Below, in pieces: positions 1 through 64,000 of a stretch of DNA of 64,000 bases. Made by a program: the position numbers and the translations under genes. The DNA comes from Patescibacteria group bacterium. GTDB lineage: Bacteria > Patescibacteriota > Patescibacteriia > 2-12-FULL-57-11. The notes under the pieces were generated by a model. That model did no database searches. It was not told the DNA's origin and worked only from the letters and a program-made list of their open reading frames with translations. The DNA lies in NCBI GenBank assembly GCA_004297205.1, contig SCUL01000002.1, forward strand, positions 381,418 through 445,417, written 5' to 3'. Each line of letters starts with the position of its first letter. Position 1 is the first letter of the stretch.

Positions 1-51
1 AACGCCTTCCTTGTTTAACAAAAACGCCCCCACCTTTCGGTGAGGGAGTTT

Positions 52-128
52 TGGTTGCGGGGGCGGGATTTGAACCCGCGACCTCCAGGTTATGGGCCTG
101 GCGAGCTGCCGGGCTGCTCTACCCCGCG
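52..128 (-). tRNA. tRNA-Met (anticodon CAU), probably initiator tRNA-fMet
   Basis: Reverse complement folds as a 77-nt cloverleaf. Acceptor stem CGCGGGG/CCCCGCA plus ACCA gives a C1:A72 mismatch, the bacterial initiator determinant. D-stem GAGC/GCUC has A11:U24, also initiator-like. Anticodon loop is CCCATAA (CAT). T-loop is GGTTCAAATCC. Only two G:C pairs precede the anticodon loop instead of three, so initiator status is probable, not certain. Confidence 0.85.
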
Positions 129-291
129 ACAAGGGGAAAACGTGGTCGGATCGTACCAGCGCGCACCCTTTTCGTCAAGTCAGGAGGGCGGGTTGCCCGT
201 CCCATCCCATTTGATAAGGTAGCCCCGCTTTCGGCATGGGGCCGGAGCATTGACAACCTGAGAACAACAGGCGCGCAGACGCCGGGAGTCC

Positions 292-3117
292 GTGATGATC
301 AGTCGATCGTACCTGGTGCGGCAAGGGGACGACCCTGAAGCCGCACACCTGCTGGCGCGCCTCCGGCGTGCCGGTTATGCCCTCGACGGACTGGCCGTCG
401 AGCGCGTCCTGCGGGTCGAAGGCACGTCGCCCGAGACCCTGGCGGCTCTGACGCCGCTCACCGACCACCCCGTGCTCGGCACGGCGACGCCCGCCTCGCA
501 GCTCGATCCCGCCACGGGCCCGATCCGCGAGGTGAGCTACAAGCGCTCCATGACCGACCCGGAGATGGCCAGCTACCTGCACGCCGCGCAAGCGGCCAAG
601 GTGGAGGGCATCGCCTGGGTGCGGCTCGCCGCTCGCTACCAGTTCGTCGGTGCCGACGCGGCGACGGCGGACGAGATCGTCTCCCGGCATCTGATGAACA
701 CGCAGGTGCAGACCACGCTCGCGCCGGGCGAGGAGTGGGATACGCTGGTGCCGCAAGGTGCGAGCGGCGGCGTCGAAATGATCGACGTCGCAGCCATGGA
801 CCTGCTCCAGCTGGAGCAGCTCTCCGAGCAGCGCCGACTGTTCCTGTCCGACGCTCAGCTGCGCGAGATCCTCTGGTTCTACGACGCAGCGGGCCGACCG
901 GCCCGCGACGTCGAGCTCGAGATGATCGCCGCGGCCTGGAGCGACCACTGCAACCACTCGACGTGGAAGGCATTGGGGCTCCTGCAGCTGCTGCGCACCA
1001 CGACCGAGGAGATCAACCACCCGCTGGTCCTCTCCGCCTTCGTCGACAACAGCGGCGTCATGCAGTTCTACGGCGGGTACGCGCTCTGCATCAAGGGCGA
1101 GACCCACATCTCCCCGACCTTCGGGGGTGCGCCGTACGGCGGCATCATGACCAAGCACGGCGGCGTGATCCGCGACATCATCTTCACCGCGCAGGGCGCT
1201 TGGCCCTTCGCGGGAACGACGGTGATGGCCACGGTCAACCCGGGCATCGCCTGGGAGGAGGTGCCGGTCGGCGCCTTCCACCCGGAGACGGTGGTGCGGG
1301 AATCCATCCGCGGCACCCACGACTACACCAACCCCATGGGCATCCCCATGGCCTGGTCGGAGTACCTCGAGGACGACCGCAACTGGAAGGGCTGCGCGCT
1401 CGGCCACTCGGTCGGCGTGCTGCCCGCGGCGCGCGCCCAGAAGGGCACGCCTCGGCCCGGCGACGTCGTGCTGCTCATCGGTGAGCGGACCGGCAACGAC
1501 GGGCTCCACGGCGCCACGGTGAGCTCGGCCAAGATGACGAGCGAGACCGCGCTGGTCGACGCCGCGCACGTCCAGATCGGCATGCCGATCGGCGAGCGCG
1601 TCTTCATGGAAGCGGTCCCGACGCTGCGCGATGCGGATTGCATCCGCGCCTGCACCGACTGCGGCGCAGCGGGACTGGCTTCGGCCGTCGGCGAGATGGG
1701 CAACCCGGGAGGGGTGTACATCGAGCTCGACAAGGTGCCGCTCAAGTGCGCGACCATGCTCCCCTGGCAGATTCTTCTCTCGGAGAGTCAGGAGCGCGGC
1801 GTGCTCGCCGTGCCGCCGGAAAAGCTGGCGGAGGCCGAGCGCATCCTGACCGACTACAACGTGCCGTTCGCGGCGCTCGGCGTCTTCACCGACACCGGAC
1901 GCTTCGAGGCAACCCACGGCGAGACCATCGTCTGCGACCTGCCGTACTCCTTCCTGGGGACGGACGGTCCGCTGCCCGACATCGCGGTGCGGGAGCTCGA
2001 ACGGGCTCCTGTCGTCACGTCGCTTCCCGCTCTGCCCGCCTCGCCCGAGGCCTGGGTGGAGATGATCGCCGCGCACCTGGCGCGCTACAACATCTGTGAC
2101 CAGTCGGCCGCGGCGCATCGCTACGACCAGACGGTCCAGGGGAACACCGTGCTCCCCTACATCGGCGGCCTCCGGCAGAACATGCCGGACGAACTCGCGG
2201 TCTACACGCCCGTCCCCGGCGAACGCTGGGGCGCGGGACTCGCGGTGGCCACGAGCCAGCGCTACGCCGATCTCGACCCGTATGCCTGCGGGCATCTCGT
2301 CGCAGCCCAGGCCTTCACGCGGCTGGTGGCGGCCGGCTTCGCGCCGGGCGACATCGTCTGCAACGTGAACGTCTACACGCCGCGCGTCACCGACAACCCG
2401 GAGAACGCCTGGCGTCTCCAGCAGCTGGTGCGCGGTTACAACAGCGCCGCCCGCGCGCTGGACATGCCGGTCATCTCCGGCAAGGACAGCTCGAGCGGGA
2501 CCTTCGTCACCAAGGATGGACGGCGCATCGACGCGCCGCTCAGCCTGACCGTGGCCGCGCTCGGGCGCATGCCCGACGCCGGCCGCGTCATCCCGAAGCC
2601 GTTCGCGCAAGCCGGCGACCGGATCATCCTGTTCCGCCCCGGACACGGCTGGAACGGACTGGGCGGCTCCGAGTACCTGGCGGCGCACGGCGGCAACGAC
2701 GTCCTGCCGACTCTGGATCTCACGAAGCTCCTCAGCGGCATGCGGCGATACAACGCCTTCCTGACCGACGGCGGACGCGTCTCGTCGCGCTCCGTCATCG
2801 CCCAGGGCGGGCTCATCCGCCGGCTCTTCGAGATGGCGGTGGGAAGCGACGGCCTCGGCTGCCGCATCCAGCTGCCCGACGAGGACCCGGCACGGGTGCT
2901 CTTCGCGGAGTGGAACGGGGCCATCGTCTTCGCGACCGGCGACGACGGCTGGCGGCGCTTCCTCGGGGAGCGCGACGACACCATCGAGATCGGCATCGTC
3001 ACCGACGAGCCGGTCATCCGCGTCCACGCCCGCGGCGCGGAGCGCAACTTCTTCGACGCGCCGCTCGCGCGGCTCGCCGAGGGGTGGAGCAGGACCTTCA
3101 CGGAGGTGGCGCGATGA
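292..3117 (+). CDS. purL: Phosphoribosylformylglycinamidine synthase II (FGAM synthase, PurL) with an N-terminal PurS-like extension
   Basis: 941-aa ORF with PurL/AIR-synthase-related domain similarity, including a glycine-rich region. The N-terminal ~150 aa look like one or two PurS-like repeats. Its stop overlaps the purQ start (ATGA). Confidence 0.85.
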   Translation: MMISRSYLVRQGDDPEAAHLLARLRRAGYALDGLAVERVLRVEGTSPETLAALTPLTDHPVLGTATPASQLDPATGPIREVSYKRSMTDPEMASYLHAAQAAKVEGIAWVRLAARYQFVGADAATADEIVSRHLMNTQVQTTLAPGEEWDTLVPQGASGGVEMIDVAAMDLLQLEQLSEQRRLFLSDAQLREILWFYDAAGRPARDVELEMIAAAWSDHCNHSTWKALGLLQLLRTTTEEINHPLVLSAFVDNSGVMQFYGGYALCIKGETHISPTFGGAPYGGIMTKHGGVIRDIIFTAQGAWPFAGTTVMATVNPGIAWEEVPVGAFHPETVVRESIRGTHDYTNPMGIPMAWSEYLEDDRNWKGCALGHSVGVLPAARAQKGTPRPGDVVLLIGERTGNDGLHGATVSSAKMTSETALVDAAHVQIGMPIGERVFMEAVPTLRDADCIRACTDCGAAGLASAVGEMGNPGGVYIELDKVPLKCATMLPWQILLSESQERGVLAVPPEKLAEAERILTDYNVPFAALGVFTDTGRFEATHGETIVCDLPYSFLGTDGPLPDIAVRELERAPVVTSLPALPASPEAWVEMIAAHLARYNICDQSAAAHRYDQTVQGNTVLPYIGGLRQNMPDELAVYTPVPGERWGAGLAVATSQRYADLDPYACGHLVAAQAFTRLVAAGFAPGDIVCNVNVYTPRVTDNPENAWRLQQLVRGYNSAARALDMPVISGKDSSSGTFVTKDGRRIDAPLSLTVAALGRMPDAGRVIPKPFAQAGDRIILFRPGHGWNGLGGSEYLAAHGGNDVLPTLDLTKLLSGMRRYNAFLTDGGRVSSRSVIAQGGLIRRLFEMAVGSDGLGCRIQLPDEDPARVLFAEWNGAIVFATGDDGWRRFLGERDDTIEIGIVTDEPVIRVHARGAERNFFDAPLARLAEGWSRTFTEVAR

Positions 3118-3833
3118 CGAAACCCTCGGTATGCATCCTGTGGTTCCCCGGAACCAACTGCCATCACGAGATGGCGCGGGCCTTCGAGAAGGCCGGCGCA
3201 ACCGTCACGATCGTGCTCCTGCGTGAGCTCATCGACGGCCGCCGGAAGCTCACGGACTGCGACATCCTCGGGTTCCCGGGCGGTTTCAGCTTCGGGGACC
3301 ACTTCGGGAGCGGACGGGTCGCCGCGTTCGATCTCGTCCGGCGCTTCGGCGACCAGCTCGCCGCGGCGCGCGACAAGCGCATCCCGATGCTCGGGGTCTG
3401 CAACGGCTTCCAGATCCTCGTCACCGCAGGGCTCCTGCCCGGCGACGGCGGAATCGGGATGCCGACGGCACTGCTCGATGCGAACCACTCGGCGCGCTTC
3501 GAACACTGGAGCGAAACCAAAGTCGTCCTGCGCGACCCGGGCAACTGTGTCTGGACGCGCGGCCTCGGCGGACGCGAGATCGTCATGCCCGTGGCGCACG
3601 GAGAGGGCCGACTCGTCGGTCCGCATCCGGAGCGCTGGACGGTGATGGCGACCTACGCCACGTTGGAGGGAGACGCCTCCTACCCGGCAAGTCCGAACGG
3701 CAGCCCCATCGCGGGGATCTGCAACGAGGAGATTGCCGGGCTCATGCCCCACCCCGAGCGGCGCATCGACGCGCTGCACGGCGGTGACGGCGGACTCGCG
3801 ATCTTCAAAGCCGGCGTGGGCGCGGTGCGCTGA
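3114..3833 (+). CDS. purQ: Phosphoribosylformylglycinamidine synthase glutamine amidotransferase subunit PurQ
   Basis: 239 aa. Begins MTKPSVCILWFPGTNCHHEMA. Class I glutamine amidotransferase motifs are present (GVCNGFQIL, HPE). The ATG overlaps the purL stop. Confidence 0.9.
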   Translation: MTKPSVCILWFPGTNCHHEMARAFEKAGATVTIVLLRELIDGRRKLTDCDILGFPGGFSFGDHFGSGRVAAFDLVRRFGDQLAAARDKRIPMLGVCNGFQILVTAGLLPGDGGIGMPTALLDANHSARFEHWSETKVVLRDPGNCVWTRGLGGREIVMPVAHGEGRLVGPHPERWTVMATYATLEGDASYPASPNGSPIAGICNEEIAGLMPHPERRIDALHGGDGGLAIFKAGVGAVR

Positions 3834-3949
3834 GCGCGCGAGCGCACACGTCGGCGGCGGTGTCTTCGGACACCGCCTCTTTTTTTATCCACCCTGCGGC
3901 GTTGCCAAGCCACCCAATACCCCGTATACTGAACCCCAATAAACGGACT

Positions 3950-4411
3950 ATGTTTCTCGCCACTCACGCCACTGTCGGTGCCATTGTCGGCCGCGCCGCC
4001 CCGGACCCCATCTCCGCCTTCTTCCTGGCGTTCGCCTCGCATTTCCTGCTCGACATCATCCCGCACGGCGACGCCGACCTGTACAAGGACTACAAGCGCG
4101 GCAACAAGGTGCGGCTGGCGCTTAGCTACACCATGATCGATGCCATCGTCACGGCCTACGTCGTCGTGGCCATCGCCCAGGCACGGTTGTTCGACAGCGG
4201 CCTCAACGTCGCCGCCGGCGTCGTCGGCGGACTGCTGCCGGACCTGCTCGTCGGCATCTTTGAAGTGACGAAGACGCGCTGGCTCGTGAAGTTCCACGCC
4301 GTCCACTTCTTTTTCCACAACATGTTCGTCAACAAGTACCGCGACGTGTCTTTCATGACCGGCGTCGCCTACCAGCTCGTCATTCTCATTTTCCTCCAGA
4401 CGCGCATCTGA
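3950..4411 (+). CDS. Hypothetical integral membrane protein (DUF3307-like, HFLLDxxxH motif)
   Basis: ORF 3860..4411 trimmed to the ATG at 3950. Hydrophobic helices and an HFLLDIIPHGD motif. The region is AT-richer than its flanks. Followed by a strong terminator. Confidence 0.5.
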   Translation: MFLATHATVGAIVGRAAPDPISAFFLAFASHFLLDIIPHGDADLYKDYKRGNKVRLALSYTMIDAIVTAYVVVAIAQARLFDSGLNVAAGVVGGLLPDLLVGIFEVTKTRWLVKFHAVHFFFHNMFVNKYRDVSFMTGVAYQLVILIFLQTRI

Positions 4412-4415
4412 GCGG

Positions 4416-4448
4416 ATGAAAAAGTCCCGCCTCTCGGCGGGACTTTTT
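4416..4448. terminator. Bidirectional rho-independent terminator between convergent genes
   Basis: aaaaaGTCCCGCCtctcGGCGGGACttttttgtt: a GC stem flanked by an A-tract and a T-tract. It lies between the 3950..4411(+) ORF and dacC(-). Confidence 0.8.
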
Positions 4449-4453
4449 TGTTG

Positions 4454-5386
4454 TTATCGGAGCGCCGTCTGCTCGGGCCAGCGCCAGGCGTCGAAGGCCC
4501 AAACCGCCAGGGCCTTGGCATCGGCGAAACGCGTGGCGGGGCTCTGACTACCCAACACCACGACGTAGACCTGCTGGGTGCGCTCGTGCGAGACGGCGAT
4601 GGCCAGATGGTAGCCGACCTCGTCGCCGAGCGAGCCGGTCTTGCCGCCGCGGATGGCATACGGTTCGCGCGACAGGAACGTGCCGAGCAGCTGGTCCGTG
4701 GATTTCAGGATGCGGCGTTTGCGGTTCTTGGGGTTCGCCGGCACCACTTCGACCTCCTCCTTGATGACGGTCTGGCGGATGTCGTCCATGGCAAAGGCCG
4801 CGCGGGCCAAGAGCAGCACGTCCTGCGCCGTGGCGCGGTTGGCCTCGTCGAGGCCGGTCGGTTCCGTGAAACGCGCATCCATCATGCCGAGCGCCTGCGC
4901 CTTGGCGTTCATGCGCGCCACAAAGGCCTCGTCCGTGAACCCGGTGGAGCGCGCCAGGGCGACCGTTGCGGTATTGGAAGAGCCCACGAGCGCGGCATTC
5001 CAGAGATCCCCCACCGAAACGTCTTCACCGGGAATGAAATACTCGACGCCGCCGCCGCGCTGATCCGCCGTCCGGATCTCGTAACGCGCATCAAAATCAA
5101 CGCCGCTCTCAAGCACGACGAGCGCCGTCATGAGTTTGGTCAGCGAAGCAATGGCGTGCGCGTCGCCCGCGGCCTTTTCATACAGCACGAGTCCGCTGGC
5201 GGCATCAGCCACGACGGCGCTCTTCGCGGTGACGGCCATGCCGAGCGACTCCGCGCGGACCTTGGTGGGCGCGCCGGCGGGACGTACGGCCGGCGCCGCC
5301 GGCACGAGGCGCGCCGGCGCTTCCGCGACGACGTGCGGCGCGGCAAGCAGGAGCAGGATTTGGAGAACGAGCGCGAAGGGGTTCAT
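4454..5386 (-). CDS. D-alanyl-D-alanine carboxypeptidase (serine-type, PBP5/6 family), secreted
   Basis: 310 aa with an N-terminal signal peptide (MNPFALVLQILLLLAAPHVVA). Active-site SxxK (ASLTKLM), an SxN-like motif (GSSN) and a KTG motif (GKTGS) are present. Confidence 0.8.
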   Translation of the reverse strand: MNPFALVLQILLLLAAPHVVAEAPARLVPAAPAVRPAGAPTKVRAESLGMAVTAKSAVVADAASGLVLYEKAAGDAHAIASLTKLMTALVVLESGVDFDARYEIRTADQRGGGVEYFIPGEDVSVGDLWNAALVGSSNTATVALARSTGFTDEAFVARMNAKAQALGMMDARFTEPTGLDEANRATAQDVLLLARAAFAMDDIRQTVIKEEVEVVPANPKNRKRRILKSTDQLLGTFLSREPYAIRGGKTGSLGDEVGYHLAIAVSHERTQQVYVVVLGSQSPATRFADAKALAVWAFDAWRWPEQTALR

Positions 5387-5952
5387 ACCGCCAGCGCAGG
5401 CTGCTCCGGCGGAGCATCGGTCGCGGCCGCCGTCGACAGGTTCGGATGCGCGTTCAGACGGCTGTAGTCCGGCAGGTCGGTGATGGCGTCGACGCCGAGA
5501 TGACGAAGGAACTCCATGCTGATGCGATAGGTGGTCTGGAGCAGGCGTTTGTCCTCGGCCGCTTCCACCAGTCCGCGCATCATCAGGTTGCGCAGGATGA
5601 GCGAACAGTTCACGCCGCGGATTTGTTCGATCTCCGGCTTCGTCACCGGACCGCGGTACGCGATGATGGTGAGGGTTTCCAGCGCCGGGCGCGTCAACTC
5701 CCCGGTCGTTTCGTCTTTGAGGAACGCAGCAATGATTTCCGCTGCGGCAGGCGCCGTCACCATCTGGGCCTCGTCACCGTTCACGAGCACGCGGATGCCG
5801 CCGGCGCGCGCGGCGTGCACCGCGGCGATCTCGGCGAGCGCCGTCTCGACCTGCGGTTTCTTGGCGCCGGTGAGCTGCGCCAGCTTGGCCGAGGCCAGCG
5901 GTTTGCTGGAGGCGAAGAGAAGCGCTTCGATCTGCACGGCAAGCGGACTCAT
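5383..5952 (-). CDS. scpB: Segregation and condensation protein B
   Basis: 189 aa with a ScpB winged-helix pattern (IEALLFASSKPL...LAQLTG; TLTIIAYRGPVTKPEIEQIRGV). Overlaps the scpA stop by 4 nt. Confidence 0.85.
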   Translation of the reverse strand: MSPLAVQIEALLFASSKPLASAKLAQLTGAKKPQVETALAEIAAVHAARAGGIRVLVNGDEAQMVTAPAAAEIIAAFLKDETTGELTRPALETLTIIAYRGPVTKPEIEQIRGVNCSLILRNLMMRGLVEAAEDKRLLQTTYRISMEFLRHLGVDAITDLPDYSRLNAHPNLSTAAATDAPPEQPALAV

Positions 5953-6680
5953 AGGGCGGGCACGTCAATGAGGGCGCCGATCGGCGTCTCCCCTTTCTCG
6001 ATCACCATTTCAGAAAACAATTCGTCCTGCGTCACGCGGATGGAGCGCATCTTGATGAGCTCCAGGAGCGCCAGGAAGCTCACCACCACGTCGGTGGTGC
6101 TTTCGGCGGAGCGAAGGAACGTGCCGAAGCTCACCGACTTCTGCGCCGCCAGCAGGTCCTTGAGGTGCGCGATGCGCTCCTGGATGGACACGGCGCGGGC
6201 CACGGCGGCCCTGGGCAGTTTCACGACCGGCTCGAGCGCGGCGATGACCTCGCGGAAGGTTTCCGCCAGGCGATCCGGAGTCACGCCCGCGGGCGGCGAG
6301 AACATCCCCTGCTGCAGCGGCGCACGCTCACGTCCGAAACTGAAACCGCCTTTCTTGAGACGCGCTTCGAGCAGTTTGGCCGCCGCCAGGTACTCCTTGT
6401 ACATGCGCAGCTGCTCCTCGAGCGAGATGCCTTCTTCCTCGAGGCCGAGCGGCACCGTCGGCAGGAGGATCTTCGACTTGATGTACAGGAGCTTGGCCGC
6501 GACGACCAGAAAATCGGCGAGATCCTCGGCCGGCACCGGCGCATGCTCCAGATGCTCGATGTACTGGTTGGTGACCTCCGCCAGCGAGACCTCCGAAATC
6601 GGCAACTCCTCCCGCTCGATGAGCTGGAGGAGAAGATCGAGCGGTCCTTCGAACTGCTGGAGTTTCACCGCGTAGGCCAT
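5949..6680 (-). CDS. scpA: Segregation and condensation protein A
   Basis: 243 aa. The N-terminus (FEGPLDLLLQLIEREEL...ISEV) is a typical ScpA kleisin. Confidence 0.85.
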   Translation of the reverse strand: MAYAVKLQQFEGPLDLLLQLIEREELPISEVSLAEVTNQYIEHLEHAPVPAEDLADFLVVAAKLLYIKSKILLPTVPLGLEEEGISLEEQLRMYKEYLAAAKLLEARLKKGGFSFGRERAPLQQGMFSPPAGVTPDRLAETFREVIAALEPVVKLPRAAVARAVSIQERIAHLKDLLAAQKSVSFGTFLRSAESTTDVVVSFLALLELIKMRSIRVTQDELFSEMVIEKGETPIGALIDVPAL

Positions 6681-6683
6681 GGT

Positions 6684-7325
6684 TCAGGCGCGCTTTTTCT
6701 TGGCAACCTTTTTCGCCGGACGCTTCTTGGCCGGCTTCTTCTTTTTCTTGGGGTGCGTCTGCAACTTCACGCCGCTCTTCGTGCCGAATTTGCCGACCGT
6801 GGCTCCTTCCGCCTTCACGAAGTCCTTCACCTTCATGCGCAACGAATCGGTCAGGGATCCGGCGCGGAAAATCGCATCGCGGGTCGTGAGCAGCCCCTTG
6901 TCGACGAGCACCATGGCGCCGCCGTAGACCGCGGCAAACGGCGGCTGCGTTCCCGGTTCGATGCCGAGCTTGGCAATCAGCTTTTCCGGCGCCAAGGAGA
7001 CGCGGGCCGCCTTCATCTTCTTTTTGACCATGCCAAAGTCGGCGCGATACGAGGCCGGGATGACCAGGACGACCTTCTGTCCCTTGATCTTCATCTGCGG
7101 CAGGTCGACCGACAGCAGCAGCGTTTTGGCGATGCGGTTCAAGTCCTCGCCCATGGTCTGGGCCAGGTCGTAGGCCGTGTAGACCTTGCGGTGGGAGACG
7201 ACCTCGAACGGCAGGTTGCGCTTGTCGAGCGCGGCCAAGAGCGCCTTCGGGATGGCGACTTTCCGCACCGCTTGTTTCTTTGCGGAATTCTTTTTCTTGG
7301 CCTGCTTCCTTTTCTTCGCGGGCAT
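6684..7325 (-). CDS. YbaK/ProX-type aminoacyl-tRNA trans-editing deacylase with Lys-rich N- and C-terminal tails
   Basis: 213 aa. The central domain resembles the YbaK/ProX deacylase fold (FEVVSH...KTLLL..., GxxxGxxPF-like region). It is flanked by AKKRKQAKKKNSAKK at the N-terminus and KKKKKPAKKRPAKKVAKKKRA at the C-terminus. Confidence 0.6.
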   Translation of the reverse strand: MPAKKRKQAKKKNSAKKQAVRKVAIPKALLAALDKRNLPFEVVSHRKVYTAYDLAQTMGEDLNRIAKTLLLSVDLPQMKIKGQKVVLVIPASYRADFGMVKKKMKAARVSLAPEKLIAKLGIEPGTQPPFAAVYGGAMVLVDKGLLTTRDAIFRAGSLTDSLRMKVKDFVKAEGATVGKFGTKSGVKLQTHPKKKKKPAKKRPAKKVAKKKRA

Positions 7326-7337
7326 AGCGGGGGGGTG

Positions 7338-7628
7338 TTAGGACGCGGCGAGCGGCAGGCGCTGCTGCTGGCCGGCCAGCGCGCGGGCGGCGCGGCGCCC
7401 CGCCGGCGTGAGTCGAACTCCGGTAATATACCACTTTTTCGCCGTCTTTACTCCCGTCCCGATGACCAGTCCGCGCGTGATCAGCCGGTCCAGGGCGCGT
7501 GAGACGACCCGGGTTTTATGGCCGGCCATGGGCGTGCGGCGGCCGTTTTTGGCCGCCAAAGCGGACAGAAGAATGCGCTTCTGCAAGGCGGAGAGAGGCC
7601 GTTCAGGTGAAACGGATGTGGACATCAT
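7338..7628 (-). CDS. Hypothetical small basic protein (possible winged-helix DNA-binding)
   Basis: 96-aa ORF, Arg/Lys-rich. Its start overlaps the aspS 3' end, so the true start may be an internal Met. No family assignment. Confidence 0.35.
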   Translation of the reverse strand: MMSTSVSPERPLSALQKRILLSALAAKNGRRTPMAGHKTRVVSRALDRLITRGLVIGTGVKTAKKWYITGVRLTPAGRRAARALAGQQQRLPLAAS

Positions 7629-8988
7629 CGAGCGCCTGTTCCGAGGGGGCCGAAGGCGCGCCCATCATGAGGTCGCGGGCGTTGCCGTCCTTGGGGAAGG
7701 CCGTCACTTCACGGATGTTGGCCTCGCCGGCCATCAGCATGACGATGCGGTCGATGCCCGGCGCGAATCCCCCGTGCGGCGGCGCGCCGAAGGTGAAGGC
7801 TTCGAGCATGTGGCCGAAGCGGGCCTGCTGCTCCTCTTCCGAGATGCCCAGCAGGTCGAAAATCCGCTTCTGGAGGTCCTGCTCGTGGATGCGGATGCTG
7901 CCGGAGGAGAGCTCAAAGCCGTTCAGCACGAGGTCGTAGGCATTGGCGCGGATGCTCATGACATCCTCGCCGCGCATGAACTTCTCCTTGTCTTCTTCCT
8001 TGATCGAACAGAACGGGTGGTGCGTGGCGCCGATCTGTCCGTCTTCGCCCTTCTCGAACATCGGAAAATCGAGGATCCAACAGAAGGCCAATTCGTTCGG
8101 ATCATTCTTGTCTTTTCGGAGGTCCGGCTTATCGGTGCCGTATTTCTCCATGGACTCCGCGTACGTGATGCGCGGAAACGGCACGGCGGCCAGGCGCTTC
8201 TCCGGGAACAAGGACTCGGTGAGCGCAATGAACATGGCTTCCGTGAATCGCAGCACGTCTTCCTGGGTCACGAAGCTCATCTCAAAGTCGAGCTGGGTGA
8301 ACTCGGGTTGGCGGTCGCCGCGCTGGTCTTCGTCGCGGAAGCAACGCGCGATCTGGAAATAGCGCTCGAATCCGGCGACCATCAAGAGCTGCTTGAACTG
8401 CTGCGGGCTCTGCGGCAGCACGTAGCACTGGCCCTTGTGGATCCGCGACGGCACCAGGTACTCCCGCGATCCTTCCGGCGTCCCCTTCATGAGGATCGGC
8501 GTCTCGACCTCCACGAAGTCGTTCTGATGCATGTACTCCCGGAAGAACGAGATGATCGAGTCGCGCAGGCGGATGTTGCGCTGCATGCGTTCGCTGCGCA
8601 GGTCGAGGTAGCGGTACTTCAAACGCAGTTCTTCGCTCACTCCCCGCGTATCCTTATCGATCTCGAACGGCGGCGTCTTGGCGCGATTCAAGATTTCGAG
8701 CGTCAGCGCTTCCAGTTCCACCGTACCCGTGACCAGATCGGCATTCACCTGCTTGGCAGGGCGTGCGTTGACCTTGCCGGTGATGCGCACCACGAATTCC
8801 GACCGCAACTCGGACGCCTGCGCGAGCAGTTCCTTCTTTTCCGGCGTGAAGACGACTTGCAGCAGACCGCTGCGATCGCGCAGGTCGATGAAAATCAGTT
8901 TGCCCATGTCGCGGCGGGCATGAACCCAGCCGGCGACTTCCACCTCCTCCCCGACTTTGGGGACGATGTCGGTGACCCAGAGACGCAT
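7603..8988 (-). CDS. aspS: Aspartyl-tRNA synthetase, short archaeal/eukaryal-type (no GAD insertion)
   Basis: 461 aa. Class II motifs are present, including the motif 3 region FGAPPHGGFAPGIDRIVML and an N-terminal OB anticodon-binding domain. Its length is too short to hold the bacterial GAD insertion domain. Confidence 0.9.
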   Translation of the reverse strand: MRLWVTDIVPKVGEEVEVAGWVHARRDMGKLIFIDLRDRSGLLQVVFTPEKKELLAQASELRSEFVVRITGKVNARPAKQVNADLVTGTVELEALTLEILNRAKTPPFEIDKDTRGVSEELRLKYRYLDLRSERMQRNIRLRDSIISFFREYMHQNDFVEVETPILMKGTPEGSREYLVPSRIHKGQCYVLPQSPQQFKQLLMVAGFERYFQIARCFRDEDQRGDRQPEFTQLDFEMSFVTQEDVLRFTEAMFIALTESLFPEKRLAAVPFPRITYAESMEKYGTDKPDLRKDKNDPNELAFCWILDFPMFEKGEDGQIGATHHPFCSIKEEDKEKFMRGEDVMSIRANAYDLVLNGFELSSGSIRIHEQDLQKRIFDLLGISEEEQQARFGHMLEAFTFGAPPHGGFAPGIDRIVMLMAGEANIREVTAFPKDGNARDLMMGAPSAPSEQALDDVHIRFT

Positions 8989-8991
8989 AGC

Positions 8992-10287
8992 TTACGGGGT
9001 GAGCCGGTTCAGCAACCGGGGGAAAGGAATGGTTTCGCGGACGTGTTCCAGGCCGCAGATCCAGGCCACGGCGCGCTCCAGCCCGATGCCGAAGCCGGAG
9101 TGCGGCACGCTGCCGTAGCGACGCAGGTCGAGGTACCACTGGAACGCGGCGGGCGGAAGCTGGTGCTCGGCGATGCGCTGCTCGAGGAGCGCCAAGTCGT
9201 CGATGCGCTGGCTGCCGCCGATGACTTCGCCGTAGCCCTCGGGCGCCAGCATGTCGTTGTTGAGCACATGCACCGGATCGGCCGGGTCCGGCTTCATATA
9301 GAAGGCCTTGATGGCCGCCGGGTAGTGGTGGATGAAGATCGGCCGGTCATACTGTTTGGTCAGGATCGTTTCGTCGTCGCCGCCGAAGTCGTCGCCGTCC
9401 TTCATGTCCGAGCCGAGCTTCTGCAGCTGGGCGACGGCGTCCGTGTAATGGATGCGCGGGAACTTCCCCTGCGCCGACGTCTCGAGCGTCTTCGTATCAC
9501 GCTCCAGCGTTTTGAGATCCGCAGCGCGGCGATCAAGCACTCGGCGCAGAATGAAGACCATCATGTCTTCCTGAAGCTGGATGTTTTCCTCCCAATCCAT
9601 GAACGCGGCTTCTGCCTCGAGCATCCAGAATTCGGTCAGGTGGCGGCGCGTCTTGGACTTCTCGGAACGGAAGGTCGGGCCGAAGCAGTAGGTCTTGCGC
9701 AGCGCCGCGCTCGTCGCTTCGAGATACAGCTGCCCGGACTGCGACAGATAGGCCTTGTCGTCAAAATACTTCACCTCAAACAGATCGGTCGTGCCTTCGA
9801 CCGCGTTTGGCGTAAAAATCGGCGAGTCGGTGTTGATGAAGCCGCGCTCGTAGAAGAACTCGCGCATCGCAAAAGCGATCTCGTTGCGGATGCGGAGAAT
9901 CGCTTCTTGGCGCGCCGAACGGATCCAGAGATGACGGTTGTTCAAGAGAAAGTCCGGACCGTGGTCCTTCTTGCCGATCGGGTACTCCGCGGCCACGGAC
10001 ACGACCGTGAGCCCGCTGCCGCTGAGCTCGACGCCGCTCGGCGAGCGCGGCTCGGCTTTGACCGTCCCCGTCACGAGGACCGAGGACTCGATGGTCAGCG
10101 TCTGCAATCCGGCCCAGACCTGCTCCGGCACCTCGGCTTTGGAGTAGACCACCTGCACGCGCCCCGTGCCGTCGCGCAGCTGCAAAAAGAAAATGCTCCC
10201 GGAGGACCGGAAGTTATGGACCCAGCCTTTCAATTCGACGGCCTCCCCCACCTTGCCGCCCACCTCCGACACCAGTGTTTCGGGCAT
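8992..10287 (-). CDS. asnS: Asparaginyl-tRNA synthetase
   Basis: 431 aa. AsnRS signatures present (GGSQRIDD, HSGFGIGLERAVAWI). N-terminal OB fold. Confidence 0.9.
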   Translation of the reverse strand: MPETLVSEVGGKVGEAVELKGWVHNFRSSGSIFFLQLRDGTGRVQVVYSKAEVPEQVWAGLQTLTIESSVLVTGTVKAEPRSPSGVELSGSGLTVVSVAAEYPIGKKDHGPDFLLNNRHLWIRSARQEAILRIRNEIAFAMREFFYERGFINTDSPIFTPNAVEGTTDLFEVKYFDDKAYLSQSGQLYLEATSAALRKTYCFGPTFRSEKSKTRRHLTEFWMLEAEAAFMDWEENIQLQEDMMVFILRRVLDRRAADLKTLERDTKTLETSAQGKFPRIHYTDAVAQLQKLGSDMKDGDDFGGDDETILTKQYDRPIFIHHYPAAIKAFYMKPDPADPVHVLNNDMLAPEGYGEVIGGSQRIDDLALLEQRIAEHQLPPAAFQWYLDLRRYGSVPHSGFGIGLERAVAWICGLEHVRETIPFPRLLNRLTP

Positions 10288-10348
10288 ATTTTCTGGACCA
10301 AAGCCCCTCTATGGTAGGCCGCGGACCCCGGAAACGCAAGGCGGCCGG

Positions 10349-11122
10349 TCAGCTGCGAACCGCGGCCGCGGCCAGCCCGACGTCCCCGAACAAACGCAAA
10401 AGGATGGCCGGATCAACCGTCCCGGAAAACTGGTAGAGCACGTACAGGCCGACGGCGCGATGCACGGTCTTGGCGTCTTCGACCGCGAGCGGCAAGCGCA
10501 CGGCGGAGACGAGCGGCAGGTCGTGGGCGGCGCGCAGATAGGAGAGCGCCTGCGGACTGAGACGTACGGCATCCGGCGGCGCGGGGTGCGCGGCGCACTG
10601 GAACCCGCCGGCCGAAGCCGAGAGCATGGTCGGCGCACCGGCGCAGACGGCGCAGCGCGCCGGATCGGCGGCGAAGCCAAGGATCGTGGAGACCTTCCAG
10701 AGGAACGCATCGCGCAAGAGCAAGCGTTCGGAGACGGTGGCTTCTCCCCCAGCCGCGGCCAGCAATTCGCGAAAGACGGAAAACAGGCGGCGATCCGGCT
10801 CGGCCGGTTTGACGGCGGCGTTCAAAAAACCGGCCAGGCCGAGTGCGAGAACCCGCGCCGACGGGTCGACGGCAAAAGCCGGGTGCGCCTCCATACGATC
10901 GGCGCCCACGACATGGTCGAACTGGCGGCCGGAGACGGCCTCGACGGCAAGCAGCTGCAGCGGTTCAAGCGAACCGGCCAACTTGCTCGTGACTTTGCGG
11001 CTGCCGCGGGCGAGCAGCTCCACCTTGCCGCGGTCGGGGGTCAGCACGCTGTAGAGGCGGTCCGCCTCGCGCAACGGCCGGTAGCCGAGCACGATCCCCG
11101 GCGTGGCGTAGGCGAGCGCCAT
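10349..11122 (-). CDS. recO: DNA repair protein RecO
   Basis: ORF 10349..11260 trimmed to MALAYATPGIVLGYRPLREADRLYSVLTP, a RecO N-terminal OB fold. A C-terminal Cys cluster (CAVCAG...C) is present. Confidence 0.75.
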   Translation of the reverse strand: MALAYATPGIVLGYRPLREADRLYSVLTPDRGKVELLARGSRKVTSKLAGSLEPLQLLAVEAVSGRQFDHVVGADRMEAHPAFAVDPSARVLALGLAGFLNAAVKPAEPDRRLFSVFRELLAAAGGEATVSERLLLRDAFLWKVSTILGFAADPARCAVCAGAPTMLSASAGGFQCAAHPAPPDAVRLSPQALSYLRAAHDLPLVSAVRLPLAVEDAKTVHRAVGLYVLYQFSGTVDPAILLRLFGDVGLAAAAVRS

Positions 11123-11123
11123 A

Positions 11124-11510
11124 CTAGCGCTGCCGGGCGAGCCAGGCGTCGAGGACGGAAGCGGCGGCGAGTGCGTCACGGTCGGCGCGCGATCCCTCGG
11201 CGCGCTGGCGGTCGGCCACGAGCGACGACATGCGTTCGTCTTCGAGCACGATCCGGGCATCGGTCATGTCGCGCAGGTCCGCGGCGAAGGCGTCGATCAG
11301 GTGGGCCATGTGCGCGGCTTCGCCTTTGAGCGTCTTGGGGTAGCCGATGACGATCACGCCGGCGCCTTCCTGCTTGGCGATGTCGGCGATTTCCTGCGCC
11401 AGGTTGCCGCCCGCGATGATCGTCTTCCAAGGACTCGCAATGCGCGTCTCGGTATCGCCGGTCGCGAGGCCGACGCGTCGCGTTCCCCAGTCCATGCCAA
11501 GCACCCTCAT
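11124..11510 (-). CDS. ruvX: Holliday-junction resolvase-like protein YqgF/RuvX
   Basis: 128 aa. MRVLGMDWGTRRVGLATGD is the RNase H-like YqgF signature. Confidence 0.85.
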   Translation of the reverse strand: MRVLGMDWGTRRVGLATGDTETRIASPWKTIIAGGNLAQEIADIAKQEGAGVIVIGYPKTLKGEAAHMAHLIDAFAADLRDMTDARIVLEDERMSSLVADRQRAEGSRADRDALAAASVLDAWLARQR

Positions 11511-12286
11511 ACCGGCAGCGGGGTGATGATGTCGTGGCCCGTTTCCGTGACCACGACCGTGACTTCAAAATGCGCGGCCGGCGAACCGTCGACGGCAACG
11601 ATCGTCCAGTCGTCCGGCAGCGTGTCCACGGCGTAGTCGCCGAGCGTCACCATCGGCTCGATGCACAGCACCATGCCGGGAACGATGCGCACGGGTTTGA
11701 GATGCGGATCGAAATAATTCGGGATGCGCGGATCCTCATGGACCTTGCGGCCGACGCCGTGCCCGACCAGGTCGCGCACCACGCCGTAGCCGTGCTTCTC
11801 GACGTGCGCCTGCACGGCTTTGCCGATGTCGGAAATCATGTTCCCCGGCTTCACCTGCTCAAGCCCGCGCAAAAGCGACTCGCGCGTCACCTGCATGAGC
11901 TTGCGGACATCCTTACCGACCTCGCCGACGGCGACCGTCACCGCCATGTCCGTGCAGAACCCCTTGTAGCGGGCGCCGATGTCGAGCCCGATGATGTCGC
12001 CTTCCGCGAGCGGCCGGGCCGGCACGGCCGGCGCATGCACCACTTCATGGTTGATGGACGTGCACAGCGTCGTCGGAAACGGCCGGTCCGTGGCGCGCGT
12101 CTTGTACCCCAAAAAGGACGGCTCGCCGCCGCCGTCGCGGATCACCTGCGTCGCGATCCGGTCGAGCTCTTCCGTGGTCACGCCCGGACGCACCGCGGCG
12201 GCCGCGGCCGAAAGCGCGCGCGATAACAACGCTCCGCCTTCGCGCAGCACGGCGATCTCCTCGGCCGTTTTAATCATGTCGTTCAT
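11507..12286 (-). CDS. map: Methionine aminopeptidase type I
   Basis: 259 aa with metal-ligand-context motifs of the pita-bread fold (DIIGLDIGARYKGFCTDMAVT, HGVGRKVHE). Confidence 0.9.
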   Translation of the reverse strand: MNDMIKTAEEIAVLREGGALLSRALSAAAAAVRPGVTTEELDRIATQVIRDGGGEPSFLGYKTRATDRPFPTTLCTSINHEVVHAPAVPARPLAEGDIIGLDIGARYKGFCTDMAVTVAVGEVGKDVRKLMQVTRESLLRGLEQVKPGNMISDIGKAVQAHVEKHGYGVVRDLVGHGVGRKVHEDPRIPNYFDPHLKPVRIVPGMVLCIEPMVTLGDYAVDTLPDDWTIVAVDGSPAAHFEVTVVVTETGHDIITPLPV

Positions 12287-12365
12287 GCGGGAAACACGTT
12301 ACCACGCGTATCCGGAACCATAAAGGGCGGACGCAAGGTCCGCCCCTACACGCTCCACGCTCCCC

Positions 12366-13640
12366 CTACACTCCTTCGTAATCGTGCATCTGGATCTGCA
12401 CCTGAATTTGTTTGACGACCTCGATGACGACGGACACGACGATCAGGAGCGACGTGCCGCCGACGAGGAGTGCCGGGTTGCCGGTGGCCTGCTGCAGAAT
12501 GAGCGGCAGCACCGCGATGACGCCCAGGAACAGCGCGCCGGCCAGCGTGATGCGCGTCACGATCGCGCTCAGGTACTGCACCGTGGACTGCCCCGGCCGG
12601 ATGCCCGGGATGAAGCCGCCCTGCTTCTGAATGTTCTCGGCGATCTGTTCGGGCTTGAAGACGATCGCCGTGTAGAAGTAGGTGAAGCCGACGACGAGCG
12701 TGAAGTAGAGCACGGCGTAGACGGTCTGGTTCTGGAACGTCACGATCACCCAGGTCGCGGCATCCTTCAGCCACTGGGCCTTGGCGGTGACGAAGAACTG
12801 GGCCACGACCGGCGGCATGAGCACCACCGAGATGGCGAAGATGATCGGGATGACGCCGGACATGTTCACGCGCAGCGGCAGGTGCGTGCTGGAGCCGCCG
12901 AACAGCCGCGAACCGCGGACCTGCTTGGCGTAGGAGACCGGCACGTTGCGCTGTCCTTCCGTGATGTAGACGACGCCGACGACCGTGGCGACCGCCGTCG
13001 CGGCGAGCGCCGCGAACAGCAAGGCCTGCGAAGAGTCGTAGGTCAGGAGGATCTGCTGGAGCTGCTGCGGCAGGCCGGCCACGATGTTGGCGAAGATGAG
13101 GAGCGAAATGCCGTTGCCCATCTTGCGCTCGGTGATGAGTTCGCCGAGCCACATCAGGAAAACGGAACCCGCAGTCATGGTGATGACCGTGGTAATCCAG
13201 GCGAACAGCGACATGTCGCCGATGATCCCCTGGCCGGACTGGCGCAGGAGGGTCAGGATGCCGACCGCGTTCAGCATGGCGAGGGGCACCGTCGCGTAGC
13301 GCGTCCACTGGTTGATGCGGGCGCGTCCCGCCTCGCCGTCCTTCTGGATTTCCTCGAGCCGCGGCAAGACGATCGTCAGCAGCTGGAAGATGATGGAAGC
13401 CGTGATGTAGGGGCCCACCCCGAGCGAGACCACCGAGAAGTTCTCAATGGCGCCGCCGGAAAACAGTGACAACAGGCCGAGCACCTGGTTCGATTGGAAG
13501 AACAGCCGGAGCTGCTGCGCGTCGACGCCCGGCACGGAAATGTGGGCGAGCACGCGGTACAGCAGGAGCGCGAACGCGATAAAGAGGAGGCCGTTGCGAA
13601 CCTCAGGAACCGTCCAGATTTTACGGAGCTCGCGCCACAT
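12366..13640 (-). CDS. secY: Preprotein translocase subunit SecY
   Basis: 424 aa with about 10 TM helices. Conserved SecY motifs are present (LSLFSGGAIENFSV..., GIRPG). Confidence 0.95.
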   Translation of the reverse strand: MWRELRKIWTVPEVRNGLLFIAFALLLYRVLAHISVPGVDAQQLRLFFQSNQVLGLLSLFSGGAIENFSVVSLGVGPYITASIIFQLLTIVLPRLEEIQKDGEAGRARINQWTRYATVPLAMLNAVGILTLLRQSGQGIIGDMSLFAWITTVITMTAGSVFLMWLGELITERKMGNGISLLIFANIVAGLPQQLQQILLTYDSSQALLFAALAATAVATVVGVVYITEGQRNVPVSYAKQVRGSRLFGGSSTHLPLRVNMSGVIPIIFAISVVLMPPVVAQFFVTAKAQWLKDAATWVIVTFQNQTVYAVLYFTLVVGFTYFYTAIVFKPEQIAENIQKQGGFIPGIRPGQSTVQYLSAIVTRITLAGALFLGVIAVLPLILQQATGNPALLVGGTSLLIVVSVVIEVVKQIQVQIQMHDYEGV

Positions 13641-13641
13641 A

Positions 13642-14127
13642 TCAGTTCTTGGCCTTGGTCTTGGCTTTGGCCTTGTCGGCGGCCGCGGCGAACGTAGCGC
13701 CGCCTGCTTCTGCCGCGGCGCGGGCCGAGCCCGTGAAACGGATGTCCGCGTTGAAGGTCAGCTTCTTGGTAAGTTTGCCCGGCGCGAGCATTTTGGAGGC
13801 GCGGGCGTTGTAGGGAATCAACCCCTTCTTCTTGAGCGTTTTCAGGGAGACGGTTTCACCGGCGGCGTAGGCGCGGTCAATGACCGTGAGACGGACCTCG
13901 ACGGGCGGTACGGCGCGGCTGCGGAAACCGCCGAGCTTGGGCATGGCCTGAACGATGCGCTTCATGCCGAGGCGCTTCAGCCCCTTGCGGCCGCCGGAAC
14001 GGGCCTTCTGCCCCTTCATGCCGCGGGTCGAATAGGTCCCGTGGCCGGACGCGTTGCCGCGTCCGACGCGCTTCTTGCGCTTCGTGGAACCCTTCGCGGG
14101 ATGCAGCGAATGGAGAGTGTGCATCAT
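13642..14127 (-). CDS. rplO: 50S ribosomal protein L15
   Basis: 161 aa. Contains KRVGRGNASGHGTYSTRGMKGQKARSGG. Lies immediately after rpsE, with no rpmD (L30) between them. Confidence 0.9.
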   Translation of the reverse strand: MMHTLHSLHPAKGSTKRKKRVGRGNASGHGTYSTRGMKGQKARSGGRKGLKRLGMKRIVQAMPKLGGFRSRAVPPVEVRLTVIDRAYAAGETVSLKTLKKKGLIPYNARASKMLAPGKLTKKLTFNADIRFTGSARAAAEAGGATFAAAADKAKAKTKAKN

Positions 14128-14136
14128 AGGGGTCGA

Positions 14137-14694
14137 TCAGGCCGTAGCCGGACGGCTGCGGCGCGTGCGGGCCAGCCCGCCGAGCGCCTGCATCGTGGCT
14201 TTGACGTTGTTGATCTTGTTGCCGGAGCCGAGCGACTTGGATACGACGTTCGGCACGCCGGCGATTTCAAGAATCGCGCGTGCGGCGCCGCCGGCTTTGA
14301 TGCCGGTGCCTTTCGGCGCGGGTTTGAGCAAAATCCTCGCGGCCGCGAACTTGGCTTCGATGGCGTGCGGGATGGTTTCACGCACCAGCGGCACCGTGAT
14401 GACCCGCTTCTGCGCCTTGCGCGTGGCCTTGTCGACCGACATCTGGACGTCGGCGCCCTTGGCGACGGCGAAACCGACGCGGCCCTTGCGGTCGCCGACG
14501 ATGACCAGCGCGCGGAAGCGCATGCGCTTGCCGCCCTTGGTGACGCGGGTCACGCGGGACAGCTCCAACGTGCGCGAGTCGAACTCGCGCGGCGCGTCGT
14601 CACGGTCGCGGCGTCCGCCGCGGCCGCCGCCCGGACCGCCGCGGCCCGGACCTCCCCGACCACCCGGCTTGTTTTGATTGGAACTCTGAACCAT
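14137..14694 (-). CDS. rpsE: 30S ribosomal protein S5 (Gly/Arg-rich N-terminal extension)
   Basis: 185 aa. The S5 dsRBD and C-terminal domains are conserved (RVTRVTKGGKRMRFRALVIVGD). Confidence 0.95.
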   Translation of the reverse strand: MVQSSNQNKPGGRGGPGRGGPGGGRGGRRDRDDAPREFDSRTLELSRVTRVTKGGKRMRFRALVIVGDRKGRVGFAVAKGADVQMSVDKATRKAQKRVITVPLVRETIPHAIEAKFAAARILLKPAPKGTGIKAGGAARAILEIAGVPNVVSKSLGSGNKINNVKATMQALGGLARTRRSRPATA

Positions 14695-14701
14695 AGGGAT
14701 A

Positions 14702-15088
14702 TCAGAACGTCAGACCGCCGGCGCGGGCGCCTTCGGCGAGCGCGCGGATGCGGCCATGGTAGCGCTGTCCGCCGCGGTCGAACACCACCGCGGTGACACC
14801 CGCGGCCTTGGCGCGCTCGGCGATGAGCTGGCCGACGGCATAGGCCGCGGCCACTTTGGCGGCCATGCCTTCCGGCGCGGCCACCTTCTTCTTGCCCAGA
14901 TCGGCGTCGCCAGCGGACGCCAGCGTGCGGCGGGCGGCGTCGTCGACAATCTGCGCGCGCATGTGCTTGAGCGAACGGAAGACGGCCAGGCGCGGGCGCT
15001 CAGCCGTGCCGGTCACGCGGGCGCGGATGCGCGCCTTGCGGTGCGCCAGACGGGCGCGCGCGGATTTTTGGGGATTGCGGATACGCAT
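14702..15088 (-). CDS. rplR: 50S ribosomal protein L18
   Basis: 128 aa. Contains [18 protein letters not shown]...AVVFDRGG. Confidence 0.95.
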
Positions 15089-15097
15089 ATGCGTGCG

Positions 15098-15646
15098 TTA
15101 CTTGGCCCCCGCCTTGGCGGCCTTGCCGGCCTTGCGGCGGACGTACTCGTCGACGTACTTGATGCCCTTCCCCTTGTACGGTTCGGGCGGACGGACGGAG
15201 CGGATGCGCGCCGCGGATTCACCGAGCAGTTCTTTGTCGGCCGAGGCGAGCGTGATCAGGTTCTTGTCGACGGACGCGGTCACGCCCTTCGGCAGGTCGA
15301 TCGGCACTTCGTGCGAAAAGCCGACGTCGAGCGTGATCTTGGCGCCGGAACCGGCCACCTTGTAGCCGACGCCGATGACCTCGAGCTTCTTTTCAAAACC
15401 CTTGGTGACGCCCTCCACCATGTTGGCGATGAGATTGCGGAACAGCCCCCACAGCGCGCGGTCGCCCTTCTCCTCGGGGGACGCGACCGTGATGGTGAGT
15501 TCGTTGTTCTCCTGCTTCACCGCGACGTGCGGATGCAGAACACGGGCCAGCTCCCCCTTGGGACCCTTGACCGTGATGTTCGCGCCGTCGAGGCGGACCT
15601 CAACCCCCTGCGGCACCGCGACGGGCATTTTTCCAATGCGGGACAT
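15098..15646 (-). CDS. rplF: 50S ribosomal protein L6
   Basis: 182 aa. Begins MSRIGKMPVAVPQGVEV. Confidence 0.95.
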   Translation of the reverse strand: MSRIGKMPVAVPQGVEVRLDGANITVKGPKGELARVLHPHVAVKQENNELTITVASPEEKGDRALWGLFRNLIANMVEGVTKGFEKKLEVIGVGYKVAGSGAKITLDVGFSHEVPIDLPKGVTASVDKNLITLASADKELLGESAARIRSVRPPEPYKGKGIKYVDEYVRRKAGKAAKAGAK

Positions 15647-15655
15647 AGAGGGAGG

Positions 15656-16048
15656 TTAGTAGACTTCGCAGAGCAATTCACCGCCCACCTTCTGTTTGCG
15701 GGCCTGCGCGCCGCTCATGATGCCGCTCGGCGTCGACAGAATCGCCACGCCGTAGCCGGAGCGCACTTGCGGGATTTCTTTGTAGCCAATGTAGACGCGG
15801 CGGCCCGGCGTCGAGACGCGGGACACGCCGTGGATGGTGCTCTCGCGGCCGTCGTACTTCAGCACGAGGCGGAGCTCCTTTTTGATGTTCTCGCCGCGGG
15901 TTTCGACGGCGGCGATGAACCCTTCCTGCACCAAAATCTGGGCGATGGAGAGCTTCATCCGCGAGTACGGCAAGGTCAGGTCCGGTTTCCGGACCTTGGC
16001 CGCATTACGGATGCGGGTGAGCATGTCAGCGATGGGATCGGTCATCAT
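15656..16048 (-). CDS. rpsH: 30S ribosomal protein S8
   Basis: 130 aa. Begins DPIADMLTRIRNA. Confidence 0.95.
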   Translation of the reverse strand: MMTDPIADMLTRIRNAAKVRKPDLTLPYSRMKLSIAQILVQEGFIAAVETRGENIKKELRLVLKYDGRESTIHGVSRVSTPGRRVYIGYKEIPQVRSGYGVAILSTPSGIMSGAQARKQKVGGELLCEVY

Positions 16049-16078
16049 AGGGTCTGTGGGACGGATGTCGCCAGGCGC

Positions 16079-16264
16079 TTACCAACTGGATTTGGTGACG
16101 CCCGGGATCTCGCCCCGGTTGGCCAGTTCGCGGAAGCAGATGCGGCACAGCTCGAAGGCGCGCATGAAGCCGCGCTTGCGGCCGCAGCGCCAGCACCGGC
16201 GGACCTGCCGAGTCGAAAACTTCGGCTTCCGCTTGGACTTTGCGATTTGGGCTTCCGTAGCCAT
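16079..16264 (-). CDS. rpsZ: 30S ribosomal protein S14, type Z (zinc-binding)
   Basis: 61 aa with a CWRCGRKRG...CRICFRE Cys4 zinc motif. Confidence 0.95.
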
Positions 16265-16267
16265 AGC

Positions 16268-16813
16268 TTAGTTCGTTTCCTTAAAGGGGAATCCCAGGAG
16301 CTTGAGGAGGGTGAAGCCTTCCTCGCGCGTCTTGGCCGTGGTGACCACGACCACCTCGAGCCCGTGGAGCCGCTCGACTTCGTCAGGGCGGATCTCCGGG
16401 AAGGCGATGAATTCCTTGAACCCGATGGACAGGTTGCCGCGGCCGTCGAGCGCCTTCGGGGACAATCCCCGGAAGTCGCGCACGCGCGGCAGCGTGATGT
16501 GGATGAGCTTTTCGACGAGCGCCTCCATGCGCTTGCCGCGCAGGGTGACCATGAGCCCGACCGTCATCCCCTTGCGGATCTTGAAGTTGGAGATGGACTT
16601 CTTGGCCAGGGTTTTCACCGGCTGCTGGCCGCTGATGCGGCGCAGGACCTGCTCGGCCGTTTCGGCGAGCTTGGCGTCCTTGCTGCCGGCCGGCAGGCCG
16701 ACGTTCAGGACGACCTTCTCCAGCCGCGGCACTTCGTGCACGTTCTTATAGCCGAACTGCTTCTGCAGCGCCGGCACGACCGTCTTCTTATAGTGTTGTA
16801 CGAGCACGGCCAT
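16268..16813 (-). CDS. rplE: 50S ribosomal protein L5
   Basis: ORF 16268..16831 trimmed to the Met at MAVLVQHYKKTVVPALQKQFGYKNVHEVPRLEKVVLNVGL. Confidence 0.9.
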   Translation of the reverse strand: MAVLVQHYKKTVVPALQKQFGYKNVHEVPRLEKVVLNVGLPAGSKDAKLAETAEQVLRRISGQQPVKTLAKKSISNFKIRKGMTVGLMVTLRGKRMEALVEKLIHITLPRVRDFRGLSPKALDGRGNLSIGFKEFIAFPEIRPDEVERLHGLEVVVVTTAKTREEGFTLLKLLGFPFKETN

Positions 16814-16814
16814 A

Positions 16815-17126
16815 TCAGGCGATGGGTTCACCGGACTTCGCGGCGACGCGGGTCTTCTTCCCGTCGGCGGCGACCTGGATCTTCACGCGGGTCGGCTTCT
16901 GCGTCTTGGGGTCGATCAGCATGACGTTCGACACGTGCAGCGGACCCGAGAACTCGATCTTCTGCCCCTTGGTGCCGGCGCCCCGCGCGCGCACGTGCTT
17001 CGTGGCCACGTTGACGCCTTCAACCACGACCTTCCCGATGTCCGGGAACGTCTGCAGCACCTTGCCCGTCTTTCCTTTGTCCTTGCCCGCGATCACGGTG
17101 ACGCGGTCTCCGGTCTTGATCTTCAT
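16815..17126 (-). CDS. rplX: 50S ribosomal protein L24
   Basis: 103 aa. Begins MKIKTGDRVTVIAGKDKGKTG (KOW domain). Confidence 0.95.
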   Translation of the reverse strand: MKIKTGDRVTVIAGKDKGKTGKVLQTFPDIGKVVVEGVNVATKHVRARGAGTKGQKIEFSGPLHVSNVMLIDPKTQKPTRVKIQVAADGKKTRVAAKSGEPIA

Positions 17127-17134
17127 AAGGGAGG

Positions 17135-17506
17135 TCAGAGCACTTCGGGCGCCAGCGAAACGATCTTGGCGAACCCGGCCGCGCGCAGCTCGCGAGCCAC
17201 CGGCCCGAAGATGCGCGTCCCGCGCGGCTCCTTGGTCGCCTTGTCGATGACGACGCCGGCGTTGTCGTCGAAACGGATGTACGAGCCGTCCTTGCGGCGG
17301 GTCTCCTTGCGCGTGCGCACGAGGACCGCGTGGACGACTTCGCTCTTCTTGACCGTCGCGCGCGGCACCGCCTCTTTGACGACGCAGGTGACGACGGTGG
17401 CCAGGCGGCCATAGCGGCTCTTGTAGCCGCCGAGCACGCGGATCACTTGGAGCAGCTTGGCTCCAGAGTTGTCCGCGACCGCGAGCATGGAACGATGTTG
17501 CACCAT
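17135..17506 (-). CDS. rplN: 50S ribosomal protein L14
   Basis: 123 aa. Contains [10 protein letters not shown]. Confidence 0.95.
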
Positions 17507-17516
17507 ATGCTCGGGG

Positions 17517-17795
17517 TTAGGCCTTCACGGCCGGCGACACCAGCCGCCAGCGCTTATCCTTGGAGATCGGCCGGCATTCCTCGAAGATCACTGTCTCGCC
17601 GACTTTGGCGATGCCGAGTTCGTCGTGGACCTTGTACTTCCGGCTCTGCACGAAGCGCTTCAAATACACCGGGTGCTGCTTCATGCGCACCACTTTGACG
17701 ACGGCAGTCTTCTGCATTTTCGTCGACACCACCACCCCGGTGAGCCGACGGCGCCGGGCGACAGTGCCTTGCGGGTTGTGCTTCTCGGTCTTCAT
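17517..17795 (-). CDS. rpsQ: 30S ribosomal protein S17
   Basis: 92 aa. Contains [18 protein letters not shown]. Confidence 0.95.
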
Positions 17796-17803
17796 AGGGG
17801 TGA

Positions 17804-17998
17804 TTAGCGGGCGGCGCGCTCCTTGGCGGCCATCGTTTCGAGGCGGGCGATCAAGGTCCGCACGACGCGGATCTCGCGCACCTTGGTGAGCTTTCCCTGG
17901 TTGGCTTCAAAGCGCAGACGGCGGAGGCGCTCGCGGGCGTGGGCCAGTTCGCGTGCGCGCTCGGCGGCCGTGAGTGCCTGGAGTTCTTTGGTATCCAT
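17804..17998 (-). CDS. rpmC: 50S ribosomal protein L29
   Basis: 64 aa helical protein with an L29 pattern. Confidence 0.9.
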   Translation of the reverse strand: MDTKELQALTAAERARELAHARERLRRLRFEANQGKLTKVREIRVVRTLIARLETMAAKERAAR

Positions 17999-18002
17999 AG
18001 GA

Positions 18003-18413
18003 TCAGCGGATCACGATCCGGGTGGTGACCGGAAGCTTGTAGCCCGCCATCTTCAACGCGGCGCGCGAGACCTCCGGCGTGACGCCGTCCATCTCAAAGA
18101 GCACGGTCCCCGGCCGGACGACGGCGACGTAGTAGTCGACCGCGCCCTTGCCGCCGCCCATGGTGTTTTCGTTGCCGTGGGCGGTGACGGATTTGTCCGG
18201 GAAAATGCGGATCCACATTTTTCCGCCGCGCTTCAGGGAACGCGCGATGGTGCGGCGGGCAGCTTCAATCTGGCGGGAGGTGATCCAGCCGCCTTCGAGC
18301 GCTTTGAGCCCGACCGAGCCGTAGGAGACCGTGGTCTTCTGCGTCGCGGGCCGGTGCATCGCGCTCATCAGCTTGTGCTGCTTGCGGAATTTAACCTTCT
18401 TGGGGACGAACAT
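18003..18413 (-). CDS. rplP: 50S ribosomal protein L16
   Basis: 136 aa. Contains MFVPKKVKFRKQHK...GGGKGAVDYYVAVVRPG. Confidence 0.95.
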   Translation of the reverse strand: MFVPKKVKFRKQHKLMSAMHRPATQKTTVSYGSVGLKALEGGWITSRQIEAARRTIARSLKRGGKMWIRIFPDKSVTAHGNENTMGGGKGAVDYYVAVVRPGTVLFEMDGVTPEVSRAALKMAGYKLPVTTRIVIR

Positions 18414-18416
18414 ACC

Positions 18417-19103
18417 TTAGGCTGCTTTGGATGCGATCCCGCCGATGGCGGGACGCTCCTTCTTTTCAAACACCTCGCCGCGGTAGATCCAGACCTTCAC
18501 GCCGATCGTGCCGGCCATGGTGCGGGCGAAGCTCTGCGCGTAGTCGATGTCGGCGCGCAGGTTCTGCAACGGCACGCTGCCGCGGGACAACGTCTCGGTG
18601 CGGGCGATTTCGGCGCCGTTGAGTCGGCCGGCCACTTCGAGCTTCACGCCCTTGGCGCCCGCCTTCTCGACGCGTTCGGCCGTGCCCTTGAGGACGCGGC
18701 GGAACGGCAGACGGCGCTCCAATTCGCCGATCATGCCCTGCATGACGATGGCGGCGGAGAGTCCCGGACGCGAGACCTCGACGATGTTCAGGTTCAGCGT
18801 GACGCGGCGGCCGCGGTAGAAACGGTCGCGCAACTTCTTCTTCAAATCTTCCGCGCCGGCGCCGGAGCGGCCGATGATGAGGCCGGGCTTGGCCGTGTGA
18901 ATGACCACGACGATGGCGTTCGCGGTCCGCTCGATGTCGATGTGGTCAACCGCCGAGTCCTTGAGGAGCTCGGTCAGGTAGACGCGCATCTGCACGTCCT
19001 CCTTGAGGAGAGCGGGCACCAACTGGCGCTTCGCGAACCAACGCGAACCCCAGGTCTGGACGGTGCCGATGCGGAACGCTTTGGGGTGAACTTTCTGACC
19101 CAT
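18417..19103 (-). CDS. rpsC: 30S ribosomal protein S3
   Basis: 228 aa. MGQKVHPKAFRIG plus KH domain. Confidence 0.95.
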   Translation of the reverse strand: MGQKVHPKAFRIGTVQTWGSRWFAKRQLVPALLKEDVQMRVYLTELLKDSAVDHIDIERTANAIVVVIHTAKPGLIIGRSGAGAEDLKKKLRDRFYRGRRVTLNLNIVEVSRPGLSAAIVMQGMIGELERRLPFRRVLKGTAERVEKAGAKGVKLEVAGRLNGAEIARTETLSRGSVPLQNLRADIDYAQSFARTMAGTIGVKVWIYRGEVFEKKERPAIGGIASKAA

Positions 19104-19107
19104 AGGA

Positions 19108-19545
19108 TTAGGCGGTAACCTTCACGGCCTTCGCGACCTTCTTCTTGGTCGCGGTCTCCGCAGCGGCGATCTTGGCGGCCTTCTTCGCCGCCTTCTTGCC
19201 CTTGGCGGCAGGCTTCTCGTCGGAGAGGATGAGCGTGATGTGGGAGGTGCGCTTGCGGATGGGCGCGGCGCGGCCCATGGCGCGGGCGCGCCAGCGGTTC
19301 AGGGTCGGTCCGCCGTCGACGGTGATCGTCTTCACGTAGAGCGTCTCGCGGGACAGCTTGAAATTGTGCTCGGCGTTGGCCGCGGCGGAACGCAGGAGCT
19401 TGATGACCGGGAGCGCCGCGGCCTTCGGGAGGAAGGTCAGCCGCGTCTCGGCCTCGATGACCGACATGCCGCGGATGACATCGATAACCAGCCGCACCTT
19501 GCGGGGCGCCATGCGCAGATAGCGGAGGGAAGCGTGAACGTCCAT
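19108..19545 (-). CDS. rplV: 50S ribosomal protein L22 with Lys/Ala-rich C-terminal extension
   Basis: 145 aa. The L22 core is present (MAPRKVRLVIDVIRGMSV). The tail reads KPAAKGKKAAKKAAKIAAAETATKKKVAKAVKVTA. Confidence 0.9.
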   Translation of the reverse strand: MDVHASLRYLRMAPRKVRLVIDVIRGMSVIEAETRLTFLPKAAALPVIKLLRSAAANAEHNFKLSRETLYVKTITVDGGPTLNRWRARAMGRAAPIRKRTSHITLILSDEKPAAKGKKAAKKAAKIAAAETATKKKVAKAVKVTA

Positions 19546-19549
19546 AGGA

Positions 19550-19888
19550 TTACTTCTTCTTGGCCTCCGCCGCCCCCGCCGCTGGCGGGGCCGGCTTGGC
19601 CGCGACCGCGGCCGCCGACTCGAGGTCCTTCTGCATCTTGCCGCCGTGGCGCACGAACTTGCGCGTCGGCGAGAATTCGCCGAGCTTGTGGCCGACCATG
19701 TTTTCGACGACGTAGACCGGGACGTGCACCTTGCCGTTGTGCACGTTGATCGTCAGGCCGACCATTTCGGCGATGATCGTCGAATCGCGCGACCACGTCT
19801 TGATGGACTTGTCGCCCGGCTTGGCCTTCTGCACTTTCATGAGCAGTTTGGGATCGATCCAAACGCCTTTCTTCAGGGAACGCGACAT
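19550..19888 (-). CDS. rpsS: 30S ribosomal protein S19 with Ala/Lys-rich C-terminal extension
   Basis: 112 aa. Contains [16 protein letters not shown]...GHKLGEF. Confidence 0.95.
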
Positions 19889-19889
19889 A

Positions 19890-20729
19890 TTAGAGGATGC
19901 CCTTACGGCGCTTCACGATCATCTTGTTGCTCCACTTCTTGGAGCGGCGGGTCTTCACGCCGAGCGCATGCTTGCCCCACTTCGTCTTGGCATACTTCAT
20001 ACCGATGGGGTGCTTGCCTTCGCCGCCGCCGTGCGGGTGATCGACCGGGTTCATGACTTTGCCGCGCACCGTCGGGCGGATGCCGCGGTGGCGCATGCGG
20101 CCGGCTTTGCCGAGGCGCACCAGGCGGTGGTCCGGGTTGCCCACGGAACCAATCGTCGCCATGCAACCCTTCGGCAGCCGGCGCACTTCGCCGGACGGGA
20201 GCTTCACCTGGGCATGGTCGCCTTCGACGGCCATGAGCTGGGCGCCCAAACCGGCGCCGCGCACCATGCGGCCGCCCTGGCCGGGCAGCAATTCGACGTC
20301 GTGGATGGTCATGCCGACCGGAATTTCGGAGAGCGGCATGCGGTTGCCCGGCGTCACCTCGACGCGGTGCAACGAAGAAACGACGGTCTGACCGACGGCG
20401 ATGCCGTTCGGCGCAACCATGTACCGGCGCACGCCGTCGCGGTAGACCAGAAGGGCGATACGGGCGCCGCGGGCCGGGTCATGCTCGATGGCCTCGACCT
20501 TCGCGGGCACGTCGTACTTCTCGCGCTTGTTGTCGACATCGCGAAGATACCGGCGCGCGCCGCCGCCGCGGTGGCGGACGGTGATCTTGCCCTGGTTGTT
20601 GCGGCCGCCGCTCCGCTTCTTCATCGTGATGAGCGACTTTTCCGGTTCGAACTTAGTCAGGTCCGCGTACGCGTCCACCGACGCAAGGCGCCGTGCCGGA
20701 GTCGTAGGTTTGAAAGATTTGATCGGCAT
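19890..20729 (-). CDS. rplB: 50S ribosomal protein L2
   Basis: 279 aa with L2 signatures ([16 protein letters not shown]..., HPHGGGEGK). Confidence 0.95.
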
Positions 20730-20735
20730 ACGGGT

Positions 20736-21164
20736 TTACACGCCTTCGTAGATGGAGAGCGCGGCGCCCGGCGCGAGCGTCACCACGGCTTTCTTCCAGT
20801 CCTTCTGCACGCCGCTGGTCTGGCCGAAACGCACGTGCTTGCCTTTGACGCGCAGCATGTTCACGCGGATCGGACGCACGCCGTAGAGCTTGTTCACGGC
20901 GTCGCGGACCTGGAGCTTGGTGGCTTTGAGCGGCACGACGAACACGTACTGGCGCTGCCCGGACATGCGGGCGGCCTTTTCCGTGACGTGCGGGTGGCGC
21001 AGCACCGACGTGGCAATGCCGGTGTCCCGGTCGCCCGCGGGCGCAGCAACCCCGGCCCCGCTCAGCGGGGCCTTCGAAGCGGCCTTCTTGGCCGGGGCCT
21101 TTTTGGCGCCCGCGCCGGTCGGCGGCTTCCTCCCGAACTTGAATTTGTCCAAAAACGCAGCCAT
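20736..21164 (-). CDS. rplW: 50S ribosomal protein L23 with Lys/Ala-rich N-terminal extension
   Basis: 142 aa. The L23 core (RHPHVTEKA...YVFVVPLKATKLQVRDAV) follows a ~45-aa basic extension. Confidence 0.9.
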   Translation of the reverse strand: MAAFLDKFKFGRKPPTGAGAKKAPAKKAASKAPLSGAGVAAPAGDRDTGIATSVLRHPHVTEKAARMSGQRQYVFVVPLKATKLQVRDAVNKLYGVRPIRVNMLRVKGKHVRFGQTSGVQKDWKKAVVTLAPGAALSIYEGV

Positions 21165-21173
21165 AGCCGTCGG

Positions 21174-21800
21174 TTAACCGAACATCTCTTCCATCTTCTT
21201 CGTGCCCGCCGCCGTGGTCAGCACCGTGTCGTGGCCGAGCAGCACCGTGATGTTCAGGCTGCCGACGTTGACCGAGGTCACCTGCGGAAGGTTGGCGAGC
21301 GATTTGACGACCTTCTGGTCGCGCGCCGGAAGCGCCACCAGGACCTTGCGGCCCACCGGAAGCGCCTTGAGCATCTTCACCATGGTCTTGGTCTTGTACT
21401 CGGCCGCGGTGAGCGTCTCAAGCACGAGCAAACGGTCATGGGCGACCTTGTCGGTCAGCGCCATGCGCAGCGCCTGCTGTTTCACCTTGCGGTTGATCTT
21501 CTTTTCGTAGTTGCGCGTGTTGCGCGGACCGAACACCACGCCGCCGCCCTTCCAGATCGGGGAACGGATGGAACCGTGGCGGGCGCGGCCGGTGCCCTTT
21601 TGCTTCCAGGGTTTCTTGCCGCCGCCGCGCACTTCGCCGCGGGTCTTGGTATGAGCAATGACCTTGCGGGAGGCGGACAGCTGCGCGACCGCAGCCTCAT
21701 GGAGAACGGTCGGCTTCACGTCGACGCCGAAGACGGCGGCCGAGAGCTCCTGCTCGCCGACCTTCTTACCGTCCATGTTGTACAGGGGGACTTTCAACAT
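21174..21800 (-). CDS. rplD: 50S ribosomal protein L4
   Basis: 208 aa with L4 family similarity ([25 protein letters not shown]). Confidence 0.95.
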
Positions 21801-21806
21801 ATGCGT

Positions 21807-22508
21807 TTAGGCCTGTTCGGCGGCCGGTGCGGCCGGCGCTTCCACCGGAGCGGACACGGGTTCCGCGGCCGGCGCCTGGCTGGCGCGGTAGGTCTGCGTG
21901 CCTTCGCCCGAGAGCAACAGCATGGAGTTCCGCGCGCCCGGCACCGCGCCTTTCAGCGCGACGATACCGGCGGCAGCGTCTACGGAGACGACTTCGAGAC
22001 CGCGCACCGTGACGCGGTCGCCGCCCATGCGGCCGGCCATGCGCTTGCCCGGGGCCACCGGACCCTGGCGCTTCGAGCCGATCGAACCCGGCATGCGCAA
22101 CTGGTCCTTATGGCCGTGGGTCGCGGGGTGCCCGCGGAAGCCGTGACGCTTGACGACGCCCTGGAAACCCTTGCCCTTCGAGGTGCCGACGACGTGCACG
22201 ACGTCGCCCGGCGCCAACGTGGAAACGTCCGCAACCTGGCCCGGCGCAATGCCGGAAACGTCGTCAACCCGGAACTCGCGGAACTCCGCGAAGCTGCGGC
22301 CGAGGGCCTTGGTGTGGCCGACCTGCGGCTTCTTCACGTTGCGCGAAGTTCCCACGCCCACCTGGATGGCGGCGTAGCCGTCTTTCTCCTGCGTGCGGAT
22401 GGCCGTCACCGTATTCGGTTCGACCATGACCAAGGTGACCGGGACGACGGTGCCGTCCGGCCGGAACTCCTGGCGCATCTCGATTTTACGACCGACGATG
22501 AATTTCAT
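21807..22508 (-). CDS. rplC: 50S ribosomal protein L3 (Ala/Pro-rich C-terminal tail)
   Basis: ORF 21807..22571 trimmed to MKFIVGRKIEMRQEF. Contains GKGFQGVVKRHGF. Confidence 0.9.
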   Translation of the reverse strand: MKFIVGRKIEMRQEFRPDGTVVPVTLVMVEPNTVTAIRTQEKDGYAAIQVGVGTSRNVKKPQVGHTKALGRSFAEFREFRVDDVSGIAPGQVADVSTLAPGDVVHVVGTSKGKGFQGVVKRHGFRGHPATHGHKDQLRMPGSIGSKRQGPVAPGKRMAGRMGGDRVTVRGLEVVSVDAAAGIVALKGAVPGARNSMLLLSGEGTQTYRASQAPAAEPVSAPVEAPAAPAAEQA

Positions 22509-22803
22509 AATTCCGTGATTCTGGCGAAACAAAAACCAGAAGCCTTCGCACCACCCCGCCGACCAACCCATTCCATTATGGGTGGCGGGGTCATGCGAAC
22601 ACTTCTAGCACGCACTGCCGTCTTCAACGGGTGGCGTGGGGAGAGCTGTCAATGACGGTACCTCGCTGTTCTCGGCCGCCGATCGGCGTCGGGTCTGCTC
22701 CGGAGAGCACCAGCGCGACGCGGTGGGAAGCCGAGGTTGGAGCCGCTCCGGCTCCCCTGCGCGTCCCACTCTGGGGCGCACGGGGCAGCCGGAGGGCTGC
22801 TGC
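22509..22803 (-). promoter_or_regulatory. 295-nt structured GC-rich spacer between rpsJ and rplC (candidate internal leader/attenuator of the S10 operon)
   Basis: Unusually long non-coding gap inside an otherwise tightly packed r-protein cluster. It contains several inverted repeats, a TTGACA hexamer (minus sense, + coordinates ~22647-22652), and a short hairpin plus U-rich tract just upstream of rplC. Confidence 0.35.
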
Positions 22804-23163
22804 TTACATCTTGATTTCGACGTCGACGCCGGCCGGCAGGTTCAGGTTCATCAGGGCGTCGATGGTGCGGGGCGTGGGATCGATGATGTCGACGAGCCGC
22901 TTCGAGGTGCGGACCTCGTACTGCTCGCGGGCGTCCTTGTGGACGAACGTCGAGCGGTTGACCGTGAACTTCTTCTTCTCGGTCGGCAGCGGGATCGGGC
23001 CGATCACGGACGCGCCGGAGCGCGTGGCCGTGTCGATGATGGTGCGGGCGGACTGGTCGATGATCTTGTGATCATAGGCGCGGATCTTGATACGGATCCG
23101 CTGCTTCTCGTCCTCCTTGCCCTTCACCGCAGGTTTTTTGACGACAGTGCTCATGCGATCCAC
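22804..23163 (-). CDS. rpsJ: 30S ribosomal protein S10 (short basic N-terminal extension)
   Basis: 119-aa ORF. The S10 core ([31 protein letters not shown]) follows directly after tuf. Confidence 0.9.
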
Positions 23164-23193
23164 GAATGCCCCCGCCGAGGCGGGGGCAGGGAG

Positions 23194-24384
<1,191 letters not shown>

Positions 24385-24458
24385 AGGTTTCCGTGAGAGA
24401 CGCCAGCCCGGTGGCGGGCGGCTGATTACGGATGGTTTAAGCCAAAAATGCGTTGGTG

Positions 24459-24500
24459 AATATAGCACGGCACCCGGAGGGATGCAAGAGTCCCTGTCAA
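24459..24500 (-). promoter_or_regulatory. Candidate sigma70-type promoter for tuf
   Basis: In minus sense: TTGCAT, 17 nt, TATATT (with an alternative upstream TTGACA). It lies in the 120-nt gap between the 98-aa ORF and tuf. Confidence 0.4.
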
Positions 24501-24505
24501 GGGGC

Positions 24506-24802
24506 TCACTCGATCGGTTCTAAGTAGAACTTTTCCTCTTCGTTGAGCGGTTCTTGAGCCTCCGGAGCGGCCTCCGGGGCGGTCGGGACGACCGGCTCCG
24601 GTTGCCACGTTTCCAGGGATTCCTCGCGCGTCGCTGGGAAAGCGGCCGGGGCAGGAGCCGCCGGTGTCCCCGCCACCAGACCTTCGTAGGCCGCCAGCGG
24701 CATCACGACGACGGGCTCGGGGAGGCTGGCATCGACCAGCACGTGGCGCTCCCCCGTCCGTGCCGCGATCTTCATCAACCGTTCAAGGAGGTCGCTGCGC
24801 AT
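24506..24802 (-). CDS. Small acidic hypothetical protein with Phd/YefM-antitoxin-like N-terminal region, encoded between fusA and tuf
   Basis: 98-aa ORF with a coding-like GC3 bias. The N-terminal ~45 aa ([24 protein letters not shown]) resembles the YefM/Phd fold pattern. The C-terminal half is Pro/Ala/Glu-rich. No toxin partner is adjacent. Confidence 0.5.
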
Positions 24803-24809
24803 ACCAGGC

Positions 24810-26909
24810 TTAGCGGCGCGCGCTGGCCGTGGCCGCGCGGCCCTCGATGATGCCGGCAGCGACGTTCGGCGGGATCGGCTCGTAGCTCGAGAACTCCATG
24901 GAATAACTGGCGCGGCCCTGGGACATCGAGCGCAGCTGGGTGGCGTAGCCGAACAATTCGGCCAACGGAACCATGGCGCGGATGACCTTAATGCCGCCGG
25001 TGCGGTCGGTCATCTCCTGAATCTGACCGCGCTTGGAGTTGAGGTCGCCGATGACTTCGCCCATGAAGTTCTCGGGGGTGATGACTTCGACCTTGAAGAC
25101 CGGTTCGAGCAGGATCGGGCCCGCCTTTTTGACGGCTTCCTGGAAAGCGAAGCTGCCGGCCAGTTTGAAGGCCGCTTCGGACGAGTCGACGTCGTGGTAG
25201 GAACCGTCGAAGACCGCGCAGCGCACGTCGATGACCGGGTAGCCGGCCGTGACCCCGCGCAGTGACGCTTCCTTGGCGCCCTTCTCGATCGGACCGATGA
25301 ATTCCTTGGGAACGACGCCGCCCTTGGTTTCGTCCTCGAATTCCCAGCCTTCACCGCGGTTGCGCGGTTCGACGCGGACCCAGCAATGGCCGTATTGGCC
25401 GTGGCCGCCGGTCTGGCGGATGTATTTACCTTCGCCTTCGGCGGCCTTGGTGATGGCTTCCTTGTAGGAGACTTGCGGCGTGCCGACGTTGGCTTCCACC
25501 TTGAACTCACGCTTCATGCGGTCGACGATGATGTCGAGGTGCAGTTCGCCCATCCCCGCAATGATCGTCTGCAGCGTGCTTTCGTCGGTGCGCACGCGGA
25601 AGGTCGGATCTTCTTCGGCGAGTTTTTGCAGCGCGATGCCCATCTTTTCCTGGTCGGCCTTGGTCTTCGGCTCGATGGCCAGCTGGATGACCGGCTCCGG
25701 GAAGGTGATGCGCTCCAAAAGGATGGGGTGGTCTTCGGCGGACAGCGTGTGGCCGGTGAAGGTGTCCTTCAAGCCGACCGCGGCGGCGATGTCGCCGGCG
25801 TAGACCATGTCCACGTCCTCGCGGGTGTTGGCGTGGAGGCGGACGATGCGGCTGACGCGCTCGCGCTCGCCGGTCGTGGTGTTCAAGACGTAGGAGCCGG
25901 ACGCCAGCGTGCCGGAATAGACGCGGAAGAAGCAGAGTTTGCCGACGAACGGATCGGCCGCGACTTTGAACGCCAGTGCCGTGAACGGTTCCGTGTCCGA
26001 GGCGTGGCGCTCCAGGATCTTTTCATGATCGTCCGGGTCCGTGCCTTTGATCGGGGGCACATCGAGCGGGCTCGGCAGATATTCGACGATGGCGTCCAGC
26101 ATGTGCTGCACGCCCTTGTTCTTGAGCGCGCTGCCGCACAAGACCGGGACGATCTCGAAGGCGATGGTCTGGGTGCGCATCAGCTGCTTGAGCTTCTCGA
26201 GCGGGATCTCCTGGCCGGCCAGGTAGGCGGTCATGGACGCTTCGTCGCTTTCGACGAGCTTCTCAATCAGCTTGGCGCGGTATTCTTCGACCTTGTCCTT
26301 CATGTCCGCCGGCACGTCCTCGATGCGGACGTCCTGGCCCAGGTCGTCCATGAAGACATGGGCCTTGCGGGTCAGCAGGTCGACGACGCCCTTGAAGTTA
26401 TCTTCGGCGCCGATCGGCAGCTGGATCGCGTAGGCGTTCTTGGTGAGCCGGGCATGGATGCTCGCCAGGTCCGCGAAAAAGTCGGCCCCGGTGCGGTCGA
26501 GTTTGTTGATGAAGCAGAGGCGCGGCACCTTGTACTCGTCGGCGTAGCGCCAGTTGGTTTCCGACTGCGGTTCCACGCCGGCGACGCCGTCGAAAATGAC
26601 GCAGGCGCCGTCCAACACGCGCAGCGAACGCTTCACTTCGACCGTGAAGTCGATGTGGCCCGGCGTGTCGATCAGGTTCATCCGGTGGTTCTTCCAGAAG
26701 CAGGTCGTGGCCGCGGCGGTGATGGTGATGCCGCGCTCTTGCTCCTGTTCCATCCAGTCCATGGTGGCTTCGCCCTCGTGCACTTCGCCGATCTTGTGCT
26801 TCTTCCCGGTGTAAAACAGCACGCGCTCGGAGACGGTGGTCTTGCCGGCGTCGATGTGGGCGATGATGCCGAAGTTACGTGTCCTCTCCAACGGATAGTC
26901 GCGCGGCAT
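24810..26909 (-). CDS. fusA: Elongation factor G
   Basis: 699 aa. Contains AHIDAGKTT and domains II-V. Confidence 0.97.
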
Positions 26910-26912
26910 ACG

Positions 26913-27380
26913 TTAGCGCGCAAAGTGGGCGAAGGCGCGGTTGGCCTCGGCCATGCGCTGCACGTCCATGCGCTTTTTGACGGCGCTCCCCTCGCCCTTG
27001 GCGGCTTCGAGGATTTCGGACGCGAGCTTCTCGGACATCGGTTTGCCCTTGCGGGAGTTGGCGGCGGCGATCAGCCAGCGGAAGGCCAGCGCGGTGCGGC
27101 GCTCGCCGCGGACCGGGATCGGAATCTGGTAGTTGGCCCCGCCGACGCGCCGGCTGACCACTTCGATCTGCGGGGTGACGTTGCGCATGGCGGCGTCAAA
27201 AACGTGCGCCGGATCGTCCTTGCTCTGTTCGGCGACGATGTCGAGCGCGGCGTAGACGACCTTCTGTGCGGTCGTCTTTTTGCCGGCCTTCATGATGCTG
27301 TTGACCAGTTTGGCGATGACCACCGAACCGTACTTGCTATCCGGGGCGATCACGCGCTTGGGTGCCTGTTTGCCGCGCAT
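26913..27380 (-). CDS. rpsG: 30S ribosomal protein S7
   Basis: 155 aa with S7 family similarity. Confidence 0.95.
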   Translation of the reverse strand: MRGKQAPKRVIAPDSKYGSVVIAKLVNSIMKAGKKTTAQKVVYAALDIVAEQSKDDPAHVFDAAMRNVTPQIEVVSRRVGGANYQIPIPVRGERRTALAFRWLIAAANSRKGKPMSEKLASEILEAAKGEGSAVKKRMDVQRMAEANRAFAHFAR

Positions 27381-27383
27381 AGG

Positions 27384-27812
27384 TTAGGAAGACTTGGCTT
27401 TCGGCTTCTTGGTGCCGTAAATCGAGCGGCCGCGGCGGCGCGATTCCACGCCCTGCGTGTCGTAGACGCCGCGGACGATGTGGTAGCGCACGCCCGGAAG
27501 GTCCTTCACGCGACCGCCGCGGATCATGACGATGGAGTGTTCCTGGAGGTTGTGGCCCTCGCCCGGAATGTAGGCGGTGACTTCCATGCCGTTCGACAAG
27601 CGGACGCGGGCGATCTTGCGGAGCGCCGAGTTCGGCTTCTTCGGGGTCATGGTGGTGACCTTCACGCAGACGCCGCGCTTGAACGGCGAACCCATCGGCA
27701 AGTCGGTGCGCTTGCGATGGATGGTGTCGAGAACGCTCTGGAGCGCCGGCGACTTGGTCTTGCGGCTGTTGGGTCGGCGGCCGCGGCGGATGAGTTGGTT
27801 GATGGTCGGCAT
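27384..27812 (-). CDS. rpsL: 30S ribosomal protein S12 (basic C-terminal extension)
   Basis: ORF 27384..28022 trimmed to [14 protein letters not shown] (the upstream 70 aa are not S12-like). Contains [10 protein letters not shown]. Confidence 0.93.
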
Positions 27813-27933
27813 CGCGGGTAATAAAAAAGACTGATCGAAACGTGGATTTTCCCCCGAAGGCCGCCTTCGCCCCAGAGAGTCATCCGAATGCCGGCCTAAC
27901 GTATCATGGGCCGAAAATGCGGTCAACAGGCCC

Positions 27934-28614
27934 CTACAGGACCTGCACGACCACCCCGAAGAGCGGGAAAAAGACGTACCGGTAGACCAGGGAAAAGAGA
28001 ATCCCAAAGACCGAAATCCCAATCAAATATTGGAGGGAAAGCACCAAGAGCAGGAGGAACGGACCGCGCGTTTCCAGGAAAAAGCGGGTCCGGGCGTGCT
28101 GGGGACCGGAGAGCAGGTCGAGCAGGAACTTGGAGCCGTCGAGCGGCGGGATGGGGATGAGGTTGAAGAAAAACAGCCCGACGTTGATCAGGAAGTAGTA
28201 GCCGAGGAAGATCATCAGCAGATTCGACTCCGGCACCCCGGCACCCCAGGCCAGCCGGATGGCGATGCCGGCCACGGCGGCCTGCAGGAAGTTGGAGATC
28301 GGGCCGGCGAAGGCCACGAGGGTCGGTCCCCACTGCTGGACGCGGAGATTGTAGGGATTGAACGGGACGGGCTTGGCCCAGCCGAAACCGGCCACGACCG
28401 CCATGACCATGCCGAGCGGGTCGACGTGGACGAGCGGGTTCAACGACAAGCGCCCGGCGAGGCGCGCCGTCTGGTCGCCGAGCGACGTCGCGGCCAGGGC
28501 GTGGCAGAACTCATGGAGCGACAAGGCCAGCACGATCGCCGCCAGCCACAGCAGAACGACGAGCGGCGCGGAGAAATCCAGGAAATAGGGGACGCGCAGG
28601 ATGATGGTCTCCAT
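27934..28614 (-). CDS. Site-2 protease family (M50) intramembrane zinc metalloprotease
   Basis: ORF trimmed to METIILRV. Carries an HEFCH (HExxH) motif in a TM helix and [11 protein letters not shown] (the LDG motif). Multi-pass membrane protein. Confidence 0.8.
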
Positions 28615-28673
28615 GGGGGCTTGCCAAAGTGTCCCCGGCATGATAGCATATGGCGGCATTGAATCATCTTCGT

Positions 28674-28856
28674 ATGGCACGCATTTGCGACACCTGCGGC
28701 CGCGGTCCGATCATGAGCGCGACCCGCAGCCACTCCAACATCAAGACCAAGCACCGCCGGTACGTGAACCTGCAGGTGAAGCGTTTTGCCGGCCGGACCC
28801 TCAAGGTCTGCACCCGCTGCCTGAAGACCCAGGCCAAGGCGATGAAGACGGCCTAA
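28674..28856 (+). CDS. rpmB: 50S ribosomal protein L28
   Basis: 60 aa. Begins MARICDTCGRGPIMSATRSHSNIKTKHRRYVNLQVKRF. Divergent from the M50 protease gene, with a 59-bp gap. Confidence 0.9.
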   Translation: MARICDTCGRGPIMSATRSHSNIKTKHRRYVNLQVKRFAGRTLKVCTRCLKTQAKAMKTA

Positions 28857-28866
28857 GGCCGCACGC

Positions 28867-28896
28867 AAAAACCCTCCGCATGTGCGGAGGGTTTTT
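28867..28896. terminator. Bidirectional rho-independent terminator (rpmB / downstream minus-strand gene)
   Basis: aaaaaCCCTCCGCAtgtGCGGAGGGtttttcgttt. Confidence 0.8.
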
Positions 28897-28905
28897 CGTT
28901 TGCGC

Positions 28906-29355
28906 TCAGGGAGCGGCCGGGACGATCGTGAACCAACCCAGCGGCATGCGCCACGGACCGACGCGCAGCGTGATGCGTCCAAGCAGGGAGCCGTCCTCCT
29001 GCGCCACGATCTGATCTTCGATCTGCTTCAGCCACCACGGATTGGCGTCTTGCGCGTAGTCGAGCACCAGACGGTCGTCGCGGATCGCGTGGCGGAATGG
29101 GTAGCTCTCCGCATCCCCCACCCGGTTTGCACCGGTGCCGTCGGGACGGAAAACTTTCCCTTTCCAGCTCGTCGGCAACGGCGGTGCCAGGAGCGTGCCG
29201 TCGTAGACGCCGAGGAGCGGCTCCGGCGCGCGACCGGCGGAAAACTGGCGAGCGTACTCCCAAGCGGCCGGATGCACGTTCAAAAAGACGTAGAGCAGGA
29301 TCGCCAGAAGAGCGATGCTGGCCAGGAGGGAGCCGAGAATGCGGAGGACGAGCAT
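28906..29355 (-). CDS. Hypothetical membrane-anchored protein
   Basis: 149 aa with an N-terminal TM helix. No family recognised. Confidence 0.4.
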   Translation of the reverse strand: MLVLRILGSLLASIALLAILLYVFLNVHPAAWEYARQFSAGRAPEPLLGVYDGTLLAPPLPTSWKGKVFRPDGTGANRVGDAESYPFRHAIRDDRLVLDYAQDANPWWLKQIEDQIVAQEDGSLLGRITLRVGPWRMPLGWFTIVPAAP

Positions 29356-29380
29356 AGAACGAAAACGGTCAGCGTTCCTG

Positions 29381-29453
29381 TCGGGCTAGCGGGACTCGAA
29401 CCCGCGGCCTCTTGCACCCCATGCAAGCGCGCTACCAACTGCGCTATAGCCCG
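29381..29453 (-). tRNA. tRNA-Pro (anticodon GGG)
   Basis: 73-nt cloverleaf. Perfect acceptor stem CGGGCTA/TAGCCCG with discriminator A. D-arm is GCGC-AGTTGGTA-GCGC. Anticodon arm is CTTGC-ATGGGGT-GCAAG (GGG, with G37). T-arm is GCGGG-TTCGAGT-CCCGC. CCA is not encoded. Confidence 0.9.
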
Positions 29454-29517
29454 ACGCGAAAGCCGACCGCTTTGTACGCCGGGATTCTGCAGGAGGCGGA
29501 AGGTGCTGTCAACGCGG

Positions 29518-30192
29518 TCAGGCCTTCTTCTCCGCGAGCTGCCGGTAGACGTCGGCCATGGCCAGCCAGGTCAACGGCACGGTCACGAGCAGCCCGACAC
29601 CCAGCGCAAGAACGCCGAGCAGGTTGATGCCGAACGCTGCAAGGCCGAACAGGAAGATCCGACCGCGGTTGCCTTTGGTCAGGTTCCAGCAGCGCTGCAC
29701 GGCCTCGACCGCCCCCACCTTTTGGTCGAGAACGACGTAGATGATCGGCGTGAAGGCCAAACTGACGTAGATGCCGGGAATGATGAAGAGAAGCAGGCCG
29801 ATCAGCACGAGGAAACCGACGATGATCGATGCCAGAAGCGCGTTCAAAAAGACGATGGGTTCCACGAGCAGCGACTTCAGCGTGTACGGTCGCCCGAGGA
29901 CGGCGTCGAGGGTCAGTCGCATCACGCCGGTGGAAAGATACTGCTGCACGGCCCAACCCGCGAAGGCGAACAGGATGCTCACCCACGCACCGACCAGCAC
30001 GAACGGCAGCACGGCCGCATCGATCTTCCCGACGTTCTCCGGGGTGAGCGCGTTGATGATCACCGACGGAATCTGCATGGCCGCTGCGACCACGAAGATC
30101 AGGAACAGCACGCCGATGAAGAAGAGCGGTCGTTTGGCGAAGGCCTCCCAGCCGCGGGAGAACGCCGTACCGATCGAAAAGCGAGGAGTCAT
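29518..30192 (-). CDS. Hypothetical polytopic membrane protein (DUF975-like)
   Basis: 224 aa with about 5 TM helices. No catalytic motifs. Confidence 0.4.
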   Translation of the reverse strand: MTPRFSIGTAFSRGWEAFAKRPLFFIGVLFLIFVVAAAMQIPSVIINALTPENVGKIDAAVLPFVLVGAWVSILFAFAGWAVQQYLSTGVMRLTLDAVLGRPYTLKSLLVEPIVFLNALLASIIVGFLVLIGLLLFIIPGIYVSLAFTPIIYVVLDQKVGAVEAVQRCWNLTKGNRGRIFLFGLAAFGINLLGVLALGVGLLVTVPLTWLAMADVYRQLAEKKA

Positions 30193-30201
30193 AGGCGTGT
30201 G

Positions 30202-31773
30202 TTAGCGGCGATGTCCACGGCCGCCGCGGTTGCCGCCGCCGCTGCGATTGTTGCGCCCGCCGCGATTGCCGCCGCGGCCGCCCGGTCGTGCGCCGGGCGC
30301 CGGACCGATGGGACGGCGCGTTTCCCAAAAGGCGCCGGTGCCGGGAATCGTCATGTCGATCTGGGGCGGTTGCTGTTCCGCCCCGCCGTGGCGGGGCCGC
30401 TGGTCGGCGCCGTAGCGCCGCTCGCCGCCGGGACGACCCGAGCCGAACTGCGGCTTGCGTTTGCCGCGCAGCGTGCCGGGCATGAAGCCCCAGCTCTCGT
30501 CCGGCGGACCGGACGGGGTCTGGCCGCGCCGGAATCCCTGGGACCCCGGACGCTGCGGAGCACCCATGTCGGAGCGGTGCGTCGGCGCCATCGGGCGTTG
30601 CTGGAACCGGCGTTGCTGCCGGTCGGGAGGCATGGCGGATGCGCCCGCGGAGGCCTGCAGGCCCTCGGGAAGCGGCGCGACGGGAATCTGCTGGCGGATC
30701 AAGCGCTCGATGGGCCCGAGCAGCTTGCGCTGGTCCGGCGCCACAAAGCTCGTAGCCCGTCCGGTCGCCGCGGCGCGCGCCGTGCGCCCAATGCGGTGGA
30801 CGTAGTCCTCGGCCACGGACGGCAAGTCGAAGTTCACGATATGCGCGATGTTGGCGACGTCGATCCCGCGGGCGGCGATGTCAGTGGCCACCAGGACGCG
30901 GTGCTTGCCTGTTTTGAATCCTTCGAGCGCGCGCAGGCGCTGGTTCAGCGAACGGTTGGAGTGGATGCGCTCGACCTTGTGGCCGGCGTTTGCGATGAGC
31001 CGGGCCACCTTGTCGGCGCGGTGCTTGGTGCGCGTGAAGACGAGCACCGTCCCCGGTTCCTCACCGAGCAACCAAAGCAAAAGCGGCACCTTCATCTTGT
31101 CGTCGGCGAAGAAGATACGCTGCGTCACGCCTTCGGCCGTGGTGCCGGTGCGGGCGATTTCGACGCGCACCGGGTCGTGCAACTGCTGGTTGGCGAGCTG
31201 CGCGACTTCCGGAAGCATGGTCGCCGAAAAGAGCATCGTCTGGCGCTGCTTGGGGAGCGCGGAGAAGATGCGGCGGATCTGCGGCCAGAAGCCCATGTCG
31301 AGCATGCGGTCGGCTTCGTCGAGCACGACCATTTCGAGCTTCGACATGTCCGTGGTGCGCCGCTCCAGGTGGTCGATGAGCCGTCCCGGCGTGGCGATGA
31401 CGATGCTGACCCCGGAGCGCAACGCGGCCGTCTGCGGATTCATGCCGGCGCCGCCGATGATGACGGCGCGGCGCAACGGCACGCCCTTGGCAAGTTTGGC
31501 GAGCGTCTCATCGATCTGGAGCGCGAGTTCGCGCGTCGGTGCAAGAATCAGCCCGACCGTCCCCTTCTTGCCAGCGAGACGCATGAGCATCGGCAGGGCG
31601 AAGGCGGCGGTCTTGCCGGTGCCGGTCTGGGCGATGCCCACCACGTCACGGCCGAGCATGCCCGGCGGGATGGCCTGGGCCTGGATCGGCGTGGGTGCTT
31701 CGTAGCCGGCGGCCGCGATGTTCTTCAGGAGCAAGTCCGGAAGACCCAATTCAGAAAACGATTGTGGATGCAT
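30202..31773 (-). CDS. DEAD-box ATP-dependent RNA helicase with RGG/Gly-Arg-rich C-terminal tail
   Basis: 523 aa with Q-motif (GYEAPTPIQ), motif I (AQTGTGKT), DEAD, SAT, and HRIGRTARA. The C-terminal ~130 aa are low-complexity, G/R/P-rich. Confidence 0.9.
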   Translation of the reverse strand: MHPQSFSELGLPDLLLKNIAAAGYEAPTPIQAQAIPPGMLGRDVVGIAQTGTGKTAAFALPMLMRLAGKKGTVGLILAPTRELALQIDETLAKLAKGVPLRRAVIIGGAGMNPQTAALRSGVSIVIATPGRLIDHLERRTTDMSKLEMVVLDEADRMLDMGFWPQIRRIFSALPKQRQTMLFSATMLPEVAQLANQQLHDPVRVEIARTGTTAEGVTQRIFFADDKMKVPLLLWLLGEEPGTVLVFTRTKHRADKVARLIANAGHKVERIHSNRSLNQRLRALEGFKTGKHRVLVATDIAARGIDVANIAHIVNFDLPSVAEDYVHRIGRTARAAATGRATSFVAPDQRKLLGPIERLIRQQIPVAPLPEGLQASAGASAMPPDRQQRRFQQRPMAPTHRSDMGAPQRPGSQGFRRGQTPSGPPDESWGFMPGTLRGKRKPQFGSGRPGGERRYGADQRPRHGGAEQQPPQIDMTIPGTGAFWETRRPIGPAPGARPGGRGGNRGGRNNRSGGGNRGGRGHRR

Positions 31774-32103
31774 GAAAGAAAATTACACGTCAGGAACCAA
31801 AAGGCCCCATGACTCGAACTGATACTGGTTTCGGCGAAATGCCAAGTGGGTGCCCGCATCCGGCGTCCAAGGACGACGGACAGGAAGGCGCGGTGGATTC
31901 CCCGTGAGGCGGGGACCGCATCCCTTGCGCGAGCCGGCCCGGCCGAACCCGGAGGCTTGGTCGGAGAGACCGCGGAAAGGGACTCCCATGAAGTAGGGTT
32001 GTCCCGAAACCAATGCCAGAGAGCGCATGAGGCTGTCCCTAACATAGCCCGAATACCGCGCTTTGTCCAGATAAAAAAGGGACGCCCGATGTGAACGGTG
32101 CCC

Positions 32104-32793
32104 CTATTCGGCATCGCTTGCGAACAAGCCTGCGCGCTGCAGATACGCGAGCAACTCCTCATACGTTGCCACATCGCCCTTCTGCTGATAGGCCAAGATG
32201 CGCTGATACTCTGTCGCCGTAGCATCGGAGAGAGTGGCGCCTGCGTAGTGGTTGGCGTTCGTCCCACTCAGCGTCCCAGCCAAACGCCGTGGTGCACTCC
32301 AAGGATAGACGCGTGGCACAGGCCCCGCCTCGCGCCAGTCGAGGAGCAGGCGTGCCAACGTCAGGTAGGCCCGCGGCAGATGCCAGTCCGTCACGACCAG
32401 ATAGAGAGTGATGCGCTGACGGGCTGGTGCAGCTGCGTAGAGACGGCTGCACAGCGCCTGCGTGTTCTGCGACTGGACTAACGCATTCTCCCCGTTCTCA
32501 TCGATCTCGACCGACGGCGGACGCGGCAGATGCGCCAGCCGAGCGACGAGTTCTCCGTGCGCGGGAAGATCTCCCCGCGCACGTTCCGCGGCGTTGATGC
32601 CCGCAAGGTACAGCATCCCCGTGTACGTGCATTGCGCGAGGGCGATGCCGGCCTCGACGCGCTCGCGCTCGCCAACCCCGGGATAGACGACGATCGCGTC
32701 GATGGCACGACCCTCCTGTACTCGCACGCGACCGGCCGTCGCGAGCGTGCTCATGAGCACCGAAGCACGAAAGAACGATTCGCATCGATCCAC
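32104..32793 (-). CDS. DUF218 (YdcF/ElyC-like) domain protein
   Basis: 229 aa. Pattern AIDAIVVYPG...SQNTQALCS...ITLYLVVTDWHLPRA is consistent with DUF218. Confidence 0.45.
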   Translation of the reverse strand: MDRCESFFRASVLMSTLATAGRVRVQEGRAIDAIVVYPGVGERERVEAGIALAQCTYTGMLYLAGINAAERARGDLPAHGELVARLAHLPRPPSVEIDENGENALVQSQNTQALCSRLYAAAPARQRITLYLVVTDWHLPRAYLTLARLLLDWREAGPVPRVYPWSAPRRLAGTLSGTNANHYAGATLSDATATEYQRILAYQQKGDVATYEELLAYLQRAGLFASDAE

Positions 32794-32842
32794 CCGGCAC
32801 CTCCTGGCCGAGCTATAACAGAAATACGCCGGGGCGTCAATC

Positions 32843-34834
32843 CTACTTGGTCTTCTTCACGAGCGTACCATCCCAGTCGGCGGGAGGGGATTCTTCCAAG
32901 AATTGTTCGCAACGGGCGATGTAATTCTGGAGGGAGACGTCCTCGGGCTTCACATGTGCCATGGCATGGAAGGCGTCCCGCGCCTCCGTGAACTTTCGCG
33001 CGAGGTAGAGATCACGCGCCGCGGCAAAATGCTTCACGAACATCTTCTGGGCGTCCGTCGCGTCGTCCGCGCCGCAGACCACCTCAAAGATGTCGATCGG
33101 CTCCTTCTTGCCTTTGACGGCCACGCGGTCGAGCGGACGCAGAAGATAGCCGTGGCCGATCAGCTTCTTGGTGCTCTCGGAGACGATGATCTCCGTGCCG
33201 TAATCCTTGTTCAGCCCCTCGAGGCGCGAACCGAGGTTCACGGCGTCGCCCATCACGGTGTAGTCGAAGCGGTTCTTGGAGCCCATGTTGCCGACGACCA
33301 TCGGTCCCGAGTTCACGCCGATGCCGAGCTTCAAAGTCACGCCTTCCGGAAAGGCGCCGCCGGCGTTCATCTCCACGAGGCGCGTGCGCATGGCAAGTCC
33401 CGTTTCCACGGCGTGCATGGCGTGCTGCGCGTCGTCGTAGGGCGCGCCCCAGAAGGCCATGATGGCGTCGCCCATGTACTTGTCGAGCACGCCCTCATGC
33501 GCGAAGACGAGTCCGGTCATCACGTCGAGGTACGTGTTGAGCACGGCCACAAGCTCTTCCGGAGAAAGTTTTTCCGAAATGGAGGTGAAGCCGCGCAGGT
33601 CGGAAAAGAGCACCGTCATCTCGCGGCGTTCACCGCCCAGCTCAAGCTTCTCCGGATGCGCCATGAGGTCGCGCACCACGGCGCCCGAGACGTAGCGCTC
33701 AAGCACGGTGCGGGTGCGCAAACGTTCCGCCTTTTCCCGGAAGGTGCGCTCGGCCATGGTCGCGCCGGAAGCGAACGCCAAGGCCAGCGGCGGATAGAAC
33801 AGGTCGCCGACAATGCCGACGTCAAACAGGGCGAACGTCGCCAAACCGTAGAGGCCGAACGTGCCACCGACGATCAGCCAGGCCGTGCGCAGCCGCAGGC
33901 GCAGCATGGCCGCGGCGGCGATGGCGCAAAATAAGACGATGAGGATATCGCGCGCCGCCGCGGGCAGATCGCGCAGGTTCCGCCCGGACAGTTCCGTGGC
34001 GATGGCGTTGGCGTGCACTTCGATCCCGGGCATCGGGTCGCGCTTGGCCGTCGGCGTGGTCAGGACGTCGTGCAGGTCCGGCGCGGTGGCGCCCACCAGC
34101 ACGATGGCATCCCTGAACATCGCCGGATCGACGCGGTCGTTGATGACGTCGGCGAACGGAATGGTGCGGAAGGTCCCTTTCGGCCCCGCGTAGTTCACGA
34201 TGAAGGAGCCTTCCGTCTGCGAGAGTTCGCGTCCCGGAAAGGCGGTTTCGAACACGGCGCGGAACATCGGCCGGTTGCGCTCGACGGAGACGCCACGCAC
34301 GGTCAGCGGCACGCGGCGGAAAACGCCGTCGGCGTCCGGGGGCGTGTTCACGAACCCGAGCGGCGCAACGGCAGTGAGCTCCGGGATGGGCACGATCGGC
34401 CGGACCGCGAACGGCGACGTCTCCCCCGCGGTCTTCACGAAGGTCGCCTCGAGCGGCAGGACGACGTTGCCCGCCTCGCGCAATGCCGCGGCGAGCTTGG
34501 CGTCGTCGGCGCAGGCAGCGCCGGTCTCCCCTGCCGCACAGGTCGGTTCCGGAAAATTCACGTCGTAGCCCACGGCCTTTGCCCCGGCCTCGGTCAGTTT
34601 CTCGATCAGCGCGACGTGGACGCTGCGCCGCCAGGGGAAGCGGCCGATCTCGCGGATCGAGGCGTCGTCGATGGCCACGATCACGATATTCGCCGGCGGT
34701 TCATACCCGATGAACAACGCGTCGGAAAGCAAACCGCGCGCGGACTGGAAGAATCCGAGGCGCGCGCTCGCAACCAACACCGCCGCGAGGGCGGCGGTGA
34801 AGAGGACGGCGCGCAGCGGGCCGAGGCGCGACAT
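32843..34834 (-). CDS. CHASE2 sensor domain-containing class III adenylate/guanylate cyclase
   Basis: 663 aa. Signal/TM anchor, then a CHASE2 periplasmic region, then TM helices, then a cyclase homology domain (VLFSDLRGFTSISEKL...YMGDAIMAFWGAP), then a C-terminal helical/TPR-like region. Confidence 0.8.
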   Translation of the reverse strand: MSRLGPLRAVLFTAALAAVLVASARLGFFQSARGLLSDALFIGYEPPANIVIVAIDDASIREIGRFPWRRSVHVALIEKLTEAGAKAVGYDVNFPEPTCAAGETGAACADDAKLAAALREAGNVVLPLEATFVKTAGETSPFAVRPIVPIPELTAVAPLGFVNTPPDADGVFRRVPLTVRGVSVERNRPMFRAVFETAFPGRELSQTEGSFIVNYAGPKGTFRTIPFADVINDRVDPAMFRDAIVLVGATAPDLHDVLTTPTAKRDPMPGIEVHANAIATELSGRNLRDLPAAARDILIVLFCAIAAAAMLRLRLRTAWLIVGGTFGLYGLATFALFDVGIVGDLFYPPLALAFASGATMAERTFREKAERLRTRTVLERYVSGAVVRDLMAHPEKLELGGERREMTVLFSDLRGFTSISEKLSPEELVAVLNTYLDVMTGLVFAHEGVLDKYMGDAIMAFWGAPYDDAQHAMHAVETGLAMRTRLVEMNAGGAFPEGVTLKLGIGVNSGPMVVGNMGSKNRFDYTVMGDAVNLGSRLEGLNKDYGTEIIVSESTKKLIGHGYLLRPLDRVAVKGKKEPIDIFEVVCGADDATDAQKMFVKHFAAARDLYLARKFTEARDAFHAMAHVKPEDVSLQNYIARCEQFLEESPPADWDGTLVKKTK

Positions 34835-34838
34835 GGAA

Positions 34839-36755
34839 TTACGGGCCGACCGAGACGCTGGCCGTGCCGGAGACGGTCGTGCCTTCGGTGTAGCCGGCGG
34901 TGACGACCGTCGATTGCGCCTGATACTGGTAGCTCACCTGGAAAACGTTGCCGGTGAGCGTCCCGGCCGCCGGGTTGGAATGCGACCAGGTTGCCTGTCC
35001 GGTCACGTCCTTCGTCGAACCGTCGCTGTAGTGGGCGGTGGCGCTGAAGGCCTGCTGCTGTCCGCTGCGCAACGAAACCGAACCCGGTGCGACCGTCACG
35101 CTTTGGAGCGTGGCCTGGACGGGCGCCTGTTGGATCGTCCGCACGCTGTAACCGCCGGTCAGCCCGGAGTACAGGGCGCGCACCGTGGCGCTGCCGACCG
35201 CCGAGGTCGTGAGATTGCCGCGCGTCAGCGTGCCGATGGGGTCGCCGACCAGTTCCCACTGCGCCGAGGTCGTGACGTCCTGGGTCGAACCGTCGCTCAT
35301 GGTGAGGACTGCCCGGAACTGTTGCGAATCCGGCACGTTCATGAGCGTGCGGGTGCCGATGACGGCAAGCGACTGAGCGGTTGGTCCGACTGCCGGGACG
35401 TTGGTGTTGGTATTCGTCGGCAGGTTCGTGTTGGTGGTGACCGGCGCGTTGACATTGCTGTTGGCGTTCAGATTCGTGTTCGTCACGGGAAGATTCTCGT
35501 CGACCGCGGTGGACTCCGTGGTCGTCGCGTTTTCGACGCGCAGCGCGTCGAGCGGACGGAAGCGGAACGGCGCCGTGCCAAAGGCCTCCGGGTCCATGGC
35601 CTTGAGCGCGGACAACATGCCGTCCATTTCGGAGCGCTCGCCGAGGATGCGGTCGCGCAGCGCCTCGGGAATCTGCACGCCTTCGCCGTTCATGGCGGCG
35701 ATGAGCATGCGGTGCTCGGCCATGCGGCCGACCATTTGCTTGATCACGGTGCGCACTTTGGGCGGTTCCACCTTCCCTGCACCGATCTCCCGCTGCACGT
35801 TCCGGAAGCCGTCGAGGTAGCGGGACCAGGCCCGCGTCGCGGCGTCCATCTTGCCGGCGCGCGCCAAAAGCACGGTTTCCGCAAAACGACGGTCTTCATA
35901 GGACATGCGGAGTACCCGGCGGACGTCGGGGTCCGTGGTCAGCGCCAGACGGAGACGTTCGCCGAAACTCTGCAGTGCGTGACCCGGCGTTCCCGGCAGG
36001 GTGCGCGCGGCGTCGGAAAGGATCCGTTCGCGCTGTTGCTTCACATGATTCAAAAACTGTTCGTCCGCCGCCTGGTTCTTGCGGAACCACGCCGAGGTGC
36101 GGAAGCGCTCGGCCATGGCGCGGCGTACCATCTTCTCCGCGGCGGGCGCGCCGCCTTTTTTGGCCATCCAGGCCTCCTCGCCGGAACGGACGTCCTGCCA
36201 CGCCGGTTCCACCGGCGTCGCCGGCGCGCGGGCCGTGCCGACGAGCCCCTCGACGACCTGCACGACGTCGCCGTCCGGACTCGAAACGTCGGTCACGAAT
36301 GCCGTGCCGCGCACCGTGGCGACGACGGTCGAGGACTGCACGCTGAAGCTCGCGTCGCGGTCGAGCAGCTTCACGACGCGCGACCAGACGCGCCCGGCAG
36401 TGACGGCGAGCGTGATCCGGGTGCTGGCATGATTGTCGCCGTCAACGACGAGCTCGCGCACCACGACTTCGCTGTTCTCGTCGAGCCGCGCCGTGGCGCC
36501 GTCGAAAAAGTTGACCGTGGCCTGGCTCTTGGCGTTGGTCTTGATCTGGTCGCCCTCGCCGAGCGCCGCGTCGGCGGCGACCGGCTCCCAGGATCCGGCG
36601 CCGTGCCGGAGGAACGCTTCCCCTTCGTCGACCGTCACGGTCGCGACCGGCGCGCCGCGCTCGGCAGGCGCCGACAGGGCCCAGGCATTGAGCCCGCCCA
36701 CCACGGCTAGCACGAGGACGACGACGAAAACCGCGAGGAAGGTGCGTTTTTTCAT
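34839..36755 (-). CDS. FecR-domain protein with C-terminal Ig-like (Big_2-type) repeats and Asn/Thr-rich linker
   Basis: 638 aa with an N-terminal signal/TM anchor. FecR-like beta region (GEGDQIKTNAKSQATVNFFDGATARLDENSEVVV). Low-complexity TNTNLNANSNVNAPVTTNTNLPTNTNTNVP linker. C-terminal tandem beta domains rich in T/S/G. Confidence 0.6.
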   Translation of the reverse strand: MKKRTFLAVFVVVLVLAVVGGLNAWALSAPAERGAPVATVTVDEGEAFLRHGAGSWEPVAADAALGEGDQIKTNAKSQATVNFFDGATARLDENSEVVVRELVVDGDNHASTRITLAVTAGRVWSRVVKLLDRDASFSVQSSTVVATVRGTAFVTDVSSPDGDVVQVVEGLVGTARAPATPVEPAWQDVRSGEEAWMAKKGGAPAAEKMVRRAMAERFRTSAWFRKNQAADEQFLNHVKQQRERILSDAARTLPGTPGHALQSFGERLRLALTTDPDVRRVLRMSYEDRRFAETVLLARAGKMDAATRAWSRYLDGFRNVQREIGAGKVEPPKVRTVIKQMVGRMAEHRMLIAAMNGEGVQIPEALRDRILGERSEMDGMLSALKAMDPEAFGTAPFRFRPLDALRVENATTTESTAVDENLPVTNTNLNANSNVNAPVTTNTNLPTNTNTNVPAVGPTAQSLAVIGTRTLMNVPDSQQFRAVLTMSDGSTQDVTTSAQWELVGDPIGTLTRGNLTTSAVGSATVRALYSGLTGGYSVRTIQQAPVQATLQSVTVAPGSVSLRSGQQQAFSATAHYSDGSTKDVTGQATWSHSNPAAGTLTGNVFQVSYQYQAQSTVVTAGYTEGTTVSGTASVSVGP

Positions 36756-36832
36756 ACGCGGGACATGCTAGCAGAAAGGGGAGGAATAAAAAAGACGGCC
36801 CGGGGTCCTGATACGGACCTGGGGCCGCGGCA

Positions 36833-38137
36833 TTACCCGCCGGCGAGCACCTGGGCGTCGATGTCGGGATTCGCCCAGTCGACGCCGAAGATCTCCGCCG
36901 GATTCAGCATCGGGAGCACCTCCCGCGCCCGACGCCGTTCGTACTGCTTGTGGTTGATCGGTTTCTTGGACAGCCGGGAGCGGGCATAGTTCTCGAAGGC
37001 ATGAAACTGCCCCTCAAACTTGTACCCGTCGTAGGTGAAATTCACGTTGATCACCCGGTAGCCCTTGTCCGAGATGGGATTGCCGCCTTCGCCGCCCCGG
37101 CGCGTGTCCTTCATGCTGCTCACGGAACCGACCATCGGGAAGACCTCTTCGGCGAGCCGTTGGATGCCCAGGCCGAGTTCGCACTCGTCCCGGAACACCA
37201 TCTGGAAGCGGAACAGGTCGGGCAGCTTGAGCGGATCGGTGATCTTCTGGTCCATCATCTTGAAGAGCACCGCATCGGGCTTCTTCTGGCCGGGGTCGAA
37301 GAACACCGGCAGCTGGCGGCCGAAGCGGTCCTTGAAGTACCGGCACGGCATGGGCACGGGGACGAATTCCCCGGGCGCGGCCGCTTCCTGCGGACCCAGC
37401 ACGCGCAGCGGGTCGCCGGTCTCACGGTCGACGGCGACGCGGACCGTAAACTGCCGCTCCGCGCCGGGCGTGAAGAACCGCTCCACCAACACGTCGGTGA
37501 TGAACTTCTCGAACGGCCGGCCTGCCGTGATGTCCTGCAGCGTGTGCCAGATGTGGAACAGACGCTCGCCGAGCACCAGGTCGCGCCGCATCGAGAACAG
37601 CCGCATCCGCAGCATGTAATCGCGCGGATCGCCGGGGTCGAGACCCAACGACGGCGTCTCCTTGATCTCCATCATGATCTCGACCGGATCGACCTTCGTC
37701 TCGAGCGTCCCCTCCGAGGTGAACGGCGCCCGGAAGATTTCCGGGATGAACCGCTGGTTGTACTCGACGACGGCGTTGCGCGCCGTCTTCAGGGTCTCTC
37801 CCATCAGATCGTAGAGCCCGTCGTCGTCGAGACCGCCGTCGACGCGGTAGGTCTGCCGGATGCGCCGGGCCAGGAGGCGCGGCCGTTCCTTCTCCGGCAG
37901 CGCCGCGAGGTGCGTCAGCAGGTTGGTGTAGGCCCGCTGCTTGTACAGGTACGAGGCGGAGACGCACTCGCCGCGGTCCCCGAGCTGGCGCATGTAGGCG
38001 CGCAGCCCTTCCGCCGTCACCGGCCAGATCGGGTGCAGGTCTTCGTATCCGGGCGTGTCGACGGCACACAGGTGCGGTCGCACGCGTTTGGGGCGGAACT
38101 CCCGCGGTTCATCGAAGCGCGGAAGCTCCTCGTTCAT
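36833..38137 (-). CDS. Hypothetical protein (uncharacterised; weak RelA/SpoT-like nucleotidyltransferase motif near C-terminus)
   Basis: ORF 36833..38614 trimmed to MNEELPRFDEPREF (434 aa); the upstream 159 codons are Arg/Pro/Gly-rich junk. No confident family. The motif YRVINVNFTYDGYKFEGQFHAFENY faintly recalls synthetase-domain motifs. Confidence 0.4.
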   Translation of the reverse strand: MNEELPRFDEPREFRPKRVRPHLCAVDTPGYEDLHPIWPVTAEGLRAYMRQLGDRGECVSASYLYKQRAYTNLLTHLAALPEKERPRLLARRIRQTYRVDGGLDDDGLYDLMGETLKTARNAVVEYNQRFIPEIFRAPFTSEGTLETKVDPVEIMMEIKETPSLGLDPGDPRDYMLRMRLFSMRRDLVLGERLFHIWHTLQDITAGRPFEKFITDVLVERFFTPGAERQFTVRVAVDRETGDPLRVLGPQEAAAPGEFVPVPMPCRYFKDRFGRQLPVFFDPGQKKPDAVLFKMMDQKITDPLKLPDLFRFQMVFRDECELGLGIQRLAEEVFPMVGSVSSMKDTRRGGEGGNPISDKGYRVINVNFTYDGYKFEGQFHAFENYARSRLSKKPINHKQYERRRAREVLPMLNPAEIFGVDWANPDIDAQVLAGG

Positions 38138-38226
38138 CTCGGTCACGTCTTCCTTTCCCCCGGCACACCGCGTGCCGGGAAGGGCGGAACGTAGCAGAAA
38201 AAAAAGAGAGCGGCAAGCCCCGCGGC

Positions 38227-38752
38227 CTACCGCGCCGGCGTCGTGCGAACGCCGAAGAAGATGAGCTTCTGTGCCCCGTTCTCGCCGTCGGTCACGGCGA
38301 TGTCGAACCACAGGTCGCCCTGGTGGTGCGGCAGCAGGCGCCGCCCGGCGTCGATCACCGCGAACACCGCCTGGTTGTGCAGCGCCCCGAGATTGACCAG
38401 CTCGCCATCTGTGTTGACGACCTTGAGCACGTGCACGTCCTTGCCCGTGATCCGGCAGTGCACCTGCGGGTTGCAGCGCACCGGCAGGCGCACCTCGATC
38501 ACCGTCTCCTCCGGGTGGTCTCCGCTGCGGAAGATGGCCCTGACGCGCTTCGTGACCCCGGACCCGAAACGCACGCCTTTCACGAGCAGCTCGGCGCCGC
38601 GGTGATTGATGCACAGCCGGGTGAAGGCTTCCTCACGCTCGACGCCGCGGGCGACTTTGCCCGGCGGCAACAGGCCGCTGTCCGCGAACAGCGCCCGGAA
38701 GGCGCGCCGCGATTCCACGGGATTCTCTCCGCTCTGGTTCACGATTTCTCCT
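38227..38752 (-). CDS. Hypothetical protein (uncharacterised)
   Basis: The ORF begins with TTG at 38778. A GTG at 38752, preceded by AGGAGAGGAGAAATC, is a better start. About 175 aa, no family recognised. First gene of a four-gene minus-strand operon with the FecR and CHASE2-cyclase genes. Confidence 0.35.
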
Positions 38753-38762
38753 CTCCTGGAAC

Positions 38763-38785
38763 GAAAGGACCCCCGCAAGGCGGGG
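38763..38785 (-). other. Perfect 10-bp GC hairpin (GGACCCCCGC/GCGGGGGUCC) in the ndk-downstream intergenic region
   Basis: Inverted repeat ggacccccgcaaggcgggggtcc, followed in minus sense by a weak U-tract. Possible terminator/attenuator separating the comEC-ndk unit from the downstream operon. Confidence 0.4.
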
Positions 38786-38973
38786 GTCCGGAAGTTCCTG
38801 ACGATGCGTTACGCAGCACGCACGGAACCGCGGACCCCGTTGCCGAGGACCTTCTTCGTGCTGATGAAGTGGTGGTTCCGTTGCTGCATACGTACGTCCA
38901 TCATAGGAAACGACAATGCCGGCGTCAAGCGCCGACATTGTCGTACCGCACGGAATGGCAGTCGGAGGGTCGC

Positions 38974-39432
38974 TTATCCGTAGATGAAGTCGGCGTCGAT
39001 CTTCTTGTAGGCGAAGATTTCCTCGGGCGCAAAGAAGCGCTTGATCTCGACATCACCGTTTTCGGGCGAGTCGGAAGCGTGCACCAGGTTCATGGTACCC
39101 ATCGACATGTCGCCGCGGATCGAACCGGCCTCGGCCTCGTTGCCGAAGGTCTTGCCGACCAGGATGCGCACCGCGTTGACGCAGGCCGCACCCTCGAGCG
39201 CGATGACCACGACCGGTGCCGACTTCATGAACTTCTTGATGTCGCCAAAGAACGGTTTTTCCTTGAGGTGCGCGTAGTGCTCGTCGAGGTGAGCGTCGGA
39301 AAGCGAGATCATCTTCATGCCGATGATCTTGAGGCCCTTCAGTTCGAAGCGGCGGACGACCTCTCCCAGCAGGTTGCGCTGCAGGGCGTCCGGCTTGAGG
39401 ATGATGCACGTCCGTTCCATCATGTTCGGCAT
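38974..39432 (-). CDS. ndk: Nucleoside diphosphate kinase
   Basis: 152 aa trimmed from the long 38974..40572 ORF. Contains ERTCIILKPDALQRNLLGEVVRRFE and the active-site region NLVHASDS. Confidence 0.9.
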   Translation of the reverse strand: MPNMMERTCIILKPDALQRNLLGEVVRRFELKGLKIIGMKMISLSDAHLDEHYAHLKEKPFFGDIKKFMKSAPVVVIALEGAACVNAVRILVGKTFGNEAEAGSIRGDMSMGTMNLVHASDSPENGDVEIKRFFAPEEIFAYKKIDADFIYG

Positions 39433-39437
39433 ACGGA

Positions 39438-40628
39438 TCAGGAAGAATTGGTTGCAAGGAGCATACGCGCTTTCCCGTCGTCGGACAAGTCCCGCGCCCG
39501 GACGATGAGGATGGCCAGAAAGACGTACCAGGAAACTGCCAGGGGCAGCGGCATGGCGCCGCCCGCGAGGAACGCGCCGGGGACCGCATCGCACCAGGCC
39601 AGCAGCACGAGCAGGAACCGGACGGGAACGGCCAAGGCCAGGCCGACGGCGCGGCCGAGGTCCGGCAGGATGCCGGCTGCGGCAAGCAGCGCTCCCCCGC
39701 CGATGGTCAAGAGCGGCACGAACGGCGCCGCCAGGATGTTGGCAAGCGGCGACACGGCCGAGAACGTCCCAAAGGTCCCAAGCGCGACCGGCAGCGTGGC
39801 GAGTTGCGCGGCGAGGCCGTCCGCGGCGGTGCCGCGCAGGAATTCCGGCGCTCGGCGGATGAAATGCATCGTCTCCAGCCGCGCCGCGATCGGCGGCGTC
39901 AGCCAGAGCAGGCCGCCCGTTGCCGTGAACGACAGGGCGAAGCTGACGCTCGTGAGCGCGGCAGGATCGAGCGCGAGCATGATGCAGGCCGCGGCAATGA
40001 GCAGGTTGGCGCTGTCCGGTTTTCGTCCGAGTTCGCGCGCGGCAAGGACGAGGAGCGCCATGAACGCGGCGCGCACGACCGGCGGCTCCGCGCCGGCGAA
40101 CAGCGCAAAGGCGCAGACCGCGCCCGCAGCACCGATCGCGACCGCACGCCGCCGCAACCTGAGGGCGAACAGCAGTGAGACGAGCGTGCCCGCGGCGATG
40201 GTCACGTTGGCACCGGAGACGGCCAGCAGATGTGACGTGCCGGTGCGCCGGAAACGCAACGTCAACCAGCGCGGCATCCCGGTGGTGTCGCCGACGCTCA
40301 TGCCCAACAGCAGCGTTCCCTCCGGTCCCGGCGCGGCCCGGCGCACGGCGCGCACCGACGCGGCGCGCAGTCCGGCGAACGATTCGGTCGGCAGCGCGAT
40401 CGTCGGCCCGCGCGGCCGCAACGCGCCGACCACAAACACGATTGCGGCGATCACCAAGACGCGCCGCGCAGACGGCAGGCGCAAAACGGCGGCGGCACAC
40501 ACGCCGATGCCGACCGCAAGCGCAACGGGGTATCGCGCGAAGGCCAGGCCGAGCAGGAACGCCAAGCCGCAAACGCGGAACGTCTTGGACGGCGACCCGG
40601 CGCTCTTCGCCAAAAACGAAAGCGGCAT
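39438..40628 (-). CDS. comEC: ComEC/Rec2-family competence membrane protein (competence domain only, no metallo-beta-lactamase domain)
   Basis: 396 aa, polytopic. Conserved HLLAVSGANV motif. Confidence 0.75.
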   Translation of the reverse strand: MPLSFLAKSAGSPSKTFRVCGLAFLLGLAFARYPVALAVGIGVCAAAVLRLPSARRVLVIAAIVFVVGALRPRGPTIALPTESFAGLRAASVRAVRRAAPGPEGTLLLGMSVGDTTGMPRWLTLRFRRTGTSHLLAVSGANVTIAAGTLVSLLFALRLRRRAVAIGAAGAVCAFALFAGAEPPVVRAAFMALLVLAARELGRKPDSANLLIAAACIMLALDPAALTSVSFALSFTATGGLLWLTPPIAARLETMHFIRRAPEFLRGTAADGLAAQLATLPVALGTFGTFSAVSPLANILAAPFVPLLTIGGGALLAAAGILPDLGRAVGLALAVPVRFLLVLLAWCDAVPGAFLAGGAMPLPLAVSWYVFLAILIVRARDLSDDGKARMLLATNSS

Positions 40629-40830
40629 ACCTCTCTAGTATGCCGCGCGCGATGTCGTGAGAAATGTCAAGCCCACCATCGGCGTCCCGAGAAGCCGCAC
40701 GACGAGGTACCCGATCATTGGGTCGGATATCCCTCGCTGCCGCTCGGGACGACGATATCCTTCGACTCCCGTCCAGGATAAAAAAGAGGTCCCGCGAGGC
40801 GCCTGTCGAACGCAGGTGAACATGCGAGAC

Positions 40831-41457
40831 CTATCTGTCAGTCGATACTGTAGGTGAGCGCGGGATCTCGAATACCACGAGGCTCGACTTGGTGCAATTG
40901 CCGCTCTGGTGACGGATGCATCCGTTTCTCCTCCCGCTGCGAACGACCAAGTCGTGTCTCTTTCCGTAGATCCAGATATCGTGATGCGAAAGATCATCCC
41001 TCAGTGCAAGACGGACGGCCGCCTCTTCCGGACAAAGTGCGAGACCGATGCCGAGGGCCTGCGACACGACCCTGTTTCGCGAACCATAGCTGTTGATCCC
41101 TAGATCCTTGGCCTTGACGCAGGCCAAGTCGATCTCCCCAGGACTCGGCACGATTTCGAAGTCCTCGAGCAAGACCGTCTCACGGAGCATCTTCTCGACC
41201 CGGTCTTCTCCGTAAATCTTGTTCTGCTCTTCCCAGTGCCGTCTGAGCAAATCTGCCAGTTCCGCTCGCGAGTGCGCGCCGATCTGGATGGTTTTCCAGA
41301 TCATGTAGCGCGGTGGCGACGCACGGGGTTGCCAGGCTTCGGGCCAAGGATTCTCCTTATTGAGGAACTTCTCGAATGCCCTGAGCCACTGATCGCCATC
41401 GACTTCTCGAAGCCGAGACAGGAACTTGTGGAGCAGGAACGCCAGATTATCGGTCAA
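40831..41457 (-). CDS. Hypothetical protein in an AT-richer islet; C-terminal Rx4-6H (HEPN-like) motif
   Basis: 208 aa. Its codon usage is visibly less GC-rich than the neighbours (many K/E/I/N). No TM helices. C-terminal RRNGCIRH matches the minimal HEPN Rx4-6H pattern. Upstream and downstream flanks are non-coding and AT-richer. Confidence 0.4.
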   Translation of the reverse strand: MTDNLAFLLHKFLSRLREVDGDQWLRAFEKFLNKENPWPEAWQPRASPPRYMIWKTIQIGAHSRAELADLLRRHWEEQNKIYGEDRVEKMLRETVLLEDFEIVPSPGEIDLACVKAKDLGINSYGSRNRVVSQALGIGLALCPEEAAVRLALRDDLSHHDIWIYGKRHDLVVRSGRRNGCIRHQSGNCTKSSLVVFEIPRSPTVSTDR

Positions 41458-41546
41458 ATTGTCCTTTCCTCTCTGGCACCAGGTGCCTCACCGCAACATG
41501 CGAGCGGCAGTACGAACCTGCATGAAAAACAACGCCCTGTCAACCC

Positions 41547-43370
41547 CTATTCCACCGTCACGCTCTTCGCCAGATTGCGCGGCTTGTCGACGTCGTACCC
41601 TTTGGCGACGGCCGTCTCGTAGGCCAGCATCTGCATCGGAATGAGCGTCACGAGCGGCAGCAGCATTTCGTGGATCTCCGGGATCGGGAAAAAGACGTCG
41701 GACAGCGCGGCGAGTTCCGCGTCGCCCTGCGTGCCGATGGCAATGATCTTGGCGGAACGGGCGCGGATCTCCTGGACGTTCGAGAGCGTCTTTTCGCGCA
41801 CGCTGTCCTTGGGCGCGAGCACCACGCATGGGAAGGTGCCGGTCAGGAGCGCGATCGGCCCGTGCTTCATCTCCCCCGCCGGATACGCTTCGGCGTGGAT
41901 GTAGGCGATCTCCTTCAGCTTCAAGGCGCCCTCGAGCGCGATCGGGTACGTCATCTTCCGGCCGAGGTAGAAAGCCGACGGCGCATCTTTGAGGAGCGCC
42001 ACCGCCGGAGCAAGCTCGGCGCGCCGCGCCAAGATGTCGTCGATGATCGTCGGAAGTTGGCCGAGCTGGCGCAGCACGTCGCGCCCGTCGGCGACGGACA
42101 TCTCGCGCAGCCGGCCCATCAGGAACGCGAGCAGGGTAAGCACCGTGAGCTGGCCGAGGAATGCTTTGGTCGAAGCCACGCCGATTTCCGGACCGGCGTT
42201 GATGAAAATGCCGCCGTCAGTTTCCCGCGCAATCGAAGAGGCGAGCACGTTCGAAATGCCATAGACCTTGAGCCCTTTGCGCTTGAGTTCGCGCAGCGCG
42301 GCCAAGGTGTCGGCAGTCTCCCCGGACTGGCTGACGACCAGCACGAGCGCGTCGTCCTCGACGTGGATCCGCTTGTAACGGAACTCGCTGGCCGCGACGA
42401 CGTCGGTGGGGATGCCGGCGAACTCTTCAAAGAGGTACTTGCCGACCATGCCGGCGTAGGAGGCGCTGCCGCAGCCGATGATGACGACGCGCCGCTTGGC
42501 GCGCAGTTCGCTCATGGTCAGGTTGAGCCCGCCAAAACGCACCATGGCGTCGTCCGCAAGCACGCGCCCCATGGCCGCGCGCCGGACGACTTCCGGCTGT
42601 TCGTGCATTTCCTTGAGCATGTAGTGCGGCCACTGCCCCTTTTCGTACTTGTCGGCCTCGTGCGCGAGATGCTCGACGGGCTTTTCCACCCAGATGTTGT
42701 CGAGCGTCATGGCGCGGAAGCCTTCGCGCGAGATGCGCACCAGCTCGCCGTCGTTCAGGTAGACGATGTCCTTCGTGAACGGCAGAATTGCCCCGATGTC
42801 GGACGCCACAAAATGTTCGTGGAGACCGACGCCCATCACGAGCGGACTGCCACGGCGCGCCGCGACGATCAAGTTCGGCTGGTCGGCAACGACGACCGCG
42901 ACCGCATAGGCGCCGCGTACGTCCTGCAACGCCAAGCGCACCGCCTCGCCCAGATTTTCTCGGTAATGTTTTTCGATGAGGTGCGCCAGGACTTCCGTGT
43001 CGGTCTCGGAACGGAAACGGTGGCCCTCATCTTCGAGCCGGCGCTTGAGGTGCTGGAAATTCTCAATGATGCCGTTGTGCACGACGGCGATCTTTCCGCC
43101 GCAGTCGAGATGCGGGTGGGCGTTCACCTCGGACGGTGCGCCGTGGGTGGCCCAGCGGGTGTGGGCGATGCCGAGCGTCTCTTGGGTCTCGGCGGGCAGA
43201 AGCGCGGCCAGCTCGGCTACCTTGCCGGCTGCTTTGGTGACGGCCAGGCCCGCGGACGTGAGACGCGCCACGCCCGCCGAGTCGTAGCCGCGGTATTCCA
43301 AACGCCGCAGCCCTTCAAGAAGGAAGGGCATGGCCGGACGGTTGCCGATGTACCCGACGATGCCGCACAT
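41547..43370 (-). CDS. glmS: Glutamine--fructose-6-phosphate aminotransferase
   Basis: Trimmed to MCGIVGYIG (N-terminal nucleophile Cys). Two SIS domains; C-terminal KSVTVE. Confidence 0.95.
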   Translation of the reverse strand: MCGIVGYIGNRPAMPFLLEGLRRLEYRGYDSAGVARLTSAGLAVTKAAGKVAELAALLPAETQETLGIAHTRWATHGAPSEVNAHPHLDCGGKIAVVHNGIIENFQHLKRRLEDEGHRFRSETDTEVLAHLIEKHYRENLGEAVRLALQDVRGAYAVAVVVADQPNLIVAARRGSPLVMGVGLHEHFVASDIGAILPFTKDIVYLNDGELVRISREGFRAMTLDNIWVEKPVEHLAHEADKYEKGQWPHYMLKEMHEQPEVVRRAAMGRVLADDAMVRFGGLNLTMSELRAKRRVVIIGCGSASYAGMVGKYLFEEFAGIPTDVVAASEFRYKRIHVEDDALVLVVSQSGETADTLAALRELKRKGLKVYGISNVLASSIARETDGGIFINAGPEIGVASTKAFLGQLTVLTLLAFLMGRLREMSVADGRDVLRQLGQLPTIIDDILARRAELAPAVALLKDAPSAFYLGRKMTYPIALEGALKLKEIAYIHAEAYPAGEMKHGPIALLTGTFPCVVLAPKDSVREKTLSNVQEIRARSAKIIAIGTQGDAELAALSDVFFPIPEIHEMLLPLVTLIPMQMLAYETAVAKGYDVDKPRNLAKSVTVE

Positions 43371-43380
43371 ACCCCTGCAT

Positions 43381-44232
43381 CTACTCACGCCCGGCGAAGG
43401 CGCGCAACCGCTTCAGGAATTTTTTGACGCCGTGATCCTCCCCCATGCGCACGCGCGGCAGCGCCATGGGGTCGCTCGAGGTGGTCACGGTTCCCTCGCG
43501 GATGGTGAAGGCGAAGTCGATGCCGGCCTCCCTGAGCAGAGCGCGGACTGCCTCATTCTCTTCACCATTCGGATAGGCAAATGCGAAGATATTCTGCCCC
43601 ATCTCTCCATATCCCCTGTAATGAGGCAATTCGCGTTCTAAAAATTCTTTCGAAGACACGATCTCCTCACGCGCCTGTGCTTCTGGGATGCGCGTGAGTA
43701 TCTCATGCCAACGAGTATGCGGTTGCATACCCCAATCGTGTTCTTTCAGTTCGCTCAACATTTCCGGTGTCATGTAGGATGTAGCATGGTTGCTGACTGG
43801 ACCGGTCATTACGAAGACGGTTGCGAGGTAGCCGAATTCCTTCAGGATAGGAAAGGCGTTCGTGTACGTATCCCGGTTGCCATCGTCGAATGTGATGACG
43901 ACGCTTTTATCCAGCACTATGGGTTCGCCGCCGGAGCCCCGGTTGTCGCCGTCGAACGCATATAAAAGTTCTTCGAGCAATATAACGCTCCAACCATCAT
44001 CCTTGAGCGCCTGCATCTGGGCGCGAAAGGTGGAGGTTGAAACGAACAGGCCGTACGGATCGCGTGCGGGCACGACGCCGACGCGGTGGTACATGAGCAC
44101 CGGCACGCGCAGTTCGCCGACCGGCGCGACAGACGCAGGCGGCGAAAGTTGCGGCGCAACAGGCGGTCGCGGCGCGGGCGTGCAGCCGGCGCCGGCGAGC
44201 ATGACAGCGAGGATCAGCAAGGCGAATCGCAT
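43381..44232 (-). CDS. Polysaccharide deacetylase (NodB-homology) family protein, probable lipoprotein
   Basis: 283 aa with a signal peptide and Cys (MLAGAGC). NodB motifs are present (ITFDDG, HTRWH). The central part of the gene is AT-richer. Confidence 0.7.
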   Translation of the reverse strand: MRFALLILAVMLAGAGCTPAPRPPVAPQLSPPASVAPVGELRVPVLMYHRVGVVPARDPYGLFVSTSTFRAQMQALKDDGWSVILLEELLYAFDGDNRGSGGEPIVLDKSVVITFDDGNRDTYTNAFPILKEFGYLATVFVMTGPVSNHATSYMTPEMLSELKEHDWGMQPHTRWHEILTRIPEAQAREEIVSSKEFLERELPHYRGYGEMGQNIFAFAYPNGEENEAVRALLREAGIDFAFTIREGTVTTSSDPMALPRVRMGEDHGVKKFLKRLRAFAGRE

Positions 44233-44247
44233 ATGCGAAAGGCCGCG

Positions 44248-46656
44248 CTAGGCGGCCTTCTGCAGCACGATGCTGACAAGCTTCCCGGGGACGACCACGA
44301 TCTTTTCGATATGGCGGCCGCGGATCCACGTCTGGACCTTCTCGGAAGCGAGGACGCGGCCTTTGAGCGACTCCTCGTCGATGCCGGCGGGCACGATCAG
44401 CGCGTCGCGCATCTTGCCGTCCACTTGGACGACGATCTTCATTTCATCCTCGACGAGCAGTGCGGCGTCTGCGGTTGGCCAGTTCTGGCGGGCCACGCTC
44501 TCGTCGTAGCCGAGCCGCTCCCAAAGCTCCTCCGCAAGATGCGGCGCGAACGGCGAGAGCATCTGCAGGAAGGTCTCCCAATCCTGCTGCGGGACGCTTT
44601 CCGCCTTGCCGAAGGCGTTGACGAGAATCATCAGCGCGGAGACGGCCGTGTTGAACCGGAACCCCTCGATGTCCGCGGAGACCTTGGCGAGGGTCTGGTG
44701 CGTGAGACGGTGCAGCGCGGCGTCGGATGCCTGACCGACGTTCTCGGCGAGGCCGTGGGCGCGCTCGAGGAAACGGCGCACGCCGACGATGCCTTGTTCG
44801 TTCCACGGCGCGGCGTCCTCGAACGGGCCCATGAACATCTCGTAGATGCGGAAGGTGTCCGCGCCGTGCGCGGCCACGACGTCGTCGGGGTTGACCACGT
44901 TGCCGCGCGATTTCGACATCTTCTCCCCGTCTTCGCCAAGGATGAGGCCGACGTTGCGCAGGGTGCGGGCCGGCTCGTCGAACGGCAGCGCGCCCACGTC
45001 GAACAGCACCTTGGTGACGAAACGCGCGTAGAGCAGGTGGAGCACGGCGTGTTCGGCGCCGCCCACATAGAGGTCGACCGGGCACCACGCCGCGACGAGC
45101 GCCGGATCGAACGGCCGGTCGTCCTCGGTCGGCGAGCAGTAGCGCAAAAAGTACCAGGACGAATCGACGAACGTGTCCATGGTGTCGGATTCGCGGCGCG
45201 CCGGATTGCCGCAGCGCGGGCAGGAGACGTCATGGAAGCTCGCGGAGCGGGCAAGCGGCGACTCGCCGGTCGGCCGGAAGTCGACATCGTCCGGGAGCTC
45301 GACGGGCAGGTCCTTTTCGGGCACCGGCACTTCGCCGCAGTCGTCGCACAGGATGATCGGGATGGGCGCGCCCCAATAGCGCTGGCGCGAGACAAGCCAG
45401 TCGCGCAGGTGCCAGTGCACGGCGCGCGTGCCGGCCTTGACGGCCACGAGCGCGTCGACGATGTCCGTCGCGGCCTGGGCGTTCACGATGCCGTCATAGG
45501 GACCGGAGTTGACCATGATCCCCTCGCCCGTGTAGGCGCCCTCGCCGTGCTGGATGCCGGCGGGAGGCGCGATCACGAACAGCGGATCGAATCCGTACGC
45601 TTCGGCGAAGGCCCAGTCGCGGTCGTCGTGCGCCGGCACCACCATGACCGCGCCCGTGCCGTATTGGGGCAGGACGTAGTCGGCGATCCAGAGCGGAATG
45701 TTCGCGCCGGTCAGGGGATGGCGGACGGACACGCCGAGCGCCGTGCCGCGCTTCTGCACGCTCTCGGTGCGCTCGCGTTCGGCCTTGGCGGCCGCCTCGG
45801 TGACGAAGGCCTCGACGCGGTCGCGGAAGGCAGGAGCGGTGACGGTAGCGACCAGCGGATGCTCGGGGGCGAGCACCACGGCGACGACGCCGTAGAGCGT
45901 GTCGGGCCGCGTCGTGAAAACCGGCACGGAGAACTCTTCGCCGCTTTCCGTGACGCCCGCAAAGGCGATCTCCGCGCCCGTGCTCTTGCCGATCCAGTTG
46001 CGCTGCATGGCCTTGATCCGCTCCGGCCATTCGATGCCCTCGAGGCCGGCGAGCAGCCGGTCCGCGTAGGCGGTGATGCGGAAGAACCATTGCGACAGCT
46101 CCTTCTGCTCGACGGGCGTGCCGCAGCGTTCGCAGCAACCGTTCACGACCTGCTCGTTGGCCAACACGGTCTGGTCCTTGGGGCACCAGTTGACCGGCGC
46201 TTTGGCCTTGTACGCCAAGCCGCGTTCGTAGAGTTTCAGGAACAGCCACTGCGTCCATTTATAGTAGGAAGGGTCCGAGGTGTTGACCTCGCGCGTCCAA
46301 TCGTAGGAGAAACCGAGCGACTGGATCTGCCGGCGGAAGTTGTCGATGTTGGCCGCGGCGATCTCCTTGGGGTTCTTCTGGACCTTGATGGCGTAGTTTT
46401 CGGTCGGCAAGCCGAAGGCGTCCCAGCCCATGGGGTGCAGCACGCTCCAGCCTTCGGCCCGGCGTTTGCGCGCCACGACGTCGGTGGCGGTGTAGCCCTT
46501 GGGGTGCCCGACGTGGAGCCCCTGCCCCGAGGGGTACGGGAACATGTCGAGGACGTAGGCCTTCTTCCCGGTCGGGCGGTCGGGCGCGGCGAACGGCGCT
46601 TCCGCGCGCCAGCGCTCCTGCCATTTCTTTTCCAACGTGGCGTGGTCGTACCGCAT
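44248..46656 (-). CDS. leuS: Leucyl-tRNA synthetase
   Basis: 802 aa with a HIGH-type motif (HVGHPKGY), a KMSKS motif, and a CP1 editing domain. Confidence 0.95.
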   Translation of the reverse strand: MRYDHATLEKKWQERWRAEAPFAAPDRPTGKKAYVLDMFPYPSGQGLHVGHPKGYTATDVVARKRRAEGWSVLHPMGWDAFGLPTENYAIKVQKNPKEIAAANIDNFRRQIQSLGFSYDWTREVNTSDPSYYKWTQWLFLKLYERGLAYKAKAPVNWCPKDQTVLANEQVVNGCCERCGTPVEQKELSQWFFRITAYADRLLAGLEGIEWPERIKAMQRNWIGKSTGAEIAFAGVTESGEEFSVPVFTTRPDTLYGVVAVVLAPEHPLVATVTAPAFRDRVEAFVTEAAAKAERERTESVQKRGTALGVSVRHPLTGANIPLWIADYVLPQYGTGAVMVVPAHDDRDWAFAEAYGFDPLFVIAPPAGIQHGEGAYTGEGIMVNSGPYDGIVNAQAATDIVDALVAVKAGTRAVHWHLRDWLVSRQRYWGAPIPIILCDDCGEVPVPEKDLPVELPDDVDFRPTGESPLARSASFHDVSCPRCGNPARRESDTMDTFVDSSWYFLRYCSPTEDDRPFDPALVAAWCPVDLYVGGAEHAVLHLLYARFVTKVLFDVGALPFDEPARTLRNVGLILGEDGEKMSKSRGNVVNPDDVVAAHGADTFRIYEMFMGPFEDAAPWNEQGIVGVRRFLERAHGLAENVGQASDAALHRLTHQTLAKVSADIEGFRFNTAVSALMILVNAFGKAESVPQQDWETFLQMLSPFAPHLAEELWERLGYDESVARQNWPTADAALLVEDEMKIVVQVDGKMRDALIVPAGIDEESLKGRVLASEKVQTWIRGRHIEKIVVVPGKLVSIVLQKAA

Positions 46657-46701
46657 ACCGAAAGAGTGTAGCGGCAGCGGCCCCGCGTGGCAACGCCCTC
46701 C

Positions 46702-46926
46702 TTACGGCCGTGCGAGGTCGCGTTCGAAGGCTTCGGCGCGGACCGAGAACCGGTCGAGGCGCGCGGTGAGATCGCGCATCTCGACGCGGACGGCGCGGGC
46801 CTGCTCGCCGATCACCACGTACCAGGCGCCGACGAGGGCGAACGCCAACGCGACGACCAAGCCGCGCGCGCCGTCGGAGAGGCGCTTCGGACGCGACGGC
46901 GGCGCGGGATCGAGGAGACGCGGCAT
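46702..46926 (-). CDS. Small hypothetical membrane protein
   Basis: ORF trimmed to MPRLLDPAPP... (74 aa) with a single TM helix (LVVALAFALVGAWYVVI). Confidence 0.35.
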   Translation of the reverse strand: MPRLLDPAPPSRPKRLSDGARGLVVALAFALVGAWYVVIGEQARAVRVEMRDLTARLDRFSVRAEAFERDLARP

Positions 46927-46947
46927 ACGCCGAAAGTATAGCACAAC

Positions 46948-46976
46948 AAAAAACCCCGCGGTGCGGGATTTTTGTC
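46948..46976 (-). terminator. Rho-independent terminator (bidirectional-capable)
   Basis: In minus sense: aaaaauCCCGCaccGCGGGguuuuuug. In plus sense it is also followed by a T-rich run. Confidence 0.7.
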
Positions 46977-47176
46977 TTTGTGTTTCCTCCTGGGTTGTTA
47001 AGGAGCGCGCTGCGCGCGGTCCGGAACTGCCTGTCCGTCGTCCCCATGTGGGGCGCTTCCCGCGGACGGGTGGTTCCACGCGCGCCTGCCTGCCGGTAGG
47101 CAGGGAGTCCCTTGCCGGGGACTCACCGCGGGCGGGAAGAGGTGCACGCGGCGAGGACCCGCAAGCGACTGTTTCT
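46977..47176 (-). ncRNA. Candidate structured RNA / structured 3' region (unclassified)
   Basis: 200-nt non-coding GC-rich segment between the stop of the 47177..47569 gene and the terminator. It has a nested helix architecture. An outer 8-bp helix (CUUCCCGC/GCGGGAAG) encloses two perfect hairpins: GAGUCCC-CGGCAAG-GGGACUC and CCUGCC-UACC-GGCAGG. Further GC hairpins (CCCCA..UGGGG, GCGCGC..GCGCGC) follow. Strand is uncertain. Confidence 0.3.
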
Positions 47177-47569
47177 TTAGCGGGACGGATACGTGATGCT
47201 GACTTCCTGCCGGCGGACGAGTTTCGTCGGCGGCAGCTGCAGGATCGCGACTGCCTGGCGAATCGCTTCCTGGTCCCGCGCCTGCATCGCTTCGACGCGC
47301 GTCACGATCTCGCGCTGCATGCCGGCAGTGATCTCCGGTAGCACCGCGATGTTGCTGTCGAGACGGTGAATCGTCATTTCATAACCGCGACCGATGCCGT
47401 CGGCGGTCCCAACGATGACGTTGGTGCCGAGTGCGAACGTATGCGCGGGCGACGTGGCCAAGGCGAAGGAGAAGAGGAAGAGGAATACTGCGAAGAGCAG
47501 CGATTCCATGACATTCCCGTTCTTGCCGAACCACAACGAATCAAGCGCCGTTTGGTTTTTGTTTCCCAT
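47177..47569 (-). CDS. Small hypothetical secreted/membrane-anchored protein
   Basis: ORF trimmed to MGNKNQ..., preceded by GGAGGTGA. Hydrophobic signal-like segment MESLLFAVFLFLFSFALATSPA. The upstream region is AT-rich. Confidence 0.45.
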   Translation of the reverse strand: MGNKNQTALDSLWFGKNGNVMESLLFAVFLFLFSFALATSPAHTFALGTNVIVGTADGIGRGYEMTIHRLDSNIAVLPEITAGMQREIVTRVEAMQARDQEAIRQAVAILQLPPTKLVRRQEVSITYPSR

Positions 47570-47667
47570 ATCGTCACCTCCCTTCGATGTTTGTTTTTGG
47601 TCCGTTTTCGCCGGACCTGCGGCCCCGCCGTGGCGGGGAACTTCTTTCAGGATGAATGTAGTATAGC

Positions 47668-47697
47668 AAAAAAAGGGCCGCTTGTCAAAGCGGCCGC
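47668..47697 (-). terminator. Rho-independent terminator downstream of gdhA
   Basis: In minus sense: an 8-bp stem AAGCGGCC/GGCCGCUU with a UGAC loop, followed by cuuuuuuug. Confidence 0.75.
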
Positions 47698-47710
47698 TTC
47701 CCTCACGCAC

Positions 47711-48946
47711 TTAATACCACCCTTTTGCCTTCATCGCGGCGCAGATGCGTTCCAACGCGATGAGGTACGAAGCGGTCCGCAAGCTGCCGCCGCCGCGTTC
47801 GCGCGCCTCCCACGCCGCACGGAATGCCGGAACCATGATGTCCGACAGTTTTTGGAAAACCTCGTGCTCGCTCCAGTGCGCCCCCTCGCGGTTCTGTTGC
47901 CATTCAAGAAAACTGGTCGCGACGCCGCCGGCATTGGCGAGCACGTCCGGCACCACGACGACGCCGCGTTCCGCAAGAAGCCGATCGGCACCGGGCGTGG
48001 TCGGTCCGTTGGCGAGCTCGAGGACGACCTGGGCGCGGATACGCGGCGCGTTCTCTTCCGTGATGACGTTCTCGAGCGCCGAGGGCGCCAGGATGCCGCA
48101 CGGATGCTCCAGGAGTTCGGCGTTCGAGACGTCGCGGCTGCCGGGGAACCCGGAAACGCCGCCGTGCTCCTTTTTCCAGGCAGCCACGGCCTCCGGATCG
48201 AGCCCGGTCTCGGAGACGATGCCGCCGTGCGAGTCGGAAATGCCGGTGACCTGCCAGCCGTGGCGGTGGCAGAGCGCGGCGAACGACCGGCCGACGTTGC
48301 CGAAGCCTTGCACGACGACGGTCGCGGACTCCGGATCGATCCCGATCTTCTTTTGCAACTCCTGAAGCACGAAAAATCCGCCCTGGCCGGTGGCGGTGCC
48401 GCGGCCCTCGGAGCCGCCCAGCGCGACGGGCTTCCCGGTCACGACCGCGGGCGAACTGTTTCCGGTCAACTGGGCGTACTCGTCCATGATCCAGCCCATG
48501 ATCTCGGGCGTCGTGTTCACGTCCGGTGCCGGCACGTCGCGTTCCGGGCCGATGACGTCGGCGATGGCGCGCGTGAAAGCGCGGGTCAGCCGCTCCAGCT
48601 CCCCTTTCGACAGCGCCTTCGGATCGACGGTGATGCCGCCTTTGCCGCCGCCGAACGGCACGTCGACCACCGCGCATTTGATCGACATCCAAAAGGCGAG
48701 CGCCTGCACTTCGTCGAGGTCGGTTTGCGGGTGGTACCGCAAGCCGCCTTTGTACGGCCCGCGGGCGTTGTTGTACTGGACGCGGTAGCCCTCGAAGACA
48801 CGCAGGGAACCGTCATCCATCTTCACGGCGAGCGATACCTGCAGCGTGCGGCGCGGGTGGCGCAGCAGCTCGACCGCGGCCGGGTCAAACGTCCCGTGCG
48901 CGATGGCGGTTTCGAGTTGCGTCAGGGCGTTTGCAAACGCCGACAT
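47711..48946 (-). CDS. gdhA: NADP-specific glutamate dehydrogenase
   Basis: 411 aa. Contains the GDH active-site Lys region (VDVPFGGGKGG) and a Rossmann motif (GFGNVG). Confidence 0.95.
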   Translation of the reverse strand: MSAFANALTQLETAIAHGTFDPAAVELLRHPRRTLQVSLAVKMDDGSLRVFEGYRVQYNNARGPYKGGLRYHPQTDLDEVQALAFWMSIKCAVVDVPFGGGKGGITVDPKALSKGELERLTRAFTRAIADVIGPERDVPAPDVNTTPEIMGWIMDEYAQLTGNSSPAVVTGKPVALGGSEGRGTATGQGGFFVLQELQKKIGIDPESATVVVQGFGNVGRSFAALCHRHGWQVTGISDSHGGIVSETGLDPEAVAAWKKEHGGVSGFPGSRDVSNAELLEHPCGILAPSALENVITEENAPRIRAQVVLELANGPTTPGADRLLAERGVVVVPDVLANAGGVATSFLEWQQNREGAHWSEHEVFQKLSDIMVPAFRAAWEARERGGGSLRTASYLIALERICAAMKAKGWY

Positions 48947-48947
48947 G

Positions 48948-49877
48948 TCAGTGCGCTTCGCTTTCCAAAAATTTCTCGGCGTCGAGCGCGGCCATGCAGC
49001 CGGTGCCCGCCGCGGTCACGGCCTGGCGATAGCGGAAGTCGGCGACGTCGCCGCCGGCGAAGACGCCGGGCACCGACGTGGCGCTCGTGCCGTTCTTGGT
49101 CACGACGTAGCCCTTGGCGTCCAGTTCGATCTGGCCGGCGAACAGCTTGGTCGTCGGCTCATGGCCGATGGCCGAAAACACGCCGTCCGTTTTCATCTCC
49201 GACGCTTCCCCGGTCGCGGTATTCCTGAGCTTCACGCCGGTGACGTGTCCGACGTCGGCGCCCAGGATGTCCGTGATCTCCGTGTTCCAGAGGAACGCGA
49301 CTTTGGGATTGTTCACGGCGCGCTCCTGCATGATCTTCGAGGCGCGCAGCGCGTCGCGGCGCACCACGACCGTGACCTTGGTGGCGAAACGCGTCAGGAA
49401 ATTCGCCTCCTCCATGGCCGCGTCGCCGCCGCCCACGACGATGACCTCCTTGCCTTTGAAGAAGAAGCCGTCGCAGGTGGCGCAGGCCGAGACGCCTTTG
49501 CCGTAGAGCGCCTTTTCGCTGTCGAGGCCGAGCCGCTTGGCCGAGGCGCCGGTCGCGATGATGACGGTCTTCGCCGTGAAGTCTCCGGACGGCGCGCTGA
49601 CGCGGAAGGGACGCGCCGAAAAGTCGACGGCCGTCACGGCCTCGTCCACGATGCGCGTCCCGAAGCGTTCGGCCTGGGCGCGCATGGCGGCGACGAGCTC
49701 GGGACCCTGGATGCCGTTCGGAAACCCCGGAAAGTTTTCGACGTCCGTCGTCGTCGTCAGCTGACCGCCGGGTTCCTGCCCGGAAAAAAGCAGCGGCGCC
49801 AAGTTGGCGCGCGCGGCGTAGACCGCCGCGGTGTAGCCCGCGGGACCGGAGCCGATGATGATCACCTGTTCTGCCAT
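48948..49877 (-). CDS. trxB: Thioredoxin reductase
   Basis: Trimmed to [23 protein letters not shown]. Redox-active CATC ([10 protein letters not shown]) and a second nucleotide-binding motif. Confidence 0.93.
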
Positions 49878-49929
49878 AGAACGCGGACGCGGACGGGGCG
49901 ACCCGTCCGCGGAAAAAAGCACAAACGAA

Positions 49930-50250
49930 TTACCCGAACGCCGCGAGCTTCTCCCGGAGCGCTGCTTCCTGCTGGACGCCGACCATCTGTTCGACCGCCT
50001 GGCCGCCCTTGTAGATGATGAGCGTCGGAATCGACATGACGCCGTACTTCTGCGCCGTCACCGGATTTTCGTCGACGTTCAGCTTGGCGACCTTGACCTT
50101 GCCGGCGAACTCCCCGGCCAGCTTCTCGACGATCGGCCCGATGATGCGGCACGGACCGCACCACGGCGCCCAAAAATCCACGAGCACGGGTTCCGACGCC
50201 TGGAGCACTTCCTTCTCAAACGTCGCGTCGGTGGCGATCACTTCGGACAT
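49930..50250 (-). CDS. trxA: Thioredoxin
   Basis: Trimmed to MSEVIATD... Contains WAPWCGPC. Confidence 0.95.
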
Positions 50251-50254
50251 ACGT

Positions 50255-52258
50255 CTATTTGGGTTTATCGAAGACGATCTTGCGGGTCTTCTTTTCCTCT
50301 TTATAGAAGAGCATCGAGTCCCCTTCCGCAAGGGGCGCGGAGGTCTTCACCTTCATGCCGCCTTCGGAACCCATGCGCAGCTCCGGCACTTCCTGCTTGC
50401 CGCTCTGCACCGTCTTGACCTCGCCCTTGGCGAGCGGCTCGCCGCCGCGGCGCGCCTCGAAGGAGAGCCCCTTCACGATGCGGCCGTCCTCGACGCGGCC
50501 GCCGACGATCTGCTCGTCGCGCTCGGTGCGGAAGATCTTCAGGATCAAGAGCCGGCCGAAGTCGGTGCGGACGACCTCCGGGGTCAGCATGCCCTCGAGC
50601 TGGGCGGTCAGGTCGTTGAACAGGTCGTAGATGATCTTGTAGGTCTTCACGGAAACGCCCTTCTCGCGGGCGAGTTCGGCCACCGGCGGCGGCACGAGCA
50701 CGCTGAAGCCGACGACATGGGCGCCCGTCGCTTCGGCGCGCAGCACGTCCGCCTCCGTGATGTTGCCGAGGCCCTTGGAGACGACGTTCAGCCCCACCTC
50801 GGGATGCGAGAACTTTTCGAAGGACACGAGGATCGCCTCGAGCGAGCCGAGCACGTCGGCCTTGATGATGAGCGGCACGAGCTTCTTTTCCTCCGCCTCT
50901 TCCTGAGACGCCTTCTCGACCGTGGCGATCTTCTCGCCGGTGGCGCGCAGCTCGCGCACCCGCTCCAGCTTCTTCCCCGCCTCCGGCACTTCGACGACGT
51001 CACCGACCTGCGGCGCCACGCGGAAGCCGAGGATGCGGACCGGCGTTCCCGGCGGCGCCGAGTCGACGTTCTCGCCGCGGTAGTTCTTCATGGCGCGGAC
51101 CTTGCCGTACGAGTCGCTGCCGATGGCCAGTTCTTCGTTGCGCTTGAGGGTGCCGTTCTGGACGAGCAGCGTGGCCACGACGCCTTCGCCGGGGTTGACG
51201 TGCGACTCGATGACCGTGCCCTGGGCGCGGCGGTTGGGGTTGGCCCGGATCTCGTCGGCTTTGACGTCGGCGACGAGCAGGATCAGTTCCAGAAGTTTGT
51301 CGATGTTCAATCCAGTCTTCGCGGAAATCGGCTGCATCGGAATGTTGCCGCCCCACTCCTCCGGCAGCACGTTCAATTCGGAAAGTTCGCGCTTGACGCG
51401 CTCCGGGTCGGCCTCCGGTTTGTCGACCTTGTTGATGGCCACGACGAACGGGAGTTTGGCCGCTTCGATGATCTTGATGGCTTCCTTGGTCTGCGGCTGG
51501 ACGCCGTCGTCGGCGGCGACGACGAGAATGGCGATGTCGGCGATCTTGGCGCCGCGGGAGCGCATGGCCGTGAACGCTTCGTGGCCCGGCGTGTCGATGA
51601 AGGTGATGAGACGCCCGTTCTTCTGGGTCTGGTAGGCGCCGATGTGCTGGGTGATGCCGCCCGCTTCTCCGGCGGCGACGTCGGCCGAGCGGATGGTGTC
51701 GAGCAGTTTCGTTTTGCCGTGGTCGACGTGGCCCATCACGACGATGACCGGCGGACGCGCCACGAGCGAGCCCTTGGCTTCGGCGCCGACCGCTTCCTTG
51801 ATGATGTCGCCGGTCGACAAGACTTCGGCCGGCTGGTCCCCTTCGGCCAGCGGGCTCACCTGGAAGCCCAAATCCTCGGCCACGATCGAGGCCGTATCGT
51901 AGTCGACGCGCTCGTTCAAGGACGCCAGAATGCCGTTCTTCATGAATTCCTGGATGACGCGGGTCACCGGCAGGCCCAGGCGCGTGGCGAAGTCGCGCAC
52001 TGTGATGACGGGCGGGAGCTGCACCGGTCCGCGCTCCGTGGCCAGCTTCTTGAGTTCGGCGGCGGCCGCTTCCTTGGCGGCGGCGCGCTTCTTCTCCAGC
52101 AGCTGGGCGATCTGCGGCCAGGACTCCATGACCTTCTTGGCGGTGCGGTCGTCGATCTTGATGGCGCGCCGTCCCACGTCGAAGCCGGCGTCGGGCAGAA
52201 TGCCGCGCAGGTCCTCGGGCGTGACGCGCAATTTGCGGGCCAGTTCGGTGACGTTCAT
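50255..52258 (-). CDS. infB: Translation initiation factor IF-2 (short form)
   Basis: 667 aa. G-domain ([17 protein letters not shown]) and the C-terminal beta-barrel domains. Confidence 0.95.
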
Positions 52259-52270
52259 GCGTGGGCCACT

Positions 52271-53344
52271 CTACCCGCGCAGACGAGTAACGTCAACGTG
52301 CCGCTCCCAGACCTTATGTCGTAGGGTCCGGGACAAGAATTGGGCATCGGCGTGGACGCACAATCCCATATAAGAACTGAGGTTTTCGATGGTGGCGCGG
52401 CGCAGCATCCGTTTCGCCGTTTTCGTCCGAAGCACCGTCGCGTGCGGCAAAAGCACGTATCCGACGAAGTCGATGCCTTGCGTCCATGTGCGGACGACGA
52501 CCTTCCCGGGATGCAAGGTGAGCTTCAATCGTTCGGATAGGAAGCTGTTGATGCGCGTCGCCTTTGCCTGCGCATCCGCTGGGGATGCCGCGAGAGACAC
52601 GAAGTCGTCGCAGTAGCGCAGGTAGTGGCGGAGTCGGAGCTCGTGTTTCACGAAGCGGTCGAGTTCGTGGAGGTAGACGTTGGCGAACAGCTGCGACGTG
52701 AGATTGCCGAGCGGAATCCCTTTTCCGGGAGCATCCGAAAAACTGCCGATGATGTTCCCGAGAAGTCGAAGGATGCGCTCGTCGCCGATCCGCAGACGCA
52801 GCAAGTCTGCAAGAATGCCGTGGTCGACGGACGCAAAGAACTTCCGGATGTCGCACGTGAGGGCGTAGACGGTCCGCGTATTGTTGAAACTGGCTTGCCG
52901 GAGAAATGTACGCAACCGAGCTACGGCGGCGTGCGTCCCCTTTCCGACACGGCAGGAGTAACTGTCAAAGATGAAACGCGGCTCAAAAAGCGGATCGATC
53001 ACGTTCATGGCCGCCTGGTGCACGACGCGGTCGCGGACGTTCGCCTTGTGGATCGAGCGCTGCTTGGGGTCGAAGACGGTGAACGGATGATACGGACCGT
53101 GCGTGAAACGGCCGTTCGCGAGATCGTCGTGCAACAAAAAGAGATTGTCCTCAAGGTGCCGCTCGAATACCATGACGTCATGGCGAGAGCGTTTGCCTTT
53201 CCGGAACCGTTCCCAGGCAAGGAACAGATTCTCAAGCGAGCACAGCCGCTCAAACAATCCTTGTTCTCCATGAGTTACCCCCCCCCGACGCAAATTTGAA
53301 CCGCAGAACCAGTTGCCGGGCGGCCCGACGGACATTCCGATCAT
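52271..53344 (-). CDS. DGR reverse transcriptase
   Basis: 357-aa ORF with RT motifs 1-7. Motif 4 reads GIPLGNLTSQLFANVYL: the [IL]GxxxSQ signature of DGR RTs, in place of the QGxxxSP found in group II intron RTs. The catalytic YCDD and FFASVDH motifs are present. N-terminal LFERLCSLENLFLAWERFRKGKR is typical of DGR RTs. The exact start is uncertain because the most upstream start overlaps avd on the opposite strand. Confidence 0.9.
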   Translation of the reverse strand: MIGMSVGPPGNWFCGSNLRRGGVTHGEQGLFERLCSLENLFLAWERFRKGKRSRHDVMVFERHLEDNLFLLHDDLANGRFTHGPYHPFTVFDPKQRSIHKANVRDRVVHQAAMNVIDPLFEPRFIFDSYSCRVGKGTHAAVARLRTFLRQASFNNTRTVYALTCDIRKFFASVDHGILADLLRLRIGDERILRLLGNIIGSFSDAPGKGIPLGNLTSQLFANVYLHELDRFVKHELRLRHYLRYCDDFVSLAASPADAQAKATRINSFLSERLKLTLHPGKVVVRTWTQGIDFVGYVLLPHATVLRTKTAKRMLRRATIENLSSYMGLCVHADAQFLSRTLRHKVWERHVDVTRLRG

Positions 53345-53666
53345 CCATACACTCTACGACGCTTATACGGCGTGGCATCATCTCCTGTTGAAGTTTCCCA
53401 AGTCGCAACGCTACACCCTCGGTGAGACCTGTGACCGGCAGCTATTGCAGACGCTCGAGCTGGTCCTCGGTGCGGCATCCGTCCGAGAGCCGGACACGAA
53501 GCTGGATCGTCTGCGCGAAGCAAGCGCAAAAGTCGACATCCTCAAGCTGCTGATCCGCTTGTCGAAGGATTGTTCTTGCACCTCCAACCAACAATACCTC
53601 GACATGCAATCCCGGCTCCAGGAGGTCGGCAAGATGCTCGGCGGTTGGATGAAATCCATTTTCTGA
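53313..53666 (+). CDS. avd: DGR accessory variability determinant (Avd; four-helix-bundle family)
   Basis: 117 aa. Contains FPKSQRYTLGETCDRQLLQTLELVLGA and C-terminal QEVGKMLGGWMKS, which closely parallels the Bordetella-phage bAvd QVETAQVLIAEVGRILGSWIARV. It is on the strand opposite to the RT, TR and target gene. The apparent start is TTG. Confidence 0.8.
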   Translation: MPGGPTDIPIIHTLYDAYTAWHHLLLKFPKSQRYTLGETCDRQLLQTLELVLGAASVREPDTKLDRLREASAKVDILKLLIRLSKDCSCTSNQQYLDMQSRLQEVGKMLGGWMKSIF

Positions 53667-53704
53667 ATCAAAGGCCCGGCCGAAGCCGGGCCTTTGCTAC
53701 GAGA

Positions 53705-53840
53705 ACTCCCGCAGGGCGGGAACCGAGTAGTTCGAGTTGTCGTTGCTGTGCCAGTTGGCGTTCAACTTCACCTGCTCGTTGTCGGAGTTGAAGTTGACGT
53801 ACGGCACGTTCTGCCAATCCACCTCGTCCTTATCGGGAAC
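53705..53840 (-). repeat. DGR template repeat (TR), 136 bp
   Basis: Identical to the VR at 121/136 positions. All 15 differences are adenines in the TR (minus sense). In its reading frame the TR is dense in AAC (Asn) codons (NFNSDNEQVKLNANWHSNDNSNY). Embedded in an 81-codon remnant ORF (53697..53942). Confidence 0.93.
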
Positions 53841-54115
53841 CGTCCAAAAGTACGTCCGTGCCTTCCAGACCACCGGACACGGACGCATCCATGTCCTGTA
53901 TTTTATGCGGAATCCAATGGGTTGATCCCCGATTCCAAGCACAGACGCGGAGTACTCATCGGCCGCGGCGCACGCTCCGACGATTCATCGACCGTCGGAC
54001 TCTGGCGTCATATGCGGCGATAAGGGATTTCGGCGACCGACGTCCCTGCCTGCAGGCAGGCGGGCGTGAACGACGATACATGAGCCTAGTCTCCATGCCG
54101 ATCATAACAAAAAAA

Positions 54116-54180
54116 GAACGGGGCTCCCACACGCCAAGGTCCGAAGACCAAGTTGTGTGAAAGCCCCAAGGGACCAAGTA
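54116..54180 (-). terminator. Compound hairpin + U-tract immediately downstream of VR/target gene
   Basis: In minus sense: an outer stem GGGGCUUUCACAC/GUGUGGGAGCCCC encloses the GGUC-UUCG-GACC tetraloop hairpin, followed by guucuuuuuuu. This is the position where DGRs carry the target-recognition hairpin. Confidence 0.6.
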
Positions 54181-54190
54181 TCAAGTCCCT

Positions 54191-55039
54191 TCACTCCCGC
54201 AGGGCGGGAACCGAGTAGTTCGAGCTGCCGTTGCTGTGCCAGTCGGCGCTCAACAACACCCGCTCGCGGCCGGAGTCGAAGCTGACGTACGGCACGTCCT
54301 GCCAATCCACCTCGTCCTCAGCGGGAACGTTGATCTCGTACCCGGCCGCGAACATGCCGGGGACCTCGTCGTAGTCGATGGCCCGGACGATCTCCGGGAA
54401 CATCCACGCGACGACGAGCATCTCGTCGGCCGGCGACGACTTCTTGCTCCGGACGCGCTCGATGCTCGGCCGCTTGCGGTGGGCGTCGAGGTCGAGCACG
54501 ACCCACTCGACGACGGGCTTGTGCGAGTCGTTGCCCGCGAGGAGCCGGAGGCGCTCGACGGGATCGCTCCCGAAGCGCTTCTGGAGCTTCGCGTCGTTGC
54601 CCGTGTAGGGCGACGGGGCGGAGCGCAGATGCTCCCAGCGCCAGAACTTCGCGCTGGTGAAGACGCGCCGGATCTCGCTAGCGTGGGCCTCGAAGGTCTT
54701 TTGGACCCCCGGGGTTCCCTCGCCGATGCGGATTCGGAGCGAGCGCACGCAGAGGGCTCCCTCTGGCCACTCGGGCGCGCTCTGGGCGAGCTTCTCGAAG
54801 ACCTCGTCTCCGAAGCCCCAGCCGCCCGCCTCGCTCGCCGCCTTGAAGCGGCTGAGCTGCTCGTCGACCGAGAGGATGAAGGCGTTGACCTCCGGCGCCT
54901 CGAGCGTCTCGCGCATCTTCGCGGCGAGACGCGGGTCGCCATTCACCCGGCGGATCAGCTCGGCGCTGAACCCCGCCTTGTGGATGACCCGCTTGAACTC
55001 ATCGAACTCACCGACTCCCAGATCGAAAAGGCTGGCCAT
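54191..55039 (-). CDS. DGR target protein (variable protein), cytoplasmic, unknown fold
   Basis: ORF 54191..55150 trimmed to MASLFDLG..., preceded by AGGAGGG (282 aa). No signal peptide or TM segment. The C-terminal 45 aa are encoded by the VR. The C-type lectin/FGE-type RGGSW...GFR pattern is absent. Confidence 0.75.
   Translation of the reverse strand: MASLFDLGVGEFDEFKRVIHKAGFSAELIRRVNGDPRLAAKMRETLEAPEVNAFILSVDEQLSRFKAASEAGGWGFGDEVFEKLAQSAPEWPEGALCVRSLRIRIGEGTPGVQKTFEAHASEIRRVFTSAKFWRWEHLRSAPSPYTGNDAKLQKRFGSDPVERLRLLAGNDSHKPVVEWVVLDLDAHRKRPSIERVRSKKSSPADEMLVVAWMFPEIVRAIDYDEVPGMFAAGYEINVPAEDEVDWQDVPYVSFDSGRERVLLSADWHSNGSSNYSVPALRE
54193..54328 (-). repeat. DGR variable repeat (VR), 136 bp, at 3' end of target gene
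   Basis: See the TR entry. It encodes ...VPAEDEVDWQDVPYVSFDSGRERVLLSADWHSNGSSNYSVPALRE-stop. The 3'-terminal ~20 nt (ggttcccgccctgcgggag) are identical in TR and VR, making them a candidate IMH. Confidence 0.93.
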
Positions 55040-55191
55040 GTGGCACACCCTCCTATGCCGCTCGGCTGACCGCATCCGGGAACCGCCCCGGAATTGGCTC
55101 ACCTCCAAAAAGCGACGATGAAACATATCATAAAAATCTGTGATTGTCAAGCATCGAAAGGCGATCCTAAAGGTGCTATGCTATCTGCCCC

Positions 55192-55929
55192 ATGCAGGCT
55201 GCTCCCTCCGGATTCCTGGCCATCGACAAGCCCGCGGACTGGACGTCGCACGACGTCGTGGCCAAGCTCCGACGCATCACCGGCGTGAAGACGATCGGAC
55301 ACGCCGGCACGCTCGACCCCTTCGCCACGGGGCTGCTCATCGTCGGCGTCGGACGCGCGGCCACCAAGCGCCTCTCCGAGTTCCAAAAACAGGAAAAAGA
55401 ATACCTGGCCACGGCCCGCTTCGACGGGTCGAGCGACACGGATGACGTCACAGGAACCGTCACGCTGGCCGCGGGTGACGCGGAGCCAGGGCTCCCGACG
55501 GCGCGCAGCGAAGCGAGCACCGGCGGGATGGCTGAGCGGCAGGACCCGCGGCCGCGTGTCATCGAGGCATTCGCAGCGGAGGTCGGCACGCGGATGCAGA
55601 CGCCGCCTGCCTACTCGGCAAAAAAGATCGGCGGCAAAAAGATGTACGACTTGGCGCGCGCCGGAACCCCGGTCGAAGCCAAGCCTGCCGAGATCACCAT
55701 CCGCGACATCACGGTCACACGCGTCGCCTGGCCGGAGGTGGACTTCCGGATCGTCTGTTCGACGGGCACCTACGTACGCGCCGTGGCCCGGGATGTCGGC
55801 AAACGCCTCGGTGCCGGCGGCTACCTGACCGCCTTGCGCCGCACACGGAGCGGCGACAAAAACGTTTCGGATGCAGTGCCTCTTGAACAGCTCGCGCCCG
55901 GCACGTGGAAAACCTATCTATGGAAATAA
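55192..55929 (+). CDS. truB: tRNA pseudouridine(55) synthase TruB
   Basis: 245 aa. Contains [22 protein letters not shown]...[14 protein letters not shown] (catalytic Asp). Confidence 0.93.
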
Positions 55930-55995
55930 ACATCGGCTGGGTCGTCTTCGGCATCTTCGCCATGGCCGGCGTTTGGGTGTGGTACGCGACGGCAT

Positions 55996-56046
55996 AAAAA
56001 AAGCACCGCCCGGAGCATCGCACGAATGCGACGCTCACGGGCGGGT
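55996..56046 (-). terminator. Rho-independent terminator of the 700-aa gene (minus sense)
   Basis: gacCCGCCCGugagcgucgcauucgugcgaugcucCGGGCGGugcuuuuuuu. Confidence 0.65.
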
Positions 56047-56073
56047 CCGACTCGACCACGGGCGGACCGGTGA

Positions 56074-58176
56074 TCAGTCGTTATCTTCCGACGTGGTGAC
56101 CGCGGCCGGGGAAGACTCCGGCTGCGAAGGCTGGTTGCGCTCACTGAGACGACGCTCGGTCGCCGCGGCTCTCGCCTCCAGCTTGAGCTCCTCGATCCGC
56201 TGGTAGACCGGCGCGATGAGCCGCTTGACGCGGATCCGCTTCTCCTGCAGGAGACGCTCCGTGATCTCGGCGCTGGCCTTCATGCCGATCTCGATGGCCT
56301 CGATGAGGATGCGGACCGGCATGGTCCAGAGCGGCATCTCCTGGTTCGTCTTGAAGTAGTTTCCGTAGACCGTCCGGAACTCCGGCAGGTAGTCGACGGC
56401 GACCACGTCGCGGGTGCCCGGGAGCTGCGCCCTCATGTTGCGCGCCTCGGTGCCGGGATCGTCGATCTGAGCCGCGCCCTGCTGGTCGAGCCAGCGGGCG
56501 TGGCGGCGGCGGATGGCGGAAGCGACCCGGGTGAGGTCGATGCCGTTGCCCGCGAGCGTGAAGTGGTAGCTCACGATCTTGCCGTCCGGACCGCGCGTCA
56601 CGTCGCGCAGCTGGAGCGAGATCATCGCCGCCGCGTACTTATACGACGCCTCACGCGCGATGTGGTAGGACACCGCAGGACCCTTCAGGGCGCGGGCCAG
56701 CGCGAGCTGCTGCTTCCTGCTGTGGTGGGTGCGGCAGCACGGGCCGAAGCTGTTGCTGTTGCTCTCACCGATCACGAGATGGACCTTGCCGAGGAAGCCG
56801 TGGAACGGCCACCCGGCGATCGACATCTCCTGCTTGGCGAAGACGAAGGGCTTGCCGTCGTTCAACGGCCGCACCTCCGCCTTCTCCCAGTCGGCGTTGG
56901 CCTGTTCCCAGGCCGCCTGGCGCGCCGCCCGGGCCTCCTTCTCGATCTCTCTGAAGCGATCGTGGAAGGCCGTGATGCGGCTGCCGCGCTCACGCGCGTT
57001 CTGGAGGCTGGTGACGAGCAGCTGCTGCTCCTCGCCCGCCGTCATCGGCGTGCCGCTCTTGGTGGCCTCCTTCAGCAGGTAACGCACCTCGGCCGTGGCT
57101 TCCGCCTGGAGGTCCGCGTCGGTCGGGGCGCGCAGGTTGGCCAGGATCGTCTCCATGGTCAGGACCTGCTTGCGCACCGCGCGGAAGCTCTGGATGATGC
57201 TCGCGTCGTCCTGCTCGATCTCGTCCTGCTTGGCGAGCAGGAAGGCCTCCGCCGCGTCGAACGCGACGAAGAGGTAGTCGAGGATCTCCTCGGAACTCAG
57301 ACCGAGTTCGAGAAGACCATTCAGGAAGTCACGGATGTTGTACCCCTCCGCCACGCGCTCTCCGGTCAGGTCGTTATTGATGACCATCTCGAAGAGCGGC
57401 ACGAGGTGGATGAGGGCCGGGATGTACTCGATCACCGAAGTGATGAGCAGGTGGAGGGAGGACACGGTGTTGCGTCCCTTGTTCTCCTCCCGGCCGTGCT
57501 GGTCGAGGAGCCCGCCGCCTCCGCCGCAATCGACGAAGAGGTGTCCGTGGTCCTCGAGATGCCTGGCCGTCAGGAACGGCTTCGGCACGCTCTGAAGCGA
57601 GGCCGGTGCCGCCTCCGCGGTGAGCTCGCCGCTCTTCACGCACTCGATGTGGACATCGGGCGCGATGTTGAAGCGGCTGCGCAGCTCGGGCTTCCGGACG
57701 AGGAGCCAGGCCATGCAGGCCGCCTCCACGTCGATGTTGGTGTGGGGATGGAGCACCCCGATCTGCTTGACAGGCCTGTAGAAGCCCGCCCGCTGTTCGA
57801 CCATCCACTCGACATCCTTGCGGAAGACCTTGGCCATGGCCGCGATCATCTCCTGCTCGGACCGGTCGTGGATGTGGATCTCGCGCAGCAGTGCGCGCTC
57901 CTTTCCGAGCGGATCCTCCAGCTCTGCTTCGGCCTGCGCCCGCTCGTCCTCAAGCTCAGCGCTCCGCACCCGCTTGGCCTTGGACGGGCCGAACATGGCG
58001 ACCGTGATGCGGTGAGCGATACGCTCGATCGGATCGAGCGGCTTGCGGGCCGCCGGATTCTTCACCGGCGCGGCCGTCTCCGTCACCTCCGCCGTCTCCG
58101 GCGGCTGTGCCGGGACGGGCTGGATGTGGACGGACTTCGCATTCTGCGTCGTGAGACGCTCGACAAGTGCCTTCAT
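56074..58176 (-). CDS. Large hypothetical protein (700 aa), no confident family
   Basis: ORF 56074..58281 trimmed to MKALVERL..., preceded by a strong AAGGAGGAG SD. Possible weak DHH-like features (HPHTNIDVEAA...; VDCGGGGGLLDQHG), not convincing. The C-terminus is acidic. Confidence 0.5.
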   Translation of the reverse strand: MKALVERLTTQNAKSVHIQPVPAQPPETAEVTETAAPVKNPAARKPLDPIERIAHRITVAMFGPSKAKRVRSAELEDERAQAEAELEDPLGKERALLREIHIHDRSEQEMIAAMAKVFRKDVEWMVEQRAGFYRPVKQIGVLHPHTNIDVEAACMAWLLVRKPELRSRFNIAPDVHIECVKSGELTAEAAPASLQSVPKPFLTARHLEDHGHLFVDCGGGGGLLDQHGREENKGRNTVSSLHLLITSVIEYIPALIHLVPLFEMVINNDLTGERVAEGYNIRDFLNGLLELGLSSEEILDYLFVAFDAAEAFLLAKQDEIEQDDASIIQSFRAVRKQVLTMETILANLRAPTDADLQAEATAEVRYLLKEATKSGTPMTAGEEQQLLVTSLQNARERGSRITAFHDRFREIEKEARAARQAAWEQANADWEKAEVRPLNDGKPFVFAKQEMSIAGWPFHGFLGKVHLVIGESNSNSFGPCCRTHHSRKQQLALARALKGPAVSYHIAREASYKYAAAMISLQLRDVTRGPDGKIVSYHFTLAGNGIDLTRVASAIRRRHARWLDQQGAAQIDDPGTEARNMRAQLPGTRDVVAVDYLPEFRTVYGNYFKTNQEMPLWTMPVRILIEAIEIGMKASAEITERLLQEKRIRVKRLIAPVYQRIEELKLEARAAATERRLSERNQPSQPESSPAAVTTSEDND

Positions 58177-58253
58177 GGGACACTCCTCCTTGCTCCTTGC
58201 GGAGCGCATGGCCTTTCGGCCCAGATCACTCAAACACAGGCCCCATCCACCAT

Positions 58254-58306
58254 GGCGGGCCACGAACCCTGGAAACCGCAAAGATTCCCACGGTTCGTGA
58301 CCCGCC
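58254..58306 (-). promoter_or_regulatory. Long hairpin in the 5' UTR of the 700-aa gene
   Basis: In minus sense: GGCGGGUCACGAACC-(23 nt)-GGUUCGUGGCCCGCC, a 15-bp stem with one G-U pair. Flanked by two further small hairpins (CCUUGA-AAAU-UCAAGG; GGCC-GAAA-GGCC) in a ~200-nt leader. Confidence 0.5.
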
Positions 58307-58376
58307 GTCTTTTCCTTGAATTTTCAAGGTTCCAGGCCTTCCCCAGTTGGCACGACTGGCCATTGAGAAGACATGT

Positions 58377-58405
58377 CTTTATATCAGAAAAGAAGCGTTT
58401 TGTCA
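58377..58405 (-). promoter_or_regulatory. Near-consensus sigma70 promoter (TTGACA-17-TATAAA) for the 700-aa gene
   Basis: In minus sense: cTTGACAaaacgcttcttttctgaTATAAAgacatg, in an AT-rich stretch. Implies a ~200-nt structured leader. Confidence 0.55.
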
Positions 58406-58452
58406 AGACTGCAATAGAGCCATTTTGGCCGTATTGAGGCGAAAAAAAGAGC

Positions 58453-59612
58453 TCACCACTCCTCCGCCGCGGGGGCGAAGGAAGCGATGAGCATCTCCAC
58501 GATCTTCGCGGGGTCGATGGCGACCGCCGGGAGATGGGGGTTGGCGAGCATCTTGTTGCCCGCCGTGAGGTCGTCGCGCCAGAAGTCGATCGGGGTCCCG
58601 AAGGGCCGACCGTGCTGCTCGAGCGCGTCTTCCTCTTCTTCGGTCGGCGGCCGGCCGAGCGCGGCGCGCCGCCAGGCGGCAACGGCCGCGTGCAGCGTGA
58701 TACCGCTGTTTTTGTCGGCCCGGCAGAAGAACCCGCCGTCCTCGAGCCGCAGCACCACGTTCGGCGCCTCGGTGTCGAAGAGCCAGTCCGCCAGATACGG
58801 CGAGGTGCTGTGGCAGACCGCCACGCGGATCGTCCCCTGCGGCGTGGCCGCCGGGATGATCCGTCCGAAGCCGACCAGCCAGTCGCGGGCCGCCGCCCGG
58901 CGCCCCATGTCGAGGTGCTGGCCGGCGTGCTCGAGGATGCACTCGTGCAGCCAGGGCGTGCCGGGCTGACGGCTCCAGGACCGGAGCCACGGGACGTTCA
59001 TGTCCCGCGGCGCGACGTTTCCGGCGCGGAACCGGCCGAGCGCGGCGCGCGCCAGGAAGCGGCAAGCCGCTTCCGCCTCGGCCGCGGGATAGACCCCGGC
59101 CTCGGCCAGCACCCACAGCGCCTGCACGGTCTCCGAGAGCGTCCCGGGGAACGTGCCGAACAGCGGGTCGCGCGCCGTCGGATCGCCGGCCAGGAGCTTC
59201 GGGAGCTCCGTGAGTCCGGCATAGTCCGGCGACGCCAGAAGCGTCTTCGGATCAAGGCCGCCCTCCCCGGGACAGACGCCGACGAGAATGGCGCGCTGGC
59301 GCTCCTCGTAGGCGACCGGCGCCAGGGTCCCCGCCTCGGGGATGTCCTTGCGCCACTCGGGTCCGACTGCCGCCCGCCGAATCCGGGCATCGGCCGCAAC
59401 GTGCGCGGCCAGGTCCGGATGGGTCGTGAGCACTTCGGCCGCGACCCAGCCCATGATGCCGCTGCGCGGAATCACGATCTCGGTCTTCTTCACGGTCGGT
59501 GCCTCGGCAGACACCGGCGCGGCCGCTGCGGCCGCCGTATCCACCACCCTGCGACGGGTCAATTGAGCCTCCGTCTTCCGGGGGAATATGGTCCCGGAAA
59601 GACCGCGCAACA
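58453..59612 (-). CDS. Hypothetical protein (uncharacterised)
   Basis: Long ORF 58453..59739. The start is uncertain; a candidate Met is near 59612 (MLRGLSG...), and the start coordinate is approximate to within 1 nt. No family recognised. Confidence 0.35.
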
Positions 59613-59846
59613 TACCACAATTCTTGCCCCAGGTCAACCCCCGTGCTAGAGTCGCGTCAGAAGTCTTGACCCGTCGAAACGGCAGCCTTCCGCGCCTGTT
59701 GTGCCTGTTGCCGACCACTTCGCCATGAGGATCGCTCACGCATTGCTTCTTTCTTTTCCCCGTCCGCCCCGCTGAGCGGGGCCGCTTTGCGTTACGTCTC
59801 CCGGCGTTTCCGGCAGCGGGTCTGGGCGCGGTCTGCCCTGACCCCT

Positions 59847-61370
59847 ATGTCCCCGCTTTCCATCATTCTGCTCCTCGTCGGCCTCGTTGCCGGCGGGGCG
59901 GTTGGCTATGTCCTGCGCCAGAAACTGGCCGCCGGCAAAATCGGCTCGGCCGAAACCAAGGCCGAACACATCGTGGCTGAGGCCGCCAAAAAAGCGCAGC
60001 AGGCCGCGCTCGACGCCACCGACAAGGCGCTCAAAATCGTCGAAGACGGCAAACGGGAAGCCGCCGCCCGCCGCAACGAAGTCTTGGAAACCCAGCAGCG
60101 GTTGGAAAAGCGCGAGGCGCTCTTCGACCAGAAGCTGATGGAGTTCCAGGACAAGGTGACGAAGCTCCAAGAGAAGGCCGCGGCCGTGGAAGCCGACCGC
60201 GCCGCCATCAGCACGCTCAAAGAGGAACAGATCGAAAAACTCCAGGCCATCGCCGGGCTGACCCGAGAGCAGGCCATCGAACGCATCACCGCGCTCGTCG
60301 AAGAATCGCAGAAGGAAGAAATCGTCTCGCGCATCCGCAAACTCGAACAGGTCACCGCGGACGAACTCGACGTCAAAGCCAAGAACATCCTGGCGACGAC
60401 CATCCAGCGGCTGGCCTCCTCGCACGCCGTCGACACCACGACGACCGCGGTGCAGCTGCCGGCCGACGACATGAAGGGCCGCATCATCGGCAAGGAAGGC
60501 CGCAACATCAAAGCCATCGAAAACCTCACGGGGTGCGAGCTCATCGTCGACGACACGCCGGGCATCATCACCATCTCCGGCTTTTCCCCGGTGCGCCGCC
60601 AGATCGCCAAGCGCGCGCTCGACAAGCTGCTGGCCGACGGGCGCATCCACCCGGGCCGCATCGAGGAGGCGGTCGATGAAGCCAAGAAGGAACTCAACAA
60701 CGACATGAAGAAAGCCGGCGAGGAAGCGCTCTACGCGCTCGGCATCACCGGCGTCGATCCGAAATTGATCCAGATTCTCGGCCGCCTCAAGTTCCGCACC
60801 AGCTACGGCCAGAACGCGCTGCTTCACTCCATGGAAGTGGCGCAGCTGGCCACCCTCATGGCCGAAGAGCTCGGCGCCGACATCACCGTCTGCAAAAAGG
60901 GCGGCCTGTTCCACGACATCGGCAAAGCCGTGGACCACGACATCCAGGGCTCGCACCCGGAGATCGGCTACAACATCATGAAGAAGTTCGGCTTCTCCGA
61001 GGAGCTCTGCTACCAGTCGATCGGCCACCACGAGGATAAGCCGAAGACGCTCGAAGCCGTGATCGTGAAGGCCGCCGATGCGATCAGCGGCGCCCGCCCC
61101 GGCGCGCGCAAGGACACCTTGGCCGAATACGTCCGCCGCCTCGAGGAACTGGAGAATGTGGCGACCTCGTTCCCGGGCGTCGAAAAGGCCTATGCCATCC
61201 AGGCCGGCCGCGACCTGCGCGTCTTCGTCTCGCCCAAGGCCGTCGACGACTTCGCCGCCTACAAGCTTGCCAAGGAGATCGCCAGCAAGATCGAGGCCGA
61301 CCTCAAGTACCCCGGCGAAATCCGCGTCACGGTGATCCGCGAAACGCGCGTCATCGAAACGGCCCGCTAA
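59847..61370 (+). CDS. rny: Ribonuclease Y
   Basis: Trimmed to MSPLSIILLLVGLVAGGAVGYVL (N-terminal TM anchor). Coiled-coil region, KH domain (GRIIGKEGRNIKAIE), and HD domain (HSMEVAQLA...HDIGKA). Confidence 0.93.
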   Translation: MSPLSIILLLVGLVAGGAVGYVLRQKLAAGKIGSAETKAEHIVAEAAKKAQQAALDATDKALKIVEDGKREAAARRNEVLETQQRLEKREALFDQKLMEFQDKVTKLQEKAAAVEADRAAISTLKEEQIEKLQAIAGLTREQAIERITALVEESQKEEIVSRIRKLEQVTADELDVKAKNILATTIQRLASSHAVDTTTTAVQLPADDMKGRIIGKEGRNIKAIENLTGCELIVDDTPGIITISGFSPVRRQIAKRALDKLLADGRIHPGRIEEAVDEAKKELNNDMKKAGEEALYALGITGVDPKLIQILGRLKFRTSYGQNALLHSMEVAQLATLMAEELGADITVCKKGGLFHDIGKAVDHDIQGSHPEIGYNIMKKFGFSEELCYQSIGHHEDKPKTLEAVIVKAADAISGARPGARKDTLAEYVRRLEELENVATSFPGVEKAYAIQAGRDLRVFVSPKAVDDFAAYKLAKEIASKIEADLKYPGEIRVTVIRETRVIETAR

Positions 61371-61374
61371 ACCC

Positions 61375-62175
61375 ATGGAGATCCTCGTCTTCGGGGACGT
61401 CATGGGCCGCGTCGGCCGGCGCGCGCTTGCGGCCGTGCTCCCCGCCTGGAAAAAGGCGTACGCACCAGACCTGGTGATCGCCAACGGCGAGAACCTGGCC
61501 CACGGCAAAGGCGTCACGGAATCCACGGCGCAGGAATTGTTCGACGCGGGCGTGCACCTGCTGACCGGGGGCAACCACACCTTCGAGGGCCACGGCGCAA
61601 TGATGCTGGCCCATCCGCTCTGGCAGGACCGCGTGCTGCGCCCCGACAACTACCCAAGCGACCGGCCCGGCAAAGGCGTCGTCGTCCTCGACGTCGGCGG
61701 CACGCCGGTGCTTGTGGTAAACTTGCTCTGCCGGGTGAAGATGCGTGACGGCGAATTGGTCGCCGATCCCTTCGCCGCCTTTGACCGCATCGTCGCGGCG
61801 CATCCTGAGGCCAAGATCGTGCTGGTCGACCTGCACGGCGAAATCACCTCGGAACGCGTCGGCTTCGGCTGGCACGCCGCGGGGCGCGCCGCCGCCGTCT
61901 GGGGGACGCACACCCATGTGCCGACCGCGGACACGCGCCTGCTCCCGCCGGGCACGGCCTTCCAGACCGACGTCGGCATGACCGGCTTCGCGGACGGCAT
62001 CATCGGCATCGACAAGGCCGCTCCCCTGAGCGCCTTCCGCAACGGCGAGCCGCTGCGCGGCGCCGAGATGCCGGAGAACGGCTACGCCGTGGTGAACGCC
62101 CTGCGCCTCACGGTCGACCCGGCCACCGGCCGCGCCACGCACGTCGAACGTTTGCAAGAATACGTCACCATTTAA
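61375..62175 (+). CDS. ymdB: YmdB-like 2',3'-cyclic-nucleotide phosphodiesterase (TIGR00282 metallophosphoesterase)
   Basis: 266 aa. Begins MEILVFGDVMGRVGRRAL...ANGENLAHGKG...GNHTF. In the conserved position downstream of rny. Confidence 0.8.
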   Translation: MEILVFGDVMGRVGRRALAAVLPAWKKAYAPDLVIANGENLAHGKGVTESTAQELFDAGVHLLTGGNHTFEGHGAMMLAHPLWQDRVLRPDNYPSDRPGKGVVVLDVGGTPVLVVNLLCRVKMRDGELVADPFAAFDRIVAAHPEAKIVLVDLHGEITSERVGFGWHAAGRAAAVWGTHTHVPTADTRLLPPGTAFQTDVGMTGFADGIIGIDKAAPLSAFRNGEPLRGAEMPENGYAVVNALRLTVDPATGRATHVERLQEYVTI

Positions 62176-62311
62176 GTAAATAGCAGAGGCCTCGCCGTTT
62201 GGATGCAGCGCGCGAAGGCCGCGAGGAGCGAAGGGAGTCGTACACATCGTACGGTGACCGAGCCCCGGAGCGGCCGACAAAGCGATGCGCCAAACGAGAG
62301 GCCGAGTGCAT

Positions 62312-62602
62312 ATGAACAAGGCAGAACTCGCAGCAGCCCTTGCAGAGAAACTGCAGCTCCCCAAGACCCAGACGGAGCGGATGATCGAAGAGACGACGGA
62401 GATCATCACGCAGACGCTCAAGTCCGGGGGAGAAGTGAACATCGCCGGCTTCGGCGCCTTCCTGGCCCGCACCCGCAAAGGCCGCACCGGCGTGAACCCG
62501 CGCAACCCCACCGAAAAGATCCAGATCGCCGACGTCACCGTGCCGAAGTTCAAGGCCGGAAAGAACCTCAAGGACGCGCTCAAAGAAAAACCCACCGCGT
62601 AG
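62312..62602 (+). CDS. hup: HU-family DNA-binding protein
   Basis: Trimmed to MNKAELAAALAEK... Contains GFGAF...R.GRNP (RTGVNPRNPTEKIQI). Confidence 0.9.
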   Translation: MNKAELAAALAEKLQLPKTQTERMIEETTEIITQTLKSGGEVNIAGFGAFLARTRKGRTGVNPRNPTEKIQIADVTVPKFKAGKNLKDALKEKPTA

Positions 62603-62615
62603 CGGAAATCAAAAA

Positions 62616-62640
62616 CGCCCCCGCGCAGGGGGCGTTTTGC
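62616..62640. terminator. Bidirectional rho-independent terminator (hup / proS convergent)
   Basis: aaaaaCGCCCCCgcgcaGGGGGCGuuuug. Confidence 0.8.
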
Positions 62641-62649
62641 GTTGACGGT

Positions 62650-63915
62650 TCAGGCGACGCGCAGTCCCACCCAGGCGCGGACCGCGTCGAGCAAATCATT
62701 CTTCGGGAGCAGGTCGGTTTTCTCGGAGCCACGTTCTTTCCACTCCACCGCGTCCTTGGCGAGCGTCTTCTCCGAAACGATCAAGCGCAGCGGAATGCCG
62801 ATGAGGTCGGCGTCGGCGAATTTTTCTCCGGGCGGCGCGTCACGATCATCCCAGAGCACTTCAAGTCCGCAGCCCTCGATGTCCTTCACGAGTTCTTCCG
62901 CGGCGGCCAGGACTTTGTCCGGATCCTTGCCGCCGATCGAGACCACGTGGATGTCGAAGGGTGCCGCGCCGCGCGGCCAGACGATCCCCTTGTCATCATG
63001 ATGGACTTCGACGATCGTCCCCATCACGCGCGAGGGGCCGATGCCGTAACAACCCATGAGGACCGATTGCGGTTTGCCGTCAGGACCCGCGACCTTGAAG
63101 TCGAATGCGTCGGTGAAGCGGGACTTCAGCGGGAAAATGTTGCCGACTTCGATGGCTTTGTCGGCTTTGATCGTCCCCTCCCCACACTTCGGACAAGTGT
63201 CGCCCTCCTTCACCTCGGCGATTTCCTTGTTCTGCGCAAAACCGCACGTGCAATGGAAGACCAGGTCTTCGCCGGATTCGGTCAGCACCTGGAACTCGTG
63301 GCTGAACTTGGAGAAGGCACCGCCGGACGCTTCGACGATCAACGCCTCGAGTCCGCAACGGCGGTAGACGTTGAAGTAGGCCTCCTTGGCGCGCTCGTAA
63401 TACTCCTCGAAGTCGGCTTCCGTGAGATGGAAGCTGTACATGTCCTTCATAGAAAACTCGCGGCCGCGCAACAGGCCCGACTTGGCGCGTGGTTCGTTCC
63501 GGAATTTGTCCTGGATCTGGTAGACGGAGGTCGGCAGATCCTTGTAGGACTTCACGAACTGCTGCACGAGCGGAGTCACGATCTCCTCGTGCGTCGAGCC
63601 GAGCGCGTACTCCTTGCCGCCGTGGCCTTCCAGCTTGAACAGCACGTCGATCTCGTCCCAACGGCCGGTCGTCGTCCACGGTTCCTTCGGCGTGAGCGCG
63701 GGCATCAGCACTTCCTGGGCGCCGAGCGCGTTCATCTCCTCGCGGATGACGTTCTTGATCTTGTCGAGGACGCGCAGGCCGAGCGGGAGATACGTGTAGA
63801 TGCCGGCGGCGAGCTGGCTGGTGTAGCCGCCTTGCACCAGGAGGCGGGCATTGGCCGAATCGGCATCGTGCGGCGCGGTCTTCGAGGTCTTGGCGAACAG
63901 CTGGGAGTAGCGCAT
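62650..63915 (-). CDS. proS: Prolyl-tRNA synthetase, short form lacking the INS editing domain
   Basis: 421 aa with class II motifs and a C-terminal zinc-binding region (CPKCGEG). Begins MRYSQLFAKTSKTAPHDA. Its length is about 150 aa shorter than bacterial-type ProRS with an editing domain. Confidence 0.9.
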   Translation of the reverse strand: MRYSQLFAKTSKTAPHDADSANARLLVQGGYTSQLAAGIYTYLPLGLRVLDKIKNVIREEMNALGAQEVLMPALTPKEPWTTTGRWDEIDVLFKLEGHGGKEYALGSTHEEIVTPLVQQFVKSYKDLPTSVYQIQDKFRNEPRAKSGLLRGREFSMKDMYSFHLTEADFEEYYERAKEAYFNVYRRCGLEALIVEASGGAFSKFSHEFQVLTESGEDLVFHCTCGFAQNKEIAEVKEGDTCPKCGEGTIKADKAIEVGNIFPLKSRFTDAFDFKVAGPDGKPQSVLMGCYGIGPSRVMGTIVEVHHDDKGIVWPRGAAPFDIHVVSIGGKDPDKVLAAAEELVKDIEGCGLEVLWDDRDAPPGEKFADADLIGIPLRLIVSEKTLAKDAVEWKERGSEKTDLLPKNDLLDAVRAWVGLRVA

Positions 63916-64000
63916 AACGGGAAAAATCTATCATGATCCGACGCATTTGTCATGCTGGATGGAGCAAAGGATTCTTTCAGCCCTTGTGCGAGGAAAAATG

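Follow-up and report, generated by a model that had tools for sequence, protein, structure and literature searches.

The 64-kb stretch of DNA analysed here (the window) carries a cassette between the minus-strand gene infB and the plus-strand gene truB, in which we found every component of a complete diversity-generating retroelement (DGR), as a preliminary description of this DNA had claimed: a reverse transcriptase (RT), an Avd homologue, a template repeat (TR), a variable repeat (VR) and a target gene. The target gene (282 aa, 54191..55039), TR (53705-53840) and the RT gene (328 aa, 52271..53257) are all encoded on the minus strand, and VR (54193-54328) forms the last 45 codons at the C-terminal end of the target, in agreement with its earlier placement at the 3' end of that gene. 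The avd gene (117 aa, 53313..53666) is located between TR and RT on the plus strand, divergent from RT and convergent with TR; this orientation, opposite to that of RT, TR, VR and target, was absent from the preliminary description.

Because infB and truB are divergent, the cassette lies upstream (5') of both genes. In the textbook operon nusA-infB-rbfA-truB, rbfA follows infB on its 3' side and in the same direction. While the position between infB and truB had been given correctly, the further proposal that the cassette occupies the usual slot of rbfA was not borne out, since rbfA would be expected 3' of infB and co-directional with it. A tblastn search of the window using an approximate E. 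coli RbfA query gave no match at E < 1, which is a weak negative. A divergent truB/infB pair is also present in one relative, L089 (infB 54%, truB 48% identical), where the gap between the two genes contains only two small ORFs, neither with a recorded Pfam match and neither with a counterpart in the window, and where the DGR lies 2 kb downstream of infB, outside of the gap. Related cassettes were found in several other housekeeping contexts. The closest infB loci among genome contigs, mostly from Patescibacteria MAGs, share only about 45% identity and have no truB within 10 kb, and are therefore uninformative on the ancestral site. No flanking direct repeats were found around the cassette as a footprint of transposition.

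The target ORF is identical to the NCBI entry 'hypothetical protein EPO33_03495' of Patescibacteria group bacterium. The protein contains no Pfam domain, and its N-terminus shows neither a signal peptide nor a hydrophobic stretch; it is apparently a small cytoplasmic protein. Structure prediction suggests a remote C-type-lectin-like fold for its body, and neither a Foldseek search of the model against the PDB nor a search of PDB sequences with a profile of the target family yielded a significant match. Upstream of the gene, within the 152-bp gap to the divergent truB, we observed a promoter-like site with TG (TTGACA-17-TATGTT, 55122..55150, minus strand), which is a candidate promoter of the target gene by consensus match.

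The reading frame of the RT is open back to an ATG at 53344; translation probably starts at the TTG at 53257, and a database protein of 328 aa (P0075) is 100% identical to the RT read from there. The enzyme had been described as a DGR-type RT, which was confirmed by the presence of the [IL]GxxxSQ motif as LGNLTSQ (residues 183-189, 52691-52711), accompanied by YCDD (residues 215-218, 52604-52615), and by a search against the PDB, where 8ub7_A (6.4e-49) ranked far ahead of group II RTs (5.9e-20 at best) and retron-type RTs (3e-15 at best). We take 8ub7_A to be the bRT of Bordetella phage BPP-1, based on its sequence and a matching cryo-EM preprint. In the alignment of both proteins, IGSLTSQLFANVY and YMDD line up with the motifs of the RT, and the catalytic aspartate D136 is present. 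The enzyme also matched PHROG 1423 (6.5e-109) and, as its sole Pfam domain, RVT_1 (5e-17), with the C-terminal 30 or so residues unmatched. Judged from its motifs and its best solved relative, the RT appears to belong to the DGR clade.

The claim of an Avd homologue beside the RT was likewise supported by matches to Pfam bAvd (62.3 bits, cut-off 40) and to the PHROG family 'Avd protein of DGR' (1.1e-19). The score against NCBIfam DivGenRetAVD (74 bits) fell narrowly below the equivalog cut-off of 80, and a phmmer search of the protein against the PDB returned chance matches only.

An independent repeat search recovered the coordinates of TR and VR (136 nt each) and their identity of 121/136 positions (89%), as previously reported. 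On the minus strand, each of the 15 mismatches coincides with an adenine of TR and none with any other base, again as claimed; they comprise eleven changes of A to G, two of A to C and two of A to T. With 36 adenines among the 136 positions, the hypergeometric probability of this distribution is P = 1.6e-10. Every one of the 36 TR adenines occupies the first or second position of a codon, never the third, and so does each of the 15 changes; AAC occurs nine times among the codons of TR. The homology between TR and VR ends abruptly on either side, and the 64-kb window contains no second TR-like copy. Among 74 homologues of the target, VR codons whose first or second position is templated by a TR adenine showed an entropy of 2.54 bits vs. 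1.17 bits for the others (P = 2e-6); hypervariability across the target family is confined to adenine-templated codons. No variant VR sequences of this target were present in the protein database, where its cluster (P0001) has one member, and the differences between TR and VR in one genome sequence record past mutagenesis only.

The arrangement belongs to a described type. Architecture B3, with the order TR-(avd)-RT and avd on the reverse strand, accounts for 90% of a set of CPR DGRs (Wu et al. 2018, PMC5758913), and 'DGR clade 2' is restricted to CPR, cellular, and associated with targets without recognisable domains (Roux et al. 2021, PMC8144416). Our locus shows the order TR-(avd)-RT and the reversed avd, and its host is a Patescibacterium according to the NCBI entry of the target protein. 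An opposite-strand avd directly upstream of RT is found in about 68 of 85 related loci, and TR/VR pairs with mismatches mostly at TR adenines in 41. Given this layout and these two sets of relatives, the locus therefore belongs to the known class, and we regard the region with high confidence as a chromosomal DGR of the Patescibacteria (CPR) lineage with the order target/VR, TR, reverse-strand avd and RT. It resembles the published CPR DGRs in gene order and strands, in its cellular host, in a target without recognisable domain or transmembrane segment, and in a VR region for which a divergent C-type-lectin fold has been proposed; nothing essential differs, the present locus being located in the divergent truB/infB gap (PMC5758913, PMC8144416). 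Treponema denticola TvpA and other DGR variable proteins with a C-type-lectin fold are also among the closest known systems. The extremely improbable reading of the repeats as a partial gene duplication that diverged by chance beside an unrelated RT (of a retron, a group II intron or a defence system) might appeal to the NCBIfam results, in which group_II_RT_mat (TIGR04416) was the top model, Drt and retron models matched weakly and no DGR-RT model appeared, but these scores are far below the cut-offs (128.9 vs. 300 bits for group_II_RT_mat, 36.9 vs. 235 bits for the retron RT model), the window contains no group II intron RNA family at the gathering threshold and no retron msr/msd family, the RT has only 328 aa with RVT_1 alone, and the confinement of all mismatches to adenines as well as the recurrence of the RT-avd-TR-VR arrangement in dozens of loci effectively refute it.

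To our knowledge, the mechanism of this DGR lineage has never been studied biochemically. Upstream of TR, the sequence specifies a structured RNA that is conserved and covarying, and a long-range helix ties it to the 3' end of TR. This leader of about 250 nt (53841..54094, minus strand) extends from the end of the target terminator region to TR and is preceded by a predicted extended -10-like sequence, TGnTATGAT (54101-54109). The comparative fold contains, in 5' to 3' order on the minus strand, helices H1 (54068-54086/54032-54045) and H2 (53994-53999/53976-53981), the 5' strand of the long-range helix PL (53949-53961), H3 (53938-53948/53852-53862), H4 (53931-53937/53908-53914), an A-rich junction (53897-53907) between the H4 strand and H5, and H5 with a UGCG loop (53888-53896/53875-53883). 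The 3' strand of PL (53697-53709) consists of the last 5 nt of TR and 8 nt downstream. RNAalifold analysis of 15 loci predicted 47 pairs, 35 of which show compensatory changes. For H5, 94% of the cells were paired and 7 of the 9 pairs covaried, compared to 26-53% paired cells in slid controls; for PL, a gapless alignment of 21 loci gave 88.9% paired cells vs. 35-51% in slid controls, with 26 compensatory cells. A divergent subclade (RT 45-49% identical) retains PL with a different sequence. The covariance model R1 built for this RNA matched 48 related loci, in every case on the strand of RT, with the match ending at the start of TR where TR was mapped, and exactly one site in the window. G-U pairs are abundant, and the RNA is therefore assigned to the TR-sense strand. 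No Rfam family matched the leader. The single-sequence minimum-free-energy fold of the 435-nt RNA was more stable than those of shuffled sequences (z = -4.05), but did not contain PL, H3 or H5. We rejected the sequence TAAAAT (53900-53905) as a -10 box of a TR RNA: because the covarying helices H3, H4, PL, H2 and H1 continue farther upstream, it represents the A-rich junction inside the RNA.

Additional hairpins flank VR and TR on the minus strand. A composite hairpin downstream of VR (54120..54167) was recognised by per-locus folds and flagged as terminator-like; its 13-bp outer stem surrounds a CTTGG-TC-UUCG-GA-CCTTGG core, and a T-run (54109-54118) comes next. Similar composite hairpins with differing outer-stem sequences occur in 13 of 17 loci, 11 of which share a Y-T/C-Y-GG...CCYYGG core and a short inner stem, and the core occurs only once in hairpin form in the window. 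This element is likely the terminator of the target gene and may correspond to the hairpin/cruciform recognition element that follows VR in the phage DGR. A small hairpin predicted by folding (AAGGGAC...GTCCCTT, 54168..54191) overlaps the target stop codon. Hairpin 2 (53670..53695), with an 11-bp stem and a UUCG loop, is located 9 nt after TR and 4 nt past the avd stop codon, and was also flagged as terminator-like. Its comparison was based on per-locus folds, the alignment by MAFFT and RNAalifold being out of register, and revealed a counterpart of different sequence at the same place in 19 of 28 loci and also in the divergent subclade. Hairpin 2 is a candidate for three combined roles, namely as an Avd-binding stem-loop by analogy with the phage system, as the terminator at the 3' end of the DGR RNA, and as that of the convergent avd gene; it could also be a bidirectional terminator and nothing more.

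We considered whether the cassette is a DGR by descent that has become inactive, its TR/VR differences being a fossil of past homing. Such decay does occur in the family: the 282-aa lectin-like proteins, mostly from Candidatus Uhrbacteria where they are widespread, are dedicated DGR targets, and in some cases the DGR itself has been lost. At locus L081, the homologue closest to our target (64% identical) is followed by an RT fragment only (residues 225-316), while TR, avd and leader are missing, and at L083 and L084 a target homologue is present with no RT within 8 kb. In the window, however, the ORFs of RT, Avd and target are intact and the catalytic motifs are present, every RNA helix is preserved with an R1 score of 118 bits that is among the best, and TR and VR show no non-adenine difference over 136 nt, where a long-dead element would gain ordinary substitutions. 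An inactive element is therefore unlikely.

We then compared the element with the DGR of Bordetella phage BPP-1 (mtd-avd-TR-brt). Both share the adenine-specific transfer from TR to VR, an Avd protein, and a homologous RT (6.4e-49) with SQ and YxDD motifs. In both, an 11-bp UNCG-capped hairpin directly follows TR, whose 5' side is closed by an 11-bp helix and whose 3' boundary also carries a helix. Unlike in BPP-1, avd is on the other strand between TR and RT, the element belongs to a cellular host and not to a phage, and the target is a small, apparently cytoplasmic protein instead of a tail fibre. A non-coding spacer on the 3' side of TR is also lacking; the structured RNA instead precedes TR, with its elements in what amounts to circularly permuted order, and carries the extra helices H1 and H2. 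In retrons, a long-range helix brings the 5' region of the RNA to the 3' end of the template, where priming occurs. The likeness to retron ncRNA (msr-msd) is topological only and consists of a structured RNA 5' of the template and a long-range helix to the template 3' end; the RT is not a retron RT (models far below the cut-offs), no msr/msd family matches, and a DGR product is used for homing into VR and not kept as msDNA.

From this comparison, we tentatively propose that the cis-acting priming and delimiting RNA of the CPR type (B3) is a circular permutation of the phage prototype with a retron-like topology. The set moved to the 5' side of TR might then comprise the primer strand, the stop-duplex strand, a stem-loop, an A-rich single strand and the RT-binding stem-loop, an assignment we consider plausible, if short of probable. 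The Avd-binding hairpin alone may remain 3' of TR and perhaps doubles as the RNA terminator, which we suggest with similar reserve. The predicted candidate map of this RNA consists of PL (53949-53961/53697-53709), H3 (53938-53948/53852-53862) and a priming nucleotide at 53948/53949.

The mechanism that we infer comprises five steps, of which the underlying sequence traces are what is observed. A non-coding RNA of about 430 nt would be transcribed from the minus strand, starting near 54094 and ending shortly after hairpin 2 (about 53665), and would contain the structured leader, the 136-nt TR and the terminal hairpin, its ends and promoter being predicted. The RT together with Avd would copy TR to cDNA, misincorporating opposite adenines, and this cDNA would replace the 45 VR codons that end the 282-aa target, so that as many as 25 codons with adenines would be recoded on a C-type-lectin-like surface while the scaffold codons stay intact. 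Expression of RT and avd would start from the 55-bp divergent gap between them. Finally, the leader would stand in for the phage 'spacer' RNA: segment 53949-53961 would pair with the TR 3' boundary in the manner of a template:primer duplex, the adjacent 53938-53948 would pair 11 nt upstream of TR like a stop duplex, and the remaining order of stem-loop, A-rich single strand and stem-loop would be that of the Bordetella phage DGR RNA. The whole element set would thus be found on the 5' rather than the 3' side of TR, as in a circular permutation.

Alternatively, the leader may be a real RNA element that does not correspond to a permuted phage spacer but serves as a regulatory leader, stability element or protein-binding platform, with priming occurring otherwise, e.g., from sequence antisense to avd; we regard this as a serious contender, without calling it probable. 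It would be consistent with the absence of PL and H3 from the minimum-free-energy fold and with H1 and H2 having no counterpart in the Bordetella phage DGR. In the cryo-EM preprint, the Bordetella phage DGR is reported to have an 11-bp UNCG-capped Avd-binding stem-loop just after TR; for CPR DGRs, its survey reports stem-loops that bind Avd on the downstream side of TR, as well as stop duplexes in which upstream and downstream sequences pair, with no mention of a permutation (bioRxiv 10.1101/2023.10.23.563531). The papers searched, among them Wu et al. 2018, Roux et al. 2021 and the cryo-EM preprint, contain no description of a permuted CPR DGR RNA. Against this alternative, the elements follow one another in one-to-one order (primer-like strand, abutting 11-bp stop-like helix, stem-loop, A-rich strand, stem-loop), TR is looped out between partner strands and followed by an 11-bp UNCG hairpin as in the phage, and in the B3 layout no room is left for a non-coding spacer on the 3' side of TR. 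We also used RNAduplex and motif complementarity to look for a stop-like pairing of the sequence immediately upstream of TR with the avd-antisense region, and rejected this option for lack of a consistent register or covariation. Conservation of the avd-antisense stretch follows the Avd codons, with variation as expected at synonymous sites and no extra conservation, and no consistent pairing with the region between H5 and TR was found.

Taken alone, the locus changes little, adding one example to a class already abundant in Patescibacteria. It represents a clean and complete reference copy, with intact RT and Avd, an adenine-only TR/VR pair and all RNA helices. What is shown directly are the adenine-specific TR/VR differences, the protein family relationships, the covarying helices and the conservation over dozens of loci, the result on the structured RNA being drawn from the window copy and about 50 relatives. 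If the reading of the leader as a permuted phage spacer is true, the DGR ribonucleoprotein tolerates circular permutation, and the odd gene order of the CPR elements would be accounted for, because avd can then sit convergently right after TR. The element would in that case represent a compact design for mutagenesis, consisting of an RNA of about 430 nt and two small proteins.

Aligning the template repeat (TR) and the variable repeat (VR) of the element gave exactly the pair that the preliminary description had reported, with mismatches solely at template adenines. A direct repeat of 136 nt with 89% identity, recovered independently by a repeat finder, connects positions 53705-53840 (TR) with 54193-54328 (VR), and the similarity stops sharply at both ends. 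When the copies are compared on the minus strand, 15 differences emerge, and the TR base is an A at 15/15 of them, replaced in the VR by G (11 cases), C (2) or T (2). As the TR contains 36 A in 136 nt, the probability of 15 random differences all landing on a TR adenine is 1.6e-10. In the reading frame common to the TR and the target gene, which includes nine AAC codons in the TR, 36/36 of the adenines occupy codon position 1 or 2, and none is found at position 3.

The reverse transcriptase (RT) is encoded by an ORF at 52271-53344 on the minus strand with a Pfam RVT_1 domain. Because a database protein is 100% identical over 328 aa from TTG 53257 onward and a GGAG precedes this codon, we took it as the true start, which gives an RT of 328 aa (52271-53257). 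The protein carries the motifs LGNLTSQ (residues 183-189) and YCDD (215-218), which align with IGSLTSQLFANVY and YMDD of its best solved-structure match, the 328-aa 'reverse transcriptase' 8ub7_A (6.4e-49). From its sequence, we take the latter to be the bRT of Bordetella phage BPP-1, in agreement with the cryo-EM preprint on bRT-Avd. An affiliation with group II intron or retron RTs can be dismissed, since the best solved structures of these types matched at only 5.9e-20 and ~3e-15, respectively, and none of the group II, Drt and retron models of NCBIfam came near its cut-off; the predicted assignment to the DGR type was thus borne out. The ORF at 53313-53666 on the plus strand is, judged by its profile matches, the accessory variability determinant (Avd), scoring 62.3 bits with Pfam bAvd (cut-off 40), 1.1e-19 with the PHROG 'Avd protein of DGR' and 74 bits with the NCBIfam equivalog, below the cut-off of 80. 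It runs opposite to the rest of the cassette and convergent with the TR, and 55 bp lie between it and the RT start. With the adenine pattern and the RT and Avd matches in agreement, the main interpretation as a complete diversity-generating retroelement (DGR) with RT, Avd, TR, VR and target was right, and the element is a complete DGR of the type known from Patescibacteria (CPR) that is probably functional.

We collected related loci via RT homologues and target homologues and compared 85 of them. The avd gene lies directly upstream of the RT gene on the opposite strand in ~68/85 loci, a TR/VR pair with mismatches mostly at TR adenines was present in 41 of the 85 (in most of these 41, all mismatches fall there), and a homologue of the same target family is located upstream in ~30/85. 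By definition, the B3 architecture has the order TR-(avd)-RT and a reverse-strand avd (Wu et al., PMC5758913), and a DGR clade restricted to Patescibacteria is described as cellular, with targets lacking recognisable domains (Roux et al., PMC8144416). On both accounts, the element is a standard CPR DGR.

The target ORF (54191-55039, minus strand) codes for 282 aa, the last 45 codons being the VR; NCBI lists the identical sequence as a hypothetical protein from a contig of 856 kb of 'Patescibacteria group bacterium'. It showed no Pfam, NCBIfam or PHROG match and no hydrophobic stretch at its N-terminus. The family comprises at least 74 proteins of ~265-290 aa, chiefly from Candidatus Uhrbacteria. 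Among 74 homologues, the mean entropy of VR codons templated by an A at position 1 or 2 is 2.54 bits, compared to 1.17 bits for the remaining VR codons and 1.18 bits for the rest of the protein (P = 2e-6), and at AAC positions the observed residues correspond to the spectrum attainable from NNC codons. From this contrast and these spectra, the whole family looks DGR-diversified. The closest target homologue (L081:8001-9305, 64% identical) is followed by only an RT fragment (residues 225-316, 63% identical), with no TR repeat, avd or leader-RNA match beside it; the locus has the appearance of a DGR that decayed while its target gene remained in a frozen state. Two further family members are lone genes, one among glycosyltransferase genes (L083:8001-8870) and one in a ribosomal protein/secY cluster with recO and aspS (L084:8001-8858). 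Neither has an RT, TR or leader within 8 kb; they are either orphans or targets on which a DGR at another genomic site acts in trans.

The cassette does lie between infB and truB, as had been stated, but it does not occupy the slot of rbfA. In the textbook operon, rbfA is located downstream of infB, whereas here infB (50255-52258, minus strand) and truB (55192-55929, plus strand, divergent from the target gene) diverge from a 2.9-kb gap made up by the cassette, which is therefore upstream of both. The RT stop codon is 12 nt ahead of the infB ATG. The related locus L089 (infB 54%, truB 48% identical) also has truB and infB as divergent neighbours, 642 bp apart and with two small ORFs between them, neither with a recorded Pfam match; its DGR is found 2 kb downstream of infB, and in further relatives the cassette lies beside other housekeeping genes. 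Neither an integrase gene nor flanking direct repeats were evident around the cassette, and the neighbouring ORFs gave no phage-family matches. The G+C content is 57-60% for RT, avd, leader and TR and 66-68% for target, infB and truB, so the cassette core (52250-54250) differs in composition from its own target gene as well as from its neighbours. A promoter-like TTGACG-17-TAGAGT (52268-52296, minus strand) lies within the last RT codons. Only 10 nt separate the end of its -10 box from the infB ATG (52258), for which a Shine-Dalgarno sequence could not be seen, so infB may be expressed from a near-leaderless transcript or be co-transcribed with RT. An 84-nt tRNA-Ala(GGC) called by ARAGORN antisense to infB (51480-51563, plus strand) is probably a false positive, since the Rfam tRNA model remained silent at its gathering threshold. 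Near truB, two minus-strand ORFs of 735 aa (56074-58281) and 428 aa (58453-59739) showed no Pfam, NCBIfam or PHROGs match.

The stretch from the TR back to the target terminator forms a conserved structure, for which RNAalifold predicted 47 pairs from 15 loci, 35 of them with compensatory changes; the many G-U pairs identify the RNA strand as TR-sense. This leader consists of the minus-strand helices H1 (54068-54086/54032-54045), H2 (53994-53999/53976-53981), H3 (53938-53948/53852-53862), H4 (53931-53937/53908-53914) and H5 with a UGCG loop (53888-53896/53875-53883). In H5, 94% of cells are paired vs. 26-53% in slid controls, and 7/9 pairs covary. A covariance model of the H3-H5 core (R1) matched 48 related loci, always on the RT strand and ending at the TR start wherever a TR was mapped. 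Within the 64-kb window it recognised a single site, and loci with a target homologue but without an RT gave no match; no Rfam family matched the leader. A long-range helix (PL) pairs the invariant leader motif GAUGAGUACUCC (53949-53961, minus strand) with the last 5 nt of the TR and the 8 nt beyond (53697-53709). When 21 loci were aligned without gaps, 88.9% of cells paired vs. 35-51% in slid controls, with compensatory changes in 26 cells. In a subclade with RTs of only 45-49% identity, PL is retained although its sequence is wholly different (GACAG..UUCG with CGGA..CUGUU), and there too it directly precedes the terminal hairpin. Covariation supports the leader and PL helices; a single-sequence MFE fold did not reproduce PL, H3 and H5. 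A perfect 16-nt palindrome (CCTGCCTGCAGGCAGG, 54045-54060, minus strand) is inserted in the H1 loop; the insertion is missing in most relatives, L097 being the sole one with an insert there.

Both repeats are followed by hairpins on the minus strand. The composite hairpin after the VR (54120-54167) has a 13-bp outer stem and the core CTTGG-TC-UUCG-GA-CCTTGG, and a T-run comes after it. Comparable hairpins are present in 13/17 loci, their outer stems differing in sequence, and in 11 of these 13 a Y-T/C-Y-GG...CCYYGG core encloses a short inner stem. The hairpin at 54120-54167 plausibly terminates the target gene and, by analogy to the hairpin after the VR in the phage DGR, may serve in recognition as well. 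Short CTYGG-containing words (ACTTGG, CCTTGG, CTCGG) recur several times at ~8-nt spacing from the VR stop codon up to this hairpin (54168-54191), and likewise in the post-VR regions of L089, L097, L111 and others; they may represent a repeated binding motif. Hairpin 2 (53670-53695; 11 bp, UUCG cap) starts 9 nt after the TR, and the avd stop codon is located 4 nt past its far end. It may merely be a bidirectional terminator; in the DGR of the Bordetella phage, Avd is bound by a stem-loop of 11 bp with a UNCG cap that directly follows the TR (bioRxiv 10.1101/2023.10.23.563531). Hairpins of differing sequence occupy this site in 19/28 loci and in the divergent subclade. In L122, L126 and L128, the TR ends just 4-9 nt from the avd 3' end, leaving no room for a terminal hairpin. 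These loci retain the leader and PL pairing and form a sub-variant that apparently can do without a post-TR hairpin or has it overlapping avd.

In the Bordetella phage RNP, Sp47-56 serves as the primer strand and is paired to the 3' region of the TR. Two nt on comes the stop strand Sp59-70, which makes a duplex of 11 bp with the bases immediately 5' of the TR. Behind it lie a short stem-loop, adenosines that are unpaired, the single-stranded 'thumb ring' and an RT-binding stem-loop; the TR is looped out between its two partner strands, and the Avd-binding hairpin follows it (bioRxiv 10.1101/2023.10.23.563531). Here, the PL 5' strand is abutted by the 11-bp H3 5' strand and followed by the H4 stem-loop, an A-rich single strand (GCAUAAAAUACA), the H5 stem-loop, the H3 3' strand, 11 nt, the TR, the PL 3' strand and hairpin 2. 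The order is the same as in the phage RNA after circular permutation, with the spacer 5' of the TR instead of 3', and we infer by this analogy that the leader helices are permuted counterparts of the phage spacer elements. The RNA would comprise ~430 nt, with its start near 54094, behind an extended -10-like TGnTATGAT, and its end at hairpin 2, and cDNA synthesis would run from about 53710 to about 53841-53851. The leader alignment shows TGn-type -10-like boxes at the same position in several relatives. The survey in the cryo-EM preprint reports CPR DGRs with stem-loops downstream of the TR and upstream-downstream duplexes (bioRxiv 10.1101/2023.10.23.563531); we found no description of the permuted layout in the literature searched, which did not extend to the primary CPR paper. 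The DGR itself is of a known CPR type, and the comparative RNA result is the part worth following. If true, the permutation would explain why avd can lie convergent directly after the TR in B3 elements.

Follow-up and report, generated by a model that had tools for sequence, protein, structure and literature searches.

The DGR cassette described here raises the question of whether its inverted avd gene marks a local rearrangement with an expression logic of its own or whether the cassette is a regular member of its class. An earlier note on this DNA took the layout to be unusual, reasoning that a transcript running from TR into the RT gene would be antisense to avd. We consider it likely that the cassette is an ordinary, apparently active DGR of the B3 type from a Patescibacteria (CPR) host, organized as four transcription units with no TR-RT co-transcript required. 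Its parts are listed in Table 1; "the window" refers to the whole 64-kb stretch of DNA that was analyzed.

TABLE 1. Features of the DGR cassette, in window coordinates
Feature	Positions	Strand	Basis or remarks
DGR target gene	54191..55150	-	Maximal ORF from the ORF list; VR at 3' end
VR	54193..54328	-	136-nt repeat of TR
Region 3' of VR	54110..54190	-	Inverted repeat, CTYGG pentamers, terminator-like hairpin
Putative extended -10 promoter of the TR RNA (TGTTATGAT)	54101..54109	-	TGnTAnnnT conservation
Structured leader of the TR RNA (~255 nt)	53841..54094	-	Covariation across relatives
TR	53705..53840	-	Near-repeat with VR
Hairpin between TR end and avd stop codon	53669..53696		Sequence, terminator scan, folding
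avd (117 aa, TTG start)	53313..53666	+	GenBank TAK05030.1, "four helix bundle protein"
Divergent avd-RT junction (55 nt)	53258..53312		Sequence and junctions of relatives
Poly-G(9) tract (C9 on plus strand)	53278..53286	-	Directly adjoining TAACTC, on its 5' side
DGR RT (most likely 328 aa, from TTG 53257)	52271..53257	-	RVT_1 match, start analysis

Components of the cassette

The RT scores 62.7 bits against Pfam PF00078 (RVT_1), and its translation contains LGNLTSQ (GIPLGNLTSQLF), a DGR-type motif whose seven residues (L183, G184, N185, L186, T187, S188, and Q189) are invariant in a 33-sequence RT alignment. Within RVT_1, the form [LIV]GxxxSQ is specific to DGRs, replacing the QGxxxSP of group II introns. 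The Avd protein, matched exactly by TAK05030.1 in NCBI, scores 62.3 bits against Pfam PF22296 (bAvd; cutoff of 40) and 74 bits against the NCBIfam model DivGenRetAVD, which is under that model's cutoff of 80 and spans profile positions 2 to 104 of 104. Its 41 homologues range down to 32% identity, the closest being 77% identical across 117 aa with the conserved motifs kept. Coordinates and profile matches agree in placing an intact avd on the plus strand between a minus-strand TR and a minus-strand RT gene, as the earlier note had it. The avd frame is open back to the TGA at 53271-53273 with no other ATG, GTG, or TTG in that interval, and the next in-frame start downstream would remove helix 1, so that the TTG at 53313 is the sole possible start. 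Neither inspection of the sequence nor a sigma-70 consensus scan found a convincing avd promoter or Shine-Dalgarno sequence in the window, where candidate avd -10 boxes match, by eye, at just 3 to 4 of 6 positions.

TR and VR are 89% identical over 136 nt, and all 15 mismatches fall at adenines of TR (minus strand), a confinement that suggests an active DGR. VR extends to the stop codon of ORF 54191-55150, for which there is no Pfam or NCBIfam match, and no second VR was found within the 64-kb window. The sigma-70 scan marks a promoter-like TTGACA-17-TATGTT at 55150-55122, and the true start of the target gene probably lies downstream of it. Read in the VR frame (ORF 53697-53942), TR is rich in asparagine (AAC) codons; the GC-rich 3' end GGTTCCCGCCCTGCGGGAGT is the same in TR and VR, with no distinct IMH* seen. 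A 7-bp inverted repeat (AAGGGAC/GTCCCTT) begins 3 nt past VR and is accompanied by four CTYGG pentamers (first bases at 54178, 54170, 54152, and 54138), a motif whose density after VR averages 1.9 per 100 nt across 62 loci against a background of 0.21. The terminator scan places a hairpin resembling an intrinsic terminator, with a T7 run, at 54130-54110.

Inverted avd genes among Patescibacteria DGRs

To place this layout among its relatives, we surveyed 80 Patescibacteria loci recovered with an RT profile, 75 of which include enough upstream DNA to be informative. In every one of the 75, avd occupies the strand opposite RT and lies directly upstream of it, a uniformity that rules against a chance orientation. 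The Avd and RT protein cores are -6 to ~80 nt apart in nearly all loci; the larger distances come from four in which the Avd match is partial or atypical. TR was placed in about 60 loci, immediately 5' of the 3' end of avd, with adenine-specific mismatches and with a VR on its own strand another 220 to 520 nt upstream. Patescibacteria, Uhrbacteria, Saccharimonadia, and similar lineages account for all 80 loci and for the closest homologues of RT and Avd (a few titles being mislabeled).

This arrangement has a published name. Wu et al. 2018 (NAR 46:11; PMC5758913) define Architecture B3 as TR-(avd)-RT with a reverse-strand avd and ascribe it to 90% of CPR DGRs. The window cassette has this order, a reverse-strand avd, no other accessory gene, and a CPR lineage, and set against the B3 DGRs of that paper, it shows the same order and strands of target/VR, TR, reverse avd, and RT, with nothing architectural that differs. 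The inverted avd is thus the normal, already known layout of CPR DGRs rather than a local rearrangement, and the description of it as unusual falls to both the literature and the comparison with related genomes. Recognizing the CPR norm averts a false claim of unusual architecture and also flags a likely misannotation of the RT start, discussed below.

A candidate transcription unit for the TR RNA

Of 59 related loci, 47 have the motif TGnTAnnnT between VR and TR, with a median distance to TR of 234 nt; the background is ~0.2 occurrences per 200 nt. In the window, the corresponding extended -10 element, TGTTATGAT (54109-54101), is aligned just upstream of a conserved leader, and transcription of a TR RNA would accordingly start near 54094. 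The leader itself is a structured RNA: among 13 sequences, 27 of 37 pairs are compensatory, and in an alignment of 46 loci, it forms 39 pairs in 9 helices, with double changes in 36 of the pairs. Cells of this alignment are paired in 87.9% of cases, compared with 58.0% upon shuffling (0/500) and 40 to 48% upon sliding, and the covariation score is 0.846 versus 0.287; the many G-U pairs fix the strand. Scanned against Rfam at E ≤ 1, the segment 53200-54400 gave no RT-x motif and no match for the leader, yielding only subthreshold rsmX, SorX, and CC0196 hits driven by the terminator hairpin. Pairing of a leader block (GAGTACTCC) with the TR 3' end (GGAGTTCTC) was also considered; in the window, 8 of its 9 pairs form, and the idea was dropped upon failing in two other loci (L004 and L009).

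On the other side of TR, the hairpin at 53669-53696 has a 12-bp GC-rich stem with 9 GC pairs and, on the TR-sense strand, a UUCG loop. It is flanked by CAAAGG on its 5' side (the A-tract) and CCTTTG-ATTC on its 3' side (the T-tract). The TR/avd boundary carries a hairpin of at least 7 bp in 57 of 64 loci; in 50 of the 64 a T-tract comes after it (TR-sense strand), and in only 16 of the 64 is there an A-tract, as a bidirectional terminator should have. We read the hairpin as a putative bidirectional terminator common to the TR RNA and avd. The T-tract of the window is modest (CCTTTGATTC), and transcription may to some extent read through it into antisense avd. Another possible role for the hairpin, alone or alongside termination, is to bind Avd: Handa et al. 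described an Avd-binding stem-loop and, in 207 of 278 Avd-containing DGRs, stem-loops with a tetraloop cap immediately 3' of TR. The literature searched contained no description of a TR RNA of ~425 nt, although the dedicated CPR DGR paper of Paul et al. 2017 (Nat Microbiol 2:17045) may cover some of the noncoding features.

We therefore favor, with good but not complete confidence, a reading of the B3 cassette as four units. The target gene with its VR would end in its own terminator; the TR RNA would be a self-contained gene of ~425 nt, comprising the TGTTATGAT promoter, the ~255-nt leader, TR, and the hairpin at 53696-53669; avd, on the opposite strand, would converge on that same hairpin; and RT would be expressed from the TTG at 53257, diverging from avd across the 55-nt junction. 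With the TR RNA made separately, Avd and RT would work on it in trans, and adenine-mutagenized cDNA copied from it would replace VR. The promoters, terminators, and transcription starts in this scheme are placed by consensus, in an uncultured lineage. Because such an organization requires no TR-RT co-transcript, none need run antisense through avd.

The start of the RT gene and competing readings of the cassette

GenBank begins the RT (TAK05029.1) at the ATG at 53344, giving 357 aa and a 32-nt overlap with avd, and it is in this annotation that the overlap of ~30 nt described in the earlier note has its place. A second gene caller begins it at the TTG at 53257 (328 aa), 8 nt downstream of a GGAG (53266-53269), and the homologues start 0 to 10 residues ahead of LFE.I. 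If the overlap were real, the coding sequences of avd and RT, on opposite strands, would have 32 bp in common, and the poly-G tract would encode Gly-Gly-Gly and act as a frameshift switch. The frame is indeed open, ATG is a stronger start than TTG, similar MG(I/M)SPGPP...GGG extensions are annotated in many homologues, and the gene call of the closest strain shifts with the tract, from 325 aa (G9) to 294 aa (G10). Yet the extension is conserved unevenly: relative to the closest strain, 10 of 11 residues are identical in the part antisense to avd, which is the exact antisense of the conserved Avd N terminus GGPGDIPI, as opposed to 3 of 9 between the avd start and poly-G and 7 of 9 between poly-G and the RT core, the core itself being 78% identical. 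In three relatives (L001, L004, and L005), stop codons interrupt the frame between poly-G and the RT core, the flanks of poly-G in related junctions are unconserved with indels that are not multiples of three, and the RT HMM match begins only at the LFE motif. We judge it unlikely, on this evidence, that the RT starts at 53344. Most likely it starts at the TTG at 53257, leaving a gap of 55 nt to avd and no overlap; the 32-nt overlap is probably an artifact of annotating the longest RT ORF, and the start given for TAK05029.1 is likely misannotated. Since the frame is open from the ATG through G9 and TTG is the weaker start, the G9 state might also yield a longer RT isoform. The RT segment at issue here is MIGMSVGPPGNWF. 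Within the 32-nt overlap, the closest strain has 3 substitutions, by eye 2 synonymous and 1 nonsynonymous in both frames, a pattern that favors neither start, and the comparison above accordingly draws on the part of the extension outside the overlap.

The cassette admits two further readings. TR and RT could be co-transcribed on the minus strand, so that avd would be controlled by antisense RNA or by transcriptional interference; TR, antisense avd, and RT are after all collinear on that strand, the modest T-tract in the window makes some read-through conceivable, and only the minority of loci noted above carry the A-tract of a bidirectional terminator. We regard this as quite improbable given that a hairpin of at least 7 bp with a TR-sense T-tract separates TR from avd in most loci, that TR appears to have a conserved promoter of its own, and that the RT junctions carry their own -10-like elements beside poly-G. 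The layout is, moreover, fixed across a huge clade, leaving no room for a regulatory innovation peculiar to this genome. The antisense transcript postulated by the earlier note is undercut by the same promoter motif (47/59 loci) and by the hairpin and T-tract ahead of avd (50/64). Alternatively, avd could be a decaying pseudogene left behind by an inversion, with the DGR working without it. A TTG start lacking an obvious Shine-Dalgarno sequence and an NCBIfam score short of the equivalog cutoff would fit such decay, but the profile match is full-length and free of stops or frameshifts, the 77% identical homologue keeps the conserved motifs, the orientation is the same in all 75 informative relatives, and the TR/VR pattern implies recent activity. 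We give this reading almost no credence, and the degradation of avd that the earlier note allowed for finds no counterpart in the gene.

A poly-G tract in the avd-RT junction

With four units as the preferred reading, both avd and RT have to be expressed from a junction so short (55 nt) that their promoters must overlap each other or the 5' end of the partner gene. The suggestion of the earlier note that an avd promoter lies inside the RT 5' end holds up insofar as this promoter must be in or beside that end, the junctions of relatives being similarly short (-2 to ~80 nt). Most likely the RT does start downstream, a case for which that note allowed a normal intergenic promoter, but the remaining 55 nt offers no roomy region of that kind. 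The sigma-70 scan detected no canonical -35/-10 pair above threshold in the junction; outside it, the only sites are that of the target gene (55150-55122) and one upstream of infB (52296-52268). We infer from its sequence that RT is transcribed from a promoter within the junction and that the avd promoter lies there at least in part.

The junction contains a G9 tract (53278-53286), and nowhere else in the 64-kb window does a run of G or C reach 8 nt. Tracts of G7 to G13, always with G on the RT-sense strand, are present in 40 of 73 related junctions, and runs of at least 8 number 38 in 4.3 kb of junctions compared with 5 in 544 kb elsewhere. The tracts adjoin -10-like hexamers (TAACTC on the RT-sense strand of the window), and seven related junctions show the arrangement poly-G-TAnnnT-N6/7-ATG. 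For the window RT, a promoter at TAACTC and the Shine-Dalgarno model cannot both be right, as transcription starting ~7 nt past TAACTC would leave the GGAG outside the mRNA.

Tract length varies within three related strains (G9/G10, G9/G10/G11, and G9/G10, differences for which homopolymer errors of Illumina sequencing or assembly are a possible source). The first two of these strains have 0 to 1 mismatches over the 981-nt RT gene, and in the third the flanks of the junction are identical. The strain of the window has G9 in both of its assemblies (the other being L081, 1930 nt, which stops short of VR). A metagenome search with its junction gave no matches, and one with the junction of strain P0034 gave three, all of them G9 and two already known. 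Several roles for the tract were rejected: a surrogate Shine-Dalgarno sequence (its distance to an unambiguous RT ATG spans 7 to 35 nt), coding sequence (its length varies and relatives have in-frame stops), and an assembly artifact (it recurs in the same place in 40 independent assemblies). It may instead make the junction a phase-variable promoter.

Relation to other systems

Compared with the DGR of the Bordetella phage BPP-1 (mtd-avd-TR-brt), the window cassette has the same RT motif ([LI]GxxxSQ), an Avd protein, TR and VR of ~135 nt with adenine-specific changes, VR at the 3' end of the target, and a tetraloop-capped stem-loop just 3' of TR (located in the Sp region in BPP-1). In BPP-1, however, avd lies upstream of TR and shares its strand with TR and brt, whereas in the window it is on the opposite strand. 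The functional DGR RNA of BPP-1 includes the last 20 nt of avd and a spacer of ~140 nt 3' of TR; the window has ~45 nt, essentially one hairpin, from TR to the avd stop codon and, unlike BPP-1 with its 3' spacer, a large conserved structured RNA 5' of TR. An inverted avd placed directly behind TR leaves no space for a 3' spacer RNA of ~140 nt such as the one that primes Bordetella cDNA synthesis; in CPR DGRs of the B3 class, the strongly covarying 5' leader is the obvious candidate to fill this role.

Phase-variable promoters with homopolymer spacers are found in Neisseria meningitidis (porA and opc) and in the Bordetella fim genes, and the poly-G of Treponema pallidum tpr genes is an example of such a tract in the literature. 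The related junctions resemble these promoters in having a G/C homopolymer of 7 to 13 nt directly upstream of a -10-like hexamer, and B3 relatives do so in that tract length differs between otherwise identical sequences. The likeness is one of sequence, and it has limits: a -35 element is only weakly recognizable in the junctions, and the strain of the window, with G9 in two assemblies, shows no length variation. In the literature searched, we found no DGR linked to a homopolymer tract, and the available part of Wu et al. 2018 (PMC5758913) makes no mention of a TR-RNA promoter, structured leader, terminator hairpin, or poly-G.

We tentatively propose, while doubting that every element of the proposal will hold, that B3 DGRs depart from the Bordetella paradigm in two ways, by producing a free-standing template ncRNA of ~425 nt (with a nine-helix domain 5' of TR and a terminator tetraloop hairpin) and by carrying a hypermutable poly-G spacer in the promoter of RT and perhaps of avd. 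Were this so, diversification would be turned on or off among the members of a population as the tract slips between G9, G10, and G11, placing a mutator under the control of a contingency locus. The tract thereby offers a testable idea for how organisms with tiny genomes might gate a dangerous mutagenic enzyme.

Structured RNAs adjoining bacterial RT genes are otherwise represented by the Rfam motifs RT-1 to RT-19 (PMC5737381), which the leader resembles in this respect. According to Weinberg et al. 2017 (PMC5737381), RT-10 belongs to a DGR, lying in the TR-brt spacer of BPP-1; RT-10 is thus situated between TR and RT, whereas the leader of the window, which has no Rfam match at E ≤ 1, is situated 5' of TR.

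A complete DGR of known architecture

Read on the minus strand, the window contains a single complete diversity-generating retroelement (DGR) at 52271-55150 (ORF list), whose parts are collected in the table below. For the Avd ORF, the Pfam bAvd match is 62.3 bits (cutoff, 40), and the NCBIfam DivGenRetAVD match, which spans profile positions 2-104 of 104, is 74 bits, short of the equivalog cutoff of 80; the reverse transcriptase (RT) ORF matches RVT_1 at 62.7 bits. The RT translation carries GIPLGNLTSQLF, an instance of the [LI]GxxxSQ signature that marks DGR RTs. Since the downstream copy, read on the minus strand, has A at each of the 15 differences between the two repeats, it is the template repeat (TR), the upstream copy is the variable repeat (VR), and the element has been recently active; no further VR was found within the 64-kb window. 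The locus has the defining features of a DGR in its RT, its TR/VR pair with adenine-confined differences, the position of VR at the 3' end of the target ORF, and Avd. The ORF list, profile matches, and TR/VR repeats bear out the earlier note's description of an intact avd that lies between TR and RT but on the other strand.

Features of the DGR locus (window coordinates)
Feature	Position	Strand	Description
Target ORF	54191-55150	-	VR is its last 136 nt
VR	54193-54328	-	136-nt repeat, 89% identical to TR
VR-TR spacer		-	352 nt, directly 3' of target ORF (sequence)
Terminator-like hairpin and T7 run	54130-54110	-	In VR-TR spacer (terminator scan)
TGTTATGAT	54109-54101	-	Perfect extended -10 motif, after T7 run
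Structured leader	53841-54094	-	~255 nt; alignment A5 with homologous stretches in survey loci L001-L080
TR	53705-53840	-	Second copy of the target ORF's last 136 nt
GC-rich hairpin	53669-53696		12 bp, UUCG loop, between TR 3' end and avd stop codon (sequence, folding)
avd	53313-53666	+	Pfam bAvd and NCBIfam DivGenRetAVD matches
Poly-G	53278-53286	-	G9, G on RT-sense strand, in avd-RT junction
RT, maximal ORF	52271-53344	-	RVT_1 match

The arrangement, which the same note set against canonical DGRs as suggesting an unusual expression logic, is not unusual: it corresponds to Architecture B3, given as TR-(avd)-RT, with parentheses denoting the reverse strand, in the classification of DGR cassettes by Wu et al. 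(NAR 2018, PMC5758913), who found it in 90% of DGRs of the candidate phyla radiation (CPR). As an independent check, species-representative genomes were searched with an RT profile, which yielded 80 loci (RT identity, 44 to 71%). Of these, 75 have upstream DNA, and in every one an Avd profile matches the strand opposite the RT, directly ahead of it; the remaining five are cut off at the 5' end of the RT. About 60 loci show adenine-specific mismatches in a TR located just before the 3' end of avd, with a VR 220 to 520 nt further upstream on the same strand. Homologues of the window's proteins occur in Patescibacteria and Uhrbacteria, the source record itself being a Patescibacteria MAG. By the B3 definition and this survey, the window typifies an architecture that already has a name, such that the inverted avd is a correct observation of an arrangement already known, and the departures of the locus from the Bordetella paradigm include those already known for B3.

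RT and avd start codons

The GenBank entries, in which RT (TAK05029.1) has 357 aa from ATG 53344 and Avd (TAK05030.1) has 117 aa, give a head-to-head overlap of 32 nt. The overlap previously remarked upon is therefore real as annotation, but the RT probably begins downstream. An independent gene call in a second assembly of the window's strain starts the RT at TTG 53257 (328 aa), a codon with GGAG 8 nt upstream. RT homologues start 0 to 10 residues ahead of a conserved LFE.I.S.ENL block, at which the RT profile match also begins; three relatives (L001, L004, and L005) have in-frame stops between the avd-RT junction and the RT core; and the junction G-run varies in length from 7 to 13 among relatives, its flanks showing non-triplet indels. 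In favor of the longer form, the annotated extension, MG(I/M)SPGPP...GGG, is present in many RT homologues, but this peptide is exactly what the conserved Avd N-terminus, (L)LRGGPGDIPI, gives when read antisense, so its conservation is explained by avd. Compared with the closest strain, the 29-residue extension is identical at 10 of 11 residues in the part antisense to avd, at 3 of 9 between the avd start and the poly-G, and at 7 of the remaining 9 from the poly-G to the RT core, with the core itself being 78% identical.

Taken together, homologue starts, stops, and indels make TTG 53257, rather than ATG 53344, the likely RT start, and the 32-nt overlap is probably an annotation artefact. A start at 53257 would leave avd and RT 55 nt apart (53258-53312). 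For avd, there is no usable alternative to TTG 53313: its frame is open back to a TGA at 53271-53273 with no intervening ATG, GTG, or TTG, and the next in-frame start downstream would cost helix 1. An out-of-frame ATG at 53269-53271 on the minus strand, 7 nt after the poly-G and also present in the closest strain, opens an 88-codon ORF (MENKD...) one base off the RT frame; one extra base would turn it into a typical RT N-terminus, MENKDLFERL.

A candidate TR RNA gene and the question of antisense control

Of 59 loci, 47 have a TGnTAnnnT motif in the VR-TR spacer (median, 234 nt upstream of TR; expected, about 0.2 per 200 nt). The stretch from about 10 nt past this -10 motif to the start of TR shows block-wise conservation and compensatory changes. 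RNAalifold applied to 46 loci yields 39 pairs in 9 helices, with double changes in 36 of the 39. Pairing extends to 87.9% of cells (shuffled, 58.0 ± 0.8%, 0/500; partners slid, 40 to 48%), with a covariation score of 0.846 (shuffled, 0.287; slid, 0.12 to 0.24). The abundance of G-U pairs assigns the leader to the TR-sense strand. A large structured RNA thus lies 5' of TR in the window, as opposed to 3' of TR in the Bordetella paradigm, in which the RT-10 RNA motif (Weinberg et al.) is the TR-brt spacer of phage BPP-1. The leader has no match in an Rfam scan, and no description of an RNA 5' of TR was found in the DGR literature compared, which did not extend to Paul et al. 2017; upstream of TR, Handa et al. 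(bioRxiv 10.1101/2023.10.23.563531) examined only 40 nt. The novelty of the non-coding features is provisional, and the leader is a candidate cis-acting domain of the template RNA of CPR DGRs.

On the other side of TR, the hairpin preceding the avd stop codon is flanked by CAAAGG and CCTTTG. A hairpin of at least 7 bp occupies this position in 57 of 64 loci, with unrelated stem sequences; a T-tract follows it on the TR-sense strand in 50 of 64, and an A-tract also precedes it in 16 of 64, the window included. These are the sequence features of an intrinsic terminator, one of bidirectional type in the subgroup to which the window belongs. According to Handa et al., 207 of the 278 DGRs that contain Avd have a tetraloop-capped "Avd-binding stem-loop" shortly after TR, and CPR is one of the lineages for which they name similar RNA elements; the hairpin may consequently act both as a terminator and as an Avd-binding stem-loop. 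The simplest interpretation is that of a self-contained TR RNA gene of about 425 nt, in which a promoter would be followed by the ~255-nt leader, TR, and a terminator. The proposal that a TR-RT transcript exerts antisense control over avd finds no support in the comparative evidence (hairpin with T-tract in 50/64 loci; a TR promoter motif of its own in 47/59), which suggests that no TR-RT transcript is needed.

Promoters and a poly-G tract in the avd-RT junction

Except in four relatives, the conserved Avd and RT cores are separated by -6 to about 80 nt. In one subclade (L018-L027, L031, L032, L036, L041, L042, L047, L049, L050, and L070), the ATG start codons of the two genes stand back to back at a spacing of -2 to 13 nt (e.g., CATATG), with a -10-like TATAAA/TATAAT on the avd-sense strand within RT codons 2-5 and TGGTATATC on the RT-sense strand within avd codons 5-8. 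Junctions this short require that the promoters of avd and RT sit in or overlap the 5' end of the partner gene, which in this subclade implies divergent mRNAs that would be leaderless or 5'-overlapping. An avd promoter inside the RT 5' end, as previously suggested, is plausible clade-wide, but no convincing avd promoter or Shine-Dalgarno sequence was identified in the window junction.

The G9 tract is the sole G/C homopolymer of at least 8 in the 64-kb window (65% GC). Runs of G7-G13, always with G on the RT-sense strand, occur in 40 of 73 related junctions, including genomes of 33 to 45% GC, and runs of at least 8 number 38 in 4.3 kb of junctions versus 5 in 544 kb elsewhere (about 1000-fold enrichment). 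The next base is T in 28 of 40 and the one after it A in 22 of 40, often as TAnnnT; seven junctions read poly-G-TAnnnT-N6/7-ATG, a leaderless promoter geometry. Two of the five extra-junction runs belong to a single relative, L071: G10-TATAAT-N6-ATG (3404-3413) precedes an unrelated gene whose product begins like a signal peptide (MRLKSVFSLFILSIMFFS), and G10-TGATAT-N6-ATG (5253-5262) precedes a second avd that shares its strand with weaker RT matches and lies upstream of them, which may represent a further DGR cassette, in canonical order. Given this recurrence, the tract behaves as a promoter-associated element, and these bacteria may use poly-G plus a -10 box as a general promoter type.

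Tract length differs between same-strain assemblies in three relatives: the P0034 strain (G9 in six, G10 in four; 0 mismatches in the 981-nt RT gene), the P0084 strain (G9 in two, G10 in six, G11 in two; 0 to 1 mismatches in the 981-nt RT gene), and the window's closest relative (G9 in three, G10 in one; identical junction flanks). Both assemblies of the window's own strain have G9 and are identical over 221 aligned nt, and a search for additional alleles of this strain found none. A phase-variable promoter spacer is an attractive but unproven hypothesis, since the length differences could possibly be homopolymer sequencing or assembly errors and the tract could possibly have a structural role without switching. 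Three short Logan contigs stop at or near the poly-G. No publication in the literature searched connects DGRs with phase variation or homopolymer tracts. Two relatives whose ATG/ATG junctions are compact have a G10-G11 tract elsewhere, on the TR-sense strand between the avd stop codon and the end of TR (L018:3614-3624 and L019:3615-3624), a position that the promoter-spacer idea does not explain.

Sequences flanking VR and RT

The sequence directly 3' of VR (~54134-54190, minus strand) combines a 7-bp inverted repeat with CTYGG pentamers arrayed at spacings of 7 to 18 nt. Such pentamers average 1.9 per 100 nt 3' of VR across 62 loci, versus a background of 0.21, and AT-rich relatives have looser, CTTNG-like repeats there; the repeat and array may form a target-site recognition element. 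At the other end, the RT stop codon (52271-52273) sits 12 nt before the infB start at 52258, which places the DGR directly upstream of an essential translation gene, and a promoter-like TTGACG-17-TAGAGT lies within the last RT codons (52296-52268, minus strand).
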